Shown piece by piece: positions 1 to 64,000 of a stretch of 64,000 nucleotides of DNA; positions within the stretch are counted from its first letter, which is position 1, and each line of letters begins with the position of its first letter. Under the pieces are notes generated by a model. It had not been told where the DNA came from. It ran no database searches and saw only the letters and a list, made by a program, of their open reading frames with translations. Made by a program: the position numbers and the translations under genes. The stretch is from the sequence record SRR22947725_330; one strand, 5' to 3'.

Positions 1-441
1 ACGCCCGAAACAACTACGACCACGCCCGAACCCGAAACTGTGCTGGAGATCATTCAGAATCGCGAGGACCTCTCGTTGTTCAACCAGGCAATTATCGTGG
101 CCGGGCTGGAGAGCGACCTCAAAGGCCCGGGCCCCTTTACGATCATGGCGCCATATGACGAAGCTATGAAGCAGTTGACCGACGCACCGGACTTGACAGA
201 TGAGGCCACTGCCAAGGACTTCGTGAATGCTCACGTGCTGCGCGGCGAAAAGCTCGAGCGGGATGATTTCGTCGATGGAAAAAAGATCACTTTCGAGGAC
301 GGCGTCGAACGGCTTGTCGCCGTCTCGGAGTCAACGATCATGATTGATAACGCCGAGGTCCTTGATGCACCCGCTGCAGAACAGGCCGACAATGGAATTG
401 TCCACACGCTCAAACAGACGCTGATCCCACCGACGCCGTGA
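1..441 (+). CDS. Fasciclin (FAS1) domain protein, 5'-partial
   Basis: Frame 1 is open from the window start (TPETTTTTPEPE linker). FAS1 motifs GPFTIMAPYDEA and ADNGIVHTL. Confidence 0.85.
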   Translation, partial: TPETTTTTPEPETVLEIIQNREDLSLFNQAIIVAGLESDLKGPGPFTIMAPYDEAMKQLTDAPDLTDEATAKDFVNAHVLRGEKLERDDFVDGKKITFEDGVERLVAVSESTIMIDNAEVLDAPAAEQADNGIVHTLKQTLIPPTP

Positions 442-471
442 TCGAGCACCCTGACCCGGTGAGCTGATCGC

Positions 472-1671
472 TCAGCGAATCGGTGAAGGGTGCATACCGA
501 GATGCAAATCGGTGCTGTCATCGGGATCGGGCACGTACGGGTGAGCAAGGGCCACAGCCTCGTTCAGCTCGGTGCCGAGTCCCGGTTCTCGTGACGGCCG
601 TACGTAGCCGTCCTCCCAATCGAGCGGCGTGGTGAGCAATTCGGCGTGGAAGCCGGACCAGTCTTGAATCGCCTCGACGATCAACAGGTTCGGCAACGTT
701 GCGCCGAGCTGGATGTTCGCCGCACCGAGAATCGGACCCGAGTACAGGTGCGGGGCGATCTGGCAGCCTGCGGCTTCGCCGATCGCTGCGATCTTCTTCG
801 CGGCCAAGATGCCGCCGCACCGCCCGAGATTGGGCTGCCAAATCGCTGCCGCCTGATGCTGAGCAAGTGCTGCGAACTCAGAAATGGTCGTGAGTCTCTC
901 GCCCGTCGCAATCGGGATCGTCGTTTGACGTGCAACCCGTGCCATCTCTTCGGGCAGGTCGGGTTGCGTCGGCTCCTCGAACCAGAGGGGGTCGAAGGGT
1001 TCGAGCTGCTGTGCCAACCGGATGGCTCCGGCAGCGGTGAACTGGCCGTGGGTTCCGAAGAGGAGGTCGGCTCGATCGCCAACCGCCTCGCGGACGGCTC
1101 CGGTCAAGGCCACTGAGCGAGCGATGTCATCGAGACTCGGCATGTGGCCGTCGAAAGCGGTGTAGGGGCCGGCCGGGTCGAACTTGACCGCGTTGAACCC
1201 TCGCCCGACTTCGAACAAGGCCTGGTCCGCAGCTTGGGCCGGGTCTGCGTAGACATCTGGTCGATCGAGCGTCGGGTAGAGGTAGGTGTACGTGCGGAGC
1301 CGATCGTGGACGCGCCCACCAAGCAGATCGCTGATCGGGAGGCCAGCATCCTTGCCGACGATGTCCCAACAGGCCATCTCGATGCCGCTCATGATGCCGA
1401 CCAGCGTCGGGTCGGGTCGTAGCGCGTAACCACTCGAGTACATCCGCCGCCACAGCAGTTCAATGCGATGCGGGTCGGCATCGATGACCAATCGGTCGGC
1501 GATGTCGGTGACCATTGCTGCAACGGTGTGGGGCCCGACGGTGGCGACGTAGATCTCGCCGTATCCGACCACGCCGGTATCCGTCGTGAGCTTGACAACA
1601 ATGAAGTAGCGGCCGCCGTGGTGAGGCGGCGGGTTCCCGATGACGAACGTGGTGCAGTCGGCGATCTTCAC
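472..1671 (-). CDS. Mandelate racemase/muconate lactonizing enzyme family (enolase superfamily, acid-sugar dehydratase-like)
   Basis: Motifs KLTTDTGVVGYGE, SGIEMACWDIVGK, WFEEP, IATGERL and PGLG. Start set at GTG 1671 (VKIADC). Confidence 0.88.
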   Translation of the reverse strand: MKIADCTTFVIGNPPPHHGGRYFIVVKLTTDTGVVGYGEIYVATVGPHTVAAMVTDIADRLVIDADPHRIELLWRRMYSSGYALRPDPTLVGIMSGIEMACWDIVGKDAGLPISDLLGGRVHDRLRTYTYLYPTLDRPDVYADPAQAADQALFEVGRGFNAVKFDPAGPYTAFDGHMPSLDDIARSVALTGAVREAVGDRADLLFGTHGQFTAAGAIRLAQQLEPFDPLWFEEPTQPDLPEEMARVARQTTIPIATGERLTTISEFAALAQHQAAAIWQPNLGRCGGILAAKKIAAIGEAAGCQIAPHLYSGPILGAANIQLGATLPNLLIVEAIQDWSGFHAELLTTPLDWEDGYVRPSREPGLGTELNEAVALAHPYVPDPDDSTDLHLGMHPSPIR

Positions 1672-1741
1672 GGTCACACACTGGCACAGTGCTCGCATCG
1701 CACTGCGGTGCGACTTGTCGACTGGACACACGGTCTGCGAC

Positions 1742-2480
1742 GTGACCGAACATTTCGACCTCTTGCGGCTCGCCGACGGCAACCGCTCCACACACTTCCA
1801 ACTTCCGGTGACACCCGAACTATCGACGCCCTTTGACTTCCTCTATGGCGGTTCCGGCATTGCTGCATCAATCGAGGCTGCCGAGCGCGTCACTGAGCGA
1901 CCGTTGATGTGGATCACAACCCAGTTCCTGACCAATACCGCGCCGGACACGGTGGTCGACGTTGATGTGGCCACACCGGTTGCTGGTCGCGCGACGTCGC
2001 AGGTGCACGTGAATGCATCCGTCGAAGGCGAACTCATGCTGTCTTCGCTGTGTGCCCACACCAGTCGGCCCGAAGGGAAGCGAGAGACGTTTCTTACGAT
2101 GCCGTCGGTCCCGCCGCCAGAAGACTGTGGCCCGTTGGCTGAACCGTTTGACGCGGTTCCGAACCGGCCGAACAGCTTCTTTGATTTGCTCGACAGGCGG
2201 GTCGCTGTCGGCACATTTGCGTTCGGCGAGGATCAGCGACCCCAGCCGTGCCCGCTTGCGGTCTGGAGTTGAGTGCGTGGGCAGCCGCTGCGAACTGCCG
2301 CGAGCCTGGCCTTCATCGGAGACATCGTGCCGCTCGGCCTCTGCATCGCACTGGGCCAGCCACTCGGTGGCACGAGCATCGACAACCCAACAAACCTGCA
2401 TCATCCGAAGGAGCCATCACTCTTCCATTTCCGCAGGTTCGGCAGGTTCGGCAGGTACGGCGGCGACTGGCTCGGCCTGA
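1742..2480 (+). pseudogene. Acyl-CoA thioesterase (TesB-like double hot-dog), disrupted
   Basis: FLYGG and GR..SQ motifs. In-frame TGA at 2270-2272, then continuation to GTSIDN (about 2386). An apparent deletion/frameshift then leads to a C-terminal-like QQTCIIRR in another frame. Confidence 0.72.
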
Positions 2481-2481
2481 C

Positions 2482-3009
2482 TCAGACCCCGGTCAGCAGC
2501 GGCTCGGTCGGAATGCCGCCGTCGATCAACTGTCGCAACATGGGCGCGAAAGAACCTGGCGCAAAACCGACCGCGCCCACCTCGCCGGTTGCGACACGCT
2601 CGGCGTGCGACGAAATCTCATTGACGTCCCACCAGCGCATCTCGTGGACGCGTTCGGCCCGCATCTGCTCCCACCCGATGGCGGGAACGGCATCGAAACG
2701 GTTGGTGCGAACGAGATGAATCTGGTCCCGCTGGCCGTCGTACGTTCCATCGAGAAACGGAATCACGTGCTCGCGCGTCCAGATGTGTGGACCGACGTCG
2801 GCGCCCACGAGCCCGGTCTCCTCAGCCAGTTCCCGGTGCAGGGCAGTGAGATGATCCTCGCCAGGGTCGAGCCCGCCCCCTGGCAACGCCCACACGTGGC
2901 GGGTCGGAAACTCGAAGCGAACGAGCAAGACTTCGCTGGCCGGAGTGAGGAGCAGGGCCCGCACCGCTTGACGGATCCGCAAGCCAGCGGTGCTCGTCGG
3001 TTCAGTCAC
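2482..3009 (-). CDS. NUDIX hydrolase
   Basis: Nudix box GGGLDPGEDHLTALHRELAEETG. Confidence 0.9.
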   Translation of the reverse strand: MTEPTSTAGLRIRQAVRALLLTPASEVLLVRFEFPTRHVWALPGGGLDPGEDHLTALHRELAEETGLVGADVGPHIWTREHVIPFLDGTYDGQRDQIHLVRTNRFDAVPAIGWEQMRAERVHEMRWWDVNEISSHAERVATGEVGAVGFAPGSFAPMLRQLIDGGIPTEPLLTGV

Positions 3010-3292
3010 TGGGTGTGTCGCTCAAGCCGTCGTTGAAGTCCTTGTAGAGCCCGTACATCGCCTTGCATTCCTCGCACAAGGGGAGCTGCTTCGGGTCACG
3101 CGACGGCACCCAGGTAAAACCACACAGTGCTTCGACCGGCGTTCCCATGATCCGGGCCTCGAGCACCACGGCCTGAGCATTCTCACCCCGCTTCACCTTG
3201 ACGATGTGCGCTGCGGTCGGTTCCTCGGTTTCAGTGGCCTCATCGGTGAGCAGGTCCGTGTCCTGCACCGGCATCGTTTCCAGATCGGTCAT
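3002..3292 (-). CDS. DUF3039 domain protein
   Basis: AHIV...GTPVEALCGFTWVPSRDP..LPLCEECK pattern; overlaps the NUDIX start. Confidence 0.85.
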   Translation of the reverse strand: MTDLETMPVQDTDLLTDEATETEEPTAAHIVKVKRGENAQAVVLEARIMGTPVEALCGFTWVPSRDPKQLPLCEECKAMYGLYKDFNDGLSDTPSD

Positions 3293-3339
3293 GGGATCAG
3301 TGAATCACATTGCGGAGCCAATGGGGTACGGTGGTAGCC

Positions 3340-3468
3340 GTGTTGATCACCATCATTGTCACCGTCGCTGCAGTGGCTGCTGCCGCGGGCGCCGTGATTT
3401 CTGGTGAACGTGACAACGACAAGACGCCGATCCCCATCCCGGTGCGCACGAAACCACGTCGTCGCTGA
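3340..3468 (+). CDS. Putative 42-aa single-pass membrane peptide (absent from ORF track)
   Basis: GTG...TGA encodes MLITIIVTVAAVAAAAGAVISGERDNDKTPIPIPVRTKPRRR. TACGGT -10 hexamer lies 7 nt upstream (leaderless). Confidence 0.7.
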   Translation: MLITIIVTVAAVAAAAGAVISGERDNDKTPIPIPVRTKPRRR

Positions 3469-3567
3469 CGGCGCTGCGCCTGAGTCGGCGACGACTGGAT
3501 CGCGCTCTGACACTTGGCACACCGGTGCGCTGAACCCGTACGCGCCTGAATCAGGCACCATGGGACG

Positions 3568-4914
3568 ATGGCTGGGGGTCGAACGGGTTTGAAGGAGTCT
3601 TTTGTCTCCTTGTCGCTGCCCGACTATCGACGTCTGTGGTGGGCCGGAACGTTCTCGTTCATGGCCGTGCAGATGCAGTTCCTGCTGCGAGGCATTCTCG
3701 CCTGGGAACTCACCGAGCGCGACGGCGCCATTGGGCTCGTCTACCTCGTGTTCGGCGGGACGATGTTGATTGCGACCCCACTCGGTGGTGTCGCAGCAGA
3801 CCGGTTGCCAAAACGGACAGTGATGCTGTGGAGCCAGGTCGCGCTCACCGCAGGCGCCACCGCGATGGGCGTGGCTGTTGTCTCTGGAAATGAACAGTTC
3901 TGGATGCTTGCTGCAGCAGGACTCGTGCAAGGCACTGCGTTCGGCTTCTATGGGCCGGCGCGAGTCGCGTTCACCACCGAGTTGGTCGGCCGAGAACAAC
4001 TCGGCAACGCCATCACCCTGTCGCTCTTGAGCATGAACGGCACTCGTGTCGTCGCTCCGTCGTTGGCCGGCGCCTTGGCCGGTATCGCATTCTTTGGCAT
4101 CGGCGGCGCCTACCTCGTTGCCGGTGCGTTTTCGTTCGTGTCGTTCCTCGCTGTGCTGCGTCTGCCCCGGGTTACGCCTGCCGCCGACCTCCCCCCGGCG
4201 CGGCCGCTGGCTGAGATCATCGACGGGGTGCGCTACGTCCGGTCGCGGCCACACTTGCGTCGACTGCTCGTCAGCTCGTTTGTTGTCATCATGTTTGGCT
4301 TCAACTATGTCGTGTTCATTCCGGCATTGGTCAAAGACACCTTCGACCTCGACAACGACGGTTGGGTTGGCCTGATCAGTTCGGCGGCATCGATCGGTGC
4401 TGTGGCGGTCGGGCTGTGGCTCGCTGGTCGTGCCGATCAGCCAGGACGGTGGAGGGTGATGGCAATCACCGGCACGATCTTCGGTGCGGGCGTCGTTGCG
4501 CTTGCGCTGTCGCCGACCTACTGGGTTGCGGTGTTCGTTGTCATCATCATCGGTGGCGGCACGACCGGATACCAATCTCTGTCAAATGCCATCTCACTGA
4601 ACCTGACCGAACCGTCGCATCAGGGTCGCGTGCAGTCATTGCTGCAGTTGAGCTTCGCCGGGTTCGGCATTGCTGCGCTTCCGCTCGGTTTGCTTGCCGA
4701 GGCGGTTGGCCGTCGCCAGGCGATGGCATTGATGGGCGCAATCGCGACCGCTGCGATCCTGATCTATGCCACGGTCGAACGGTCGGCCCAAGCTGAGATT
4801 GAGGCAGGCGACCCTGAACCGGCACAGGGATCCACTCAGACGCCGACTCCGGACGTGGATGGTCGCAGGCCGGCAACGGAGCTCAAACCGTCAACTCGGC
4901 CAGCTCAGCGGTGA
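3568..4914 (+). CDS. MFS transporter
   Basis: About 12 hydrophobic segments; motif A GGVAADRLPKR. Confidence 0.9.
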   Translation: MAGGRTGLKESFVSLSLPDYRRLWWAGTFSFMAVQMQFLLRGILAWELTERDGAIGLVYLVFGGTMLIATPLGGVAADRLPKRTVMLWSQVALTAGATAMGVAVVSGNEQFWMLAAAGLVQGTAFGFYGPARVAFTTELVGREQLGNAITLSLLSMNGTRVVAPSLAGALAGIAFFGIGGAYLVAGAFSFVSFLAVLRLPRVTPAADLPPARPLAEIIDGVRYVRSRPHLRRLLVSSFVVIMFGFNYVVFIPALVKDTFDLDNDGWVGLISSAASIGAVAVGLWLAGRADQPGRWRVMAITGTIFGAGVVALALSPTYWVAVFVVIIIGGGTTGYQSLSNAISLNLTEPSHQGRVQSLLQLSFAGFGIAALPLGLLAEAVGRRQAMALMGAIATAAILIYATVERSAQAEIEAGDPEPAQGSTQTPTPDVDGRRPATELKPSTRPAQR

Positions 4915-5548
4915 TGTTGACGCGCGCTGCCTCTTCCCACTGCGCTCGTCCGGTTGCAGTGGCATAGATCGTTTGCCGTTCGAGAAACGCTGTGAGCACC
5001 GAGGTCCGGCCAGCGGTCCACTCAGCGTTGTCGAGGTGGCCGTATTCGTCGCGTATTTTCGAGGCGTACCTTTGGTATCCGAGATCGTCGGCGCCGAGGA
5101 TGGCGAGGTCGGCATCGAACAACACGGCGGTGCCGGTATCTGGCGGGTCGACATGTGTTTTGGTTCCCTCGATCATGGTGCCAACCAGAGTCGCTCGTGA
5201 GGTGTCCCACCCGAGCGCCATGAGGTCACGCCGCGCCAGGCGAGCGCTTGCTCGTTCGTTTGCCGGATGCTGCGACTCGTAGATCGCGTCGTGGTAGAGC
5301 GCAGCAGCCACGACCACGCTGAGGTCGTCGATCGACTCATGCGTCGCAAGCTCATCGATGTGGCCGAGCACTGCCTCGACGTGTTCGATGCGGTGATACC
5401 GGCGTTGGCGCTCGCGGTGTCGAAGGACGAGCCGTTCCAGGAGATCGGTGTCGGGGCTGACGTGGGTGGTCCACGCAACTTCAGCCACACCGGGGGGAGC
5501 CTCGTGGCCGGTGGGGTCGTTGTCGCGAGAGGGAGAGGGTGAGTTCAC
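4883..5548 (-). CDS. HD-domain metal-dependent phosphohydrolase (COG4339-like)
   Basis: RRYHRIEH, LYHDAIY, DADLAILG, IRDEYGH. Confidence 0.88.
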   Translation of the reverse strand: MNSPSPSRDNDPTGHEAPPGVAEVAWTTHVSPDTDLLERLVLRHRERQRRYHRIEHVEAVLGHIDELATHESIDDLSVVVAAALYHDAIYESQHPANERASARLARRDLMALGWDTSRATLVGTMIEGTKTHVDPPDTGTAVLFDADLAILGADDLGYQRYASKIRDEYGHLDNAEWTAGRTSVLTAFLERQTIYATATGRAQWEEAARVNITAELAELTV

Positions 5549-5574
5549 CCGTGCAGTCTGGCAGGCTGCACCCC

Positions 5575-5877
5575 GTGACGATCCTGATTGACGAGGCTCG
5601 ATGGTGGCATCGTGGCGAAAAATGGTGTCACCTGGTGAGCGACGTGTCGTACGACGAGCTGCACGACTTCGCCGATCTGGTTGGCATCCCGCGCCGCGGC
5701 TTCCATGGCGACCACTACGACATCCCGGAGTCGTATCGGGCCCAGATGATCAGCGCGGGCGCCACGCCGGTCGAAAGTCGAGAACTCCTTCGTCGATTGC
5801 GCAGTGCCGGACTTCGGCTGTCGCCGGCGCAACGGCGCGCCCACAAGGCGGAGTCCACCTCAACCACGCACGACTGA
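5575..5877 (+). CDS. DUF4031 domain protein
   Basis: WCHLVSDVSYDELHDFA...GDHYDIP. Confidence 0.85.
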   Translation: MTILIDEARWWHRGEKWCHLVSDVSYDELHDFADLVGIPRRGFHGDHYDIPESYRAQMISAGATPVESRELLRRLRSAGLRLSPAQRRAHKAESTSTTHD

Positions 5878-6312
5878 TCAGCGCGGCCATCGCGCCGGAA
5901 CGCCACAGAACTCACGTGGGCATGAGACCGATGTGCCGACGACAAACCACTCGACGAGCTCAATGTCGGACTCCCAGCATGATCGGTCGGCTTCGTGCCA
6001 TCGGGCCAGGTCGCTGATCTCGAAGTCGACGTTCGGTCGAATCGAGGCAACGACAAGACCGGCGACACCGAGCGATGACCGTGCCGACTCTGTAAGTGCG
6101 TCGATGACGCCGAGCACGGCATCGGGGTCGTCGGTCCCCGACACGTGCGTGATGCTCACACCGCATCGCCGGTGGTCGAGGGTCAGCACCAGCGTTTCGG
6201 CCGATGCCTCGGGGTCGACCATCATCAAGATGAGTCGGAGAGCGACCAGCGGTGCCTCGATCGGATCGATGTGAGCACGCGGCAGATTGCTGAACGACAT
6301 TGATGGAAACAT
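5878..6312 (-). CDS. Hypothetical protein, possible degenerate JAB/RadC-like fold
   Basis: AGGAGG just upstream of ATG 6312. C-terminal DIELVEWFVVG..VSCPRE recalls RadC GIELLDHIIIG..SFRE. Confidence 0.65.
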   Translation of the reverse strand: MFPSMSFSNLPRAHIDPIEAPLVALRLILMMVDPEASAETLVLTLDHRRCGVSITHVSGTDDPDAVLGVIDALTESARSSLGVAGLVVASIRPNVDFEISDLARWHEADRSCWESDIELVEWFVVGTSVSCPREFCGVPARWPR

Positions 6313-6316
6313 GAGA

Positions 6317-6384
6317 CCTCCTGAATGCGTTCGTTGGTGCTTGCCGCACCGCGGGACGAACGCGATGGATGAAATGCCAGGAGG
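6317..6384 (-). promoter_or_regulatory. Structured 5' leader sequestering the SD sequence of 5878-6312
   Basis: Nested stems 6317-6323/6378-6384 (contains AGGAGG), 6327-6334/6356-6363 and 6336-6340/6346-6350. Confidence 0.45.
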
Positions 6385-6462
6385 GAGTCGGTGATCGCGA
6401 CCATAGAGACGTGCTGTCACAGTGTTGAGCAGGTCACGGCGTTGCGCAGTACGGTCAGCGCG

Positions 6463-6969
6463 ATGAGTGACTTCACACCCACCACCGACGAACTTGTCGA
6501 ACTGAACTCTGAGTTCGCTGCGAACTTCTCGGACCACGATCTGCAGGTCGCACCGATGCGCCAGATGGCGGTTGTGGCCTGCATGGATTCCCGGATGGAT
6601 ACGTTCAAGTTACTCGGGCTGGAAAACGGCGAGGCGCACATCATCCGCAATGCTGGCGGGATCGTGTCCGACGACGTGATCCGCTCGCTGTGTCTCAGTC
6701 AGCGCGCACTCGGCACCCGTGAAATTGTCCTGGTGCACCACACCGACTGCGGCCTGGAGAAGGTCACCGACGATGGCTTCAAGAATCAGCTCGAAGCCGA
6801 GCTCGGTATCAAGCCACGGTGGTCTGTCGAATCATTCGTTGACCCCTACGCAGACGTCCGTCAGTCAATGCAGCGACTGCTGGTCACGCCATTTGTCGAC
6901 GCCACGTACATGCGCGGTTTCGTCTACGACGTGACCACAGGTGCGATCAACGAAGTCACGCTCGACTGA
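6463..6969 (+). CDS. Beta-class carbonic anhydrase
   Basis: CMDSR, IRNAGG and HHTDCG zinc motifs. Confidence 0.93.
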   Translation: MSDFTPTTDELVELNSEFAANFSDHDLQVAPMRQMAVVACMDSRMDTFKLLGLENGEAHIIRNAGGIVSDDVIRSLCLSQRALGTREIVLVHHTDCGLEKVTDDGFKNQLEAELGIKPRWSVESFVDPYADVRQSMQRLLVTPFVDATYMRGFVYDVTTGAINEVTLD

Positions 6970-7045
6970 CGGCCACCCTGAGGTCGCCAACTCTACAGAA
7001 CAACCGATGGGGCTGCGGCGCCGCCCGGGTTCTATTCTGATCGAT

Positions 7046-7399
7046 ATGGCTGATGTTCGGATCTATCACAACCAGCATTGAAACTCTTCAGTCAATGCCG
7101 TGCGCATTGCAGAAGAACTCGGTGTCGACTTCGAGACGGTCAACTACATCAAGAACCCGCCGGACGCTGACGAGATTGGTGGCATCATCGCCAAACTTGA
7201 AGACCCAGCCACCGACCTGGTCCGACGCGACAGCAAGTTCAAGAAGCTCGAGCTGACCGACGACGATGTGGCAACCGACGACCAGATCGTGGACATCCTC
7301 GTCAAACACAAGCAGCTGCTCCAGCGCCCCGTTGTCGTCACCAAGCAGGTGGCCATCATCGGCCGACCAAAGGGCCGCGTCACTGAGCTTTTGAGCTGA
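7046..7399 (+). CDS. arsC: ArsC-family (glutaredoxin-type arsenate reductase-like) selenoprotein, Sec at codon 12
   Basis: MADVRIYHNQH-TGA-NSS. H8, U12, S15, R60, R94 and R107 match the numbering of R773 ArsC. SECIS-like hairpin follows the TGA. Confidence 0.85.
7085..7116 (+). promoter_or_regulatory. Bacterial SECIS-like hairpin
   Basis: Lower stem TCTTC/GAAGA, upper stem CAATGC/GCATTG, loop CGTGC containing GU, directly 3' of TGA 7079-7081. Confidence 0.72.
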
Positions 7400-7414
7400 G
7401 CGGCGCACCGAACG

Positions 7415-9211
7415 ATGGCGGATGCTGAACCCAGAATTCGCGCCAAGAGTCGTTGGGGGCTGCTGACAGCCACGTTGTCAGAGCAGCGACGCAACCTGAT
7501 CATCGGCACCGTCATCGGATTGGCGTGGATGGCAGGCAAGGTCGCCGTGCCGCGACTCGTCGGGCTCGGCATCGACCGGGGCATCGAAGGCGACGACAAC
7601 GTCTGGATGTGGGCCGGGTTCATCGCCTGCGCAGGAGTCATCGTCGGGTTCTTCACCGCCTTCCGACGGTTCTACGCGTTTCGCGAGGCGCGCTGGACCG
7701 AGACGAGGTTACGCGAGCGGCTTTTCGGCCACATCATGTCGCTCCACGTCGGATATCACGACCGAGCCCAGACCGGCCAGCTGATGAGCCGCTCGTCGAG
7801 CGACCTGCAGCAGATTCAGCAGTTCGTTGTGATGATTCCAATCACCGCGTCGAACCTGGCGATGATCCTGGTGGTCACCGTGATCCTGGTCATCACCAAC
7901 CCATTCCTCGCTCTGGTGGCCCTTGCCCCGCTGCCGTTCGTCAACTGGGCCGGTCGACGCTTCTCCCACTCCATCCACCCTGCTGTACAGGCTGTGCAAG
8001 CCGAGCAGGCCGAACTCGCCACTGTCGTCGAGGAGTCAATCGGCGGCATTCGCGTCGTCAAGGGCTTTGGTGCGGAGCAGGTGCAGGCGGACAAGCTGAG
8101 CAAGGAAGCAGACGACATCCGTCGGGTGTCGATTGAGGCAGCGCGCATTCGGGCGAAGTTTCTGCCGGCGATCGAGCTCCTGCCGCAGATCGGCCTCATC
8201 GCCGTGCTCGGCGTGGGTGGCATGCAGGTCATCGACGGTGACCTCACGCTTGGTCAACTCGTGCAGTTCAACTTCTACGTTGCGCTCCTCGTGGCGCCCT
8301 TACGCATGCTGGGCATGGCCATTGCCTGGGGCCAACGCGCGGCTGCAGCGATCGAACGGGTCAACGAGGTGCTCGACACCGTGCCCATCGTGAGCGACGC
8401 CACCGATCCAACGACGCTTCCAACCGGCACGGGCCTCGGCGCTGTCAGCTTCGGCAATCTTGACTTCGGATATGCACCGGAACTCCCCGTGCTCACCGAC
8501 TTCGAGCTGGAGCTGGAGGCAGGCCAATCGATTGCCCTGGTGGGAGGCACTGGATCCGGCAAGTCAACGGTCGCCCGTCTGCTCATCCGGTTCTACGACG
8601 TCGACGCCGGGTCGATCCAGATCGACGGCGTCGATATCCGCGACCTCACGTTGCACGAGCTACGTCAAGCTGTCGGCATTGTCTTCGAAGACACACTGCT
8701 GTTCCATGATTCGGTGAGCGCCAACATTGCGTTCGCCCACCCCGATACCGACCAGGCAGCGGTCGAGAGCGCCGCTCGCTTGGCTGGAGCACACGACTTC
8801 ATCATGGGGCTGCCTGACGCATACGACACTCGGTTGGGTGAGCGCGGTTACTCGCTGTCCGGCGGCCAGCGCCAGCGCATTGCCATCGCCCGGGCTATCT
8901 TGGCCGACCCGCGAGTGTTGGTGCTCGACGACGCAACCTCTGCTGTCGACCCGTCAAAGGAGCACGAGATTCGATCCGCGATGTCGACGGTGATGGATGG
9001 TCGCACGACCATCGTCATTGCGCACCGGCCGGGGACCATCGCCCTGGCAGATCGGGTCGCGCTACTCGACGGGGGTCGCGTCGCAGCGATTGGTACCCAT
9101 GACGAGCTGCTCGCCACCGACCAGCGCTACCGCGACGTGCTCGCCGCTATGGATCGGCCTGACGATGCGTCTGTGCCCGCAGGTAGCGCGCCTGACGGAG
9201 GCGCGGACTGA
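7415..9211 (+). CDS. ABC exporter, fused TMD-NBD (heterodimer subunit 1)
   Basis: GGTGSGKST, LSGGQRQR and LVLDD (degenerate Walker B). Confidence 0.93.
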   Translation: MADAEPRIRAKSRWGLLTATLSEQRRNLIIGTVIGLAWMAGKVAVPRLVGLGIDRGIEGDDNVWMWAGFIACAGVIVGFFTAFRRFYAFREARWTETRLRERLFGHIMSLHVGYHDRAQTGQLMSRSSSDLQQIQQFVVMIPITASNLAMILVVTVILVITNPFLALVALAPLPFVNWAGRRFSHSIHPAVQAVQAEQAELATVVEESIGGIRVVKGFGAEQVQADKLSKEADDIRRVSIEAARIRAKFLPAIELLPQIGLIAVLGVGGMQVIDGDLTLGQLVQFNFYVALLVAPLRMLGMAIAWGQRAAAAIERVNEVLDTVPIVSDATDPTTLPTGTGLGAVSFGNLDFGYAPELPVLTDFELELEAGQSIALVGGTGSGKSTVARLLIRFYDVDAGSIQIDGVDIRDLTLHELRQAVGIVFEDTLLFHDSVSANIAFAHPDTDQAAVESAARLAGAHDFIMGLPDAYDTRLGERGYSLSGGQRQRIAIARAILADPRVLVLDDATSAVDPSKEHEIRSAMSTVMDGRTTIVIAHRPGTIALADRVALLDGGRVAAIGTHDELLATDQRYRDVLAAMDRPDDASVPAGSAPDGGAD

Positions 9212-10989
9212 TGTGGGCGATGAACGCAATCGACGAAGACGATCGTCTGGACACTGACGAGGCTCGGCAAGTCATTCGTCGCGCGGCTCGAATGGCCGCT
9301 CCGTTCAAACGGACCGTGATGGCGGCGATCGGATTCTCCTCGATCACCACGCTCGGGCTGCTGCTCGGTCCGGTGATCGTCAAGTACGGCATCGACAGTG
9401 GTATTCGACAGCTCGACCGCGGCGTCGTTCGCAATGCCGTCATCATGTATATCTGCGTCGTCGCGGCCGCGTATCTTGCATCGCGCCAGCAGTACGTGTT
9501 CATCAACCGGGCTGGCGAAGGATTCCTCAGACTGCTGCGCGTGCGCGTGTTTGGACACATGCAGAAACAGTCGTTGGCCTTTTTCGATCGGAACAAATCC
9601 GGCGTGCTCGTTGCCCGAATGACTGCAGACATCGAGTCGATGGCCGAGCTGGTGCAGTGGGGCCTCCTGCAGTTTGTCGGTGCCGGGCTCCTCGTGACGT
9701 TCTCCTTCATCTTGCTCCTGGTGTTGAGCTGGCAGTTGACCATCGTCGCGCTCCTCGTCTTTCCCGTCCTGGTCATCGCGGCGCGCAAGTTCCAGCGCGA
9801 CTCGAATGCCGCGTATCTCGATGTCCGTGAACAGGTCGGTCAGAACTTGTCGACCCTGCAAGAGGGCATCGCCGGTGTCCGTGTCATCCAGGCATACGCC
9901 AGGGAGCCGGAGCAGGTCCGACGCTTCGAAACGTCGAACCGCGGCTTGTACCAGTCGCACATCCACAGCCTGCGGGTATCAACCTGGTTCTTCGGACTCG
10001 TCGAAGCAGCAGGCATCATCGCCTCTGCCTTGGCAATCGGCATTGGAGGGTGGCTCGTCAACCGCGGTGACGTCAGCATCGGCACGGTGATCGCGGTCGT
10101 GTTGCTGCTCGCACAACTCTTCGAGCCGGTCCAGCAGCTCAGTCAGCTTTACAACACGGTGCAATCGTCGGCGGCATCGCTCAGCAAGCTCTTCGGGATC
10201 CTGGACACCACGCCAGACCTCCTGGATGGCGAACAGGTGCTCCCGGCCGCTGGGGCCGTCACCGTCACCGGAGTCGGTTTCCGTTACCCCGAAACCGAAG
10301 GGAAGGTCCTCAACGACGTGTCGATCAGCGTTGCAGATGGCGAACGATTAGCGGTAGTCGGCTCCACGGGGTCTGGCAAGTCGACCCTCGCGAAGCTGAT
10401 GGCCCGCCTATACGACCCGACCGACGGCACGATCACGTTCGGCGGCGTCGATCTGCGCGACGCCACGCTCGCATCACTGCGCGACCGGGTGGTCGTCGTG
10501 CCCCAGGAGGGCTACCTGTTCGGCGGCACGATCGCAGACAACGTCCGCGTCGCGCGCGCCGCGGCCACCGACGCGGAGGTGAGCAAGGCACTTGCAGCGA
10601 TCGGTGCCCTCGACCGGTTCGAGCAGTTCGAAGATGGCATCCACACCGAGGTGCGGGAGCGCGGCTCACGACTGTCGGCAGGGGAGCGGCAGCTGGTCTC
10701 CTTGGCACGCGCAGCGTTGGTCGACCCGGCGATGCTGGTGCTCGACGAGGCGACCAGCAACCTCGATCCTGGCACCGAAGCTGTAGTTGAGCAGGCCCTC
10801 GAATCGCTGATGAACGGGCGGACCACGATCGCGGTCGCTCACCGGTTGTCGACCATTCAACGCGCCGATCGAATTGCGGTCATCGACGCTGGGGAACTCG
10901 TCGAGCTCGGCTCACACGACGAACTCCTTGCCCTCGACGGCCGATACACGAAACTTGCCACCGCCTGGGCCAGCAGCCAGCCGTCATAA
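9211..10989 (+). CDS. ABC exporter, fused TMD-NBD (heterodimer subunit 2)
   Basis: GSTGSGKST, LSAGERQ, LVLDEATS; TGATG coupling to the previous gene. Confidence 0.93.
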   Translation: MWAMNAIDEDDRLDTDEARQVIRRAARMAAPFKRTVMAAIGFSSITTLGLLLGPVIVKYGIDSGIRQLDRGVVRNAVIMYICVVAAAYLASRQQYVFINRAGEGFLRLLRVRVFGHMQKQSLAFFDRNKSGVLVARMTADIESMAELVQWGLLQFVGAGLLVTFSFILLLVLSWQLTIVALLVFPVLVIAARKFQRDSNAAYLDVREQVGQNLSTLQEGIAGVRVIQAYAREPEQVRRFETSNRGLYQSHIHSLRVSTWFFGLVEAAGIIASALAIGIGGWLVNRGDVSIGTVIAVVLLLAQLFEPVQQLSQLYNTVQSSAASLSKLFGILDTTPDLLDGEQVLPAAGAVTVTGVGFRYPETEGKVLNDVSISVADGERLAVVGSTGSGKSTLAKLMARLYDPTDGTITFGGVDLRDATLASLRDRVVVVPQEGYLFGGTIADNVRVARAAATDAEVSKALAAIGALDRFEQFEDGIHTEVRERGSRLSAGERQLVSLARAALVDPAMLVLDEATSNLDPGTEAVVEQALESLMNGRTTIAVAHRLSTIQRADRIAVIDAGELVELGSHDELLALDGRYTKLATAWASSQPS

Positions 10990-11054
10990 CCGGGGATACT
11001 CGATTGGAGAGTGACCGAACCAGACGGGTACCAAGCCAGATGTGCCGAACGGCG

Positions 11055-11074
11055 CGCCGATGGTCGAATCGGCG
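11055..11074. terminator. Hairpin between convergent operons
   Basis: CGCCGAT-N6-ATCGGCG; no U-tract. Confidence 0.35.
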
Positions 11075-11084
11075 AGTGATGCGG

Positions 11085-11864
11085 TTAGAGGATCTGGCTG
11101 AGGAAGAGCTTCGTGCGCTCTTCCTGTGGGTTATCGAAGAAGTGTTCGGGTGTCCCGACTTCGACGATCTGACCATCGGCCATGAACACGACACGGTCTG
11201 CCACCTCGCGGGCAAAGCCCATTTCGTGAGTGACACAGATCATGGTCATGCCCTCGACGGCGAGATCCTTCATCGTGTCGAGTACTTCTTTGATCATTTC
11301 GGGATCGAGTGCCGATGTCGGTTCATCGAACAGGATGACCTTTGGCTTCATCGCCAGCGACCGGGCAATCGCTACTCGCTGTTGCTGGCCACCTGAGAGT
11401 TGGCCGGGGTACTTGCGGGCCTGCTCAGGGATCTTGACCCTCTCAAGGAGTTCCATCGCGCTCTCCTCCGCCTCGCGCTTGGGCATGTTGCGGACCTGCC
11501 TGGGTGCCAATGTGATGTTGTCGATCACGGTCAGGTGAGGGAAGAGATTGAAGCTTTGGAAGACCATTCCGGTCTCGCGTCGAATCTCTTGGATATTGCG
11601 AATGTCGTCGGACAGTTCGATGCCATCGACGGAGATACGGCCTCGGTCGTGACGTTCGAGCCGGTTGATGCAGCGGATCAAGGTCGACTTACCCGAACCC
11701 GACGGTCCGATGATGACGACGACTTCTTGTGAGCCGACTCGCATGTTGATGTTCGTCAGCGCTTGAAAGTCGCCGAACAGCTTGTCGACATCTTCGACCT
11801 CGATGATGGCTTCGCCGCCGCCGAGGATCTGCGTGGCATCGGCGTTGATGGTGGTATCGCTCAC
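11085..11864 (-). CDS. Amino acid ABC transporter ATP-binding protein (AapP/GlnQ-like)
   Basis: [31 protein letters not shown] start after AAGGGAG. Confidence 0.93.
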
Positions 11865-11907
11865 AGGCGACTCCCTTCGTTCTGCGTGGCTTCGCTGCCG
11901 GCGTTGA

Positions 11908-13359
11908 TCATCGTGTCCCCACTCCCAGTCGGGTTTCGAGCCGGCGGCTCTCCTTCGACATCGTGTACGCGAACGCCCAGTACCCAACGGCGACGAATGC
12001 GTAGGTGACTGGTTGGAGACCCTTACCCAGAAACTCCTGCTGCGTGTTGGCGATGGTGGCGATCTGGAGGAACTCGGCCACACCGATGATGGCGAGCAGC
12101 GAGGTGTCCTTGAACAGTGAGATGAACTGCCCGACCATCGCTGGGATGACCGCTCGGAGCGCCTGTGGCATCACGATCAGACGCTGAATCTTGCCGGCCG
12201 ACAGCCCCTGGGCCTGGGCGGCTTCGGTTTGGCCCTTCGGCACTGCTTGCAGGCCGCCACGGACAATCTCGGCGATGTACGCCGCCGAGAACAGTGTGAT
12301 GACGATCATCGCTCGAGTGGTGCCGTCGGGGATCGTCGCAGCGGGCGGGAACAACAGCGGCAGCATGAAGCCCGAGAAGAACAGCAGGGAGATCAACGGC
12401 ACACCACGAACGAACTCGATGAACGTGACGCAGAAGCCCTTGATGATGGGTAGCTGTGAACGACGGCCGATGGCGAGCAGAATGCCCAGCGGCATGCCAG
12501 TCGAGATGCCGGCCACCGTCACGAACAAGGTGAGGTAGAGCCCGCCCCAGTCCTTCCAGCCATAGCCGAAGCTGTCGATCGTTGACATGACGAACCAGAC
12601 GACCGCGCCACCGAGCAGCGGCAGGGCCAACGCCGCCACCGTGCCGGTCGCCGACGTCCGATCAATGCTGTCACCGATTGCCGTCGCAAGGATCAGCGCA
12701 CCGACCAAACCCCCCAAGAGTGCGACGAGTCCGCCGGAGCCAGCGACGATCGTGGACAGTGCCACGAGGCCGACACCGATGATGTGTGGTGAGAAGCGAC
12801 GAATGCCGCTCGGGAGCTGCCATCCGATCAGGCGTCCCGCAACGAACAGGCCGAGGCCGGCGAGGACGCCGAGTGTCGGCTGGATTGTCCGAGTGAAGGT
12901 CAACACGAGGAAGATGAATGCGAGGATCGGCCAGAAGCGACGCAGCAGCGCCGTCCAGGTCGGTCGCTCTGCGGGCAAGCCCTTCTCGGTGGCGTCGTCG
13001 AATGAAGTTCGGGCCATACCGGCCGAACCCAAACCGACGGCGGCGACGAGCGTGAGTCCGCCCGCCCAGGGTCGCCACAACTCGTCCTTCGGGAACTGCC
13101 CGATCATGAAGTTGCGGAGGTTCGCCCGCACGATCTCCCATTCGACGTTGATTGCCCACCGAATGCCGAAGTACAGGATCGCGCCGGCGAATGCGGCCGA
13201 CACGAAGGTGATCGCAGTGTTGAGCACGGAGCTGAAGAGATTGTTCTTGACCCACTGGCTGGGGGTCTGATCGGAATGCAGCGGACGATCGGCAGCGAGC
13301 GCTTGTGCGATTTCAGCTCCGAGATATGCCGTTTCGGCTGTGGATTCACTCGAGACCAT
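11908..13359 (-). CDS. Amino acid ABC transporter permease (AapM-like)
   Basis: [29 protein letters not shown]. Confidence 0.92.
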
Positions 13360-13362
13360 GAC

Positions 13363-14652
13363 TTACCGCCCGACGATCTGGAGTCGACGGTTGATGAGGT
13401 TGCCGATCGCCGACAGGATCAGCGAGAAGGCCAGGTAGATCAGCATGAGAATCAGCAAGAGCTGCGGCGCCGGGCGCGACTGGCCGAAGAGGTTCTGGAT
13501 GACGCCGGTCGTCTCAGCAAAGCCGACGGCGATGGCCAGCGATGTGTTCTTGGTGTAGTTGAGGAACTGATTGATCAGCGGCGGGAATGCCACCCGGAAG
13601 GCCTGGGGCAGTACGACGAAGCGGTAGCGCTGGAATCCGGACAGTGCCAGCGCGTTGCCTGCTTCGACTTGGCCCTTGGGGACTGACATGATCGATCCGC
13701 GGACGATCTCAGCGATGTGCGACGCCGTGTACAACACGAGGCCGAACATGACAGCGACATATGGCATTTGCATCTTGACGCCGCCTGATGCGATGCGCTG
13801 TTCGATCATGGGTCGAGAGATGGAGAAGGGGCCGCCCAGGACGAAGTAGCCGATGACGCTGATGACGAGCAGCGTCGCGAACGACCACAGCACTCGACGG
13901 TGGGGCGTTCCGGTGGCGTCGAAGTTGCGTGTGCGCCAAACCCACACCGCAACCGCAGCGACCACACCGACGAGAAAAACGACCTGGAAAGCACCGAAGT
14001 TCTCGCCACCGCCGATCGACGGGAAGGCAAATCGCTTGTTGTTGAAGATGAAGAGACCTTCGAGAGAAGGGGGGCCGCTGTCGGCTGCAGTCGAACTGCC
14101 GCGGATCAGCCACGAATCCTGCTCGCGAGGGAACCCGAGCAGCAAGGCCTGCCACGTGAAGACGATGACGAGCAGTGTCGGAATGTTGCGGAAGAACTCG
14201 ACGTAGACCGTGGCGATTTTGGTGAGCAGCCAGTTTGTCGACAGCCGGGCGATGCCGATCAACGTCCCGAGCAGGACGGCCAATGGGATGCCGACGATGA
14301 AGATCAGGAAGGTGTTCTTGACACCTGCGATGAGAGCATTCTGAATTGACGAGTTGGGGTCGAGTGGGCTGTCAGCAATCGAGATGCCACTCGGTTGATC
14401 GAGAAAGTCGAAGTTGAGTTCGAGGCCGATCTCGTCGGTGCGAGCACGGAAGTTGGCCCACAGGTAGTCACCGACCGACAAGATGACGCCAAGCGCAGCG
14501 ACCTGTGCCGCGATGACGAGGACTTTGGTGTCGCGCCACGGTGGTGGACCGCCGGCGCTGCCCTTCGCGGATCGGCGCGCAGACCAGACGGCGATGTAGA
14601 TCCCGGCGAGGATCGCCAGGATCAGGATGAGTCGGAGTAGCCGTTCGAGCAT
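13363..14652 (-). CDS. Amino acid ABC transporter permease (AapQ-like)
   Basis: YVEFFRNIP, IAEIVRG, KNTSLA. Confidence 0.92.
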   Translation of the reverse strand: MLERLLRLILILAILAGIYIAVWSARRSAKGSAGGPPPWRDTKVLVIAAQVAALGVILSVGDYLWANFRARTDEIGLELNFDFLDQPSGISIADSPLDPNSSIQNALIAGVKNTFLIFIVGIPLAVLLGTLIGIARLSTNWLLTKIATVYVEFFRNIPTLLVIVFTWQALLLGFPREQDSWLIRGSSTAADSGPPSLEGLFIFNNKRFAFPSIGGGENFGAFQVVFLVGVVAAVAVWVWRTRNFDATGTPHRRVLWSFATLLVISVIGYFVLGGPFSISRPMIEQRIASGGVKMQMPYVAVMFGLVLYTASHIAEIVRGSIMSVPKGQVEAGNALALSGFQRYRFVVLPQAFRVAFPPLINQFLNYTKNTSLAIAVGFAETTGVIQNLFGQSRPAPQLLLILMLIYLAFSLILSAIGNLINRRLQIVGR

Positions 14653-14662
14653 AAGACCAGAC

Positions 14663-14702
14663 GAGGGGTCGGTCGCCGCAGTTCTGCGGCAACAGACCCC
14701 TC
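14663..14702 (-). terminator. Intra-operon stem-loop after the substrate-binding gene (mRNA stabiliser or partial terminator)
   Basis: GAGGGGTC..GCCGCAG-TT-CTGCGGC..GACCCCTC. Confidence 0.55.
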
Positions 14703-14719
14703 AGTTCGGAACTATCTGA

Positions 14720-15877
14720 TCAGCGGAACGGAGGCACGTACATGAGCCCGCCTTCGGTCCACAAGGCGTTGGGTCCACGCTCGAGACCGAGGGGCGCCAG
14801 GTTGCGCTCGAAGATCTCGCCGTAGTTGCCGACCTGGCTGATGATGTTGGTGGCGAAGTCGGTGGGCAGACCCAAGCCGACTTCTGCGACGACCGAGTTG
14901 CCGTCGTCGTCTTCGATCGGCAGCCCGAGGAAGCGGCGAATGCCGGAATCCTCGCTGTCGGCGAAGCTGTCGATGTTGGCGGAGGTGATGCCGAATTCCT
15001 CAGCCTGGATCGTGGCCATGACTGCCCAGTTGACGACCTGGGCCCACTCGGTGTCACCATCAGCAACGACGGGGCCGAGCGGCTCCTTCGAGATGATGTC
15101 GGGGAGCACCGTCGTGTCAATGTCGAGCGTTGCTGCAAACGAAGCGAGTTGCGAGGCGTCGGAGGTCCACACTTCGCACTGCTCGGCCACGAAGGCGGGC
15201 TGCAGTTCGTCGTTCGACTCGAACTCGAGCGGGGTGAACGGGATGCCCCGGTCGCCCAACACAGCGTTCAGGTTCAACAGTGTCGTCGTGCCTTGGAGCA
15301 CACAGATCGTGGTGTTGGCAGCGTCTTCGAGTGATGCAATGCCACTGTCGGACCGCACCATGAAGCCCTGACCATCGTAGAACGTGGTCCTCAGGAAGTT
15401 GGCCTGCTCGGCGCCGTCGCGCGATGCCGTCCAGGTGGTGTTGCGGATGAGCACGTCGATTTCGCCGGATTGCAGCGTTGGGAAACGCTGTGCCGCAACG
15501 AGCGGAGTGACGTTGATGGCCTCGGAATCGCCGAGCACTGCTGCGGCGATGACCTTGCAGAAGTCGATGTCGAAGCCGCTGAATGCGCCGTCGGAATCGA
15601 TGATACCGAAGCCCGGGAGCGTGTCGTTGCCGCCGCATTCGAGGGTGCCAGCAGCCTGAACGGCGGCGAGCGTGCCGCCTTCGGACTGGGTCGACTCGAC
15701 AACTTCGGTGTCAACCGGCTCTTCGACTGCCTCTTCGACTGCTTCTTCGACAGCGACGCTGTCGCCTGTGTTTGCGTCCGCGTCGCCATCGCTGCTCGAT
15801 GAGCAAGCAGTAGCGACGAGTCCGAGTGCCATGACGACACCCGCAGTGCGCTTCAGCGCATTCCCCCTACGAATCAT
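14720..15877 (-). CDS. General L-amino acid ABC substrate-binding lipoprotein (AapJ/BztA-like)
   Basis: Lipobox-like VATAC, RNTTWT..RD, ISKEPLGP, GNYGEIFERNL. Confidence 0.92.
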   Translation of the reverse strand: MIRRGNALKRTAGVVMALGLVATACSSSSDGDADANTGDSVAVEEAVEEAVEEPVDTEVVESTQSEGGTLAAVQAAGTLECGGNDTLPGFGIIDSDGAFSGFDIDFCKVIAAAVLGDSEAINVTPLVAAQRFPTLQSGEIDVLIRNTTWTASRDGAEQANFLRTTFYDGQGFMVRSDSGIASLEDAANTTICVLQGTTTLLNLNAVLGDRGIPFTPLEFESNDELQPAFVAEQCEVWTSDASQLASFAATLDIDTTVLPDIISKEPLGPVVADGDTEWAQVVNWAVMATIQAEEFGITSANIDSFADSEDSGIRRFLGLPIEDDDGNSVVAEVGLGLPTDFATNIISQVGNYGEIFERNLAPLGLERGPNALWTEGGLMYVPPFR

Positions 15878-16075
15878 GTGTTTCTCCTAAAGTTGGTCAG
15901 CTTTCACGCTGCCGGGTTGATGTGATGACGATGCTGCTTGACCGAAGTCCGACGCGGTCGAATACCATCGATTTTTGGGACGTTAACACGGAAAATCGGC
16001 CTGTTGTTACGCGTCCGAGTTCAGCGAGCCGTCTCTGGTCGGAAAAGTTTCCGATCGGTTGGGCAGACTGTGACA

Positions 16076-17575
16076 ATGTTCGATGCAAGCCAATCCGTTG
16101 TCAACGTCAATGTCACCGTGACCAAGTCCGTGCCAAAGGGGACGACTGCCGTGGCCTACGCGGTGGCGACCAAGGGCACTGTGGCGCGACAGCTCGGTGT
16201 CAACCGGGCAGGTCTCGCTGCGAACAACTTTGACGGCAAGGTCGGCCAGATGCTCGCCGTGCCGAACGGCGAGGGTGTGGCATATGCGGTTGGTGTCGGT
16301 GACCCCGACTCGATCGACCTCGCAGCGGTACGCACCGCTGCTGCCAATTTTGCCCGCGCTGCGAGCAAGCACACCCACCTTGCAATCAACCTTGCCGACC
16401 TCGGTCACCTTGACGCGAAGGCGGCTGGACGTGCTGTCGCCGTAGGCGCCCTGCTCGGCAGCTATCGGTACGTCGGCCTCAAGAATGACGAGAGCGGCGG
16501 GGCGAAGCTGACTGACCTGGCCCTGGTCGCTGGCGACAAGCGCAGCAAAGGCGTTCGGCAGGGCGCCGACGACGGTGTCGTCGTCGCGCGTGCAGCGGCA
16601 CTGGCCCGCGAGCTTGCGAACACCCCTCCCACGTACCTCAATGCCAAGGACATCGCGGTCAAGGCCGTTGAGATCGCGGCAGCAACCGGTCTCGATGTCG
16701 AAGTCTTCAACAAGGATCAGCTGACGCAGATGGGCTGCGGCGGCATGATTGGCGTCAATCAAGGCTCAACTGAGCCGCCGCGCATGGTCAAGCTGTCGTA
16801 CTCGCCGCGCAACCCGACCGGTCACCTCGCGATGGTCGGCAAAGGTGTGATGTACGACTCGGGCGGCATCAGCCTGAAACCCAGCAACCCTGACCACATT
16901 GCGATGAAGATGGATATGTCGGGCGCGGCAGCCGTGCTTTCAGCAATGTCGGCGCTCAAGGCGCTGAAATGCAAGGCCAAGGTCACCGCCTGGCTGATGT
17001 GTACCGACAACATGCCGTCGGGTAGCGCACTCAAACTGGGCGACGTGCTCACGATGCGCAACGGCAAGACCGTCGAGATCCACAACACAGATGCTGAGGG
17101 GCGCCTTGTGCTTGCCGATGGTCTGTCGCTCGCCGTGGAAGACAAGCCCGACGGCATTGTCGACATCGCCACCCTCACCGGCTCCGCGCTCCGGGCTCTC
17201 GGCACTGAGATCGCCTGCCTGCTTGGCACCAATCAAGACTTCGTCGAGCAGGTCAAGAACAGTTCCGCAGAAGTCGACGAACCGGTCTGGCAACTCCCCA
17301 TGGAGACAAGGCGCTATCGCAAGCTGCTTGACTCGGCCGTTGCTGACATGCGCAATATCGGAGGGCCGTACGCTGCCACGATCACGGCATCAATCTTCCT
17401 GACAGAGTTCACTGGCGATGTACCCTACGCCCACCTCGACATCGCCGGCCCGATGGAGAACCAGGCAGACAGTGGCGTCCAGGCCAAGGGCGCAAGCGGG
17501 TTCGGAACGCGCCTGCTGATCGATCTCGCCTGCAACTTCACTCCGCCGGCCGAAGGCGCCGCCCACACCGCCTAA
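16076..17575 (+). CDS. pepA: Leucyl aminopeptidase (M17)
   Basis: GKGVMYDSGG, MKMDMSG, NTDAEGRL, HLDIAG. Confidence 0.93.
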   Translation: MFDASQSVVNVNVTVTKSVPKGTTAVAYAVATKGTVARQLGVNRAGLAANNFDGKVGQMLAVPNGEGVAYAVGVGDPDSIDLAAVRTAAANFARAASKHTHLAINLADLGHLDAKAAGRAVAVGALLGSYRYVGLKNDESGGAKLTDLALVAGDKRSKGVRQGADDGVVVARAAALARELANTPPTYLNAKDIAVKAVEIAAATGLDVEVFNKDQLTQMGCGGMIGVNQGSTEPPRMVKLSYSPRNPTGHLAMVGKGVMYDSGGISLKPSNPDHIAMKMDMSGAAAVLSAMSALKALKCKAKVTAWLMCTDNMPSGSALKLGDVLTMRNGKTVEIHNTDAEGRLVLADGLSLAVEDKPDGIVDIATLTGSALRALGTEIACLLGTNQDFVEQVKNSSAEVDEPVWQLPMETRRYRKLLDSAVADMRNIGGPYAATITASIFLTEFTGDVPYAHLDIAGPMENQADSGVQAKGASGFGTRLLIDLACNFTPPAEGAAHTA

Positions 17576-17623
17576 GACCACTTGGTGCCTGGCACCATGT
17601 CGTCCATATCGTCTGTGTCGTCC

Positions 17624-19069
17624 ATGAAGCAACCGAACATCCTTTTCATCATGAGCGACGATCACGCCGCGCATGCGATTTCGGCGTATGGGTCGAGCAT
17701 CAACGAAACGCCGAATCTTGACCGCATTGCTGCGGACGGGATGCGGCTGAACGCGTGCTTTTGCACCAACTCGATCTGCACGCCGAGTCGCGCTTCAATC
17801 CTGACCGGCACCTACAACCATGTGAACGGCGTGACCACGCTCGACACGCATATGGACAACACGCTCGACACGTTCCCGAAGCGACTGCAGGCGGCGGGAT
17901 ACCAGACCGCCATGTTTGGCAAGTGGCACCTCGGCCATGGACCCGAGCACGATCCGACGGGGTTCGATCAGTGGCGCGTTTTGCCTGGACAAGGTCACTA
18001 TCACAACCCTGTGATGTTGGAGCCGAGGAACGATGATCCTGGACACGAGGTGATCGAACGAGGTGGCTACGTCACCGACCTGATCACCGACGACAGCCTG
18101 CGCTGGCTCGATATGCGAGACCCGGATCGGCCGTTTGCGCTGATGTGTCACCACAAGGCGCCGCACCGCACGTGGGAACCGAGCAGCAAACACTTCACGA
18201 TGTACGACGACGTCGACATTCCTGAACCGCGCACGCTCTTGGATGATCACGAGGGCCGCGCCGACGTGGTCAAAGCGATGGAGATGAAGATCATGGACCT
18301 CGATCCGATCATCGACCTCAAGGCACTGGTACCCCCAGGTCTGTCCGAACGAGATGAGATCAGCTGGCGATATCAGCGGTACATCAAGGACTACCTCCGA
18401 GTCATCGCGTCGATCGACGACAACGTCGGGCGGATGCTTGACTGGCTCGACGACAACGGTCTGGCCGACAACACCCTGGTGGTCTACACCTCTGATCAGG
18501 GCTTCTTTCTCGGCGACCACGGATGGTTCGACAAACGCATGATGTACGAAGAATCGCTCGCCATGCCGTTCCTCGCTCGACTTCCCGGGGTCATCCCAGC
18601 TGGCTCGACCAGCGACGCCATGGCCGTCAACGTCGACTTCGCTCCGACGTTCCTCGATCTGGCCGGCGTCGATGTGCCCTCAGAAATGCAGGGCCGCAGC
18701 CTGTTGCCGGTTCTCTCCGATGCCGAGCCCGACGACTGGCCGGAGTCGATGTACTACCGGTACTGGATGCACGGCGACTGGGCGCACAACGTGCCAGCGC
18801 ACTACGGGGTGCGGACCAAGACGCACAAACTGATCGGCTACTACAACGACCCGCTCGGCCAAGCGGGCGCCGAGGGTCCGGTGCAGCCGCCTGAGTGGGA
18901 ACTCTTCGACCTGGTGGCGGACCCGGCAGAGATGCGCAACGTGATCACCGACCCGGCCTACGGCGCCCTCGCTCGTGAACTCCAGATCGAGCTTCGGCGC
19001 CTGCAGACAGAACTCGGCGACGAACCCCACGCCAACGCCGACGCCGAGCTCGATCGGCTGCTGATCTGA
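17624..19069 (+). CDS. Sulfatase (Cys-type, formylglycine-dependent)
   Basis: PNILFIMSDDH, CTPSRASILTG, GKWHLG, SDQG. Confidence 0.93.
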   Translation: MKQPNILFIMSDDHAAHAISAYGSSINETPNLDRIAADGMRLNACFCTNSICTPSRASILTGTYNHVNGVTTLDTHMDNTLDTFPKRLQAAGYQTAMFGKWHLGHGPEHDPTGFDQWRVLPGQGHYHNPVMLEPRNDDPGHEVIERGGYVTDLITDDSLRWLDMRDPDRPFALMCHHKAPHRTWEPSSKHFTMYDDVDIPEPRTLLDDHEGRADVVKAMEMKIMDLDPIIDLKALVPPGLSERDEISWRYQRYIKDYLRVIASIDDNVGRMLDWLDDNGLADNTLVVYTSDQGFFLGDHGWFDKRMMYEESLAMPFLARLPGVIPAGSTSDAMAVNVDFAPTFLDLAGVDVPSEMQGRSLLPVLSDAEPDDWPESMYYRYWMHGDWAHNVPAHYGVRTKTHKLIGYYNDPLGQAGAEGPVQPPEWELFDLVADPAEMRNVITDPAYGALARELQIELRRLQTELGDEPHANADAELDRLLI

Positions 19070-19101
19070 CTCCGCCCGCCGCCTCCAGTCCGAAGTCTGC
19101 C

Positions 19102-20355
19102 GTGGGGTTGGAGCACATGCCCGGGCTGGACGGACTGCGCGGCGTTGCAGTGGCCGCGGTCATCATCTATCACTTTGAGCCGTCGTGGCTCCCCGGCGGC
19201 TTCATCGGCGTCGATGTCTTCTTCGTGTTGTCCGGCTTCCTGATCAGTTCGTTGCTGCTTCGCGAACGGACGGTGACCGGAACGGTGGATGCTGGACGTT
19301 TCTTCGTGCGGAGACTGCTGCGCCTCATCATTTCCGTTTCGGCGGCGGTGGTCAGTTACGCCCTGGTGGAGCGGCCGATCCGCGGCGGAGCGCTCGGACG
19401 GAGATGGGGCCGAGGGGCCGTTGTGCCCGCTGCACTGCCCGCTGCACTGTCCGTTGCGCTGGTGCTTGCCGTCTTCGCACGATCGACCGCTGTGCCTGCG
19501 TCGTCTGCGGTCACGCTGCAGGCAGATGCCCCCGGGTCAACGTTCGAGCCGTCCAGTCTCCCTGAGACGACAGACCCACCTGTTCGCGGTACCGCCGTCT
19601 CAGATGACGGCATCGCGCCTGCGACGACTGCTGCCCCACGTCCAGTCAAGTTTGCTGTGCTCGGCGATTCGGTCGTGCACACGATTATCGGTGGCGAGGT
19701 CAGCGCCGTCGGTCTGCAGTTCACACAATGGACACCGGAGCAGACCACGTTCGACCCCCAGGTTGTTGAGGTGACGTCGATCGCGAAACCGGCGTGCTCG
19801 TTTCTGCCGGGTGAGATCGCCGTTCTGGAACCGAACGGGTCGTTCAACCACGTATCGCTGGAACGGTTCTGTCAAGGCTGGAGTGCTGAGCTTGATGAGG
19901 CGCTCAATTCCGCTGATGTGTTCGCGGTGCACCTCACGAACGATCTCGAAGACCGGTGGATAGATGACGGTCTGTTCGAGTTCGGCACCCCCGCGTACTT
20001 CGAGCTCCTCGGGTCATTTCTCAACAATTTGCATCTCCGGACGAGAGCGGACAAGGTCCCGATGTTGCTCGTGGCCTCCGCGCCGAGGGGAGAGCCGTCT
20101 TGGAGAGACGACCCCGGGAACCGGGAAGCGATGGTGGCGGCGTTCTACGAGCAGTGGGCATCGGCACGTCCAGACGTGTCGACGGTCGACATGGGCGCCC
20201 TCATCTGTCCGGGAAGTGTCTGCCTCGACGAAGTCGACGGGGTCGAATGGCGGTGGGACGGCCGCCACTACACACGGAACGGAGCGTTGGGTGTTGTCCG
20301 CTGGCTGACCCCGATCATCTTGGAGGCGGCGTTGAACGATCCGCACGCCAGGTGA
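19102..20355 (+). pseudogene. Acyltransferase-3/SGNH fusion (OafA/OatA-like) with a large in-frame internal deletion
   Basis: LDGLRG, GVDVFFVLSGFLI and RRLLRL join directly to SYALVERP. SGNH GDS and DGRHY are retained. Confidence 0.7.
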
Positions 20356-20364
20356 TTGGGTTCG

Positions 20365-21006
20365 TCAGCGCACATCGAGGCGCGTTGCGTTGGCGGTGAC
20401 TTGCTCGGCGACTGCCCGCGGCACGCCGAGCGCTCGGAGCTGTGGCTCGATGAGCGTTGGGTCGTCGCCGACTTCGAGCATGGTCATCGCAAATCGGTGG
20501 GCTCGTCCGAGGGCATCGACATCGATCGTGGAGGTCTGCCATTCGTGGTGCAGTCGCTGGAGATCGTGGGGCATTCTTCGGAGGTGGCGGTGGGCCACAT
20601 CAGGAATACGGCGGCGCACTGCGAGGCCGCCGTCGGGGAGTTGGTGTGCCAGGCCGAACATGACGCAGCGTTGCAGCGCCTTGGTAAACGGCGACGACCG
20701 ACCGGACCTGAAACTCAATCCCATCGCGGCAGCCGTAGAAACGAGGTCGAATGCGAAGCCTTCCGGATGCTGCTGGAGCCCAGCAGCGAGACGCCGGAGC
20801 AACCATGTTGCGGTCGGGCCGAGCACGCCGAGCCAGAACGTTTCGACGTAGCCCGATCGCGGATCGTGTCCGTTGTCGTCGACTAGCGGATCAATCCATT
20901 GGCGGACGTTGATCAGTGCATTGGACTCGACGTCGCTCGACCCAGTTGCGGGTCGGTGATCATCGGCCGGACTCGTGAGACGGCTGATTTCTGAGTGGAG
21001 CGACAC
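20365..21006 (-). CDS. Conserved-looking hypothetical protein
   Basis: GAGG before GTG 21006; coding-like composition; motif DPRSGYVETFWLGVLGPTATWLLRRL. Confidence 0.7.
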   Translation of the reverse strand: MSLHSEISRLTSPADDHRPATGSSDVESNALINVRQWIDPLVDDNGHDPRSGYVETFWLGVLGPTATWLLRRLAAGLQQHPEGFAFDLVSTAAAMGLSFRSGRSSPFTKALQRCVMFGLAHQLPDGGLAVRRRIPDVAHRHLRRMPHDLQRLHHEWQTSTIDVDALGRAHRFAMTMLEVGDDPTLIEPQLRALGVPRAVAEQVTANATRLDVR

Positions 21007-21136
21007 GTCTGGACCTCGCAAATGATCGTGGTGCGCCCGGGACGGCGCCGGTGATGCTGGAGGAAGCCGGTACTCAATCAGTGGGCTCGACCGTGGAACA
21101 AGAGGAAGGTCGCGGTGCAGGAGCGACACTGGCAGC

Positions 21137-22927
21137 ATGATTCGCCGCGTCACTCCTGTTGGTCACGCCCTCGTCGGTCTCAGCGTTGTGGCTATGACGG
21201 CGCTGGCAGGTTTCGGGGTCATTGGTGCCGGTCACCAGGCACTCTTTCGGCCCGAACACTTCGACGCGAAACAGGTCACGGTGCGACCAGAGGGAGTCGA
21301 TGGCATTCGGATCCGTGAAGTCGTCGACATCGACTTCGGACTCACTGAACGTCGCGGCTACCAGCGCGATATCCCAGACGACTTTGGTGCGCCCGTCGAT
21401 ATCGCAGCGTTCTCGCCGGATGCAAACGGCGAGGTGACCAGCAGCAACTTCGGGAGTCGTACTCAGATCCGAATCGGCAACGCCGGTGTCTTTTTCACCG
21501 GCCAGCATCGGTACGAACTCGAGTACACGTTGCCGGCCGCGGACGTGTCGAACGGGGTCCTCGCCGTGGACATCATCGGGACCGACGAGACGTTCACGAC
21601 TGACCGGTTTGAAGTGGTGCTGACCGGGTTCGTGCTCGACAATGTCCGTTGTGACACCGGTGGACTCGGCCAGTTCGGTGGATGCGACTTCACCAGGTCG
21701 GAAAGCGGTGACTACATCGCGGTCATCGAGCCGCTCAATCCAGGTGAGGGCATCACTTTCGGCGGAACGATTGTCGCCACCGCCCCGACCAACTTTGATG
21801 CGGCACCGCCCCTCCCCGAGCGGAATCCGACGGGATTTCGGCCGCTGGGCCTTGCCGTGCTGCCGGCGGGAGTCTTGGCCGCAGTCGGCATGTTTGTGAC
21901 GACTCGTCGCTACGGCAGCAACGAGGTGCACGGTGCTGGTGGAGCAGCCGACGCTGCATTCGGCGACCTCCCGACCCCACGGAACGGTGATCCCATTGCC
22001 GACGTCCCAACGTACCGCGTGCCGGACAGCCGACTTGCAGACCTGGCGACCATTGAGTTCGTCCCGCCCCGCGGCATCGAGCCATGGCAGGCAGCAGCGC
22101 TGTTGACCGAGCGTGTGGACGACGACACGGTGTCCGCGTGGTTCTCGGAGATGATCGCGCGCGATGCGATCGCGGTGGATGACGACGACATGCTCCGTCG
22201 TGGAACCGACGTCTCGCGGCTCAGTGCAATCGACCGGGCACACATCGACCGGATCTTCTCGTCCGGTGACGCCATCGAACTTGGAAAGTACGACCCGAAC
22301 TTCCGCAGCGCGTGGAGTGCAATACGAAGTGAACAACTCCGATTCATCGCCGAGGCCGGATGGTGGACCCGCGGTGCGCCAGGTACACCGACGGTCAGCT
22401 TCGCTGCGCTCACGAGGTTGCTCGTACCGCTCATCTTTATTCTGGTCATCAGCGCGAGCGCGTTGGCGACCGCTGGGCGCAGTTTGCTCACAGCAGTGTC
22501 GCATCCGCTGGTCGCGCTCATACTGAGCGTGCTGGTGGTGACCGCATGCGCGTTCCTTGTGTATCAATCGTTGCTGCCGTCGCGTTCGGCGACGGGTTCT
22601 GCGCTGACCCTGCGGTCGGAGTCATTTCGTCGCTTCCTTGCAGCAAGTGAAGGACGCCATGTCGAGTGGGCGTGGAAGCACGATGTTGTGCGCGAGTACA
22701 GCGCCTGGGCAGTCGCGCTCGGTGCCGCCGATGCATGGAAGCGGGCCATCGAGTCGAGCAATATTCCGCATCCGGAACGCGCGCTGCACGGTCCGCTGTT
22801 CGTGTATAGCTCCGCCGGTTCGTTTCGATCGGCGCGAACCGCGCCGTCGTCCTCGGGAAGCGGCGGCAGCTTCAGTGGTGGCGGAGTCGGCGGCGGCGGT
22901 GGCGGAGGGAGTTCCGGGTCCTGGTGA
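21137..22927 (+). CDS. DUF2207-like membrane protein
   Basis: Signal anchor, extracytoplasmic domain, TM segments, WAVALG and Gly/Ser tail GGGVGGGGGGGSSGSW. Confidence 0.8.
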   Translation: MIRRVTPVGHALVGLSVVAMTALAGFGVIGAGHQALFRPEHFDAKQVTVRPEGVDGIRIREVVDIDFGLTERRGYQRDIPDDFGAPVDIAAFSPDANGEVTSSNFGSRTQIRIGNAGVFFTGQHRYELEYTLPAADVSNGVLAVDIIGTDETFTTDRFEVVLTGFVLDNVRCDTGGLGQFGGCDFTRSESGDYIAVIEPLNPGEGITFGGTIVATAPTNFDAAPPLPERNPTGFRPLGLAVLPAGVLAAVGMFVTTRRYGSNEVHGAGGAADAAFGDLPTPRNGDPIADVPTYRVPDSRLADLATIEFVPPRGIEPWQAAALLTERVDDDTVSAWFSEMIARDAIAVDDDDMLRRGTDVSRLSAIDRAHIDRIFSSGDAIELGKYDPNFRSAWSAIRSEQLRFIAEAGWWTRGAPGTPTVSFAALTRLLVPLIFILVISASALATAGRSLLTAVSHPLVALILSVLVVTACAFLVYQSLLPSRSATGSALTLRSESFRRFLAASEGRHVEWAWKHDVVREYSAWAVALGAADAWKRAIESSNIPHPERALHGPLFVYSSAGSFRSARTAPSSSGSGGSFSGGGVGGGGGGGSSGSW

Positions 22928-23004
22928 CCTCACCCGCGTGACCGGGAATCCTCCGGCCCGCAGGCCATCAGCACGTTGTCGAAGGGTCCGACGTCGTTTG
23001 CAGC

Positions 23005-24231
23005 GTGGATGGCACTATCTTCGCCGCGGTGGCCGACACCCCGGAACCAAACTTCGCTCGTCGCCGCGGTGTTCTTGCCGGTGCTGCTGTCGTCGCTGTG
23101 GGCCTGCTGATCGCCATCGGCGTTGGGCTTGCCAGAGGTGGCAGTACCGACACGCTGACAGATTCACTGCCCTCAACGAGTTCTGCCACAACGAGCCCAA
23201 CGACGACCACGGTGCCGCCGGCAACGACCACGACGACCACCACCACGACCACGACCACGACGACGACCACCACGACGACCACCACGGTGCCGGTCCCAAC
23301 GACCATTCTCGACAACGGCGTCCCGATCTGGGAACCATACGAACCGCTCCCAGCACTTGACGGATTCGCAGCGCTCACTGGCGAACCGGCGGGAACCGAT
23401 GTCTCGAACCGTCCGATCATCGCGGCAAAGATCGATAACTACCCTCGGGCGCGGCCGCAGTGGGGGCTCGAGCAGGCTGACGTTGTCATTGAAGAGAACA
23501 TCGAGGGTGTCACCCGATTCGTCGCGCTGTTCCACTCTCAGCTGCCCGACCGACTGGGACCCGTCCGGTCGGCCCGCACCGGGGACCTCGACATCCTGGC
23601 GCCGATGAACCGGCCGATCCTTGTGTGGTCGGGCGGGAACGGTGGTGTCACGAACTGGGTCGAGTCGGCGGCCCGGTCTGGCGTTCTGGTGAACTTCACG
23701 GCGCAGAAAAGCCCGTGTTACAACCGCAACTCGAGTCGAAGCGCACCGCACAACCTTCAGCTCAACCCTTCGTGCGCTCTCGACAATGCGCCGACGGCAG
23801 GTGCGGCTCGACCGCTTTGGGCAATCGATCCCGCATGGACGCCACCCGCCGACGTCGGAGCGGTACCGACGGCCGCATTCAATGTCGGGATGGACGGGGT
23901 GTCGGTCGATTGGGTCTGGGATGCCGAGTCGTCGAAGTACCTGCGATCGCAGAACGGCAATCGCCACACGGCAGCGTCGGGTACGCAGATCGCCGTCGAC
24001 AACGTCGTCGAACTGCTTGTGTTCCATGCGTCGTCGCCGGTCGATGCCCGCTCGCCGAATCCGATCACGGTCGGCATGGGCGCGGCTGTGGTGCACCGCA
24101 ACGGCGAGAGCATCCCAGGAACCTGGGAACGCACGACTGCGTACGACCCGTTCACGCTACGCGACGCCAACGGGGCAGTCATTCCGCTCAACACCGGAAA
24201 GTCTTTCGTCGAACTCGTCCGCGATCGCTGA
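23005..24231 (+). CDS. DUF3048 (YerB-like) secreted protein with Thr-rich linker
   Basis: AKIDN..ARPQWGL..AD, EGVTRF, GPVRSAR, APHNL. Confidence 0.88.
   Translation: MDGTIFAAVADTPEPNFARRRGVLAGAAVVAVGLLIAIGVGLARGGSTDTLTDSLPSTSSATTSPTTTTVPPATTTTTTTTTTTTTTTTTTTTTVPVPTTILDNGVPIWEPYEPLPALDGFAALTGEPAGTDVSNRPIIAAKIDNYPRARPQWGLEQADVVIEENIEGVTRFVALFHSQLPDRLGPVRSARTGDLDILAPMNRPILVWSGGNGGVTNWVESAARSGVLVNFTAQKSPCYNRNSSRSAPHNLQLNPSCALDNAPTAGAARPLWAIDPAWTPPADVGAVPTAAFNVGMDGVSVDWVWDAESSKYLRSQNGNRHTAASGTQIAVDNVVELLVFHASSPVDARSPNPITVGMGAAVVHRNGESIPGTWERTTAYDPFTLRDANGAVIPLNTGKSFVELVRDR
23224..23286 (+). repeat. Poly-Thr coding repeat (about 21 ACC/ACG codons)
   Basis: Read directly from the sequence. Confidence 0.9.
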
Positions 24232-24296
24232 GCCCGGGCCCGACCTGCGGTCTGAATGCAGCCGACGGAGAAAAAGATCCCGCCGCGACAGATTGA

Positions 24297-25877
24297 TCAG
24301 CCGGCGACGATGGGTTCGAGCGTGAGCTCTGGCTCATTCTGCTCGATGCGCTGCAGGGCGTACTTGTTTTCGAACAGCGCAACCATGTCGCCGCTGAATC
24401 GGGCGAGGATGCGAACGCCCGGCTTCTCGCGCAACTTGTCAGCCGACTCTTTGTCGGTCACTCGGATCGCCTGATACGGGGCCGGTGAAATCTCGATCGG
24501 AGCGTTGAACTCGAACTCGAGTCGGTTGGCAAACACATCGAATTGGAGCTGACCGACTGCTGCCAGCACCGGTGAGGCGTCACCCCAGTCCGGATCCTTC
24601 AGCACCTGGACCACACCCTCTTCGTTGAGCTGCGCGAGGCCCTTGCGGAACTGCTTCGACTTGCCGGTGTCGACCGGACGGGCAGTGGCGAACACCTCGG
24701 GGGCGAACGAGGGGATCGGCGGGAACTTCACCCTGGGGCCGGTCTCGTCGAACAGCGAATCGCCGATGTTGAGGCCGGTGGCGTTGACCAGACCGACAAC
24801 GTCGCCGGGGAACGCCTCGTCGATGGTGGTGCGCTCGGCACCGAACACGGTCGACGCGTACTTCGTGGCAAACGGCTTACCGGTGCGCTCGCAGGTCATG
24901 ACCATGCCACGATCGAACTGGCCCGAGCAGATCCGGGCAAAGGCAATGCGGTCGCGATGGTTCTTGTCCATGTTGGCCTGCACTTTGAACACGAACGCCG
25001 ACACCGGCGAGTCGAGTGGCCGAGGCTCATTGTTGACGTCGAGGCGGGGAGTCGGCGCAGGTGCGAGGTCGACGATGGCGTCGAGCAGGTGCCTGACACC
25101 GAAGTTGGTCAGGGCTGACCCGGCGAACACCGGTGTCGACTCGCCGGCGAGGAACGACGGCATATCGACATCGGCCTCCATTGCGCTCAGCAGTGCGGTC
25201 TCCTCAGCAGCCTTTTCCCACTCCTTGCCTTCTTCGGTCGCAGCGCGTGCGGCCGGGACGTCTTCCTCCGGGGCGATCTGGGACCCACGAGCGGTGCGGG
25301 TGAAACGGGTGAAGATGTCCGTGCGGCGATCGATGACGCCGCGCAAATCACCGAAGGAGCCGACAGGCCATGTCGCCGGCGTCGGGCGGAGACCGATCTG
25401 GGCTTCGATCATGTCGAGGAGTTCGAGTGGCTCGATGCCGGGTCGGTCGAGCTTGTTCAGAAACGTGATGACCGGGAGGTTGCGTGAGCGGCACACCTCG
25501 AACAATTTCAACGTCTGCGGCTCGATGCCTTTCGCCGCATCGAGCACCATCACCACAGCGTCAACAGCAGACAGCACCCGGTAGGTGTCCTCGGAGAAGT
25601 CCCGGTGGCCCGGCGTATCGAGCAGGTTGAGCTCGTGGTCGCGGTACGGGAAGTTCAATGCCGTGGAGGTGATCGAAATGCCGCGCTTCTGCTCCATGTC
25701 CATCCAGTCCGATGTCGCCGACCGGCGACCTTCGTGCGCCTTGACGGCACCGCCTGAGGTGATGGCCCCGGCGTAGAGGAGAAACTTCTCGGTCAGCGTG
25801 GTCTTGCCCGCGTCAGGGTGGCTGATGATGGCAAACGTTCGACGTTTACTCGCTTCATTCACGACCTGGGTAGACAC
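24297..25877 (-). CDS. prfC: Peptide chain release factor 3
   Basis: RRTFAIISHPDAGKTTLTEK, DTPGHRDFSEDTYR, VGQLQFDV. Confidence 0.96.
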   Translation of the reverse strand: MSTQVVNEASKRRTFAIISHPDAGKTTLTEKFLLYAGAITSGGAVKAHEGRRSATSDWMDMEQKRGISITSTALNFPYRDHELNLLDTPGHRDFSEDTYRVLSAVDAVVMVLDAAKGIEPQTLKLFEVCRSRNLPVITFLNKLDRPGIEPLELLDMIEAQIGLRPTPATWPVGSFGDLRGVIDRRTDIFTRFTRTARGSQIAPEEDVPAARAATEEGKEWEKAAEETALLSAMEADVDMPSFLAGESTPVFAGSALTNFGVRHLLDAIVDLAPAPTPRLDVNNEPRPLDSPVSAFVFKVQANMDKNHRDRIAFARICSGQFDRGMVMTCERTGKPFATKYASTVFGAERTTIDEAFPGDVVGLVNATGLNIGDSLFDETGPRVKFPPIPSFAPEVFATARPVDTGKSKQFRKGLAQLNEEGVVQVLKDPDWGDASPVLAAVGQLQFDVFANRLEFEFNAPIEISPAPYQAIRVTDKESADKLREKPGVRILARFSGDMVALFENKYALQRIEQNEPELTLEPIVAG

Positions 25878-25995
25878 GGCGGTTCACGCTACCGACCGCG
25901 CCGCCAATGGGGTCGGGAGCCTTCGTAACTTGCGTGAGGTAGACCTGCGGAGCCAATCGACTGGCTCGATTGCGAAGTGCGAATCGAGGACCGGA

Positions 25996-27429
25996 TCAAC
26001 CGCGGTAGGGCAGGTCGTACTCGGCCAACGTCGCCGGGTCGGAGGGGTCTACGTCGGCGAGCGTGACGGGGTTGTCAACGCGTCCGATGGGGCGTGTTCC
26101 GACGCCGACGATGCCACTGGCTTGCTCGCCCAGGTCGATTCGGCCCGCTTCAACACGCGCAAGCAACTCGGCGACGATGTCGGGGTGATCGTCCGACACG
26201 TCGGTCACCTCGCCAACGTCGCTGGCCAGGTCGTACAGCTCGAATAGCTCGGTCCCGCCTTTGCGGACATGGAGTTTCCAGCGGCCGACGCGTACCGCCT
26301 CGATGTTTGCGCCACCGATGAAGAAGAAACAGCGATCTGCGTCGACAGGCGGGCCGTCGAGACCGATCAACTCTGAGATGTCAGCGCCATCAAGGAGACG
26401 GTCGACAGGAACCGGCGCGCCAGTGAGCCGACCGAGCGTGGGCAAGAGGTCGAGCGCCGAGGTCATCTCGGTGACCCGTGTGCCGGGAGCGATTCGCTCC
26501 GGCCACCGGACCAGACACGGTACGCGCTGGCCGCCCTCCCAGGTGGTGCCCTTCGCTGCTCGGAGCGGAGCGTTGCTACCGGCACCGTCTGGCCCCGGAG
26601 CGAGCGCACCGTTGTCGCTGGTGAAGATGATGAGCGTGTTGTCTGTGAGGCCCTGTCGTTCGAGTTCCTCGACGATGGCTGCCGTCGCCCAGTCGATGCT
26701 GGCAACGGCGGCCCCGTACGCTCCGTTGCGGGACTGCTCCTGGAACTGCTCCTCCACGTAGATCGGGACGTGCACGTACATGTGCGCCAGATACAAGAAG
26801 AACGGAGTGTCGCTGTGCTCGCGAATGAACTGCGTCGACCGTTCCACATAGCGCCGGGTCAGGGATGCCTGGTCAGGCTGACACTCGATGAGTTCGTTGC
26901 CCTCCATGAGGGGAAGCGGGGGCCACTTGAGTTCGAAGTCCATCCCCGCGGCTTGAATGCGCTGGTTCAGTTCGTCAAGCGTTGGCTGGCCGGCGGCTGT
27001 GGCCTGGCGGCCCATGTCGTTGCTGTACGGCAGCCCGAACCATTCGTCGAAGCCATGATTCGTCGGGAGAAATTCAGGTTGATCGCCGCAGTGCCACTTG
27101 CCGACAGCGAGCGTCGCGTATCCGGCGTCACGCAACATCGACGCAATGGTCACCTCGTTGGGGTGCAAACCGACACCCTGTCCGGGGAACAACACGCGCA
27201 TGTTGTTCATCGGTTCACCGCCGAACCCGATTCGTGTCGGGTAACTGCCGGTCAACATCGCTGCTCGGGACGGAGAGCAGACCGGCGAGGCCATGTAGAA
27301 GTCCGTGAAGAGAGCCCCCTCGGCGGCGAGGGTGTCGAGCGCTGGTGTGTCATGGAGCTCGGAGCCGTAGCAGCCGAGGTCGCCGTACCCGAGGTCGTCG
27401 CAGTTGATGAGCACAATGTTGGGAGTCAT
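25996..27429 (-). CDS. Arylsulfatase-like sulfatase
   Basis: [26 protein letters not shown]. Confidence 0.93.
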
Positions 27430-27582
27430 GGGTTCGCTTTCGAGAACGAGGTCCCGTCGGTTGACGCGCGCGTCGGGACGAATCGATCGTAGAAGGTGCT
27501 CCTCCGACGTCGGCCAGCGGGCCGACCTGCGACCGTCCCGCATGAGTAGTCCTGGAGTGCGCTGATCGGTCAAGATCACTAT

Positions 27583-28365
27583 GTGTCAGTCGAACCCCGC
27601 CACACATCTCCCGAGCTTCCGGTAGGAACCGAAACGGCTCGGAGTCTGATCTCGGCAGCAGAGCGCATCGTTGTGTTGACAGGCGCGGGCATCTCGACGG
27701 ACTCCGGGATCCCCGACTTCCGCGGGCCGAACGGCGTGTGGACGAAGAACCCGGCAGCGGAGAAGGCGTCGAACCTGCAGAACTATCTTGCCGATCCGGA
27801 CTTGCGCAAAGTCGCATGGCAGAACCGACTGACGACACCTGCGTGGACCGCAGAACCCAACCAGGGTCATGCTGCCATTGTCGAGTTCGAGCGCCGTGGT
27901 CAACTCCACGCAGTGGTGACGCAGAACATCGACGGGCTGCATCAGAAGGCAGGTACCGACCCTGACAAGGTGGTCGAAGTGCACGGCACCGTGTGGTTCA
28001 CGCGCTGTTGGGACTGTGCTGATCAACGTCCGATGGCGCAAAGCTTGACCAGGGTGCGTGCGGGCGATGTCGATCCGGCATGTCTGGAGTGTGGCGGGAT
28101 CCTGAAGAGCGACACGATCAGCTTTGGGCAGGCGCTTGTCCCCGAGGTCATCGATCGGGCGCTCCAGGTCAGCGAAGAGTGCGATGTGCTGCTCGCCGTC
28201 GGTTCGACACTCAGCGTCTTTCCGGTGGCCAACTGCGTCCCACGTGCCAAAGCAGCGAATGCTCGAGTCATCATTGTCAACGGTGAGGAGACCCGAATGG
28301 ACCGGTTTGCAGATCACCTGCTTGTTGGCCAGATCGGCGCCGTCCTCCCGGCACTCCTCGCCTGA
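27583..28365 (+). CDS. cobB: SIR2-family NAD-dependent deacylase
   Basis: [25 protein letters not shown], two CxxC zinc motifs. Confidence 0.92.
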
Positions 28366-28371
28366 CCTGAT

Positions 28372-28425
28372 CCGTTTGCGTACCCGTGGCATGTCGCCGG
28401 CGACATGCCACCGGCACACAAACGG
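28372..28425. repeat. 54-bp near-perfect palindrome (REP/MITE-like)
   Basis: 27-bp arms with 3 mismatches; perfect 26-bp core GTGGCATGTCGCCGGCGACATGCCAC. Confidence 0.85.
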
Positions 28426-28448
28426 TGGTTGCGGCGCGGTACCCGTTC

Positions 28449-28473
28449 ATTCCCGACCCAACAGGTCAACTAT
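28449..28473. promoter_or_regulatory. Rrf2-family (IscR/CymR-type) operator
   Basis: Reverse strand ATAGTTGAC-N7-GTCGGGAAT resembles IscR type-1 ATASYYGAC-N7-GTCRRSTAT; lies just upstream of -10 TAGGCT (28480-28485). Confidence 0.55.
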
Positions 28474-28491
28474 CGGCGGTAGGCTTTTTCA

Positions 28492-29661
28492 ATGGCAACG
28501 TTCCGAGACCTTCTCTCCGCCGCAAAGTCCGAAATCAACGAAGTCGACACCGACGGTGCAGCGGCTGCGATCGCCGGCGGGGCGCTCGTCCTTGACGTCC
28601 GCGAACCCGACGAATTTGAGGAAGGTGCGTTGCAGAACGCGATCCACATTCCGCGTGGTCATCTCGAGGCGCAGATCGAGGGACGCATCGTCGACAAGTC
28701 CGCTGCGATCGTGGCGTACTGCGCAGGTGGTGTCCGCTCGGCCTTTGCGGCCAAGACCCTTGGCGAACTCGGGTATTCCAACGTCGTCTCGATGGAGGGC
28801 GGCTACGGCCGATGGAAGGACGAGGGGCGCGACTGGAAGAAGCCCGTCACGCTGACTCCCGAGCAGAACAACCGCTACAAGCGCCACCTGCTGCTGCCCG
28901 AGGTCGGGGTCGCAGGTCAGACAAAGTTGCTCGACGCCAAGGTACTGATGCTCGGCGCAGGTGGGCTGGGCTCGCCAGCAGCGCTCTACCTCGCTGCTGC
29001 AGGCGTCGGAACGATCGGCATCGTCGACATGGATGACGTCGACTCGTCGAATTTGCAGCGACAGATCCTCCACAACATCGACCGTATCGGCGACCGCAAG
29101 GTCGACTCAGCGAAGAAGACCTTGACGATGCTCAACCCGGACGTCAACGTCGTCACCTACGACACGCGGCTCGACGCCTCAAACATCATGGACATCCTTG
29201 ATGGCTACGACGTGGTCGTCGATGGCGCCGACAACTTCCCCAGCCGATACCTCCTCAACGATGCGAGCGTGAAGCTTGGTATTCCCGTCGTTCACGGATC
29301 GATCTTCCGCTTCGAAGGCATGGTCAGCGTGTTCCACCCAACCGCAGGACCGACCTACCGCGACATGGTGCCCGAGCCGCCGCCAGCCGAACTCGCGCCG
29401 AGCTGTGCCGAGGCCGGCGTGCTCGGCGTGTTGCCTGGCATCATCGGTTCGATCCAAGCGCTCGAGACGATCAAGGTCATCCTCGATCTGGGCGAGCCGT
29501 TGATCGGGCGCATCCTCACTGTCGACACCAACGACATGGAGTTCCGCGTCTTCAACCTGAAGCCCAACCCCGAGAACGAAGTCACCTACGCGAACCGTGA
29601 CCGCATCGAGATCAAAGAACTCGACGGCCTCTGCGCGCCTGGCCTAGCTGCTGACCACTGA
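28492..29661 (+). CDS. moeB: Rhodanese-ThiF/MoeB fusion adenylyl/sulfurtransferase (MoeZ-like)
   Basis: N-terminal rhodanese DVREP/YCAGGVRS; GAGGLGSP, SNLQRQ, SCAEAGVLG. Confidence 0.92.
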   Translation: MATFRDLLSAAKSEINEVDTDGAAAAIAGGALVLDVREPDEFEEGALQNAIHIPRGHLEAQIEGRIVDKSAAIVAYCAGGVRSAFAAKTLGELGYSNVVSMEGGYGRWKDEGRDWKKPVTLTPEQNNRYKRHLLLPEVGVAGQTKLLDAKVLMLGAGGLGSPAALYLAAAGVGTIGIVDMDDVDSSNLQRQILHNIDRIGDRKVDSAKKTLTMLNPDVNVVTYDTRLDASNIMDILDGYDVVVDGADNFPSRYLLNDASVKLGIPVVHGSIFRFEGMVSVFHPTAGPTYRDMVPEPPPAELAPSCAEAGVLGVLPGIIGSIQALETIKVILDLGEPLIGRILTVDTNDMEFRVFNLKPNPENEVTYANRDRIEIKELDGLCAPGLAADH

Positions 29662-29697
29662 GACCACTGGGGCCACGTGGTGGGCTGAGTCAGCGAG

Positions 29698-30486
29698 TCA
29701 GGTCAGGAATTCGGGCTCGCGAGCAACGAGCTCGTCCCAGAACGGCTGGAACTGGAACCAGCCGGCGATGTCGTTGCCCTGAGCCTTGTAACCATCCTCG
29801 CAGAGGTGGTCCGGAATCTCGATGGGCTCACCTGCTGATTCGGCGAGCAACTGGCTCTGACAGAGGCGCTCGAGTGCAATGAACCACCAGACGGCCGCAT
29901 CGACTGAACCGCCAGTGGTGATGAGGCCGTGGTTCTGATGAATGAGCGCCTTCTTGGTGCCGAGTGCCTCGCCCATGGCCCGACCGACTGCGGTGTCGAG
30001 CACCACGGCACCGCTGCCCTCGTTACAGAGCGCGATGTCGTTGTAGAACATTGTCGCGTCCTGGCTGATCATCTTCAGCGGTTTGCCGAGCGTGGAGAAC
30101 GTGCGTCCATACATCGAATGGGAGTGTGCGGCGGCCATGACGTCGGGCCGTGCCTTGTGGAGTTCGCTGTGGATCGCAAACGCCGCAGCGTTGACGGGTC
30201 GGTCGCCGACGACGACATCACCGTTGTGGTCGACGCAGATGAGGTCGCTCACGGTCATCAGCTTGAAGTTGTGGCCGAACGGGTTGACCCAGAAGCGGTC
30301 GGTGAACTCGGGGTCGCGAACAGTGACGTGGCCCGCCACACCTTCTGCGAGATGGAGGCGACCCATGGTGCGCAGCCCACAGGCGAGGCGTTCCTTGCGC
30401 CGCTGGCGCTCGGCTTCCATGTCCTCGATCTCCGGAGCAGCCTGCTTCTGGATTGCGGACAGTGTTTCCTCGACGGTGTCGGTCAT
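29698..30486 (-). CDS. Class II aldolase/adducin family protein
   Basis: GHVTVRDP, AAFAIHS, AAHSHS, NHGL. Confidence 0.9.
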   Translation of the reverse strand: MTDTVEETLSAIQKQAAPEIEDMEAERQRRKERLACGLRTMGRLHLAEGVAGHVTVRDPEFTDRFWVNPFGHNFKLMTVSDLICVDHNGDVVVGDRPVNAAAFAIHSELHKARPDVMAAAHSHSMYGRTFSTLGKPLKMISQDATMFYNDIALCNEGSGAVVLDTAVGRAMGEALGTKKALIHQNHGLITTGGSVDAAVWWFIALERLCQSQLLAESAGEPIEIPDHLCEDGYKAQGNDIAGWFQFQPFWDELVAREPEFLT

Positions 30487-30508
30487 GTTTGAATTGTAAC
30501 GCCCGAGG

Positions 30509-31441
30509 TCAAGCCGGGTCGGTGCGGACGACCCGCTCGACGCGTTCGATCTCGTCGCGCTCTTGGACAGCGACGCCCACCAGCACCAATGCGATGCCGA
30601 TGATGTCGAGCCCGGACGGCTGTTGGTCGAGTGCGATCCAGCCGATCACTGATGCGGTAACGGGCAGGAGGGCCAACAGCAGTGAAAAGCGACGGATGGG
30701 AATCCGACGCATGGTGAACTGGTCGATGCCGTACCCAATCGCGTTCGAGAAGACACCCACGAGGAGACAGGCCGCGAGAAGTGTGGGGGAGAGCCAGACC
30801 GGGCCACTCCACGGAGCGCCGATCGGAGTGGTCACGATCGCGCCGATGCACAAGCCGAGACCGAGGCCGGCGACGCCGCGGTCGACTTGGGCGACCCTCG
30901 AGCCCAACACGATGTAGCCGGCCCAGAGTGCTGACGCCAACAGGATGAAGAACAGTCCGTCGAGGTTGTCGGCGACCTCAACCCCGCCGAGGACGACGAC
31001 GCCGACAATCGCGAAGGCGAGCGCGACACCGTTGCGGATCGACCGCGTCGCGATTGCTGCAACGGTGATGGGGCCGATGAACTCGATGGTGACGCCCTTG
31101 CCGAGATCGATGCGGTCGATCGCAAGGTAGAAGCAGATGTTCATCAGCGCCGTGGTGATGCCGAATACCGCCACGCTGATCAACTGTGGACGAGTCCACC
31201 CCGAGCGCCAGCCGCGTGACACGGCGAGCAGCGCGATGGAGGCGCCGATGATTCGGAACCATGCAACGGTCTGCGGTTCCACCTGATCGAACAGGAGCAC
31301 GGCAATCGCTGCGCCGATGTACTGCGCCACCGCCGACAACACGAACAGCGCCTCGGGTTGCGCTGTACTCAGCCAACGGGCGATTGGACCGCCCGATGCT
31401 GGGGTTGACGTCGCCGACTGCACCTCGCCAGTGTGGCCCAA
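30509..31441 (-). CDS. EamA/RhtA-like DMT transporter
   Basis: MNICFYLAIDRIDLG..VTIEFIGP; about 10 TMs; start uncertain. Confidence 0.88.
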   Translation of the reverse strand: MGHTGEVQSATSTPASGGPIARWLSTAQPEALFVLSAVAQYIGAAIAVLLFDQVEPQTVAWFRIIGASIALLAVSRGWRSGWTRPQLISVAVFGITTALMNICFYLAIDRIDLGKGVTIEFIGPITVAAIATRSIRNGVALAFAIVGVVVLGGVEVADNLDGLFFILLASALWAGYIVLGSRVAQVDRGVAGLGLGLCIGAIVTTPIGAPWSGPVWLSPTLLAACLLVGVFSNAIGYGIDQFTMRRIPIRRFSLLLALLPVTASVIGWIALDQQPSGLDIIGIALVLVGVAVQERDEIERVERVVRTDPA

Positions 31442-31499
31442 GAGTCACAAATGGGTTCAAACTCACGCTTGACTCGTGTCGCTACGCGACACTGCAGGA

Positions 31500-31883
31500 G
31501 TGCAAACGCCCGTGAATCCGTCGTCCATCGCCAACCCAGCGGCGAATTATCACCACGCCGTGCTGGTGGAGAATCCGACTCGCTGGCTCCACACCTCCGG
31601 AGTCGTGCCGACCGCGCCGGACGGGTCGACGCCGGAAGCGTTGGAGGATCAAGCGAAGGTCGTGTGGGCAAACATCGCAGCAATGCTCGCTGACGCCGAC
31701 ATGTCGGCGTCCGACGTCGTCGCTGTGACGACGTATGTGGTGAGCGGCGAGCCGCTCGGCCCGGTCATGGCTGCGCGGGATGCATTTCTCGGCGATCATC
31801 GGGCCGCAAGCACGCTCGTCACGGTTCCCGAACTCGCCCAGCCGCAATGGCGAATGGAAGTCGCCGTCGTCGCCGCGAATTGA
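31500..31883 (+). CDS. RidA/YjgF family protein
   Basis: LHTSG, ARD..L, ASTLVTV..LA.P.WRMEV. Confidence 0.88.
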
Positions 31884-31948
31884 CCGAGTGCGGCAAGTTG
31901 GCGGCCGACGACATGGTGTCAGGCACCATGCCGTCCTACGATCGACCC

Positions 31949-33532
31949 ATGGCTGACGCGCCCAACCTTCCGCACACCGATTCCGGCATTCCGATCCAGC
32001 GGATCTACGACGAGACCGACCTGGCGAACTGGGACGCTGCGACCCAACTCGGAGCGCCGGGGGAAGAGCCGTACACCCGCGGTGTCTACTCATCGATGTA
32101 CACCGGACGCCTCTGGACAATGCGCCAGTACTCGGGCTTCGGCAATGCCGAGGCGACAAACGAGCGGTTCAAGTTTCTCCTCAACGCGGGCCAGACCGGT
32201 CTGAGCTGCGCGTTCGACCTGCCGACGCAGATGGGATACGACTCCGACCACGGTCGGGCCGAGGGCGAAGTCGGCAAGGTTGGCGTCGCCATCGACTCGA
32301 TGGAAGACATGCGACTGCTCCTCGCCGGACTCCCGCTCGACAAGGTGTCGACGTCGATGACGATCAACTCGACTGCGGCGATTCTGCTGCTGATGTACGA
32401 GTTGGTCGCCGAAGAGAACGGTGTCGCCGCCGACCAGATCAGCGGCACCATCCAGAACGACCTGCTCAAGGAGTACATCGCCCGGGGCACCTACGTGTAC
32501 CCGCCGCGCCCGTCGATGAGGATCATCACCGACATCTTCGGGTACTGCGCCGACCACATTCCGAACTGGAACACGATCTCAATTTCTGGCTATCACATTC
32601 GCGAAGCGGGTTCGACCGCGGTTCAGGAGATCGCATTCACGCTGGCGAACGCTATTGCCTACGTCCAGGCTGCGGTCGATGCGGGCCTCGACGTTGACGA
32701 CTTCGCGCCGCGGCTCAGCTTCTTCTGGAACGGTCACAACAACTTCTTCGAGGAGATCGCGAAGTTCCGCGCCAGTCGGCGGATGTGGTACACGATCATG
32801 ACCGAGCGGTTCAATGCCCAGAATCCCAAGAGCAAGATGCTCCGGTTCCACACGCAGACCGGTGGGTCGACGCTGACCGCGCAGCAGCCGATGAACAACA
32901 TCATGCGCGTCACGCTCCAGGCGCTCGCCGCAGTGATGGGCGGAACGCAGTCACTTCACACCAATGGTTTCGATGAGGCGCTCAGCCTGCCGACCGAGAA
33001 CGCGGCCCGCATGGCGCTCCGAACTCAACAGGTCATCGGCTACGAGTCGGGTGTGGTCGACACGCCGGACCCCATGGCCGGTTCGTACCTGGTCGAGTCA
33101 CTCACCGACGAAGTCGAAAAGCTCGCATGGGACTACATCGCCACCATCGACGAAAAGGGTGGTGCAGTCGCTGCGATCGAGCAGGGCTACCAAATGGACG
33201 AGATCATGGACTCGGCCTACCAGTACACGAAGTCGATCGACGACAACGAACGGACCATCGTTGGCGTCAACAAGTTCACGATGGATGACGAACCCGAACC
33301 GGCAGTCTTTCCGATCGACCCCACACTGGAGCCCGGTCAGATCGAGCGGCTCAAGCGCTACAAGGCCAACCGTGACCCCGCGGCGGTTGAATCGGCGCTC
33401 GGCAAGGTCAAGGCGACGGCCGGCACGAGCGACAACCTGCTGTACAGCATCAAGGATGCACTGCGTGCCGATTGCACGCTTGGCGAGATCAGCGACAGCC
33501 TGCGCGAGGTCTTCGGCGTCTACACACCCTGA
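31949..33532 (+). CDS. Methylmalonyl-CoA mutase, substrate-binding (large) subunit without a B12-binding domain
   Basis: [44 protein letters not shown]; no DxHxxG domain. Confidence 0.92.
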
Positions 33533-33599
33533 CCGCAAGTTGGCTGACGGCCGGGAGGCGCCGGCCGCCTGGAATGTGGCTCGTCGCGAGATGTCCGCG

Positions 33600-34232
33600 T
33601 CAGGAGAGCTGGTCGGTGATTGCGTCGAGGAGTTCGTCGTAGGAGTCGAGCGCGGGGAACTGTGGGAACTCGGCGATGACGTTGGCGGGAGCATGAAACA
33701 AGAAACCGGCGTCGGCTTCGCCGAGCATCGTCGTGTCGTTGTAGCTGTCGCCAGCAGCGACAACGCGATAGTTCAGCCCATGGAAGGCCTGCACGGACTT
33801 GCGCTTCTGGTCAGGTTGGCGCAGTCGATAGTCGACGATGCGGTCGTCGGCGACAACTAGCCGATGGCAGAAGACTGTGGGCCAATCAAGCTGGCGCATG
33901 AAGGGCCGAGCGAACTGCTCGAAGGTGTCGCTGAGGATAATCAGCTGCGTGCGGGCTCGAAGCTTCGCCAGGAAATCGTCGGCACCCGGAAGGGGAACGA
34001 GACCGGCAATAACATCCTCGATCAACGACATTGTGAGACCGTGCTCGGCGAGCAGGTTGAGGCGATAACGCATCAAGACGTCGTAGTCAGGCTCATCACG
34101 CGTCGTGCGCAGCAGACCGTCAATGCCGGTCCGTTCAGCAACGGCAATCCAAATCTCGGGGATTAAGACCCCTTCGAGGTCGAGCGTGACGATCGTCTGA
34201 GTGGCAGTGTCGAGTGCGGGCACGCCCCGCAT
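33600..34232 (-). CDS. thrH: Phosphoserine phosphatase/homoserine phosphotransferase
   Basis: LDLEGVLIPEIW, TTRDEPDYD, GDSYNDTTML. Confidence 0.92.
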   Translation of the reverse strand: MRGVPALDTATQTIVTLDLEGVLIPEIWIAVAERTGIDGLLRTTRDEPDYDVLMRYRLNLLAEHGLTMSLIEDVIAGLVPLPGADDFLAKLRARTQLIILSDTFEQFARPFMRQLDWPTVFCHRLVVADDRIVDYRLRQPDQKRKSVQAFHGLNYRVVAAGDSYNDTTMLGEADAGFLFHAPANVIAEFPQFPALDSYDELLDAITDQLS

Positions 34233-34236
34233 TCAA

Positions 34237-34800
34237 TCACTGCTCGATCCGGACCACCTCGACGGGATCCCGTTCGGGCACCGGACACGTGCCGCCGGGC
34301 CAACCGAGATAGACCACGCCAACGATGCGATCGTCGGGACTGAAGCTGCAGAGGTCGAGCACCTTGGGTGGGCGCGTGAGCGCTGGAGTCGACCAAAAGC
34401 TCGCAAGCCCCAACGCCGTTGCGCCGAGTAAGAGGTTCTGGATCGCGGCGGCGACGGCATCACGATTCTCGAGGTGCAGCATTTCATTGGGGTGTGGTTC
34501 GCAGCCCACGACAACGACGGCCGGTGCCCTGAGGTATTTGCCCTGTGTCTTGGTGCGCTTAGCGTCGTCACCGAAATCAGCATCAGCCATATCGGTCGCC
34601 ATCGTGGTGCCAAGCCGCGAGCGACCATCGCCGGTAAACGAGGCAAAACGCCACGGCCACGTGCGCTTATGGCTCGGGGCCCACGACGCGAGTTCACAGA
34701 GTTGATCGATGATGTCGTGGTCGACGGCGCGATCAGGCTCCATCACCAACGACGTTCGGCGGCCACGTGCGAGCTGGGTGAACGCATCAAACGTCGTCAT
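34237..34800 (-). CDS. Nitroreductase family (YdjA-like)
   Basis: RRTS, WAPSH..TWPWRF, QNLLLGATALG. Confidence 0.88.
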   Translation of the reverse strand: MTTFDAFTQLARGRRTSLVMEPDRAVDHDIIDQLCELASWAPSHKRTWPWRFASFTGDGRSRLGTTMATDMADADFGDDAKRTKTQGKYLRAPAVVVVGCEPHPNEMLHLENRDAVAAAIQNLLLGATALGLASFWSTPALTRPPKVLDLCSFSPDDRIVGVVYLGWPGGTCPVPERDPVEVVRIEQ

Positions 34801-34961
34801 CGCCCCATCATGGAAGATCGGCGGACGCTCCACAACGTCAGGTGCGCATGAGCCTGTTCCGCGAGTTTCGAACCCCGATCAACAGTTCTCCGCTCGACGA
34901 CGTCGGTGGCCGTGCTCGAAGCGCCCTCGCGAACAGCGGATTCGGCACCGTCGTCTGTGAC

Positions 34962-35991
34962 TCAATCGTGCCGAGCGCGGCTGGGTTGGACCCGTGGCGC
35001 CTCGTTCGGCATTTTCGGATATTGAAGGAGCATCGGGTACGCCTCCCGCGAGGTCGGCAGCGAACCGCTCAACGAGCGGAGCAATGGAGCATGGAGCTTC
35101 ATCCATCAGCTCCCACGGGTCGCCATGAGCGGCGAGTCGGTGGGAAACAGTGTCGATCGTGCAGGTTTCGGGATTGATCGTGTCGAGTTCGTCCCACCGG
35201 AACGGCGTCGACACCTGTGCTCCGACGCGTGGTCGGACACCCCAGGCGCCGAACATGTTCTTGTGCGGGGCATTCTGGTTGTAATCGACGAACACCCGAT
35301 CGCCGCGTTCTTCCTTCCACCACCTGTCAGTGATGAGATTCGGCTGCCGTTCGGATAATTCGCGGGCGAGGGCGATGACGGCGCCGCGGATGGCGAACGA
35401 ATCCCAGCCCGGCTCGACCCGCACGTAGATGTGAATGCCCTTGCTGCCTGTGGTCTTGGCGAACCCGAGCATCCCCAGTTCGGCCAGGTAGTCGCGGACC
35501 AGTGCAGCCGCCTCTCGAACTTGATCGAATGTCACGCCCGGCGTCGGGTCCAAGTCGATGCGCATCTCGTCGGCCTCGTCGGGTTCGCTCGCTCGGTAGG
35601 GCCACACATGCAGACCGAGCACGCCCTGATTCGAGGCCCACAACACATGTGCGAGGTCAGCGATCACCAGCGCTCGTGAGGGCGTGCCGTTGATCGTCTC
35701 CACGGTGGTGGTGTGGAGCCACCCGGGCGCAGAGTCGGGGATGCGTTTCTGGAAGAACGATTTCCCGCGTACTCCGTTCGGGTAGCGCTCGAGCAGCACG
35801 GGTCGATCAGCAAGCGTGCGCATGATCGCGTCGCCGACCGACACGTAGTAGCGGGCGAGGTCCAGCTTGGTTCGCTGGACCTTCTTCGGCCCGACCGACG
35901 GGAACATCGGCTTGTTCGGATTCGTGATCGGCACGATGCGGCCGGCGGCCTCGATCTCGACTGGAGCACCGAACTCGTCAGCTTTCGCCAT
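34962..35991 (-). CDS. LigD-type primase-polymerase domain protein (NHEJ Pol/PrimPolC-like), C-terminal frameshift
   Basis: RYPNG, FFQK, DLDP, KTTGSKGIH, DYNQNA, VSTP. The conserved tail QYPKMPNEAPRVQPSRA lies in another frame after about 35025. Confidence 0.8.
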
Positions 35992-36010
35992 CAGCAACTC
36001 TGCAGGTCTC

Positions 36011-36053
36011 GGTTCGGAGCGTTGCACACCATTGCCGTGCAACGTATCGAACC
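36011..36053. terminator. Hairpin downstream of dapD
   Basis: GGTTCG-N3-CGTTGCAC-N9-GTGCAACG-N3-CGAACC. Confidence 0.5.
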
Positions 36054-36076
36054 AGTACAGCTCGATGTGGCGCCTG

Positions 36077-37042
36077 CTACTGGTTCGAATGCAGCTCGCT
36101 GTTCAGTTCGCCCCAGCTTTTGTCGCGCGGCCGAGCGATGACCTGTCCGGTTTGCCCGTCACGAATGAAGAGAACGCCGCTGACTCCCGAGATGTCCCGG
36201 GCCTTGACGACGCCGTCGGGAGTCAGAATTGGCGTTGCGGCGGTGATGTAGAGACCGGCTTCGACAACGCAGTCGTCTCCGAGGCTGATGCCGATGCCGG
36301 CATTCGCCCCGAGCAGGCAGCGCTCGCCGATCGAGATGGTCTCGGTGCCGCCGCCGGACAGCGTGCCCTGGATTGAGGCGCCGCCACCCACGTCGGAACC
36401 GTTGCCGACCACGACGCCGGCTGAGATGCGGCCCTCCACCATCGAGGTGCCGAGCGTGCCTGCGTTGAAGTTGCAGAAGCCCTCGTGCATCACCGTGGTG
36501 CCTTCGGCGAGGTGGGCGCCGAGTCGAACACGATCGGCATCGGCGATGCGGACGCCGGTGGGCACCACGTAGTCGGTCATGCGCGGGAACTTGTCGAGGC
36601 CGTGCACGCTCAGTACGCCGCCGTCGAGCTTCACCTTGAGTCGAACGTCGTCAAGCGCGGAGACAGCAACGGGCCCGAGGTTGGTCCACGCGACGTTGTT
36701 GAGGGCCCCGAAGGTGCCGTCCATATTTAAAGAGTGCGGGGGAGCGAGGCGGTGGGAGAGGAGGTGCAGTCGGAGATATGCATCCTCTGGTGAGGCGGGT
36801 GCTGCATCGACATCAACCGAAATTCGGATGGGCCGGATCGTGACGTTGCGTACCTCGTCATGGTGATCGCGCATGCCGAGCTTTGATTCGATCGTGTCCC
36901 AGTGCACAGAGTCGCCACCGGCGCCATCTGCGCCGGGGTCGCTGCCGTATTCACCCCAGCCAAGCCAGCGGTACCAGGTGTCGAGCGTGTTGCCTGCAGA
37001 GTCGATCGTTGCGAGGCCAGCGCCCCATGCCATGCGTGTCAT
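36077..37042 (-). CDS. dapD: Tetrahydrodipicolinate N-succinyltransferase (actinobacterial type)
   Basis: [40 protein letters not shown]. Confidence 0.95.
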
Positions 37043-37105
37043 TGGTTTCTCCAGATTTTCAGATGGTCGAGTGACGCGTGGCCCCGGCCCCGGAGTCACT
37101 CGTGG

Positions 37106-38653
37106 TCAGTGAACTTCGGGTCGGAGGGTGGGGAAGAGGATGACTTCCTTGATCGAGTCGACGCCCGCCAACAGCATTGCCAGACGGTCGATGCCGATGC
37201 CGAGACCACCGGTGGGTGGCATGCCGTACTCGAGCGCTCGGATGTAGTCCTCGTCGAGGCTGCCGGCTTCGTCGTCTCCGGCCGCCTTGGCGGCCTGTTC
37301 GTCTTCGAACCGGGCGCGCTGCTCGACGGGGTCGTTCAACTCGGAGTACCCGTTGGCGAGCTCGCGGCCGTCGACGAACAACTCGAACCGTTCGGTGAGG
37401 AATGGATCGTTGCGATCAACGCGCGCAAGCGGCGAGATTTCGACCGGGTGTCCGGTGACGAAGGTCGGCCGGATGATCGATGACTCGGCCGTCTTCTCGA
37501 ACAGCTCCTCGATGATCTTGCCGGGGCCCCAGCGGTCTTCGACGAAGACGTCGTGATTTGCAGCGACCTTGCGGACGTCGGAGATCGGCATGGACGGATG
37601 GAGCTCGACGCCGGTGCCTTCGGAGGCGTAGTCGATCATGCGTTTGCGAGGCCAGGCATCAGCCAGGTCGATCTGCTCACCGCGAACTTCGACGACCGTG
37701 GTGCCGAGGGCATCTTGGGCGGCGGTGGTGATGAGTTCCTCGGTGATGTCCATCACGTCGTTCCAGTCACCGAACGCCTGATAGAGCTCCATCATCGTGA
37801 ACTCGGGGTTGTGTCGAGTCGAGACGCCCTCGTTGCGGAACGTTCGTGCGATTTCGTAGACGCGTTCCATTCCGCCGACGATCAAGCGCTTGAGGTACAA
37901 CTCGACGGCGATGCGCAAGTACAGCTGCATGTCGAGTGTGTTGTGGTGGGTGGTGAACGGCCGAGCGTGGGCGCCGCCGACCTCGGGGTGCAGCACCGGC
38001 GTCTCGACTTCGATGAACCCATGCTTCGCAAGGGTTCGGCGGAAACTGGCGACGGTCTCGTGGCGGATCTCGAAGTTGCGACGCGCGTCCTCGTTGACGA
38101 TCAAGTCTGCATACCGTTGACGGAATCGAGTGTCGACGTCGGTGAGTCCGTGCCACTTGTCGGGCATTGGACGGATGGCCTTGGACAGCAATTCGACATG
38201 ATCGGGCTTGACCGACAACTCGCCTTTGCGGGTGGTCATCACCGTGCCGTTGACTCCGACCCAATCGCCGAGATCAAGGTCCTTGATGGCAGCGAACTCG
38301 TCGTCGCCGACCACAGCTTTCGAGATGAAGAGTTGGACTTCGCCCGATCGGTCGCGGATCGTGGCGAAGATGAGCTTTCCCGAGTCGCGCTTGAGCATGA
38401 TGCGACCCGCGACCGAGACTGGGTCTTCGGTTTCGATGCCTGGCTCAAGGTGTCCCCACCCATCGCGTACGTCGGCAAGCGTGTGGGTGCGGTCGAACCG
38501 GTACGGGTACGGGTTGTCGCCTGAGTCCCGCATCGCTTCGACGAGACCCAGCCGGCGTTCCTTCTCGGCAGCGAGGCCGCTTCCGGCAGCCGCATCGGAG
38601 GCGCCGACAACATCCGGAGTGTCGTCGGAATGGGGGTCGGTCGGCTCGCTCAC
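37106..38653 (-). CDS. lysS: Lysine--tRNA ligase (class II)
   Basis: FRNEG...HNPEF, YGMPPTGGLGIGIDRL. Confidence 0.97.
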   Translation of the reverse strand: MSEPTDPHSDDTPDVVGASDAAAGSGLAAEKERRLGLVEAMRDSGDNPYPYRFDRTHTLADVRDGWGHLEPGIETEDPVSVAGRIMLKRDSGKLIFATIRDRSGEVQLFISKAVVGDDEFAAIKDLDLGDWVGVNGTVMTTRKGELSVKPDHVELLSKAIRPMPDKWHGLTDVDTRFRQRYADLIVNEDARRNFEIRHETVASFRRTLAKHGFIEVETPVLHPEVGGAHARPFTTHHNTLDMQLYLRIAVELYLKRLIVGGMERVYEIARTFRNEGVSTRHNPEFTMMELYQAFGDWNDVMDITEELITTAAQDALGTTVVEVRGEQIDLADAWPRKRMIDYASEGTGVELHPSMPISDVRKVAANHDVFVEDRWGPGKIIEELFEKTAESSIIRPTFVTGHPVEISPLARVDRNDPFLTERFELFVDGRELANGYSELNDPVEQRARFEDEQAAKAAGDDEAGSLDEDYIRALEYGMPPTGGLGIGIDRLAMLLAGVDSIKEVILFPTLRPEVH

Positions 38654-38725
38654 GGTGCGATGACCGTAGCGAAACTTCGGGGTCGTGCCACCATGTTTTC
38701 GTCGCGAGTTCGTAGCATTCTCCCG

Positions 38726-40072
38726 ATGCGCCGTCCCGCTGTCGTCATCGCGATCGCTCTTGCTCTAGCCGGGGCGCTTCCGGTGATCGCTCTGAGCGAC
38801 CCGCAGATCGACGGGCCGGCTGCGGTGGCGCAGCCGGCGGTTCGTGTTCCCGGCCCATCAGGGCCGGACGTCGACGTCGTGACCATCTACAACAGCGGAG
38901 CGCTTCGGTCCGATGTCGGCGCACGGGCGTTGGCTGCGACCCGAGCGGCCGGAGGAACCGGTGCCATCGGTCGCTCTGCGAGTACCGGGATGCGACGCGT
39001 TCGTCGAGGTGGCTCGGTCGTGCAACAGGCACCCTCCGGCTACTCGTATCCCATGGCCACGACGGTGCTACCGGCACATGCGGTCGCAAATCTGATGGGC
39101 AACGACGTTGCTGCAGTCCTGACCGCCAACGACATCGTGATGGGTCAACTGACAGCCGAGCTGCGCGGGGCTCGTGCTGGTGACGTTGTCGACCTCGTCG
39201 CTTCCAACGGTGCGGTACTGCAGTTCACCATTGCGAAGGTCGTCTCAGACGAAATCTCCGGTGGTACCGAATTGTTGTTGTCGATTGAGGCGGCGGAGCG
39301 TCTCGGCGTCACGCGTGAGAGCCGGATGGTGCTCTGGGGCTTCGACTCGCGAGCCTCGCTCGATGCCGAACTCATCAGGCAGAACTTGATCAGTACATCG
39401 ATTCGCGTGCGCCGCAGCTGGGATCCGCCAGATCCGGATGCGACGCTCGGGATGGCGCAAACCAAAGCTGCCCTGGGCGAATTTGCCTACCGTGTGAACA
39501 GCAACGGATCGGTGTCGATCGACAGCACCTGGAAGAACGCGAACATCTCGGCGGGCTCCATCGGTCAGCTGAGTCTGAGGTCCGGGTGTCACAACCTCGT
39601 ACGCGCCGCGCTGACGAACGCGATGAACGAAGTCATCGCGTCCGGCCTCCAGAACACGATCAACTACTTCCATGCGAATACGGCAGGTGGCTGTTATGTG
39701 CCGCGATTCAACAGACTGACCCCAAACAGCAGCATCGGCTTCTTGTCCCGCCACACCTGGGGCCAGGCGGTCGATACGAACACCGTCGGTTCGTGCCAAG
39801 GATGTGCCCCGCCGGATTTCGCGGACCCTGTCCGCAAACCTGGGGGATGCGATGTGGTGCGGATCTTCCGGAAGCATGGCTTTGCCTGGGGCGGCAACTT
39901 CTTGACGCCTGACGGTATGCACTTTGAATGGGTCGGCAAGCGACGCGACGTCGGGTTGTACCCGAGCAGGTACTGCGGCAACACGAATGCCGGATCGTTG
40001 GCTGCCCTGGATGGCGAATCCGAACGGTCGACGATCTTCGCTGACGACGGCCTGTACGTCGGCGACCACTGA
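38726..40072 (+). CDS. Secreted M15-family (D,D-carboxypeptidase-like) metallopeptidase with N-terminal extension
   Basis: Signal peptide; SRHTWGQAVD, GFAWGG, DGMHFE. Confidence 0.85.
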   Translation: MRRPAVVIAIALALAGALPVIALSDPQIDGPAAVAQPAVRVPGPSGPDVDVVTIYNSGALRSDVGARALAATRAAGGTGAIGRSASTGMRRVRRGGSVVQQAPSGYSYPMATTVLPAHAVANLMGNDVAAVLTANDIVMGQLTAELRGARAGDVVDLVASNGAVLQFTIAKVVSDEISGGTELLLSIEAAERLGVTRESRMVLWGFDSRASLDAELIRQNLISTSIRVRRSWDPPDPDATLGMAQTKAALGEFAYRVNSNGSVSIDSTWKNANISAGSIGQLSLRSGCHNLVRAALTNAMNEVIASGLQNTINYFHANTAGGCYVPRFNRLTPNSSIGFLSRHTWGQAVDTNTVGSCQGCAPPDFADPVRKPGGCDVVRIFRKHGFAWGGNFLTPDGMHFEWVGKRRDVGLYPSRYCGNTNAGSLAALDGESERSTIFADDGLYVGDH

Positions 40073-40136
40073 ACGCCCGTGACATCACGGCCCATCGGTC
40101 GACGCCCCGAGTCAATTACTCGCGTAGCCTGACGAC

Positions 40137-41504
40137 GTGAGCACACGATTTGTCATCCTCGGCGGCGGCCCAGCCGGTAACAATGCGGCGACCCATGCGG
40201 CGCGGATGGGGGCTGAGGTCACCATGGTCGAGCGCGACGTCGTCGGTGGAGCTGCCCACCTGTGGGACTGCATTCCGTCGAAGACAATGATTGCCACCGG
40301 TGGCGCGATCAGCTTCTCGAATCGTCTCGAAGGTATGGGGTTGGAGAACAACGATGCCGAAGTCGACGTCGAGAGCCTGACCACCCGCATCGAGAGCATC
40401 AAGAACCGGATGCGCGACAACAACACCGAGATCCTCGAGAGCCAGGGCATTCGCATTCTTCGTGGGTCGGGCAGGTTCACGGGTCCGAACACAATGGAAG
40501 TCGAATGTGCCGATGGCCTCCAGACCGTCGAGTTCGACGCAGCGCTGGTATCAACCGGCTCGCAGCCGCGCGTTCCCGAGTGGTGCCACCCCGACGGTGA
40601 CCGGATCCTCACGACACGCGACTGTTACCCGCCCAAGGTATTTCCCGCCAGCGTCACCGTCGTCGGCTCCGGTGTCACCGGCGTGGAGTTCGTCCACATG
40701 TTCTCATCGTTCGGAGCCAAGGTCACCCTCGTCGTCAGCCGGCAGCAGGTGCTGCCCGGCAAGGACCCCGAAGTCGCTGCCGTGCTTGAGCAGGAGTTCA
40801 TGCGTCGTGGCGTGAAACTGGTGATGGGTGCCCGGGCAGAGGCAATCGAGCGTTCCGAGGCTGGCGACACCGTTGTTGTCCGCTGCGACGATGGTCGAGT
40901 GATCGAATCGTCTCATGCAGTGTTGGCGATCGGTTCTGTGCCGAACACCGCCGGTATTGGCCTCGATGCGGCAGGGGTCGACGTCAATGACTGGGGCTAC
41001 GTCGACATCAACCAGCACTGTGTCACCAACGTCGGGCACATTTATGCAGCGGGCGATATCAGTGGCAAGCTCCCGCTGTCATCCGTGGCGTCGATTCAGG
41101 GTCGCAAGGTCGCCGAACACGTGATGGGCCTCCACACCCGCAACCATCGCCACCTCGACTACGACAAAGCCGCCTCGGCGATCTTCACCGAGCCTGAAAT
41201 TGCCGACGTCGGCCTCGCAGAGGCGGAGGCATTCGCGTCGGGTCGCAAGATCCGCGTGACCAAGGTGCCCTTCTCGTCGACGGCAAAGGCAATGATCAAC
41301 AGCGACACTCGAGGATTCGTCAAGATTATCTCCGACCCGAACACCGGTGAGATTCTCGGCGGATCGATTGTCGGCCGTCACGCAGCCGAATTGATCTCCG
41401 TCATCGCGGTCGCAGTGACGGCAAGCTTGACGGTGAGCGACCTGGTTGAGAGCATCCTCGTGCATCCGGCGCTGAGCGAAGCGCTTGCCGAAGCAGCGGA
41501 GTAG
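40137..41504 (+). CDS. NAD(P)H-quinone dehydrogenase (mycobacterial LpdA-type flavoprotein)
   Basis: GGGPAG, single-Cys AHLWDCIPSK, GSGVTG; lacks the HxxxxE plus CxxxxC set of a true Lpd. Confidence 0.85.
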   Translation: MSTRFVILGGGPAGNNAATHAARMGAEVTMVERDVVGGAAHLWDCIPSKTMIATGGAISFSNRLEGMGLENNDAEVDVESLTTRIESIKNRMRDNNTEILESQGIRILRGSGRFTGPNTMEVECADGLQTVEFDAALVSTGSQPRVPEWCHPDGDRILTTRDCYPPKVFPASVTVVGSGVTGVEFVHMFSSFGAKVTLVVSRQQVLPGKDPEVAAVLEQEFMRRGVKLVMGARAEAIERSEAGDTVVVRCDDGRVIESSHAVLAIGSVPNTAGIGLDAAGVDVNDWGYVDINQHCVTNVGHIYAAGDISGKLPLSSVASIQGRKVAEHVMGLHTRNHRHLDYDKAASAIFTEPEIADVGLAEAEAFASGRKIRVTKVPFSSTAKAMINSDTRGFVKIISDPNTGEILGGSIVGRHAAELISVIAVAVTASLTVSDLVESILVHPALSEALAEAAE

Positions 41505-41612
41505 TCAACCCGATCAGGCTCTCACTCGAGGGTCGTGTCGGGCGTTGGTTGCCGCCAACTTGATCGGGCTGTGGTGACTGATTTGACCATCGCATCGCCG
41601 TACTGTTGCGGC

Positions 41613-41957
41613 GTGACGGTGAGCAGGAGTCGACGCGCAAAGGCCGCACGCAAGCGGAAGCGACGCATGGACGATGTCGAGCATGACTTGACCGACGAGC
41701 AATGGGCGCAGCTGCAGGAATTGTGGGGTGGTTGTGCCTATTGCGGAAGACAGCCAACCGAGACCATGCAGCGTGATTGCGTTCTCGCGCTGTCGCGTGG
41801 AGGGCGCTACACCCTTGACAACATCGTGCCGGCGTGCCGAAGCTGCAACGCGAGTAAGAGCAACGGCGAGGTCACGACCTGGATGCGGCGCAAGCGGCTC
41901 GATGAGCCGGCATTCCTGCTGCGTCGTGCGGAGATCAGCCGAGATCTGCACGGCTAG
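41613..41957 (+). CDS. Small HNH endonuclease
   Basis: CAYCG...GG..TLDNIVPACRSCNASK. Confidence 0.85.
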   Translation: MTVSRSRRAKAARKRKRRMDDVEHDLTDEQWAQLQELWGGCAYCGRQPTETMQRDCVLALSRGGRYTLDNIVPACRSCNASKSNGEVTTWMRRKRLDEPAFLLRRAEISRDLHG

Positions 41958-41966
41958 ATGTACTTG

Positions 41967-43604
41967 CTAGACGTACGTTGAACCCTTCATCGCGCCAACG
42001 TCCTTGCGCATCTCGACGTTGACCAGGGCGGGTTTCCCAGAAGCGAAGGCGCGCTCAATGGCGCCGCGAATCTCATGCGGCTGGGTGACGTGCTCGCCAT
42101 GACCGCCGAGCGCCTCGACCACCTTGTCGTAGCGCGTGGCCCTCAGCTCAGTGGCGACGAGTCGGTCCTCACCGTAAATCATCGCCTGAGGACGCATCAT
42201 CTGTCCCCAGGCTGCGTCGTTGCCAACGACGCCGACGATGGGCAGCCCGAACCGCACGGCGGTGTCGAACTCGAAGCCATTGAGTCCAAACGATCCGTCG
42301 CCGTAGATGATCATCACCCGGCGATCCGGGTTGGCAATTTGCGCTGCGAGCGCGAACGGCATGCCGACGCCGAGCGTTCCAAGAGGTCCGGGGTCCATCC
42401 AGGTGCCGTTCGGCGGGACCCTGAGCACCTTGGAAGCCTGGGCAACGATGTCGCCACCGTCGCCGATGACGATCATCTCATTGTCGGCCGCAACGAAGTC
42501 GGCGATCTCGTGACACAGACGCATCGGGTCAATAGGCACTTCGTCGGAGTGCAACTGGGCGGCCAGGGCTGCGTCCGCAGCGTCCTCGATCGTGCGCAGG
42601 TGAGCTGTGTGTTCGGAGAAATCGAGGCTGCCGTTGAGGGCGTCGGTGAGCGCATCGAGGTTGACGCCCAGATTCCCGACGAGACCGATGTCAGCTGACC
42701 GGTTCTGGCCGATCAGCGTGTCGTCGAGATCGAGTTGAACGATCTGTGCGTCGGCAGGAATTGAGGCGCCGTACTTCATCCGGAAGTCGAGCGGGGTGCC
42801 AGCCAACACCACGACATCCGCTGCTGCGAGGGCCTCTTTTCGGCTCCGATTGAAGAACTGCGGATGATCCATCGGGAGTTGTCCCCGGCCCATCCCGTTC
42901 GTGTACACCGGCGATCGGGTCGCCTCGGCGAAACGGCGAAGTGCGGGGCCGCCTTCGGACCACTTGAGCGCAGTGCCAGCCATCACCATGGGGCGTTTGG
43001 CCTGGCGGAGGAGTTTGGCGGCGACCTCGATCGAGGCTGCCGGTGCCGATGATGCAACGCGGTAGTCGCGGAACGTTGGCAGTGTGATGGCTTCGACGTC
43101 GATCGGGCTGTGCAAGACATCCATCGGGATCTCGAGGAACGCTGGGCCCGGAACGCCAGACATCGCGTGGCGCACCGCCTGCTCGACGTACTCCCCGATG
43201 CGGGCGGTCTCGTAGCAGGTGTCCGCCCACTTGGTGATCGGACGCATCAGCGACACGTGGTCCATCTCTTGGAGCGAGCCTCGGCGCAGGTTGTTGAACG
43301 GGCCCTGCCCGCCAAAGACGACGATCGGGGAGTTGGCCCGCCACGCGTTGGCGACGCCGGTGACACCGTCGGTCACTCCTGGTCCGGCTGTGAGGATCGC
43401 AACACCGACCTTGCCGGGGTTCAGCCGTGCCCATGCATCAGCGGCGTGCGTCGCGGCCTGCTCGTGGCGCACGTCGATGACCCGGATGCCTTCGTCGAGG
43501 CATCCGTCATAGATGCCCATGACATGGCCACCGGACAGAGTGAAGACGCACTCCACCCCAGCGGCCTTGAGTGCCTTCGCTGCAAGTCGTCCACCGTGGC
43601 TCAT
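41967..43604 (-). CDS. ThDP-dependent enzyme (IlvG/2-hydroxyacyl-CoA lyase-like)
   Basis: LSGGH, RHEQAA, TAGPG, GDGSFG...GND. Confidence 0.88.
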   Translation of the reverse strand: MSHGGRLAAKALKAAGVECVFTLSGGHVMGIYDGCLDEGIRVIDVRHEQAATHAADAWARLNPGKVGVAILTAGPGVTDGVTGVANAWRANSPIVVFGGQGPFNNLRRGSLQEMDHVSLMRPITKWADTCYETARIGEYVEQAVRHAMSGVPGPAFLEIPMDVLHSPIDVEAITLPTFRDYRVASSAPAASIEVAAKLLRQAKRPMVMAGTALKWSEGGPALRRFAEATRSPVYTNGMGRGQLPMDHPQFFNRSRKEALAAADVVVLAGTPLDFRMKYGASIPADAQIVQLDLDDTLIGQNRSADIGLVGNLGVNLDALTDALNGSLDFSEHTAHLRTIEDAADAALAAQLHSDEVPIDPMRLCHEIADFVAADNEMIVIGDGGDIVAQASKVLRVPPNGTWMDPGPLGTLGVGMPFALAAQIANPDRRVMIIYGDGSFGLNGFEFDTAVRFGLPIVGVVGNDAAWGQMMRPQAMIYGEDRLVATELRATRYDKVVEALGGHGEHVTQPHEIRGAIERAFASGKPALVNVEMRKDVGAMKGSTYV

Positions 43605-43685
43605 GGTGTGTCCCCTTCGCGTTGTCTGTTCCCCACTCCAGACGGTAGCGAACGAGCAACGGTCGGTGCCGACCGGAGCCTTTGC

Positions 43686-45449
43686 CTATTCGATGATGGC
43701 GAGGATGTCCCCGCCACCGACCGTGTCTCCAGCTGCGACCTTGAGTTCTTTGACTGTGCCGGCCTTCTCAGCGTTGATCTGGTTCTCCATCTTCATCGCT
43801 TCGAGCACGACGATGCCGGCGCCGGCCTCGACGCTGTCGCCGACCTCAACGAGCAGCTTGACGATCGTGCCCTGCATGGGTGCCTCGACGCTGCCAGATG
43901 CAGCTCCTCCGCCACCGCCGCCGGACGCTGACCGCTTCTTCTTCTTGGCTGCGGGCGCAGCTGCGCCGACTGGGGCTTCCGGGACCCACATGTTGACGTC
44001 AAACCGTTTGCCGTTGACCTCGACTGTCGTGGATCGACGCACGAGCGGCTCGGTGTCGTCGTCCTGCTCGGGTGCACCCGTGGGTTGGCCGGTGACACCG
44101 GTGAGGTCGAGTGTCTGCTCGACCCACTTGGTGGAGTGTTCCATCGCCGCGAAGTCAGGGTGTCGCAAGATGGCGAGGTCGGCCGGAATGGTGGTCGCAA
44201 CGCCTTCGACAACGAGTTCTTCGAGTGCTCGAATCGTGCGGGCGATTGCCACCTCGCGGTTGCGGCCCCACACGACGAGTTTGCCGACCAGGTTGTCGTA
44301 GAACTGGCTGATCTCGTCGCCGGAGAGATACCCGGAATCGAAACGCACACCGAAGCCGTCGGGCGCGACCAGCTTGGAGATCGGCCCGGGCGAGGGGAGG
44401 AACTTGCCTTCGGCCGGGTCCTCGGCGTTGATCCGGATCTCGATGGAGTGGCCGCGGCGCAGGGCGCTGACTTCGTCCTGAGTCATCGGAAGTTCTTCAC
44501 CAGCGGCGACCCGGATCTGCCACTCGACGAGATCGATGTCCGTGATCATTTCGCTGACGCAGTGCTCGACCTGCAACCGCGTGTTCATCTCAAGGAAGAA
44601 GAACTCCGAGTCCTGGTAAATGAACTCGACTGTGCCGGCGCCGTAGTAGCCAACGGCCTTGGCTGCCTTGACGGCTGCCTCGCCCATCGCCTCTTCGATG
44701 CCGTCCGCCAAGTCCGGAGCGGGAGCCTCTTCGATGAGCTTCTGGTGACGTCGCTGTGCCGAGCAATCGCGACTCGAAATCCAGACGCAGTTGCCCTGCT
44801 TGTCGCCGACCAGTTGGATCTCGACGTGGCGCGGCCAGGTGAGGTAGCGCTCGACATAGACCTCGTCACGACCAAAGAATGCAAGTGCTTCGCGTTGCGC
44901 GCTTGCGAAGGCGTCGTCGACCTCATCGGCATTGTTGACCACCTTCATGCCTCGCCCGCCGCCACCGAAAGCAGCTTTGATGACCGCCGGCCAACCGTTC
45001 TCGTTGCCAAAATCCCGGATCTCGTCGGGGCCCTGGGCGAACTCAGTCGTCCCAGGGACAACCGGAGCACCGCCACGGATGGCCGCCTGACGGCTCGAGA
45101 CCTTGTCGCTCATCTCGTCCATTGCCGTTGCCGGTGGTCCAATGAACTCGACGCCCATCTCGGCGATGGCGCGTGCGAAGTCGGCGTTCTCAGAAAAGAA
45201 GCCATAACCGGGGTGCACCGCATCGGCACCGCTCTTGGCGATCGCGTCGAGCACCGCTTCGGTGTTGATGTAACTCTCGGCGGCAGTTTGGCCGCCGAGA
45301 GCGAACGCTTCGTCTGCGAGGCGCACATGGAGGGCGTCTCGATCGAGTTCGGAATACACCGCGACAGTCGCGATGCCCATCTCCCGAGCCGCTCGGATGA
45401 CACGGACGGCAATCTCGCCGCGGTTGGCAATCAGAATCTTCTTGAGCAC
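43686..45449 (-). CDS. Acyl-CoA carboxylase alpha subunit (biotin carboxylase + BCCP; AccA3-like)
   Basis: ILIANRGEIA, HPGYGF, EMNTRLQVEH, EAMKM. Confidence 0.95.
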   Translation of the reverse strand: MLKKILIANRGEIAVRVIRAAREMGIATVAVYSELDRDALHVRLADEAFALGGQTAAESYINTEAVLDAIAKSGADAVHPGYGFFSENADFARAIAEMGVEFIGPPATAMDEMSDKVSSRQAAIRGGAPVVPGTTEFAQGPDEIRDFGNENGWPAVIKAAFGGGGRGMKVVNNADEVDDAFASAQREALAFFGRDEVYVERYLTWPRHVEIQLVGDKQGNCVWISSRDCSAQRRHQKLIEEAPAPDLADGIEEAMGEAAVKAAKAVGYYGAGTVEFIYQDSEFFFLEMNTRLQVEHCVSEMITDIDLVEWQIRVAAGEELPMTQDEVSALRRGHSIEIRINAEDPAEGKFLPSPGPISKLVAPDGFGVRFDSGYLSGDEISQFYDNLVGKLVVWGRNREVAIARTIRALEELVVEGVATTIPADLAILRHPDFAAMEHSTKWVEQTLDLTGVTGQPTGAPEQDDDTEPLVRRSTTVEVNGKRFDVNMWVPEAPVGAAAPAAKKKKRSASGGGGGGAASGSVEAPMQGTIVKLLVEVGDSVEAGAGIVVLEAMKMENQINAEKAGTVKELKVAAGDTVGGGDILAIIE

Positions 45450-45468
45450 GGGTGCCAATGTAGGCGGC

Positions 45469-46242
45469 ATGAGCCCGGCGTCAGGCATTTCCAAGACGGA
45501 CGAATGGCACGTTTCTGTCGTGGCCGAGACGGGGAGCACCAATGATGATCTGCTTCGTGCGGCGGAACTGGGTGAGCTGGCGGATCGAACTGTGCTCCGC
45601 GCCGAGCATCAGACGGCAGGGCGCGGTCGACTCGACCGGCGATGGGATGCTCCGGCGGGAAGCAACCTGCTCGCATCGATGTACCTCATGTCCCCAGGCG
45701 ATCGGCCGACGTCAATGCTGCAACGGGTCGGCGTCGCGATTGTTGACGCTGTCAACCAGCTGGCGGGGTTGAAGATCGAGGCGAACGAGCGGGCGAGCTT
45801 GGGTCTGAAGTGGCCGAACGACGTGTTGCTCGACGGTCGCAAGCTTGCCGGCGTGCTGGCGCAACGTTCGACGTCGGCGCCAGGTCTGATTGTCGGGTTC
45901 GGCGTCAACGTCGCGTGGGCGCCGCCAGAGGGGGCGCGCGTCAACGATCTCGTGGAATGCACCGCTGAGCAGCTGCTCGTGGAGGTGCTCAATGCATTCG
46001 ACGCGCAATCGGGTGATCCGGCGGTCCTCGCTCAGACCTACCGGGCTCGATTGCTGACGCTCGGGCAATTCGTTCGCGTCCACCTCCCTGGCAATATGAC
46101 CTTTGAGGGCCAAGCCGTTGACATCGACGCCGAGGGGCGCATCATCGTGGTCTCCGAGATGGGTGAGAAGCGGGTCTTTGATGTAGGTGATGTTGTGCAC
46201 CTGCGGCCCGGAACACACGGTGCCAATATCGCATCGGATTGA
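45469..46242 (+). CDS. birA: Biotin--[acetyl-CoA-carboxylase] ligase
   Basis: STN, QTAGRGR, LKWPND, KLAGVL. Confidence 0.93.
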   Translation: MSPASGISKTDEWHVSVVAETGSTNDDLLRAAELGELADRTVLRAEHQTAGRGRLDRRWDAPAGSNLLASMYLMSPGDRPTSMLQRVGVAIVDAVNQLAGLKIEANERASLGLKWPNDVLLDGRKLAGVLAQRSTSAPGLIVGFGVNVAWAPPEGARVNDLVECTAEQLLVEVLNAFDAQSGDPAVLAQTYRARLLTLGQFVRVHLPGNMTFEGQAVDIDAEGRIIVVSEMGEKRVFDVGDVVHLRPGTHGANIASD

Positions 46243-46292
46243 TCTGCTGTGGTGCCGCACGCCCAGCCCGCCCCCCGGTTAGCGTTCTTCTG

Positions 46293-47330
46293 ATGCAGCA
46301 GTACCCAGGGGGCGATCAGTACGCCGACGCCCCAAAGAGGCGGCGTCGCCGGAGCTCGGCACCGCTCGCCTTGCTGTTCGCGCTCCTCACTGCGGCTGTC
46401 GGCGCGGCAGGCGTGATTCGCGCTGCGGACGACCGCACCGCAAATGTTGAGCGGATCGAGGGGCTTGAGGAGATCTTGGTCGCCGTCGAGGGGCCCGCCG
46501 TCAACTATCTCCTCATTGGTTCGGACTCACGAGAGGGTTCGGACCCGAATGCACCCGACTTCGGCGGTATCGGCGACACCAGTGCGGTGCAGGGCCGTCG
46601 CAGCGACACGATCATGGTGCTCCGTCAAGAAAAGGACGGCAACGGTGCGGCGCTGATGAGCATCCCGCGCGACCTCTTGGTCACCATCGCCGGGTCTGGC
46701 AAGCAGGATCGCATCAACTCGGCCTACAACGACGGTGCCGACGTGCTTGCTGCCACGGTCACCCAAGAACTCGGCATCCCGATCAACCATGTGGTCGACA
46801 TTGACTTCTTCAGTTTCAAGGAGCTTGTTGACGCCGTCGGCGGCGCCACCATCTGCTTCGAGTACGTCACACGCGATCTCAACTCCGGACTGGCTCAGGA
46901 GCCGGGATGCAACCGGCTTGACGGGGTGCAGGCGCTGGCGTACGCACGGAGCCGTAACTACGAAGAGTTCCGCGACGGAGACTGGCGCAAAGACCCCACT
47001 GCCGACCTCGGCCGGATTCAGCGGCAGCAGGCGTTTATCTCCACGATCGTCGACGCCACAATGACCGAACTGCAGTCCGATCCGTTTCTAGCGTCGGAGC
47101 TGATCGACGCAGTCAGCAGCTCGGTTCGCATCGATGCTGGCCTCGACCCAATCGCTGCGGCAGGCACGTTGCGCAAGGCGTTCGCGACAGGGTTGGCGAC
47201 GTACCAACTCGACGCACGCGGCGAGAACTTCAACGGCAAGTCGATCCTGCGGCTCAACGATTCGTCGAAGCCCATCCTCGACTACTTCCGCGGTATCGGC
47301 CCGTTGCCTGTCGTCACAGTTGCCGAATGA
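46293..47330 (+). CDS. LCP (LytR-CpsA-Psr) family protein
   Basis: LIGSDSR, RSDTIM, SIPRD, INSAY, ARSR, DLGRIQRQQ. Confidence 0.93.
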   Translation: MQQYPGGDQYADAPKRRRRRSSAPLALLFALLTAAVGAAGVIRAADDRTANVERIEGLEEILVAVEGPAVNYLLIGSDSREGSDPNAPDFGGIGDTSAVQGRRSDTIMVLRQEKDGNGAALMSIPRDLLVTIAGSGKQDRINSAYNDGADVLAATVTQELGIPINHVVDIDFFSFKELVDAVGGATICFEYVTRDLNSGLAQEPGCNRLDGVQALAYARSRNYEEFRDGDWRKDPTADLGRIQRQQAFISTIVDATMTELQSDPFLASELIDAVSSSVRIDAGLDPIAAAGTLRKAFATGLATYQLDARGENFNGKSILRLNDSSKPILDYFRGIGPLPVVTVAE

Positions 47331-47337
47331 GCCGTCA

Positions 47338-48180
47338 ATGAAGGTGTTGATCACCGGCGCAGCCGGTCAGCTCGGAGTGGAACTCGTGCAACATTGCATC
47401 GAGATGGGCGACGACGTGGTTGCGGCGGACCGGAGCGATGTGGACATCACCGATGCCGCTGCCGTCGACGCGTTCCTTGCTCAGCACCTTCCGGATGCCG
47501 TGATCAATGCCGCCGCCTACACAGCAGTCGATGCATGCGAGACCAACGTCGATATCGCCCAGGCAGTGAATGGAACCGCTGTTGGAATCGTGAGCGCCGC
47601 GTGCGAGAAATTCGGTGCACACCTCGTGCACGTCAGCACCGACTATGTCTTCGACGGCACGCTCGACCGTCCCTACGTCGAGACCGACGAAACGAACCCG
47701 CAGTCGGTGTACGGACGCACGAAGCTCGCCGGCGAAATCGCAGCCGGTTCGGCTGCATCGATCGCCCGCACATCGTGGGTCTGCGGCGAGTACGGAGACA
47801 ACATGGTGAAGCTCATCCTTCGTCTGGCGGCGGGGGACGCGCCACTCGCTTTTGTCGACGACCAGCGCGGCCACCCGAGCTTTACGGCCGACCTCGCGCC
47901 CGCGCTGCGCACCCTCGCTCTCGAGCGGCGGGCGGGCACCTTCCATCTCACCAATGGTGGCGCCGTTTCGTGGTTCGAGTTTGTCGGCGACATTCTGGAA
48001 GCAGCGGGCCACCAACGCGGGCGAGTGTCGCCGATTGCCACTGCCGATCTTGATCCGCCTCGTCCAGCACCACGGCCAGCGAACAGCGTGCTCGACAACG
48101 CTGCCTGGAAGGCTGCGGGCAAAGAGCCGCTGCGAGACTTCCGCGAGCCCCTCGCCGAATTGGTCGCGCGACTGACCTGA
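47338..48180 (+). CDS. rfbD: dTDP-4-dehydrorhamnose reductase
   Basis: GAAGQLG, STDYVFDG, YGRTKLAGE, PAPRP. Confidence 0.95.
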   Translation: MKVLITGAAGQLGVELVQHCIEMGDDVVAADRSDVDITDAAAVDAFLAQHLPDAVINAAAYTAVDACETNVDIAQAVNGTAVGIVSAACEKFGAHLVHVSTDYVFDGTLDRPYVETDETNPQSVYGRTKLAGEIAAGSAASIARTSWVCGEYGDNMVKLILRLAAGDAPLAFVDDQRGHPSFTADLAPALRTLALERRAGTFHLTNGGAVSWFEFVGDILEAAGHQRGRVSPIATADLDPPRPAPRPANSVLDNAAWKAAGKEPLRDFREPLAELVARLT

Positions 48181-48334
48181 TCGGTGCACGTCAGCTCCTC
48201 GTTCGAGGCAACAGAGAAACCGAGGGCGCTCTTGCCCGGGCTGCCCGCGATGGTGCGGGCGGGGGTGCCGCAGATCGTGGCGACTGGCGCCAACGCAATA
48301 TCTTGACTCAAGCTGGCCGAGCGAAGAGGGGACG

Positions 48335-48916
48335 ATGGGATTCAGCAGAGACGAACTCATGTCGTATGTCGATGCGACCGTGCCGGACCTGATTGGCGAT
48401 GACGCTGACGGGAGCCGACTTCGATTGTTGTTTGTCGGGATCAACCCGGGGCTCTGGACCGCGGCGACCCAAACACATTTTGCTCACCCCGGCAACCGGT
48501 TCTATCCGGCGCTGTTCGCCGCGGGCATCATTGAGCGCGAGATCGATCGCGGGGTCGGCATGACCACGCAAGACCAGGCGTACTTCGTCGGTCGCGGTCT
48601 TGGCATTTCGAACATCGCGCATCGCGCCACAGCGAAGGCGTCGTCGCTCACGGCCGACGAACTCCGCGCTGGCGGCGAGCAACTTCGTGAGTTGGTTCGA
48701 ACCTGTCGGCCGCTGGTCGTCGCCATCGCCGGGATCACGGCGTACCGGTCGGCCTTCCGTCAGCCCAAAGCGGTCATGGGGGAGCAACCAGAGGGCTTCG
48801 AGGGAGCGAAACTGTGGGTCGTTCCGAACCCCAGCGGGCTCAACGCGCACGAGACGACGACCTCGTTGGCTGCGGCGTATCGGGCAGCAGCAGTCGCGGC
48901 TGGCGTCGTCGACTGA
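48335..48916 (+). CDS. mug: G/U mismatch-specific uracil-DNA glycosylase
   Basis: GINPG, HFAHPGNRF, PNPSGLNAH. Confidence 0.92.
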   Translation: MGFSRDELMSYVDATVPDLIGDDADGSRLRLLFVGINPGLWTAATQTHFAHPGNRFYPALFAAGIIEREIDRGVGMTTQDQAYFVGRGLGISNIAHRATAKASSLTADELRAGGEQLRELVRTCRPLVVAIAGITAYRSAFRQPKAVMGEQPEGFEGAKLWVVPNPSGLNAHETTTSLAAAYRAAAVAAGVVD

Positions 48917-48929
48917 ATCAACCGTCTGG

Positions 48930-49898
48930 TCAGGCGTGTGGATCTCGTTCGGCCTCGGCACGGTTGGCCAAGTACCAGTCGATCGTGGCCCGCAACCCCT
49001 CATCGAATGACATTTCCGGCTTCCACCCGAGGACGACGTTTGCTCGTGACCCGTCGACCCCTCGACGTGGTTGTCCGTCGGGTTTGGATGGATCCCATCG
49101 CAATTCGCCGGTGAAACCAACCAGTTCAGCGATGGTTTCAACCGTCTCTTTGATCGTGACCTCGCGGTCAGCGCCCAGGTTGATTGGCTCAAGCGGTCCG
49201 TCTCCAGCGTCGACTTCGCCGGCGCGGACGATTGCTCGCGCCGCATCATCGACGTAGAGGTACTCACGAGAGGCTAAACCGGTTCCCCAGACATCGACGT
49301 GCGCCGCGCCAACTTCGGCGGCCTCGACACACTTCTTGATCAACGCCGGGATGACATGTGACACCGATGGATGGAACTTGTCACCCGGCCCATACAGATT
49401 GGTTGGAATGAGGTAGGCGAAGCGCTGCCCGTATTGGAGCGCATTGACCTGCGCATGAATCAGGTGGGCCTTCTTGGCGATGCCGTATGGAGCGTTGCTC
49501 TCTTCTGGATAGCCGTTCCACAGCTCGGTCTCGGCAAACGGCACCGGGGTGAACTTCGGATACGAGCAGACCGTGCCCACCAGGATCGTGTTGTCGACAC
49601 CGCCGTGCCGAGCAGCTTCAATTATGTGCGTCCCCATGAGCAGATTGGCGAGATACAACGGCGCTGGCTGGGCCAAGTTGTACCCGATGCCGCCGACCTG
49701 CGCAGCCAGATGGAACACCTCGCTCGGCCGATGCTCAGAGATCATTCGCTCTGCGTGCCCAGGTTGGGTCAGGTCGACATCAATGCTGCGCGGTGCAACG
49801 ACCCGCGCGCCGGCGGCCTCCAGCAGGGCGACCACGCGACGGCCCAAGAATCCCGCACCTCCGGTCACCACGACGCGACGGCCGGTCCAGAACGTCAC
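48930..49898 (-). CDS. fcl: GDP-L-fucose synthase
   Basis: GGAGFLG, VGGIG, YGIAK, SHVIPALI, KPDGQPRR. Confidence 0.92.
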   Translation of the reverse strand: MTFWTGRRVVVTGGAGFLGRRVVALLEAAGARVVAPRSIDVDLTQPGHAERMISEHRPSEVFHLAAQVGGIGYNLAQPAPLYLANLLMGTHIIEAARHGGVDNTILVGTVCSYPKFTPVPFAETELWNGYPEESNAPYGIAKKAHLIHAQVNALQYGQRFAYLIPTNLYGPGDKFHPSVSHVIPALIKKCVEAAEVGAAHVDVWGTGLASREYLYVDDAARAIVRAGEVDAGDGPLEPINLGADREVTIKETVETIAELVGFTGELRWDPSKPDGQPRRGVDGSRANVVLGWKPEMSFDEGLRATIDWYLANRAEAERDPHA

Positions 49899-50025
49899 GT
49901 CAGCGACCGCTCGGACTGATCGGAGAACGCTGGTCGGCACGGCTCATCACAACTAGGATACTGCCAGCGATTGGCCGGTCGGCGGTTGGCCGGGCATGCG
50001 ATGATGCAGCCATGGAGGCGCGGCG

Positions 50026-51156
50026 GTGACGAACAAGACGGCTGACGAGTCGGCGCGACCCATCCGCGTGGCCTACACGCTCGAACAGTGCTGGCACCCG
50101 AGTCCGGGCGGAACCGCACGCGCAGCGTTGCGGATTGCCAGAGTGCTTGAGGCAGATCCCGAAGTTGAGATTCACCAAGTAGCGGGTCGGCACGCACTCA
50201 CTCCAACGGCTGACTTTCGGCCCACCGGAAAAGTCGCAATGTTGCCGCTGGCGCGACCGTGGTTGTACGAGACGTGGACACGCCTGAATTGGCCCAAAGT
50301 CGAGTCGGTGATCGGTCCGATTGATGTCGCGCATGCCACTGGACTCGTCCCGTGCGGCACCGCCGCTCCCTTAGTGGTGACCCTGCACGACCTGGCGTTC
50401 GTTCATGATCCCGACATGTTCTCCTCACATGGCGTACGGGTGATGATGCGCAGCCTTGAGGTGATCAAGCGTCGTGCCGACAGAATCCTGTGCCCGAGCC
50501 AGGCGACCATTGATGACTGCATCGACGCGGGTATCGACGCGACGAAATTGCGGCTCGTGCCGCTCGGCGTCGACGGCCGTGTTGCGACCCCGTTTGCGGT
50601 CGAACGGGTGAAGCGCAATTATCAACTCCCGGATGACTTTGTGCTGTTTGTCGGCACGATCGAGCCGAGGAAGAACCTGGCCCGACTGGTGGCAGCGATG
50701 GCCACACGTTCACCGGATCAGCCACTCGTCGTAGCCGGTGCACCCGGCTGGGGCGATGCCGCACCTTTGGCCGGAACCCCGAATGTCCGCTTTCTCGGCT
50801 ACGTGCCCGACGCCGACCTCGGGCCGCTCTACGCGGCGGCCACGGTTTTCGCCTATCCGAGTGAGCGGGAAGGGTTCGGACTCCCAGTTGCTGAGGCGAT
50901 GCTGCAGGGGACACCTGTTGTCACAAGTAGCGGGACGTCGACTGAGGAAGTTGCTGACGGCGCGGCTGTGCTGGTTGACCCACGCAACGTTGCTTCGATT
51001 GCCGACGGAATCGATGAAGCGAACGACCGCTCGTCAGAACTGGCAGCGTTGGGTACTCGGCGGGCGGGCGAATTGACCTGGACTGCGGCTGCCGAACGCA
51101 CGCGAGACGTCTATCGTGAACTTGCCCCGGCAAGCGGCGTCGCAGTGGAATCATGA
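50026..51156 (+). CDS. Glycosyltransferase family 4
   Basis: TLHDL, GTIEPRKN, EGFGLPVAEAM. Confidence 0.92.
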   Translation: MTNKTADESARPIRVAYTLEQCWHPSPGGTARAALRIARVLEADPEVEIHQVAGRHALTPTADFRPTGKVAMLPLARPWLYETWTRLNWPKVESVIGPIDVAHATGLVPCGTAAPLVVTLHDLAFVHDPDMFSSHGVRVMMRSLEVIKRRADRILCPSQATIDDCIDAGIDATKLRLVPLGVDGRVATPFAVERVKRNYQLPDDFVLFVGTIEPRKNLARLVAAMATRSPDQPLVVAGAPGWGDAAPLAGTPNVRFLGYVPDADLGPLYAAATVFAYPSEREGFGLPVAEAMLQGTPVVTSSGTSTEEVADGAAVLVDPRNVASIADGIDEANDRSSELAALGTRRAGELTWTAAAERTRDVYRELAPASGVAVES

Positions 51157-52343
51157 CGGACCAAAGGCAACAGCCGGACGGCGCGGCCGACCTCGAAGCA
51201 CCGGTCAGTGGCCCGCGCCCAGGTCAACGTGTGTCCGCGGTCGACGTTGCAGTGAACCTCCTCTGGTGTGTTCCGGGCGATGTCGGCGGGTCGGAGGAGT
51301 ATCTGGTCAGGCAACTGTTGGGGCTTGCGTCGCAGCAGTCCGAGTTCCGGCCCACGCTCTATGTCGTGCAGTCGTTCGCTCGAGCGCATCCGAACCTGGC
51401 CGATCTGTATCCGATGGTCGTGGCGGGAATCACCGGGCACCAGCGTCCGCGCCGTGTGCTCGCTGAACACGTGTGGCTGAGCAGGCGTACACGGCGTGCA
51501 GGGATTGTCCACCACGGCGGGGGTACGACCCCTGCGGTGGGACGCCGGCCCATCTTGCTCACCATCCACGACCTCCAGTACCTCACCCACCCCGAGTATC
51601 ACTCACGCAACAAGCTGCGATATCTCCGCAAGGTCGTCCCGCGTTCGGTCAATCGAGCTGCGGTCATCGCCACACCGACTGAGTGGGTGCGGTCGACGGT
51701 GATCGAGAAACTCGGTGCCGACCCGGACCGCGTCATCGTGGTGCCCCACGGGGTTGAAGCGGGAATCGGCGATGATGCCCCCACTGAGTTCGAGCTCCGA
51801 CGCGACTACGGCCTCGGTGGCGGCCGCGTGTTGGTGTATCCGGCCATCACGCATCCGCACAAGGGGCATGAGTTTCTGCTCGACGTCATGTCCCAACACT
51901 GGGACGATCCGGACCTGCGACTCGTGCTGCTGGGAGGTGCGGGGAGCGCAGATCGGGGCATCGAGGCCAAGATCGCATCGCTTGGACTTGAACGACGTGT
52001 GATTCGGACCGGTCGCGTGCCAGCTGCGCACCGCGACGGATTCCTGGCGCTCGCTGAAGCCATGGTCTTCCCCAGCGAGTACGAAGGATTTGGGGCCCCG
52101 GTGGTCGAGGCCATGGCACTGGGGACGCCGGTCATCGCCGCTGACCAGCCGGCGGTCGCTGAGGTTGTCGGGAATGCCGGCATCGTGCTGCCCCGAGACT
52201 CCGACGCCTGGGCCGGAGCTCTTGACGACGTCGGAGCGCGGCGGCAGGAGCTGGTGGCCGCTGGCCTTCGTCGGAGCGTGGACTTCACCGCGGAGCGCTC
52301 GGGCGCTGCGCTTGTTTCGGCCTACCGTCGAGCACTCAAATGA
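51153..52343 (+). CDS. Glycosyltransferase family 4
   Basis: TIHDLQ, PHKGH, EGFGAPVVEAM. Confidence 0.92.
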   Translation: MTDQRQQPDGAADLEAPVSGPRPGQRVSAVDVAVNLLWCVPGDVGGSEEYLVRQLLGLASQQSEFRPTLYVVQSFARAHPNLADLYPMVVAGITGHQRPRRVLAEHVWLSRRTRRAGIVHHGGGTTPAVGRRPILLTIHDLQYLTHPEYHSRNKLRYLRKVVPRSVNRAAVIATPTEWVRSTVIEKLGADPDRVIVVPHGVEAGIGDDAPTEFELRRDYGLGGGRVLVYPAITHPHKGHEFLLDVMSQHWDDPDLRLVLLGGAGSADRGIEAKIASLGLERRVIRTGRVPAAHRDGFLALAEAMVFPSEYEGFGAPVVEAMALGTPVIAADQPAVAEVVGNAGIVLPRDSDAWAGALDDVGARRQELVAAGLRRSVDFTAERSGAALVSAYRRALK

Positions 52344-53614
52344 GCCGCACATCCTCGCGAGCAACTGACGGAGGGCCCGCAGCAGCCCGACGCCCGATCA
52401 TTGTCATCTGCCCGCATTTCCAGCCTGACACGGCGCCGACGGGCACAGTGATGACACGCATTGTCGACGAATTGATCACGCTCGGGCATGCGGTGCACGT
52501 GGTCACAGCGTTGCCCTGGTATCGCCGTCATGCCATCGAGTCCGAATGGACCGGCTCGTGGGTACGCGTCGAAAACACTCCGTGGGGTTCGATCACCCGG
52601 GTGCATCCGTTCCCCGGTGATGACAAGACGAACCTGGTCCGACGTGCGGCGGGCTTCCTCGCCTACTCGATGCTGGCTGGTGTCCAGGGGCTGCGTGCGG
52701 GTGGCTGGTTTCGGAAGGCTGATGCGGTGATCGCAATGTCTCCTCCGTTGACGCTTGGCCTCACCGGGTGGATCGTCGCCAAGATGCGCCGATCATCGCT
52801 CGTCTTCAACATTCAGGACGTGTTCCCCGACGCAGCGGTCGATACCGGCGCCATCTCCAACCCCCTGGTCATCAGTGCAGCGCGGTGGCTTGAGCGAATC
52901 AGCTACAGCGCAGCAGACGCCGTCACCGTGCTCTCCGATGACCTGCGGGACAACGTTGCTGCCAAGATGGCGCCCGCCCGCCGCGAGCGCGTCCATGTCA
53001 TTCCGAACTTCGTTGACACGGCAGCCATCGCGCCAGCCGATCGAGCGACCAACTACCGCGCCGAGCTTGGCCTCGGAGGCGGTCCCGTCGTGCTCTATGC
53101 CGGAAACGTGGGCTTCTCCCAGTCGCTGGAACTCGTGCTCGCTGCAGCGAGCGCGCTGCCGGAGGTGACGTTTCTGATCAACGGCGACGGAGCGGCACGA
53201 TCAACCCTCGAGTCGGCGGCCATCGGTTTCGAGAATGTGCACTTCGCCGGGTACATCGAAGCGCACCGGCTTGGCGAACTCCTGGCCACGGGTGACATTC
53301 ACGTGGTGCCGCTCAAGGCAGGCCTTGGGCGAGTGTCCGTCCCATCGAAGACCTACTCGATCCTGGCCGCGGCGCGCCCGGTCGTCGCTGCCATCGACGA
53401 AGCGACCGCCGTGCCCAGGATTCTCGAAGCTGCCGGAGCGGGCATCTCGGTGCCGCCCGATGATGCCGGGGCCTTCGTCGCTGCGCTGCAAGTTCTGCTG
53501 GCCGATCCTGAGCGGTGTGCCCAGATGGGCGTCAATGGCCGTCGATGGGTCGAAACGCACGCATCTCCAGCAGCCGTTGGCTTGGCATACGACCGATTGC
53601 TTGGGCAATTGTGA
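52340..53614 (+). CDS. Glycosyltransferase family 4 (WcaI/WbuB-like)
   Basis: SPP, QDVFPD, YAGNVGFSQ, VPSKTY. Confidence 0.9.
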   Translation: MSRTSSRATDGGPAAARRPIIVICPHFQPDTAPTGTVMTRIVDELITLGHAVHVVTALPWYRRHAIESEWTGSWVRVENTPWGSITRVHPFPGDDKTNLVRRAAGFLAYSMLAGVQGLRAGGWFRKADAVIAMSPPLTLGLTGWIVAKMRRSSLVFNIQDVFPDAAVDTGAISNPLVISAARWLERISYSAADAVTVLSDDLRDNVAAKMAPARRERVHVIPNFVDTAAIAPADRATNYRAELGLGGGPVVLYAGNVGFSQSLELVLAAASALPEVTFLINGDGAARSTLESAAIGFENVHFAGYIEAHRLGELLATGDIHVVPLKAGLGRVSVPSKTYSILAAARPVVAAIDEATAVPRILEAAGAGISVPPDDAGAFVAALQVLLADPERCAQMGVNGRRWVETHASPAAVGLAYDRLLGQL

Positions 53615-53706
53615 GTTGCCTGATCAGGGAGTTTGCGGCACGGCGAGGTGTCGTCCATCGAGGGTGATCCCGCAACTGGGGCCAGCACCGCTAACCTCCG
53701 ATCCTC

Positions 53707-54546
53707 GTGGCATCCTCCTCTTCATCCACCAAAAAAGCCGCCCGGCTCGCGCAGAAGGGCAAGGGCCAGAAAGTTCGCTTCCAAGGCGGCACTCTCTTCC
53801 CCATGGTCGTCGCGCTGGTCATCGTTCTCGGCTTCGCGCTCGTCGTGTACGCCAGGCAGAGCCGACCCGCTGCCGATGCCTCTGACCCTCAGGTCGGAGA
53901 CCACTGGCACGTGGGTTACGGGTTCAATATCTGCGGCGAATGGATCCAGGTCGAGGGTGACGCAGAAGAGCGTGACGCCAACGGAAACTTTCTCAACACC
54001 GAGTTCGCCCGCACAGGCATCCACAGCCACGACGACGGTGTCATCCACTGGCATCCCAACTCACGGGCGGCTGTCGGCCGACGAGCTACGTTCGACGTCT
54101 TTCTCAACGTGTACGACATTGAACTCGATGCCAGCGGCATGACGTGGCCTGCCGATCAGCAGGCCCAGCTCAACGCAGCGTTTGGCGACAAGTACGAAGA
54201 CGGCGTGTTCGAGAGCGGCGAGACGACGTGCACCGTCGACGGCGAAGAAGTTCCCGGAGCCATTCAGGTCGTGGTGTGGGACAACTTCACCGACACCGAC
54301 GACGGCACAACGTACATCGCAGCGTTCGACAGCATCCGCGTTGACCAGGACGCAATGGTGTTCACCGTGGCATTCGTGCCCGACAACACCCCGATCGAGA
54401 TGCCGCCGTGGGCGAAGGATCTCCCGACGCTTGGCGCCATCGACAGCGGTCAACAGTTGCCCGACGGCCAGCTGTTTGGCGGGACCACCGTTCCTGGCGA
54501 AGAAGCACCGACGATCACCGCCGGCGATAACCAGACCGACGGCTGA
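53707..54546 (+). CDS. Membrane-anchored His-motif hypothetical protein
   Basis: Basic N-terminus, one TM, DHWH..YG..ICG and GIHSHDDGVIHWHP. Confidence 0.75.
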   Translation: MASSSSSTKKAARLAQKGKGQKVRFQGGTLFPMVVALVIVLGFALVVYARQSRPAADASDPQVGDHWHVGYGFNICGEWIQVEGDAEERDANGNFLNTEFARTGIHSHDDGVIHWHPNSRAAVGRRATFDVFLNVYDIELDASGMTWPADQQAQLNAAFGDKYEDGVFESGETTCTVDGEEVPGAIQVVVWDNFTDTDDGTTYIAAFDSIRVDQDAMVFTVAFVPDNTPIEMPPWAKDLPTLGAIDSGQQLPDGQLFGGTTVPGEEAPTITAGDNQTDG

Positions 54547-55550
54547 TGCGCGCCGTCGTTCTCGTCGGCGGGTTCGGAACGCGACTCCGGCCACTCACCA
54601 ACGACATCCCGAAGCCAATGCTGCCCATTGGCCATCGGCCGATGATCGAGCGACTTGTCAACAGACTCGGTCGTGGCGGGGTCACCGAGGTTGTGCTTGC
54701 GCTCGGGTTCAAGCCCGAACCGTTTCTGGCTGCGTTTCCAGACGGCCGGTGTGGCGATGTGAAGCTCTCGTATGCGGTTGAACCAGCGCCCCTCGACACA
54801 GGTGGGGCCATCAAGTTCGCTGCCAATGAGGCGGGTATCGACGCCACGTTCGTCGTGGCAAATGGCGATGTGCTCACCGACCTCGACGTTGGCAAACTTG
54901 TCGCCACGCACCGTCGTCATGAGGCGGAAGCAACGCTGCATTTAACGGGCGTCGAGGACCCGTCGGCTTTCGGCGTGGTCGCGCTCGGCGAGGGCGACCG
55001 GATCACCGACTTCGTCGAGAAGCCGGCCGCAGGCACCAAGCCCAGCAACCTCATCAACGCCGGGACCTACGTCTTCGAGCCTTCGGTCCTCGAGCGGATT
55101 CCGGACAACGAGCGTGTGTCCATCGAGCGGTCGACGTTTCCGTTGCTCGTCGAGGCAGGTCGTCTGTACGGCCACGCGACGCAGGATTATTGGATCGATG
55201 CCGGTCGCCCAGACCTGTATCGGGCAGCGAATCTCGACCTCTTGAACGGTGGACGTATCAACGATCACTGTGAGGCGGTGTCTCGAACCGCCACCGTCGA
55301 TGCAGCGGCGATGATCCTCAACAGCATCATCGGTGACGACGCAGTTGTTGCGCCGGGCGCCCGAATCGTCGACAGCGTGTTGTTGCCAGGAGCGCAAGTC
55401 GGATCTGCTGCAACCGTGGAGGCCTCGCTCGTGATGGGCCGGGTCGGTGAGGGCGCGCGAGTCGACGCGTCGATGGTGGGCGCCGCCGGGGTCGTCGCCG
55501 ACGGTGCCGTGCTGACTGCGGGCACTGTGCCTGAAGTCCCGGCATCCTGA
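54546..55550 (+). CDS. NDP-sugar synthase (mannose-1-phosphate guanylyltransferase-like)
   Basis: GGFGTRLRPLT..PKP, NGD, FVEKP, C-terminal hexapeptide repeats. Confidence 0.92.
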   Translation: MRAVVLVGGFGTRLRPLTNDIPKPMLPIGHRPMIERLVNRLGRGGVTEVVLALGFKPEPFLAAFPDGRCGDVKLSYAVEPAPLDTGGAIKFAANEAGIDATFVVANGDVLTDLDVGKLVATHRRHEAEATLHLTGVEDPSAFGVVALGEGDRITDFVEKPAAGTKPSNLINAGTYVFEPSVLERIPDNERVSIERSTFPLLVEAGRLYGHATQDYWIDAGRPDLYRAANLDLLNGGRINDHCEAVSRTATVDAAAMILNSIIGDDAVVAPGARIVDSVLLPGAQVGSAATVEASLVMGRVGEGARVDASMVGAAGVVADGAVLTAGTVPEVPAS

Positions 55551-55582
55551 CTCGCACTCGATCCTCTCGATAGCGTCGCCAC

Positions 55583-56488
55583 ATGAACATCATCGTGGTG
55601 GGAGGAGCCGGTTTCATCGGTTCGCACCTCGTCGATCGTTTGCTTGCCGAATCTCATCAGGTCGATGTGATCGACGATCTGTCCACGGGCACATTGGGTA
55701 ATTTGGCCGAGGCGCGCGCTGTCGGTGGCGGCATCAAGATTCATCACCTCGACGCAGCGTCACCCGAGGCCGCATCGTTGATCGGGATGCGGCGCCCCGA
55801 CGTCGTGTTTCACCTCGCTGCGTTCTCTCGCCGAGCAGCCTCGATCCAAGAACACGGGGCTTCGTTCACTCGCTCACTCGCCGTGATCGAAGCCGCGCGG
55901 CAGCACGGTGTCGGACGTGTGGTCGTCGCGCTGCCCGCGACGTCGCTGTACGGGCATCCCGCAGCCAACTCGCTTCCGGTGAAGGAAAGTGACCCGGTGC
56001 CGCGGGGCGTGCGCGGCGTCGTCGCCAGGGCTGTGCTCGACGTGCTGAGTGAGTACCGAGAAACCGAAGGACTGGAGTTCGCCGCGCTGTCGCTTGCTTC
56101 GGTGTACGGGCCGCGTCAAGCTCCGGGCGGTGGCGTGGTCGCTGCGTTCAACGATGCACTGGTATCAGGCGAGCAGCCGGAACTCCATGGCGACGGGCGT
56201 CAGACGCGTGACTTCGTGTACGTCGATGACGTGGTCGACGCTCTGGTGCGTGCTGCCGATCGGAGCAGCGGACTCTTGATCAACATTGGCACGGGGCAGC
56301 AAACCGCGGTGCGCGACCTGTGGAAGCAGATGAGCGGTGGCGTGGCCAACGATCCGACCGAACTCCCGGCGCGTCGCAACGAGCTCCAACGGTTTGCGGT
56401 GTCATCAGTACGCGCCCGGATCCACCTGGGCTGGTCATCGTGGACCGACCTGGCCGATGGTCTGGCCCGTGTGCGGTCAGCGGGTTGA
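55583..56488 (+). CDS. Extended SDR epimerase/dehydratase homolog lacking YxxxK
   Basis: GGAGFIGSH, VYGPRQ, GDGRQTRDFVYVDD; RGVVA stands where YxxxK is expected. Confidence 0.85.
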   Translation: MNIIVVGGAGFIGSHLVDRLLAESHQVDVIDDLSTGTLGNLAEARAVGGGIKIHHLDAASPEAASLIGMRRPDVVFHLAAFSRRAASIQEHGASFTRSLAVIEAARQHGVGRVVVALPATSLYGHPAANSLPVKESDPVPRGVRGVVARAVLDVLSEYRETEGLEFAALSLASVYGPRQAPGGGVVAAFNDALVSGEQPELHGDGRQTRDFVYVDDVVDALVRAADRSSGLLINIGTGQQTAVRDLWKQMSGGVANDPTELPARRNELQRFAVSSVRARIHLGWSSWTDLADGLARVRSAG

Positions 56489-57478
56489 CACCGCGGCGAG
56501 GGTCACGTCGGCGAGCGTTCGAGCGATCTCTGGCGTCGACATGATGGACGGGGTGACGATGCAACGCATGCCCTCGGCAACGACGGCGTCGGCCAGATCT
56601 GCATCCGCCGGATCGACGATGAGAACGCTGGCGATCGATGCATAGAGCCGAGCGACACCGACCGCGGACGCTTCGTGGCCGAGTTCGGTCATCATGCGTG
56701 CGGCGGGTCCCTTGAGGGCTGCGCCGCCGACGATAGGGGACACTGCGACGACCGAGTCGCGGCGGGCGCTCAGAATGTCGTCGGTGCCATCGAGTGATCG
56801 GATCGGGCCGATCGACACGAGCGGATTGGATGGCGCGATGACGACAGTTTCAGCGCTGATCAGCGCGTGTCGCGCTGTGCCACTCAGTCGGGCCGCGCCC
56901 TCGAAGCGCACATCGGTGACAGGAACACTGTGACGGAGCCGAACGAAGTAGTCCTGGAAGGAGACGTCGCCCTCGGTTGTCGTGGTGACGACGGTGGCTC
57001 GACGCTCATCGGTCATCGGAAGGAGCCGCAGTCCCAGCCCCCAAGCGGCGACGATTTCCGCAGTCACTTCGGTCAGGCTCGCGCCTTCAGCTAGACGGGC
57101 CGTGCGATAGAAGTGTGTCGCAAGATCTTGGTCGCCGAGATTGAACCACCGCGTTGCCGCCGCTGACCCCTCGGGACGCACCGCCTCGAAACGCTCGAGT
57201 GCGCCCATCGCCGTCCACGTCTCGTTCCGCAACCCCCATCCTCGCTCGGGGTCGGTCGCGTCGGCGAGCGTGTAGGTGATCGTGTCCAAGTCGGGCGAGA
57301 TCGACAGGCCATGGAGCTGCGTATCATCGCCGGTGTTGACGACTGCAGTCACCTTTGCCGGATCGATCGCGTCGAGCAACCCGTTCAGAAAACGGGCGGC
57401 GCCGACGCCGCCGGAAATCACGGTGACGGTGGGCGTCGCAGCCACCGTGGGCAGTGTTGTGTCCGTCGTCGCGCTCAT
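56477..57478 (-). CDS. cofD: 2-phospho-L-lactate transferase (F420 biosynthesis)
   Basis: SGGVGAARF, NTGDD, PDLDT, WFNLGDQD, PSNP.VSI, KGPA. Confidence 0.95.
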   Translation of the reverse strand: MSATTDTTLPTVAATPTVTVISGGVGAARFLNGLLDAIDPAKVTAVVNTGDDTQLHGLSISPDLDTITYTLADATDPERGWGLRNETWTAMGALERFEAVRPEGSAAATRWFNLGDQDLATHFYRTARLAEGASLTEVTAEIVAAWGLGLRLLPMTDERRATVVTTTTEGDVSFQDYFVRLRHSVPVTDVRFEGAARLSGTARHALISAETVVIAPSNPLVSIGPIRSLDGTDDILSARRDSVVAVSPIVGGAALKGPAARMMTELGHEASAVGVARLYASIASVLIVDPADADLADAVVAEGMRCIVTPSIMSTPEIARTLADVTLAAVSTR

Positions 57479-58617
57479 CGTGCTCCGTTCACCAGGTCGT
57501 GGTACAGATTGGTCAGCAGCGACGCAGCGGTCGCCCATGAGAACCGGTCGAGATTACGGCTCGCCTGGAGCGCGAGCTTCGAACGGACGGCGTCACTCGT
57601 GACGGCCAAGTGCAGGTTTGCTGCGATGGCATCGATGTCGTGGGGCGACGAGAAGAGTGCTGCAGCGCCGGCGATCTCGGGGATGGATCCTGCAGTGCTC
57701 GCGACGATCGGCAGCCCTGCCTGCTGCGCTTCGAGCAGCGGAAACCCGAAACCCTCATCGAGTGAGACGTAGCCCAACGCGGTGGCGTGACCCAGGAGTT
57801 GTGACTTGAGTGCCTCGTCGACGACACCGAGCTGGATGATCCGATCAGCAATCGTTGGGGCCAACCGTTCGATCGCGGTGTCGACTGCTGCCTGGTCGTT
57901 GCCAGGTGCGCCCGCGATCACGAGGCGTACGGTCGGGTGTTCAGCGGCGAGCCGTTCGAATGCAGCGACGAGCGATCGAACGTTCTTGCGTCGTTCAACC
58001 GTGCCCAGCGACAACACAAATGGTTGTCCGGGTTGAATGCCGACGTCAACGGGCCAAAAACCGTCGGCCGTTGGAGCGGGTGGGAGGCCGAGCAGGACCG
58101 TGGTCACCGCGTCGGTGTCGAGAAGGTCGCGGACCCGAGCCGTGGTTGCATCGGAACACGTCAGCACGTGGGCACCCGTCTGTACCGACCGGCGCAGGAC
58201 GTCGCCTGCCCGACGGACGTCCGGTGTTGCGTCGTCGGGATGCTCGAGGAACCAGCAGTCGTAGACCGAGACCAGTCGCGGACAACGCGTTGGTGGCACG
58301 ACATAGTTCGTACCGTGGACGAGGTCGGGCCGACCGATCACGCGGTCGACCGGGGGGGCGGGGTGACGCCACCAGCGGTGCGCCACCGCGGCAGGGAGCG
58401 GGAGCTTGCGGACTCCCGACGCAGGCCGCGCCCGGAGGCTGAGAAGATACGGCGAGATCTCAACCGCGTCGGTGTCGCGGAGCGCGTCGAGTGTGCCCTG
58501 GACTGCCTGCCCAACTCCGGTGCGATGCCCGTGCAGTGGACCGACATCGAAACCGATGCTGAGCCGGCCGGACGGAGAGCGCCCCCCAGATTGAGTTGGC
58601 GTGCTCCGGTCCCTCAT
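57475..58617 (-). CDS. Glycosyltransferase family 4
   Basis: GTVERRKN, EGFGFPLLEA. Confidence 0.9.
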   Translation of the reverse strand: MRDRSTPTQSGGRSPSGRLSIGFDVGPLHGHRTGVGQAVQGTLDALRDTDAVEISPYLLSLRARPASGVRKLPLPAAVAHRWWRHPAPPVDRVIGRPDLVHGTNYVVPPTRCPRLVSVYDCWFLEHPDDATPDVRRAGDVLRRSVQTGAHVLTCSDATTARVRDLLDTDAVTTVLLGLPPAPTADGFWPVDVGIQPGQPFVLSLGTVERRKNVRSLVAAFERLAAEHPTVRLVIAGAPGNDQAAVDTAIERLAPTIADRIIQLGVVDEALKSQLLGHATALGYVSLDEGFGFPLLEAQQAGLPIVASTAGSIPEIAGAAALFSSPHDIDAIAANLHLAVTSDAVRSKLALQASRNLDRFSWATAASLLTNLYHDLVNGAR

Positions 58618-58688
58618 CTGCAGCGATGGTACCGAGCGGCCCGCTCGGGTAGGTCGACGAATGCTTGCCAGGTAGGCTGGAGGGAGTT

Positions 58689-59678
58689 ATGCCACGCGCT
58701 TTCATCACAGGTATCACGGGCCAGGACGGCCATCATCTCGCTGAGTTCCTTCACGGGAAAGGCTACGACGTCTACGGGATGATCAAGGGGCAGAACAACC
58801 CGCGAGCCGCGAAGCTGCAAGAAGAAATGCCGTTCGTCGAGTTGATTCCTGGTGATTTGGCTGATCTGCCGTCGCTGGTCGCGGCGTTGCAGATCGCGCA
58901 GCCTGATGAGGTGTACAACCTGGGAGCGATCAGCTTTGTCGCCCTGTCGTTCAGTCAGGCCGAACTCACCGCAAACACGACAGGTCTGGGTGTGTTGCGG
59001 ATGCTCGAAGCAATCCGCATGGTGGGTGGGGCGCAGAACAACCCGATTCGCTTCTATCAAGCGTCGTCGTCGGAGATGTTCGGACAGGTCCGTGAGACTC
59101 CGCAGACAGAACTGACTCCGTTCCATCCTCGGTCGCCGTACGGCTGCGCGAAGGTGTTTGGTCATGACATTGTCGTGAACTATCGCGAGTCCTATGACAT
59201 GCATGCCTCGTCCGGCATTCTCTTCAACCACGAGGGCCCGCGCCGCGGCATCGAGTTCGTCACCCGCAAGATCTCGAACGCTGCGGCTCGGGTCAAGCTG
59301 GGGTTGCAGCACGAGTTGGTGATGGGAACCTTGGACGCGAAACGCGATTGGGGTTACGCCGGCGATTATGTCGAGGCAATGTGGATGATGCTGCAGCAGG
59401 ACGAGCCGGACGATTTCGTGATCTCGACTGGTGAAACGCATACGGTGCAGGAGTTCGTCGAGAAGGCATTCGCACACGCAGGGCTCGACGATTGGGAGCA
59501 GTACGTGCGCCAGGACCCGAAGTTCTTCCGTCCTGCCGAAGTCGACCTGTTGATCGGTGACTCAGCCAAGGCCAAGGCCGTGCTCGGTTGGGAACCCAAG
59601 GTCGGCTTCGACGAACTCGTCAAGATGATGGTGGACAACGACCTCGCTCTCGAGGCTGCCAAAGCCAGCCGCAGCTGA
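58689..59678 (+). CDS. gmd: GDP-mannose 4,6-dehydratase
   Basis: GITGQDG, QASSSEMFG, SPYGCAK, FVTRKI, RDWG. Confidence 0.96.
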   Translation: MPRAFITGITGQDGHHLAEFLHGKGYDVYGMIKGQNNPRAAKLQEEMPFVELIPGDLADLPSLVAALQIAQPDEVYNLGAISFVALSFSQAELTANTTGLGVLRMLEAIRMVGGAQNNPIRFYQASSSEMFGQVRETPQTELTPFHPRSPYGCAKVFGHDIVVNYRESYDMHASSGILFNHEGPRRGIEFVTRKISNAAARVKLGLQHELVMGTLDAKRDWGYAGDYVEAMWMMLQQDEPDDFVISTGETHTVQEFVEKAFAHAGLDDWEQYVRQDPKFFRPAEVDLLIGDSAKAKAVLGWEPKVGFDELVKMMVDNDLALEAAKASRS

Positions 59679-59694
59679 ACGGTCGCCCGGAGCT

Positions 59695-61038
59695 TCAGCT
59701 TTCGAAGGGCATATCAGTGATGGCATCCATGATTGAGCCCTGATCGGGGGTAGCCCCGGATTGCAGCTTGTAGCGCAACGCGATTGCGAAGCTGACCATT
59801 GCTGCAATCGACGAGGCGAGCAGGCCGATCTCGATCCGGCGGAAGACTTCCTCGCCCCCCAAATAGGTCGCCACGACGAAGGTGGCCGCTCCGATGCCCC
59901 AACCCAGCGCGACCAATGCGTGACCCTTGAGTGCAATGACCGCCTGCGCAGTCGCCAACGCCAACATGTAGCACGCGCTGGAAAACGCGAGGAGCGCCAG
60001 GGTCCGCCCGGACAATTCAGCGTCATAGACGATCTCGATCACCCATGGGCCGAGCAGGAACGCTCCTGACGTGCCGACCACGCCGACGACCAGTACGACG
60101 TACATCAGTTTCTTCAGCCCAGATCGGAACTCATCGAGTTCGCCGCGAGCGGCAAGTCGGCTCAGACGCGGGAGCAGCGCGGCCTGGACGGCTTGGAACA
60201 GGAAGAGCGGAATACGCGCGAGCAGCACGCCGTAGCTGAATTGCGTGACCAGCGCAGCCTGATCGTCGTCAGCGAGCAGACTGGCGGCAATCGGGCCGGC
60301 GTTGAGGAGGGATGCGGCAAAAATGGAGCCGAGCAGCAGCCACCCCAGGTTGGGGGTGACTTCGATCCAGGATGCGGGTGGACCGTCCTCAGTGTGTAAT
60401 CCGCCGCGGATGTAGACGTAGCCGACAGCAAACAATGGCGAGACGGCAACAGCCAGCCCGTAAGCGCCGGCTGCGGTGACCCCGACAACGGCCAGTGCAA
60501 TACAGAGCACGATCCGCACAACGCCGTCCGAGGCCAAGATGATGCCGTACTGGCGGAAGCGACCGCTGCCCGAGCAGATGCCGCGAGCGAGGTGCGCTGG
60601 GGCGTATGCAGAGAACGCCAGCACGAGAGCCAGGACCATGAACATGTTGCCGTCAAACAGGCTGTCGGCAAGGAGTTGGCTCGCTGCGGCAATAACGAGC
60701 ACCACCAGTGCGGTGAGTCCGGCGCCGAGCAGGACGATCTTGCGCACGACGGGTCGTGTGCCTTGACCGATTGCGCGGCGGTGGGCCAACGCCCGACCGA
60801 GTTCCTGCTCGAGGGGCAGAAAGAAGCCGGGCGCGAGGGCGAAGGTGGTGAACCACAGGGAGGTGATCGGCTCGAATTCCTCATCGCCGCCAACTGCAGC
60901 GACACCAACTTTGAAGAAGGCGTACGTTGCAAAGCCCGCGATGAGGAGGGCAATGCCAACGGGAATCGTGCCTTCGGGTAGCGGGATTCGGTCGCGAGGG
61001 GCCGTCGGCGGCGCGTTGGCGGAGTCTGAGGGGGTCAT
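59695..61038 (-). CDS. Polysaccharide flippase/Wzx-like membrane protein
   Basis: About 12 TMs, PLEQELGR, location in the glycan cluster. Confidence 0.7.
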   Translation of the reverse strand: MTPSDSANAPPTAPRDRIPLPEGTIPVGIALLIAGFATYAFFKVGVAAVGGDEEFEPITSLWFTTFALAPGFFLPLEQELGRALAHRRAIGQGTRPVVRKIVLLGAGLTALVVLVIAAASQLLADSLFDGNMFMVLALVLAFSAYAPAHLARGICSGSGRFRQYGIILASDGVVRIVLCIALAVVGVTAAGAYGLAVAVSPLFAVGYVYIRGGLHTEDGPPASWIEVTPNLGWLLLGSIFAASLLNAGPIAASLLADDDQAALVTQFSYGVLLARIPLFLFQAVQAALLPRLSRLAARGELDEFRSGLKKLMYVVLVVGVVGTSGAFLLGPWVIEIVYDAELSGRTLALLAFSSACYMLALATAQAVIALKGHALVALGWGIGAATFVVATYLGGEEVFRRIEIGLLASSIAAMVSFAIALRYKLQSGATPDQGSIMDAITDMPFES

Positions 61039-61056
61039 GAACGACGAGGTGGGCAG

Positions 61057-61260
61057 TCAGCTACGCAGCGCGCGTTCGATTTCTCGTCGTTGCACCTGCG
61101 CGCGCTGGAACGCGAGTAATCCGAGTCCAACGCCGACATAGGTCGCATCTTTGGCGACGTCGGCAGCTCGCTGAGCAACGGAGTTCGACACGCTGCGAGC
61201 GCGACGGGCAGCGGGAGCGACGTCGAAGTTGGTCAGGTCGACCGAGTGCCAGGGCGTCAT
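61057..61260 (-). CDS. Small hypothetical protein
   Basis: Fills the intergenic gap; motif YVGVGLGLLAFQRAQVQRRE. Confidence 0.55.
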   Translation of the reverse strand: MTPWHSVDLTNFDVAPAARRARSVSNSVAQRAADVAKDATYVGVGLGLLAFQRAQVQRREIERALRS

Positions 61261-61333
61261 GTGACAGAGGCTACCCCGCCGCTCCCGGGCATGACCCTGG
61301 CACGGCAGAGAGCGCAGCTAGCCTCGCTCCATC

Positions 61334-64000
61334 GTGGAACTGGAAACTCAACAGGCGCCGCCCGTCGTCGCGGTCGTCGTCGTGCATGAACCGGGGGAGT
61401 GGTTCGACGAGACGATCGACGCGCTCGCTGATCAGGACTACCCCAATCTTCGGTTTCTCTTCCTGACGTCGGACGCAGACGAAGAGTTGCAGACGCGGAT
61501 CAAGATGCGGATGCCAAAGGCATTCGTGCGCACCGTCGGCGCTCATCTGGGGTTTGGAGCGACCGCCAATGAAGTGCTGCGGCTCGTCGAAGGCGACAAG
61601 GGATTTTTCCTGTTCTGTCACGATGACGTCGCTCCAGAACCCGACGCAGTTCGCTTGCTCGTCGAAGAGATTTATCGCTCGAATGCCGGCATGGTGGGGC
61701 CCAAGATCGTGGAATGGGACGACCCTGGAGTGCTCCAGACGGTCGGGCTTGGCGTCGATCGCTTTGGGGAAATCGACGTGGGTGTCGAAGTTGGCGAGAT
61801 GGACCAGGAGCAGCACGACGGTGTTCGCGACGTGTTTGCGCTGCCTTCGGCGTTCCTGCTCGCGCGTGCCGACCTGTTCCGTGAAATCGGTGGCTTCGAT
61901 CCGTCGATCTCGTTCTATGGAGACGACATCGACTTGTGCTGGCGCCTTCATCACAGCGGCGCCCGCGTCATCGTGGTGCCAACCGCTCGTGTGCGCCACC
62001 GCAGTGAGCTGGCCAAGCGGCGACCCGATCTGCACCACGGCATGCTCAAGGCCAAGCACCGCATGCGAACTGTCGCGACATTGACCGGGCCGACGCGGCT
62101 GCCTGGTCGAACCCTGGAGTTGGTGTTGCTCACGCTCGCCGAGTTGGTGGGTGGGATCTTCACCGGACGCCTCAGAGAAGCGTGGGCGTCCTTGCGTGCG
62201 CTGGTCGGTTTGCTGCCCCGCTCAATGTCACTCCTGGCTCGTCGCCGTGCAGTCAAGCCATTGCGCCGAGTTCCCGAACGTGAAGTGCTCGGTCTGCAGA
62301 TTCGCGGCAGTGCTCGGCTCACTGGATTTCTTCGCACCCGCGAGACCGCAACGTTCGTTGGTGCAGATTCGAGCATCCGACGGTGGAAGGACAGCACCAC
62401 CGCACCGGTGCTGGCATGGATCGGTGTACTTGTGGCGATTCTGATCGGGAGCAGGCAGTTCATCTCGAGCGGGGTTCCCGCCGTCGGGGAGTTTCTGTCG
62501 ATGCCCGAGAGTCCGCGTGTTCTGCTGTCGTCGTATACCTCCGCCTGGAACGGCAATGGGTTCGGAGCAACTTCACCCAATCCGACCGGATGGGCCACGC
62601 TCTCCGGCTTGTCGGTGTTCACCCTGTTCCGGATGGGTGCCCTGCACACCGGGTTCATTATCGGTCTGGTGATCGTCGGACTCATCGGCGTCTGGAAGCT
62701 CGCCACCGTGTTCCCATCGGTCCGAGCAAGAATCGCTGCGCTGGTCGTCTACGCAGCCAGTCCGCTCGTTGTCGGGGCAATGTCGACCGGTCGACTGACG
62801 GTGCTCATCGCCTTTGCTTCGGCGCCCTGGATCGTGCACACGATCCGTCGGGCGGTCGGGGTCGAGACAGCCGACCCGCGCAGTGCCGCACTTGACCTGG
62901 CCGACGGTGTCGTTGCGCTTTCCTGGCCAGAACGCACCCGTCGGACGGCCGGCGCGGCGCTTGTCATCGGACTCGCCGCAGCGTTTGCCCCGGTGATGGT
63001 GTTTGTGGCGCTCGCGATTGCCATCGTGCTCGGAGCGGCGACGCTGCTGGCGCTCGCCCCATGGCGGACCGCGCTGCTCTACGTTGGCGTCGGCATCGCA
63101 GCGTCCATCGGTGGGCTCCTCCTGAACTTTCCCTGGTTTCCCTCCTGGTCCTGGGAGCAACTCGTCGGTCCGCCACCGATTGGCGACCCCGGTGTCGGTC
63201 TCGCCGACCTGGCGTCGTTCCAGATCGGGATTGCCGACTTCGCGTACCTTTCGTTGGCGTTGTACCTGCCCGTCATTGCTGCAATCGCGCTCGGACGCGC
63301 TTGGCGCCTGACGTGGGCGGTTCGCTCCGGATTGCTGGTTGTGGTCTTCGGCGCGGCGGCGATATTGGCCGACAGCGGATCGCTGCCGTTCAACGGACCG
63401 GAGGCTGGCGTGCTGCTCGCTCCGGTGGCGGTGGGACTCGCAATCTCGTCGGCTGCAGCGTTGGCGGCATTCGACCTGGACGTCCGCGGTGGTTCGTTCG
63501 GGTGGCGTCAACCGCTCGGCCTACTCGCAAGCGTCGGCGTCGTCATCGGAGTGTTTCCTGGTGTCGTTGCGTTGGGTGATGGGGCATGGAACACCCCGAC
63601 GACACCGCTCTCGGTGCTGATTGAGGCGCAACTGCCCGACGACGCTCAGGATCGCGTGCTCGAAGAGAGCAATGAGAATGGACCGCTGATCGATCCCGGT
63701 GTTGGTGGTTACAACGTGTTGCTGGTCGGCGATGCGAGGCTGCTGCCGGTTCCCGCAGTCGAGTACCGCGATGGGGTCTCGTACGCGGTGATTGGCGACA
63801 GGCCACTCGACATCAGAGATCGTTGGGCTGCACCTGACAGCGATGCGGCCGATGCGGTTGAGATGGCCCTCGACCAAATGGCAAGTTCTTCCACGTTGCG
63901 AGCCGGGCGACTCCTCGCCCCGCTTGGAATTCGTTTTATCGTGGTGCCGGAGTTCGACAACGTCGAGTCGACGACTGCCGCACCGCTGCCGCTGCCTGGT
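61334..64000 (+). CDS. Large GT2 glycosyltransferase with multi-TM C-terminal region, 3'-partial (absent from ORF track)
   Basis: GTG 61334 VELETQQAPPVVAVVVVH..., CHDDV and DDIDLCWR motifs. The frame appears open to the window end (spot-checked). Confidence 0.88.
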   Translation, partial: MELETQQAPPVVAVVVVHEPGEWFDETIDALADQDYPNLRFLFLTSDADEELQTRIKMRMPKAFVRTVGAHLGFGATANEVLRLVEGDKGFFLFCHDDVAPEPDAVRLLVEEIYRSNAGMVGPKIVEWDDPGVLQTVGLGVDRFGEIDVGVEVGEMDQEQHDGVRDVFALPSAFLLARADLFREIGGFDPSISFYGDDIDLCWRLHHSGARVIVVPTARVRHRSELAKRRPDLHHGMLKAKHRMRTVATLTGPTRLPGRTLELVLLTLAELVGGIFTGRLREAWASLRALVGLLPRSMSLLARRRAVKPLRRVPEREVLGLQIRGSARLTGFLRTRETATFVGADSSIRRWKDSTTAPVLAWIGVLVAILIGSRQFISSGVPAVGEFLSMPESPRVLLSSYTSAWNGNGFGATSPNPTGWATLSGLSVFTLFRMGALHTGFIIGLVIVGLIGVWKLATVFPSVRARIAALVVYAASPLVVGAMSTGRLTVLIAFASAPWIVHTIRRAVGVETADPRSAALDLADGVVALSWPERTRRTAGAALVIGLAAAFAPVMVFVALAIAIVLGAATLLALAPWRTALLYVGVGIAASIGGLLLNFPWFPSWSWEQLVGPPPIGDPGVGLADLASFQIGIADFAYLSLALYLPVIAAIALGRAWRLTWAVRSGLLVVVFGAAAILADSGSLPFNGPEAGVLLAPVAVGLAISSAAALAAFDLDVRGGSFGWRQPLGLLASVGVVIGVFPGVVALGDGAWNTPTTPLSVLIEAQLPDDAQDRVLEESNENGPLIDPGVGGYNVLLVGDARLLPVPAVEYRDGVSYAVIGDRPLDIRDRWAAPDSDAADAVEMALDQMASSSTLRAGRLLAPLGIRFIVVPEFDNVESTTAAPLPLPG

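Follow-up and report, generated by a model that had tools for sequence, protein, structure and literature searches.

Nucleotides 7046 to 7399 of the window (by which is meant the whole 64,000-nt stretch of DNA analysed here) very probably encode a genuine selenocysteine (Sec)-containing protein of the ArsC family, with an in-frame UGA at the position of the catalytic cysteine of arsenate reductases. The interpretation offered by the first-pass annotation, a Sec-dependent ArsC that standard gene calling truncates, is supported. The features referred to below are as follows:

7033..7038, + strand: -10-like hexamer TATTCT (TANNNT), 7 nt upstream of the ATG at 7046-7048
7046..7399, + strand: coding sequence of the proposed Sec-ArsC, ATG at 7046, stop TGA at 7397-7399, 117 aa
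7079..7081, + strand: UGA, codon 12, the proposed selenocysteine codon of a UxxS motif, aligned with Cys12 of R773 ArsC; Sec/Cys pairs among orthologues
7085..7116, + strand: SECIS-like hairpin (from folding), inside the coding sequence and beginning 4 nt after the UGA
7100..7102, + strand: GTG (Val19), false start of a 99-aa product; the same letters are the GUG of the putative SECIS apical loop

The gene, its annotation and its source

Translation from ATG 7046 yields MADVRIYHNQH, then the TGA at 7079-7081 and, in the same frame, NSSVNAVRIAEE..., for a read-through product of 117 residues without any Cys. The sole entry of the ORF list in this place is a 99-aa ORF, 7100-7399, with a GTG start, confirming that ATG 7046 opens a longer product in the frame that the ORF track takes up at 7100. 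The expectation that standard annotation would cut the gene short is borne out by the protein collection, where the closest entries have, for the most part, a length of 99 aa and cover 84% of the query, some of them bearing the names 'arsenate reductase' or 'arsenate reductase family protein'. Such annotated fragments miss the active site, the nucleophile, H8 and S15 all being absent from them. Entries of 117-125 aa are less alike (68-79% identity to the query) and are presumably Cys forms. The BSepDB paper (PMC13326102), in the excerpts available, treats truncated annotation of genes of this kind as a general problem.

The closest named records are metagenome-assembled genomes (MAGs) of Ilumatobacter, at 98% and 97% identity; other Ilumatobacteraceae and Acidimicrobiales are also represented. 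The source organism is a marine Ilumatobacter (Acidimicrobiia), so that the guess of an Acidimicrobiia-like actinobacterium was right. The nearest genome, G001, in which the Sec machinery was searched for, is 97% complete and has 37% of sampled 31-mers in common with the window, from which an identity of ~97% is calculated.

An ArsC-family protein with a probable selenol in place of the thiol

For profile scoring, C was put in place of U. The product then matches the Pfam ArsC family PF03960 with 47.6 bits (cut-off 24) over residues 7-114, and covers all of TIGR00014, 'arsenate reductase (glutaredoxin)', from model position 1 to 114 of 114, with a score of 87.5 bits that lies below that model's cut-off of 106.05. 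The best matches in the PDB are arsenate reductases, aligned over their full length, with E values from 5e-17 (3rdw) to 8e-16 (R773 ArsC, 1i9d/1jzw). The alignment to 1i9d is colinear, residues 1-116 on 1-116, and places codon 12 on Cys12; H8, S15, R60, R94 and R107 of the product coincide with the corresponding residues of 1i9d. These, with Cys12, we take to be the residues with catalytic roles in R773 ArsC, and the earlier statement that a product free of Cys carries H8, X12, S15, R60, R94 and R107 at those positions holds.

The same set is kept among the orthologues described below: H8, S15 and R60 in 149 of 149, R94 and R107 in 147 of 149. Any other Cys is absent from 99 of the 100 Sec forms, and Cys12 is the sole Cys in 46 of the 49 Cys forms. 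Since the product has no other Cys, the single-nucleophile mechanism of R773 ArsC is the one to be expected. Membership of two neighbouring groups, Spx/MgsR and ArsC 2 (UxxC), was considered and rejected: the active-site motif is U12-N13-S14-S15, that is, UxxS; the Spx/MgsR model TIGR01617 scores 56.5 bits, under its cut-off of 75.05; and NF041106 (ArsC 2-like, UxxC) is not among the matches at E <= 0.01.

Arsenate or another substrate

It is probable, judging from the active site and from what the nearest genome contains, that such a single-selenol ArsC would reduce arsenate for export by ACR3. The orthologue of the gene is the only PF03960 match in G001, a search of that genome for an ArsC of the LMW-PTP (pI258) type returned none, and an ACR3 arsenite exporter is present (393 bits), on a contig other than that of the Sec-ArsC. 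The gene is, in other words, the sole candidate arsenate reductase among those searched for in a genome that has ACR3.

The competing view that survives best accepts the Sec reading entirely and differs from it only in function. It takes the protein to be a real selenoprotein that is not an arsenate reductase: a redox protein of the ArsC fold acting on another oxyanion or in thiol/selenol exchange. The TIGR00014 score below the equivalog cut-off speaks for it, as does the genomic setting. No ars genes lie adjacent to the gene in the window (the context looked for being arsR, arsB or ACR3), and the ORFs scanned beside the G001 ACR3 gene belong to no ars-related Pfam family and include no recognisable arsR or arsC. 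The supply of reductant points the same way: the best gshB-like match in G001 reaches 73 bits against a cut-off of 299 (an MshC-like match reaches 408 bits against 485), and since no glutathione synthetase of G001 attains its cut-off, a canonical glutathione/glutaredoxin (GSH/Grx) partner is doubtful. A 2026 review (PMC13188914), in the part available, describes nearly all selenoproteins of this kind as functionally uncharacterised. Against these points stand the complete R773 catalytic set in 147-149 of 149 orthologues, the full-length likeness to arsenate reductases of known structure and the pairing of a single candidate reductase with ACR3. On balance we consider a function other than arsenate reduction unlikely.

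The immediate neighbours of the gene are DUF4031, a beta-carbonic anhydrase gene upstream and two ABC exporter genes that begin 16 nt downstream. In a set of 80 loci, the ABC exporter is kept in 31, beta-carbonic anhydrase in 21 and DUF4031 in 23, all of them in close relatives. Gene order was rejected as a functional link for that reason.

The putative promoter and the start of the message

The hexamer TATTCT that had been placed 7 nt before ATG 7046 is indeed found there, at 7033-7038, and it is not peculiar to this sequence. The count took in 99 orthologues whose start codon aligns with ATG 7046 and for which 60 nt upstream of it were available: TANNNT ends 6-8 nt before the start codon in 88 of them, and five other 7-nt intervals give 0, 0, 0, 2 and 0. 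A Shine-Dalgarno-like core occurs in only 8 of the 99. A conserved TANNNT combined with so few Shine-Dalgarno cores supports the identification of the hexamer as a -10 element and implies a leaderless mRNA, which would probably start at or near A7046. Leaderless mRNAs are common in Actinomycetota.

Sec and Cys forms at codon 12

A search for Cys/TGA pairs was among the checks that had been proposed. The protein was searched for in 201 genomes of the same GTDB family, of which 148 matched at E <= 1e-8, in 149 places. One of these (L167) was left out for want of an N-terminal match, so that the typed rows comprise the window and the 148 remaining orthologues, which come from 147 genomes. At codon 12, 100 of these 149 rows have TGA, 46 have TGC and 3 have TGT, the aligned position being identical throughout. 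On a quick maximum-likelihood tree of 148 rows (the partial sequence L163 was omitted and codon 12 masked) at least 14 changes between Sec and Cys are required. The 11 codons ahead of the TGA are conserved as protein, with H8 in 149 and N9 in 148 of 149 rows.

Among named relatives, codon 12 is TGA in 80 of 80, a biased sample because the 173 loci were ranked by their similarity to a Sec-form query and these are the best 80. Some of the 80 lie on contigs that bear the labels Verrucomicrobiales/Akkermansiaceae, Vicinamibacteraceae, Planctomycetota or Gammaproteobacteria; some of these other-phylum labels may be binning errors.

The reading of the codon itself is secure. The stretch is present in runs of 14 studies. 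Four independent runs, two of DNA (X1, X4) and two of RNA libraries (X17, X18), supplied contigs that all span 7079-7081 and were compared with the window over 6900-7500. Each of the four has TGA at codon 12, with no TGC or TGT variant, and sequencing error at this codon is excluded. The RNA-library contigs bear on the sequence of the codon and on nothing beyond it: contigs are blind to the start, strand and level of transcripts, and DNA may be present in the libraries, so that X17 and X18 support no claim of expression or of a leaderless start. The X17 contig also spans 6933-7045, upstream of the proposed start.

The hairpin after the UGA

Minimum free energy (MFE) folding of 7079-7138 returns a lower stem, UCUUC (7085-7089) with GAAGA (7112-7116), and an upper stem, CAAUGC (7093-7098) with GCAUUG (7104-7109), that carries the apical loop CGUGC (7099-7103). 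G7091 and C7110 form a lone pair, U7092 is bulged, and the loop has its G and U 19 and 20 nt downstream of the last letter of the UGA. The fold thus reproduces the hairpin that had been described in the first-pass annotation, with its two stems, bulged U and a loop GU about 19-20 nt after the UGA. The energy of the single sequence is ordinary (z-score -1.09, with 26 of 200 shuffles folding at least as well), and the case for the hairpin therefore rests on comparison with relatives. Rfam contributes nothing to it, its models matching neither anywhere in the window at gathering thresholds nor within 6950-7250 at E <= 10.

That comparison separates the two forms of the gene, the core retained in Sec forms being CAAUGC-CGUGN-GCAUUG (7093-7109). 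The six pairs of the upper stem are formed in 82-98 of 98 distinct Sec sequences in an ungapped alignment, and in 8-36 of 48 Cys sequences. Expressed as cells of the alignment, the paired fraction is 75.7% in Sec forms and 50.9% in Cys forms; sliding the 3' partners by 1-3 columns lowers the Sec-form figure to 27-45%. The codons that build the upper stem are correspondingly uniform in Sec forms: AAT at codon 17 (81 of 100), GCC at codon 18 (94 of 100), GTG at codon 19 (92 of 100) and ATT at codon 21 (83 of 100). These synonymous stem codons are unusual or rare for a GC-rich lineage. In 22 Cys forms of at least 55% identity the commonest codons at positions 17, 18 and 21 are instead AAC (13), GCG (13) and ATC (18). 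The refuting outcome named in the first-pass annotation, close homologues all with Cys and no conserved hairpin, is thus not what is seen: on this sequence comparison, the hairpin is under selection at the RNA level in Sec forms only.

The hairpin of the window belongs to what we call type 1. Among 52 named close relatives with 43 distinct sequences of this region, each of the 43 has all six upper-stem pairs and the loop CGUGC without variation; such changes as occur in the stem, two to U-G and one to G-U, leave the pairs intact. The type-1 hairpin is supported by conservation and not by covariation, as two covariation measures make plain: counting pairs and pair types over the 98 Sec sequences, they give values that 327 and 494 of 500 shuffles reach. 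Among strain variants close by, a C>T change at 7093 keeps the first upper-stem pair as U-G, A>G at 7117 gives U-G in place of U7084-A7117, a pair that some strains have, and A>T at 7090 creates a U-A pair with A7111.

Thirteen of the 100 Sec forms depart from the core-motif pattern, 11 of them with other hairpins in the same place and 2 with a weakened type-1 stem. RNAalifold finds no consensus structure for the 98 distinct Sec sequences, possibly because of the 11 mixed-in sequences with hairpins of other types. In 28 of 28 more distant named relatives there is a second candidate SECIS type, a 7-bp stem with a GGUC loop, in which three of the pairs show double compensatory changes (three cases of UA to CG, three of GC to AU and one of CG to GC). 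With this GGUC-loop hairpin in 28 relatives, the family carries at least two SECIS types, the second with true covariation.

Two further comparisons lend the hairpin no support. Over the 45 nt that follow codon 12, the MFE is alike in Sec and Cys forms (-14.55 and -14.03, p 0.65), GC-rich coding sequence folding anyway. The lower stem is not specific evidence, because it is built from the first two bases of each codon of Ser-Ser and Glu-Glu, residues that Cys forms share; its wobble positions are paired only about half the time.

The selenocysteine machinery

If UGA is to be read as Sec, the genome should provide selA, selB, selD and tRNA-Sec, and the presence of these had been named as a check. 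All four are found, above their cut-offs, in G001, a ~97%-identical proxy. The selA match scores 405 bits, with selB (287 bits) directly downstream of it. The tRNA-Sec scores 65 bits and is called tRNA-SeC, anticodon TCA, by ARAGORN, which detects no tRNA in the 64,000-nt window itself. The selD gene (376 bits) has an in-frame TGA of its own, in the motif GAG-U-GCK, and the candidate SECIS that follows it has a GUG loop core resembling the loop of the ArsC hairpin.

The distribution of selA in the GTDB family, where it is found in 169 of 201 genomes, fits the same reading. It is present in 95 of 98 Sec-form genomes, the three without it being 78, 86 and 90% complete, and among 49 Cys-form genomes it is present in 35 and absent from 14; of the 17 genomes that lack selA and have an orthologue, 14 have the Cys form. 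This table (95/3 against 35/14) is suggestive only, since related genomes are not independent and, when the association of the Sec form with selA was tested on independent pairs, just 4 pairs were supported (median p 1).

The foregoing bears on whether selenium need be involved at all. The UGA might be read through as Cys or Trp by a near-cognate tRNA, or belong to a reassigned code, with no part for SelB or a SECIS. What this account has going for it is that Sec incorporation is deduced, and that the Sec machinery is known from the proxy G001 and not from the window's own genome. That machinery is complete there, though, the hairpin is conserved specifically in Sec forms, and genomes lacking selA mostly have Cys at codon 12; reassignment of TGA is contradicted by its use as terminator of this very gene and of the carbonic anhydrase gene upstream. 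Reading of the UGA without selenium is accordingly rated very improbable. More improbable still is a true stop at 7079-7081, in a pseudogene or ahead of a 99-aa protein begun at GTG 7100 without the N-terminal active site: gene callers do give that product and the fold energy of the single hairpin is unremarkable, but the 11 upstream codons, H8 and N9 included, are conserved as protein, TGA stands exactly where the catalytic Cys aligns in 100 of 149 rows, the tree calls for at least 14 exchanges between the two, a nonsense mutation would not arise repeatedly and be maintained through many genera and in MAGs that carry the labels of other phyla, the promoter-like hexamer precedes ATG 7046 and not 7100, and a 99-aa product would be without nucleophile, H8 and S15.

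A proposed mechanism

We infer the following scheme, in which incorporation of selenium, binding of SelB, a leaderless start and arsenate as the substrate are all read from sequence. The gene would specify a glutaredoxin-type ArsC-family reductase of 117 residues with selenocysteine as its nucleophile. At UGA codon 12, the hairpin at 7085-7116 would recruit SelB with Sec-tRNA(Sec), the 6-bp upper stem presenting the CGUGC loop, and Sec would be inserted in place of termination. In the finished enzyme, Sec would attack arsenate, an external thiol would resolve the adduct, and arsenite would be released for export by ACR3.

A more inclusive version of the Sec-ArsC reading can be put forward only tentatively, and we incline to doubt it as a whole: that the only arsenate reductase feeding ACR3 in marine Ilumatobacter is a selenoenzyme translated from an mRNA without a leader, whose first 71 nt hold both the Sec-UGA, a mere 33 nt in from the 5' end, and the SECIS, in a family that swaps SECIS types (CGUGN and GGUC) and has toggled between Sec and Cys at least 14 times. 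Were it true, arsenic detoxification would depend on the supply of selenium, and recoding by SelB and SECIS would need to operate on a leaderless message whose translation is initiated by 70S ribosomes.

Relation to known systems

Sec-containing ArsC-like proteins had been mentioned in the first-pass annotation as known from marine metagenomes, and the gene falls within just such a published family. In the excerpts available, Zhang, Fomenko and Gladyshev (2005; PMC1088965) describe, from the Sargasso Sea, 14 arsenate reductases that contain Sec (COG1393, UxxS) and for which SECIS elements were predicted; the Sec arsenate reductase family 'ArsC 1' of marine metagenomes also appears in Zhang and Gladyshev (2008; PMC2398784); and the 2026 review has an entry 'Arsenate reductase, TIGR00014, UxxS' (PMC13188914). 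The UxxS motif and the shared domain make the present gene a member of the published Sec-ArsC 1 family. As far as those excerpts go, the resemblance extends to the domain assignments (pfam03960/COG1393/TIGR00014), Sec at the catalytic Cys, a SECIS directly after the UGA, marine origin and widespread Cys homologues, with no categorical difference. The family has been known since 2005, and the gene is a routine mis-annotation rather than a discovery.

What is added here is small: a conserved signature of a probably leaderless promoter, two candidate SECIS types that appear interchangeable, and at least 14 switches between Sec and Cys. The available excerpts of the Sec-ArsC 1 literature make no mention of a leaderless signature, of two SECIS types or of the false GUG start. 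At the level of titles and abstracts, a literature search returned no work on selenocysteine in Ilumatobacter concerning this gene and none on bacterial leaderless selenoprotein mRNAs.

The best-studied counterpart in our comparison is the glutaredoxin-coupled ArsC of R773/E. coli (1i9d, 1jzw and mutant entries), with which the product shares a colinear sequence, the catalytic residues and a single nucleophile without a resolving Cys. It differs in having Sec for Cys12, in its length (117 against 141 aa, with no C-terminal extension), in standing outside an ars operon and in the doubtfulness of a GSH/Grx partner. The ArsC 2 or arsenate reductase-like selenoprotein group (cd03032, NF041106; UxxC) and Spx/MgsR (TIGR01617) belong to the same ArsC/Spx fold superfamily and likewise have Sec or Cys close to the N-terminus; the present protein has UxxS in place of UxxC.

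The SECIS of E. coli fdhF has a GGUC loop and a bulged U17, and bacterial SECIS elements follow a spacing rule of 16-37 nt. Judged from these features, the hairpin described here may be said to resemble that of fdhF: both would lie in coding sequence a few nt after the UGA, with a bulged U and a loop G-U about 19-20 nt away, inside the range of that rule. The loop is CGUGC in the present case, and it is the second type in the family that has GGUC.

The known picture of bacterial selenoproteins is unchanged by this gene. It does make a clean case of systematic mis-annotation, in that its closest relatives are mostly represented by 99-aa fragments whose false start lies in the putative SECIS loop. 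As these fragments are without an active site, metabolic reconstructions of the abundant marine Acidimicrobiia under-read both the selenoproteome and arsenic detoxification. The 100:49 division between Sec and Cys, with its 14 or more switches, is also a dense natural data set on the preference for one or the other. The family is, moreover, accessible to experiment, since a strain in culture, Ilumatobacter nonamiensis YM16-303, has an orthologue (L207) of the Sec form, with TGA at codon 12.

Sequence context of the Sec codon

In 96 of the 100 Sec forms of ArsC (those with TGA at codon 12), codon 11 (window 7076-7078), which lies just 5' of the Sec-UGA, ends in T (CAT/AAT); among the 22 close Cys forms (at least 55% identity) it is AAC in 14. 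Codons 8 and 9 are mostly C-ending. There seems to be selection for a U directly 5' of the Sec-UGA.

Sec-ArsC genes under other taxonomic labels

Genes for Sec-ArsC, 73-91% identical and with an identical core of the SECIS-like (type-1) hairpin, are also found on contigs labelled as belonging to other phyla:

L172, L176: Azotimanducaceae/Gammaproteobacteria
L198, L210, L212, L216-L218: Vicinamibacteraceae/Vicinamibacteria
L211: Planctomycetota

The L172 and L176 contigs look mis-binned, because the gene order of carbonic anhydrase and ABC genes that is found in Ilumatobacter is also present in them. The Sec-ArsC genes of the Vicinamibacteraceae-labelled contigs may reflect either horizontal transfer or mis-binning.

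Downstream and upstream of the ArsC gene

The ArsC gene is followed by a pair of exporter genes of the heterodimer type:

7415-9211, + strand: ABC exporter (ABC_membrane + ABC_tran), first gene
9211-10989, + strand: ABC exporter (ABC_membrane + ABC_tran), second gene

The first begins 16 nt past the ArsC stop codon and the two overlap by one base. This arrangement of ArsC and exporter is conserved in 31 of the 80 named relatives (the best 80 of 173 loci), and in close ones only.

On the upstream side, one contig of low depth (2.7) from the RNA-library run X17 spans 6933-7092: the intergenic segment 6933-7045, which precedes the proposed leaderless start, and then the beginning of the ArsC gene. 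This contig could be read-through out of the carbonic anhydrase gene, carried-over DNA of a relative, or a sign that the ArsC transcript is not strictly leaderless.

Sec machinery and thiol genes of the nearest genome

G001, the genome nearest to the window, has selA and selB as neighbours on one strand, with 15 nt between them (G001:C20:48473-50715). Its selD (match at L001 1501-2424, on G001:C28, minus strand) is itself a selenoprotein gene: an in-frame TGA lies within it, in the motif ...SHGAG-U-GCKL..., and two hairpins follow on the 3' side, the second of which (GGCGCAC-GUG-GUGCGCC) shares its GUG loop core with the window's ArsC hairpin.

The candidates for low-molecular-weight thiol synthesis in G001 are:

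G001:C108:48667-49743: MshC-like; top match, 408 bits, under the TIGR03447 cut-off of 485
G001:C38:17668-18375: glutathione-synthetase-like; top match, 73 bits only

Neighbouring ORFs

At E <= 0.001, no Pfam family matches either of two ORFs that lie beside the ArsC locus:

4883-5548, - strand: ORF, ~220 aa
5878-6537, - strand: ORF, ~220 aa

As listed, the second and the carbonic anhydrase ORF overlap at the 5' end of the latter, so the start of one of these two is probably wrong.
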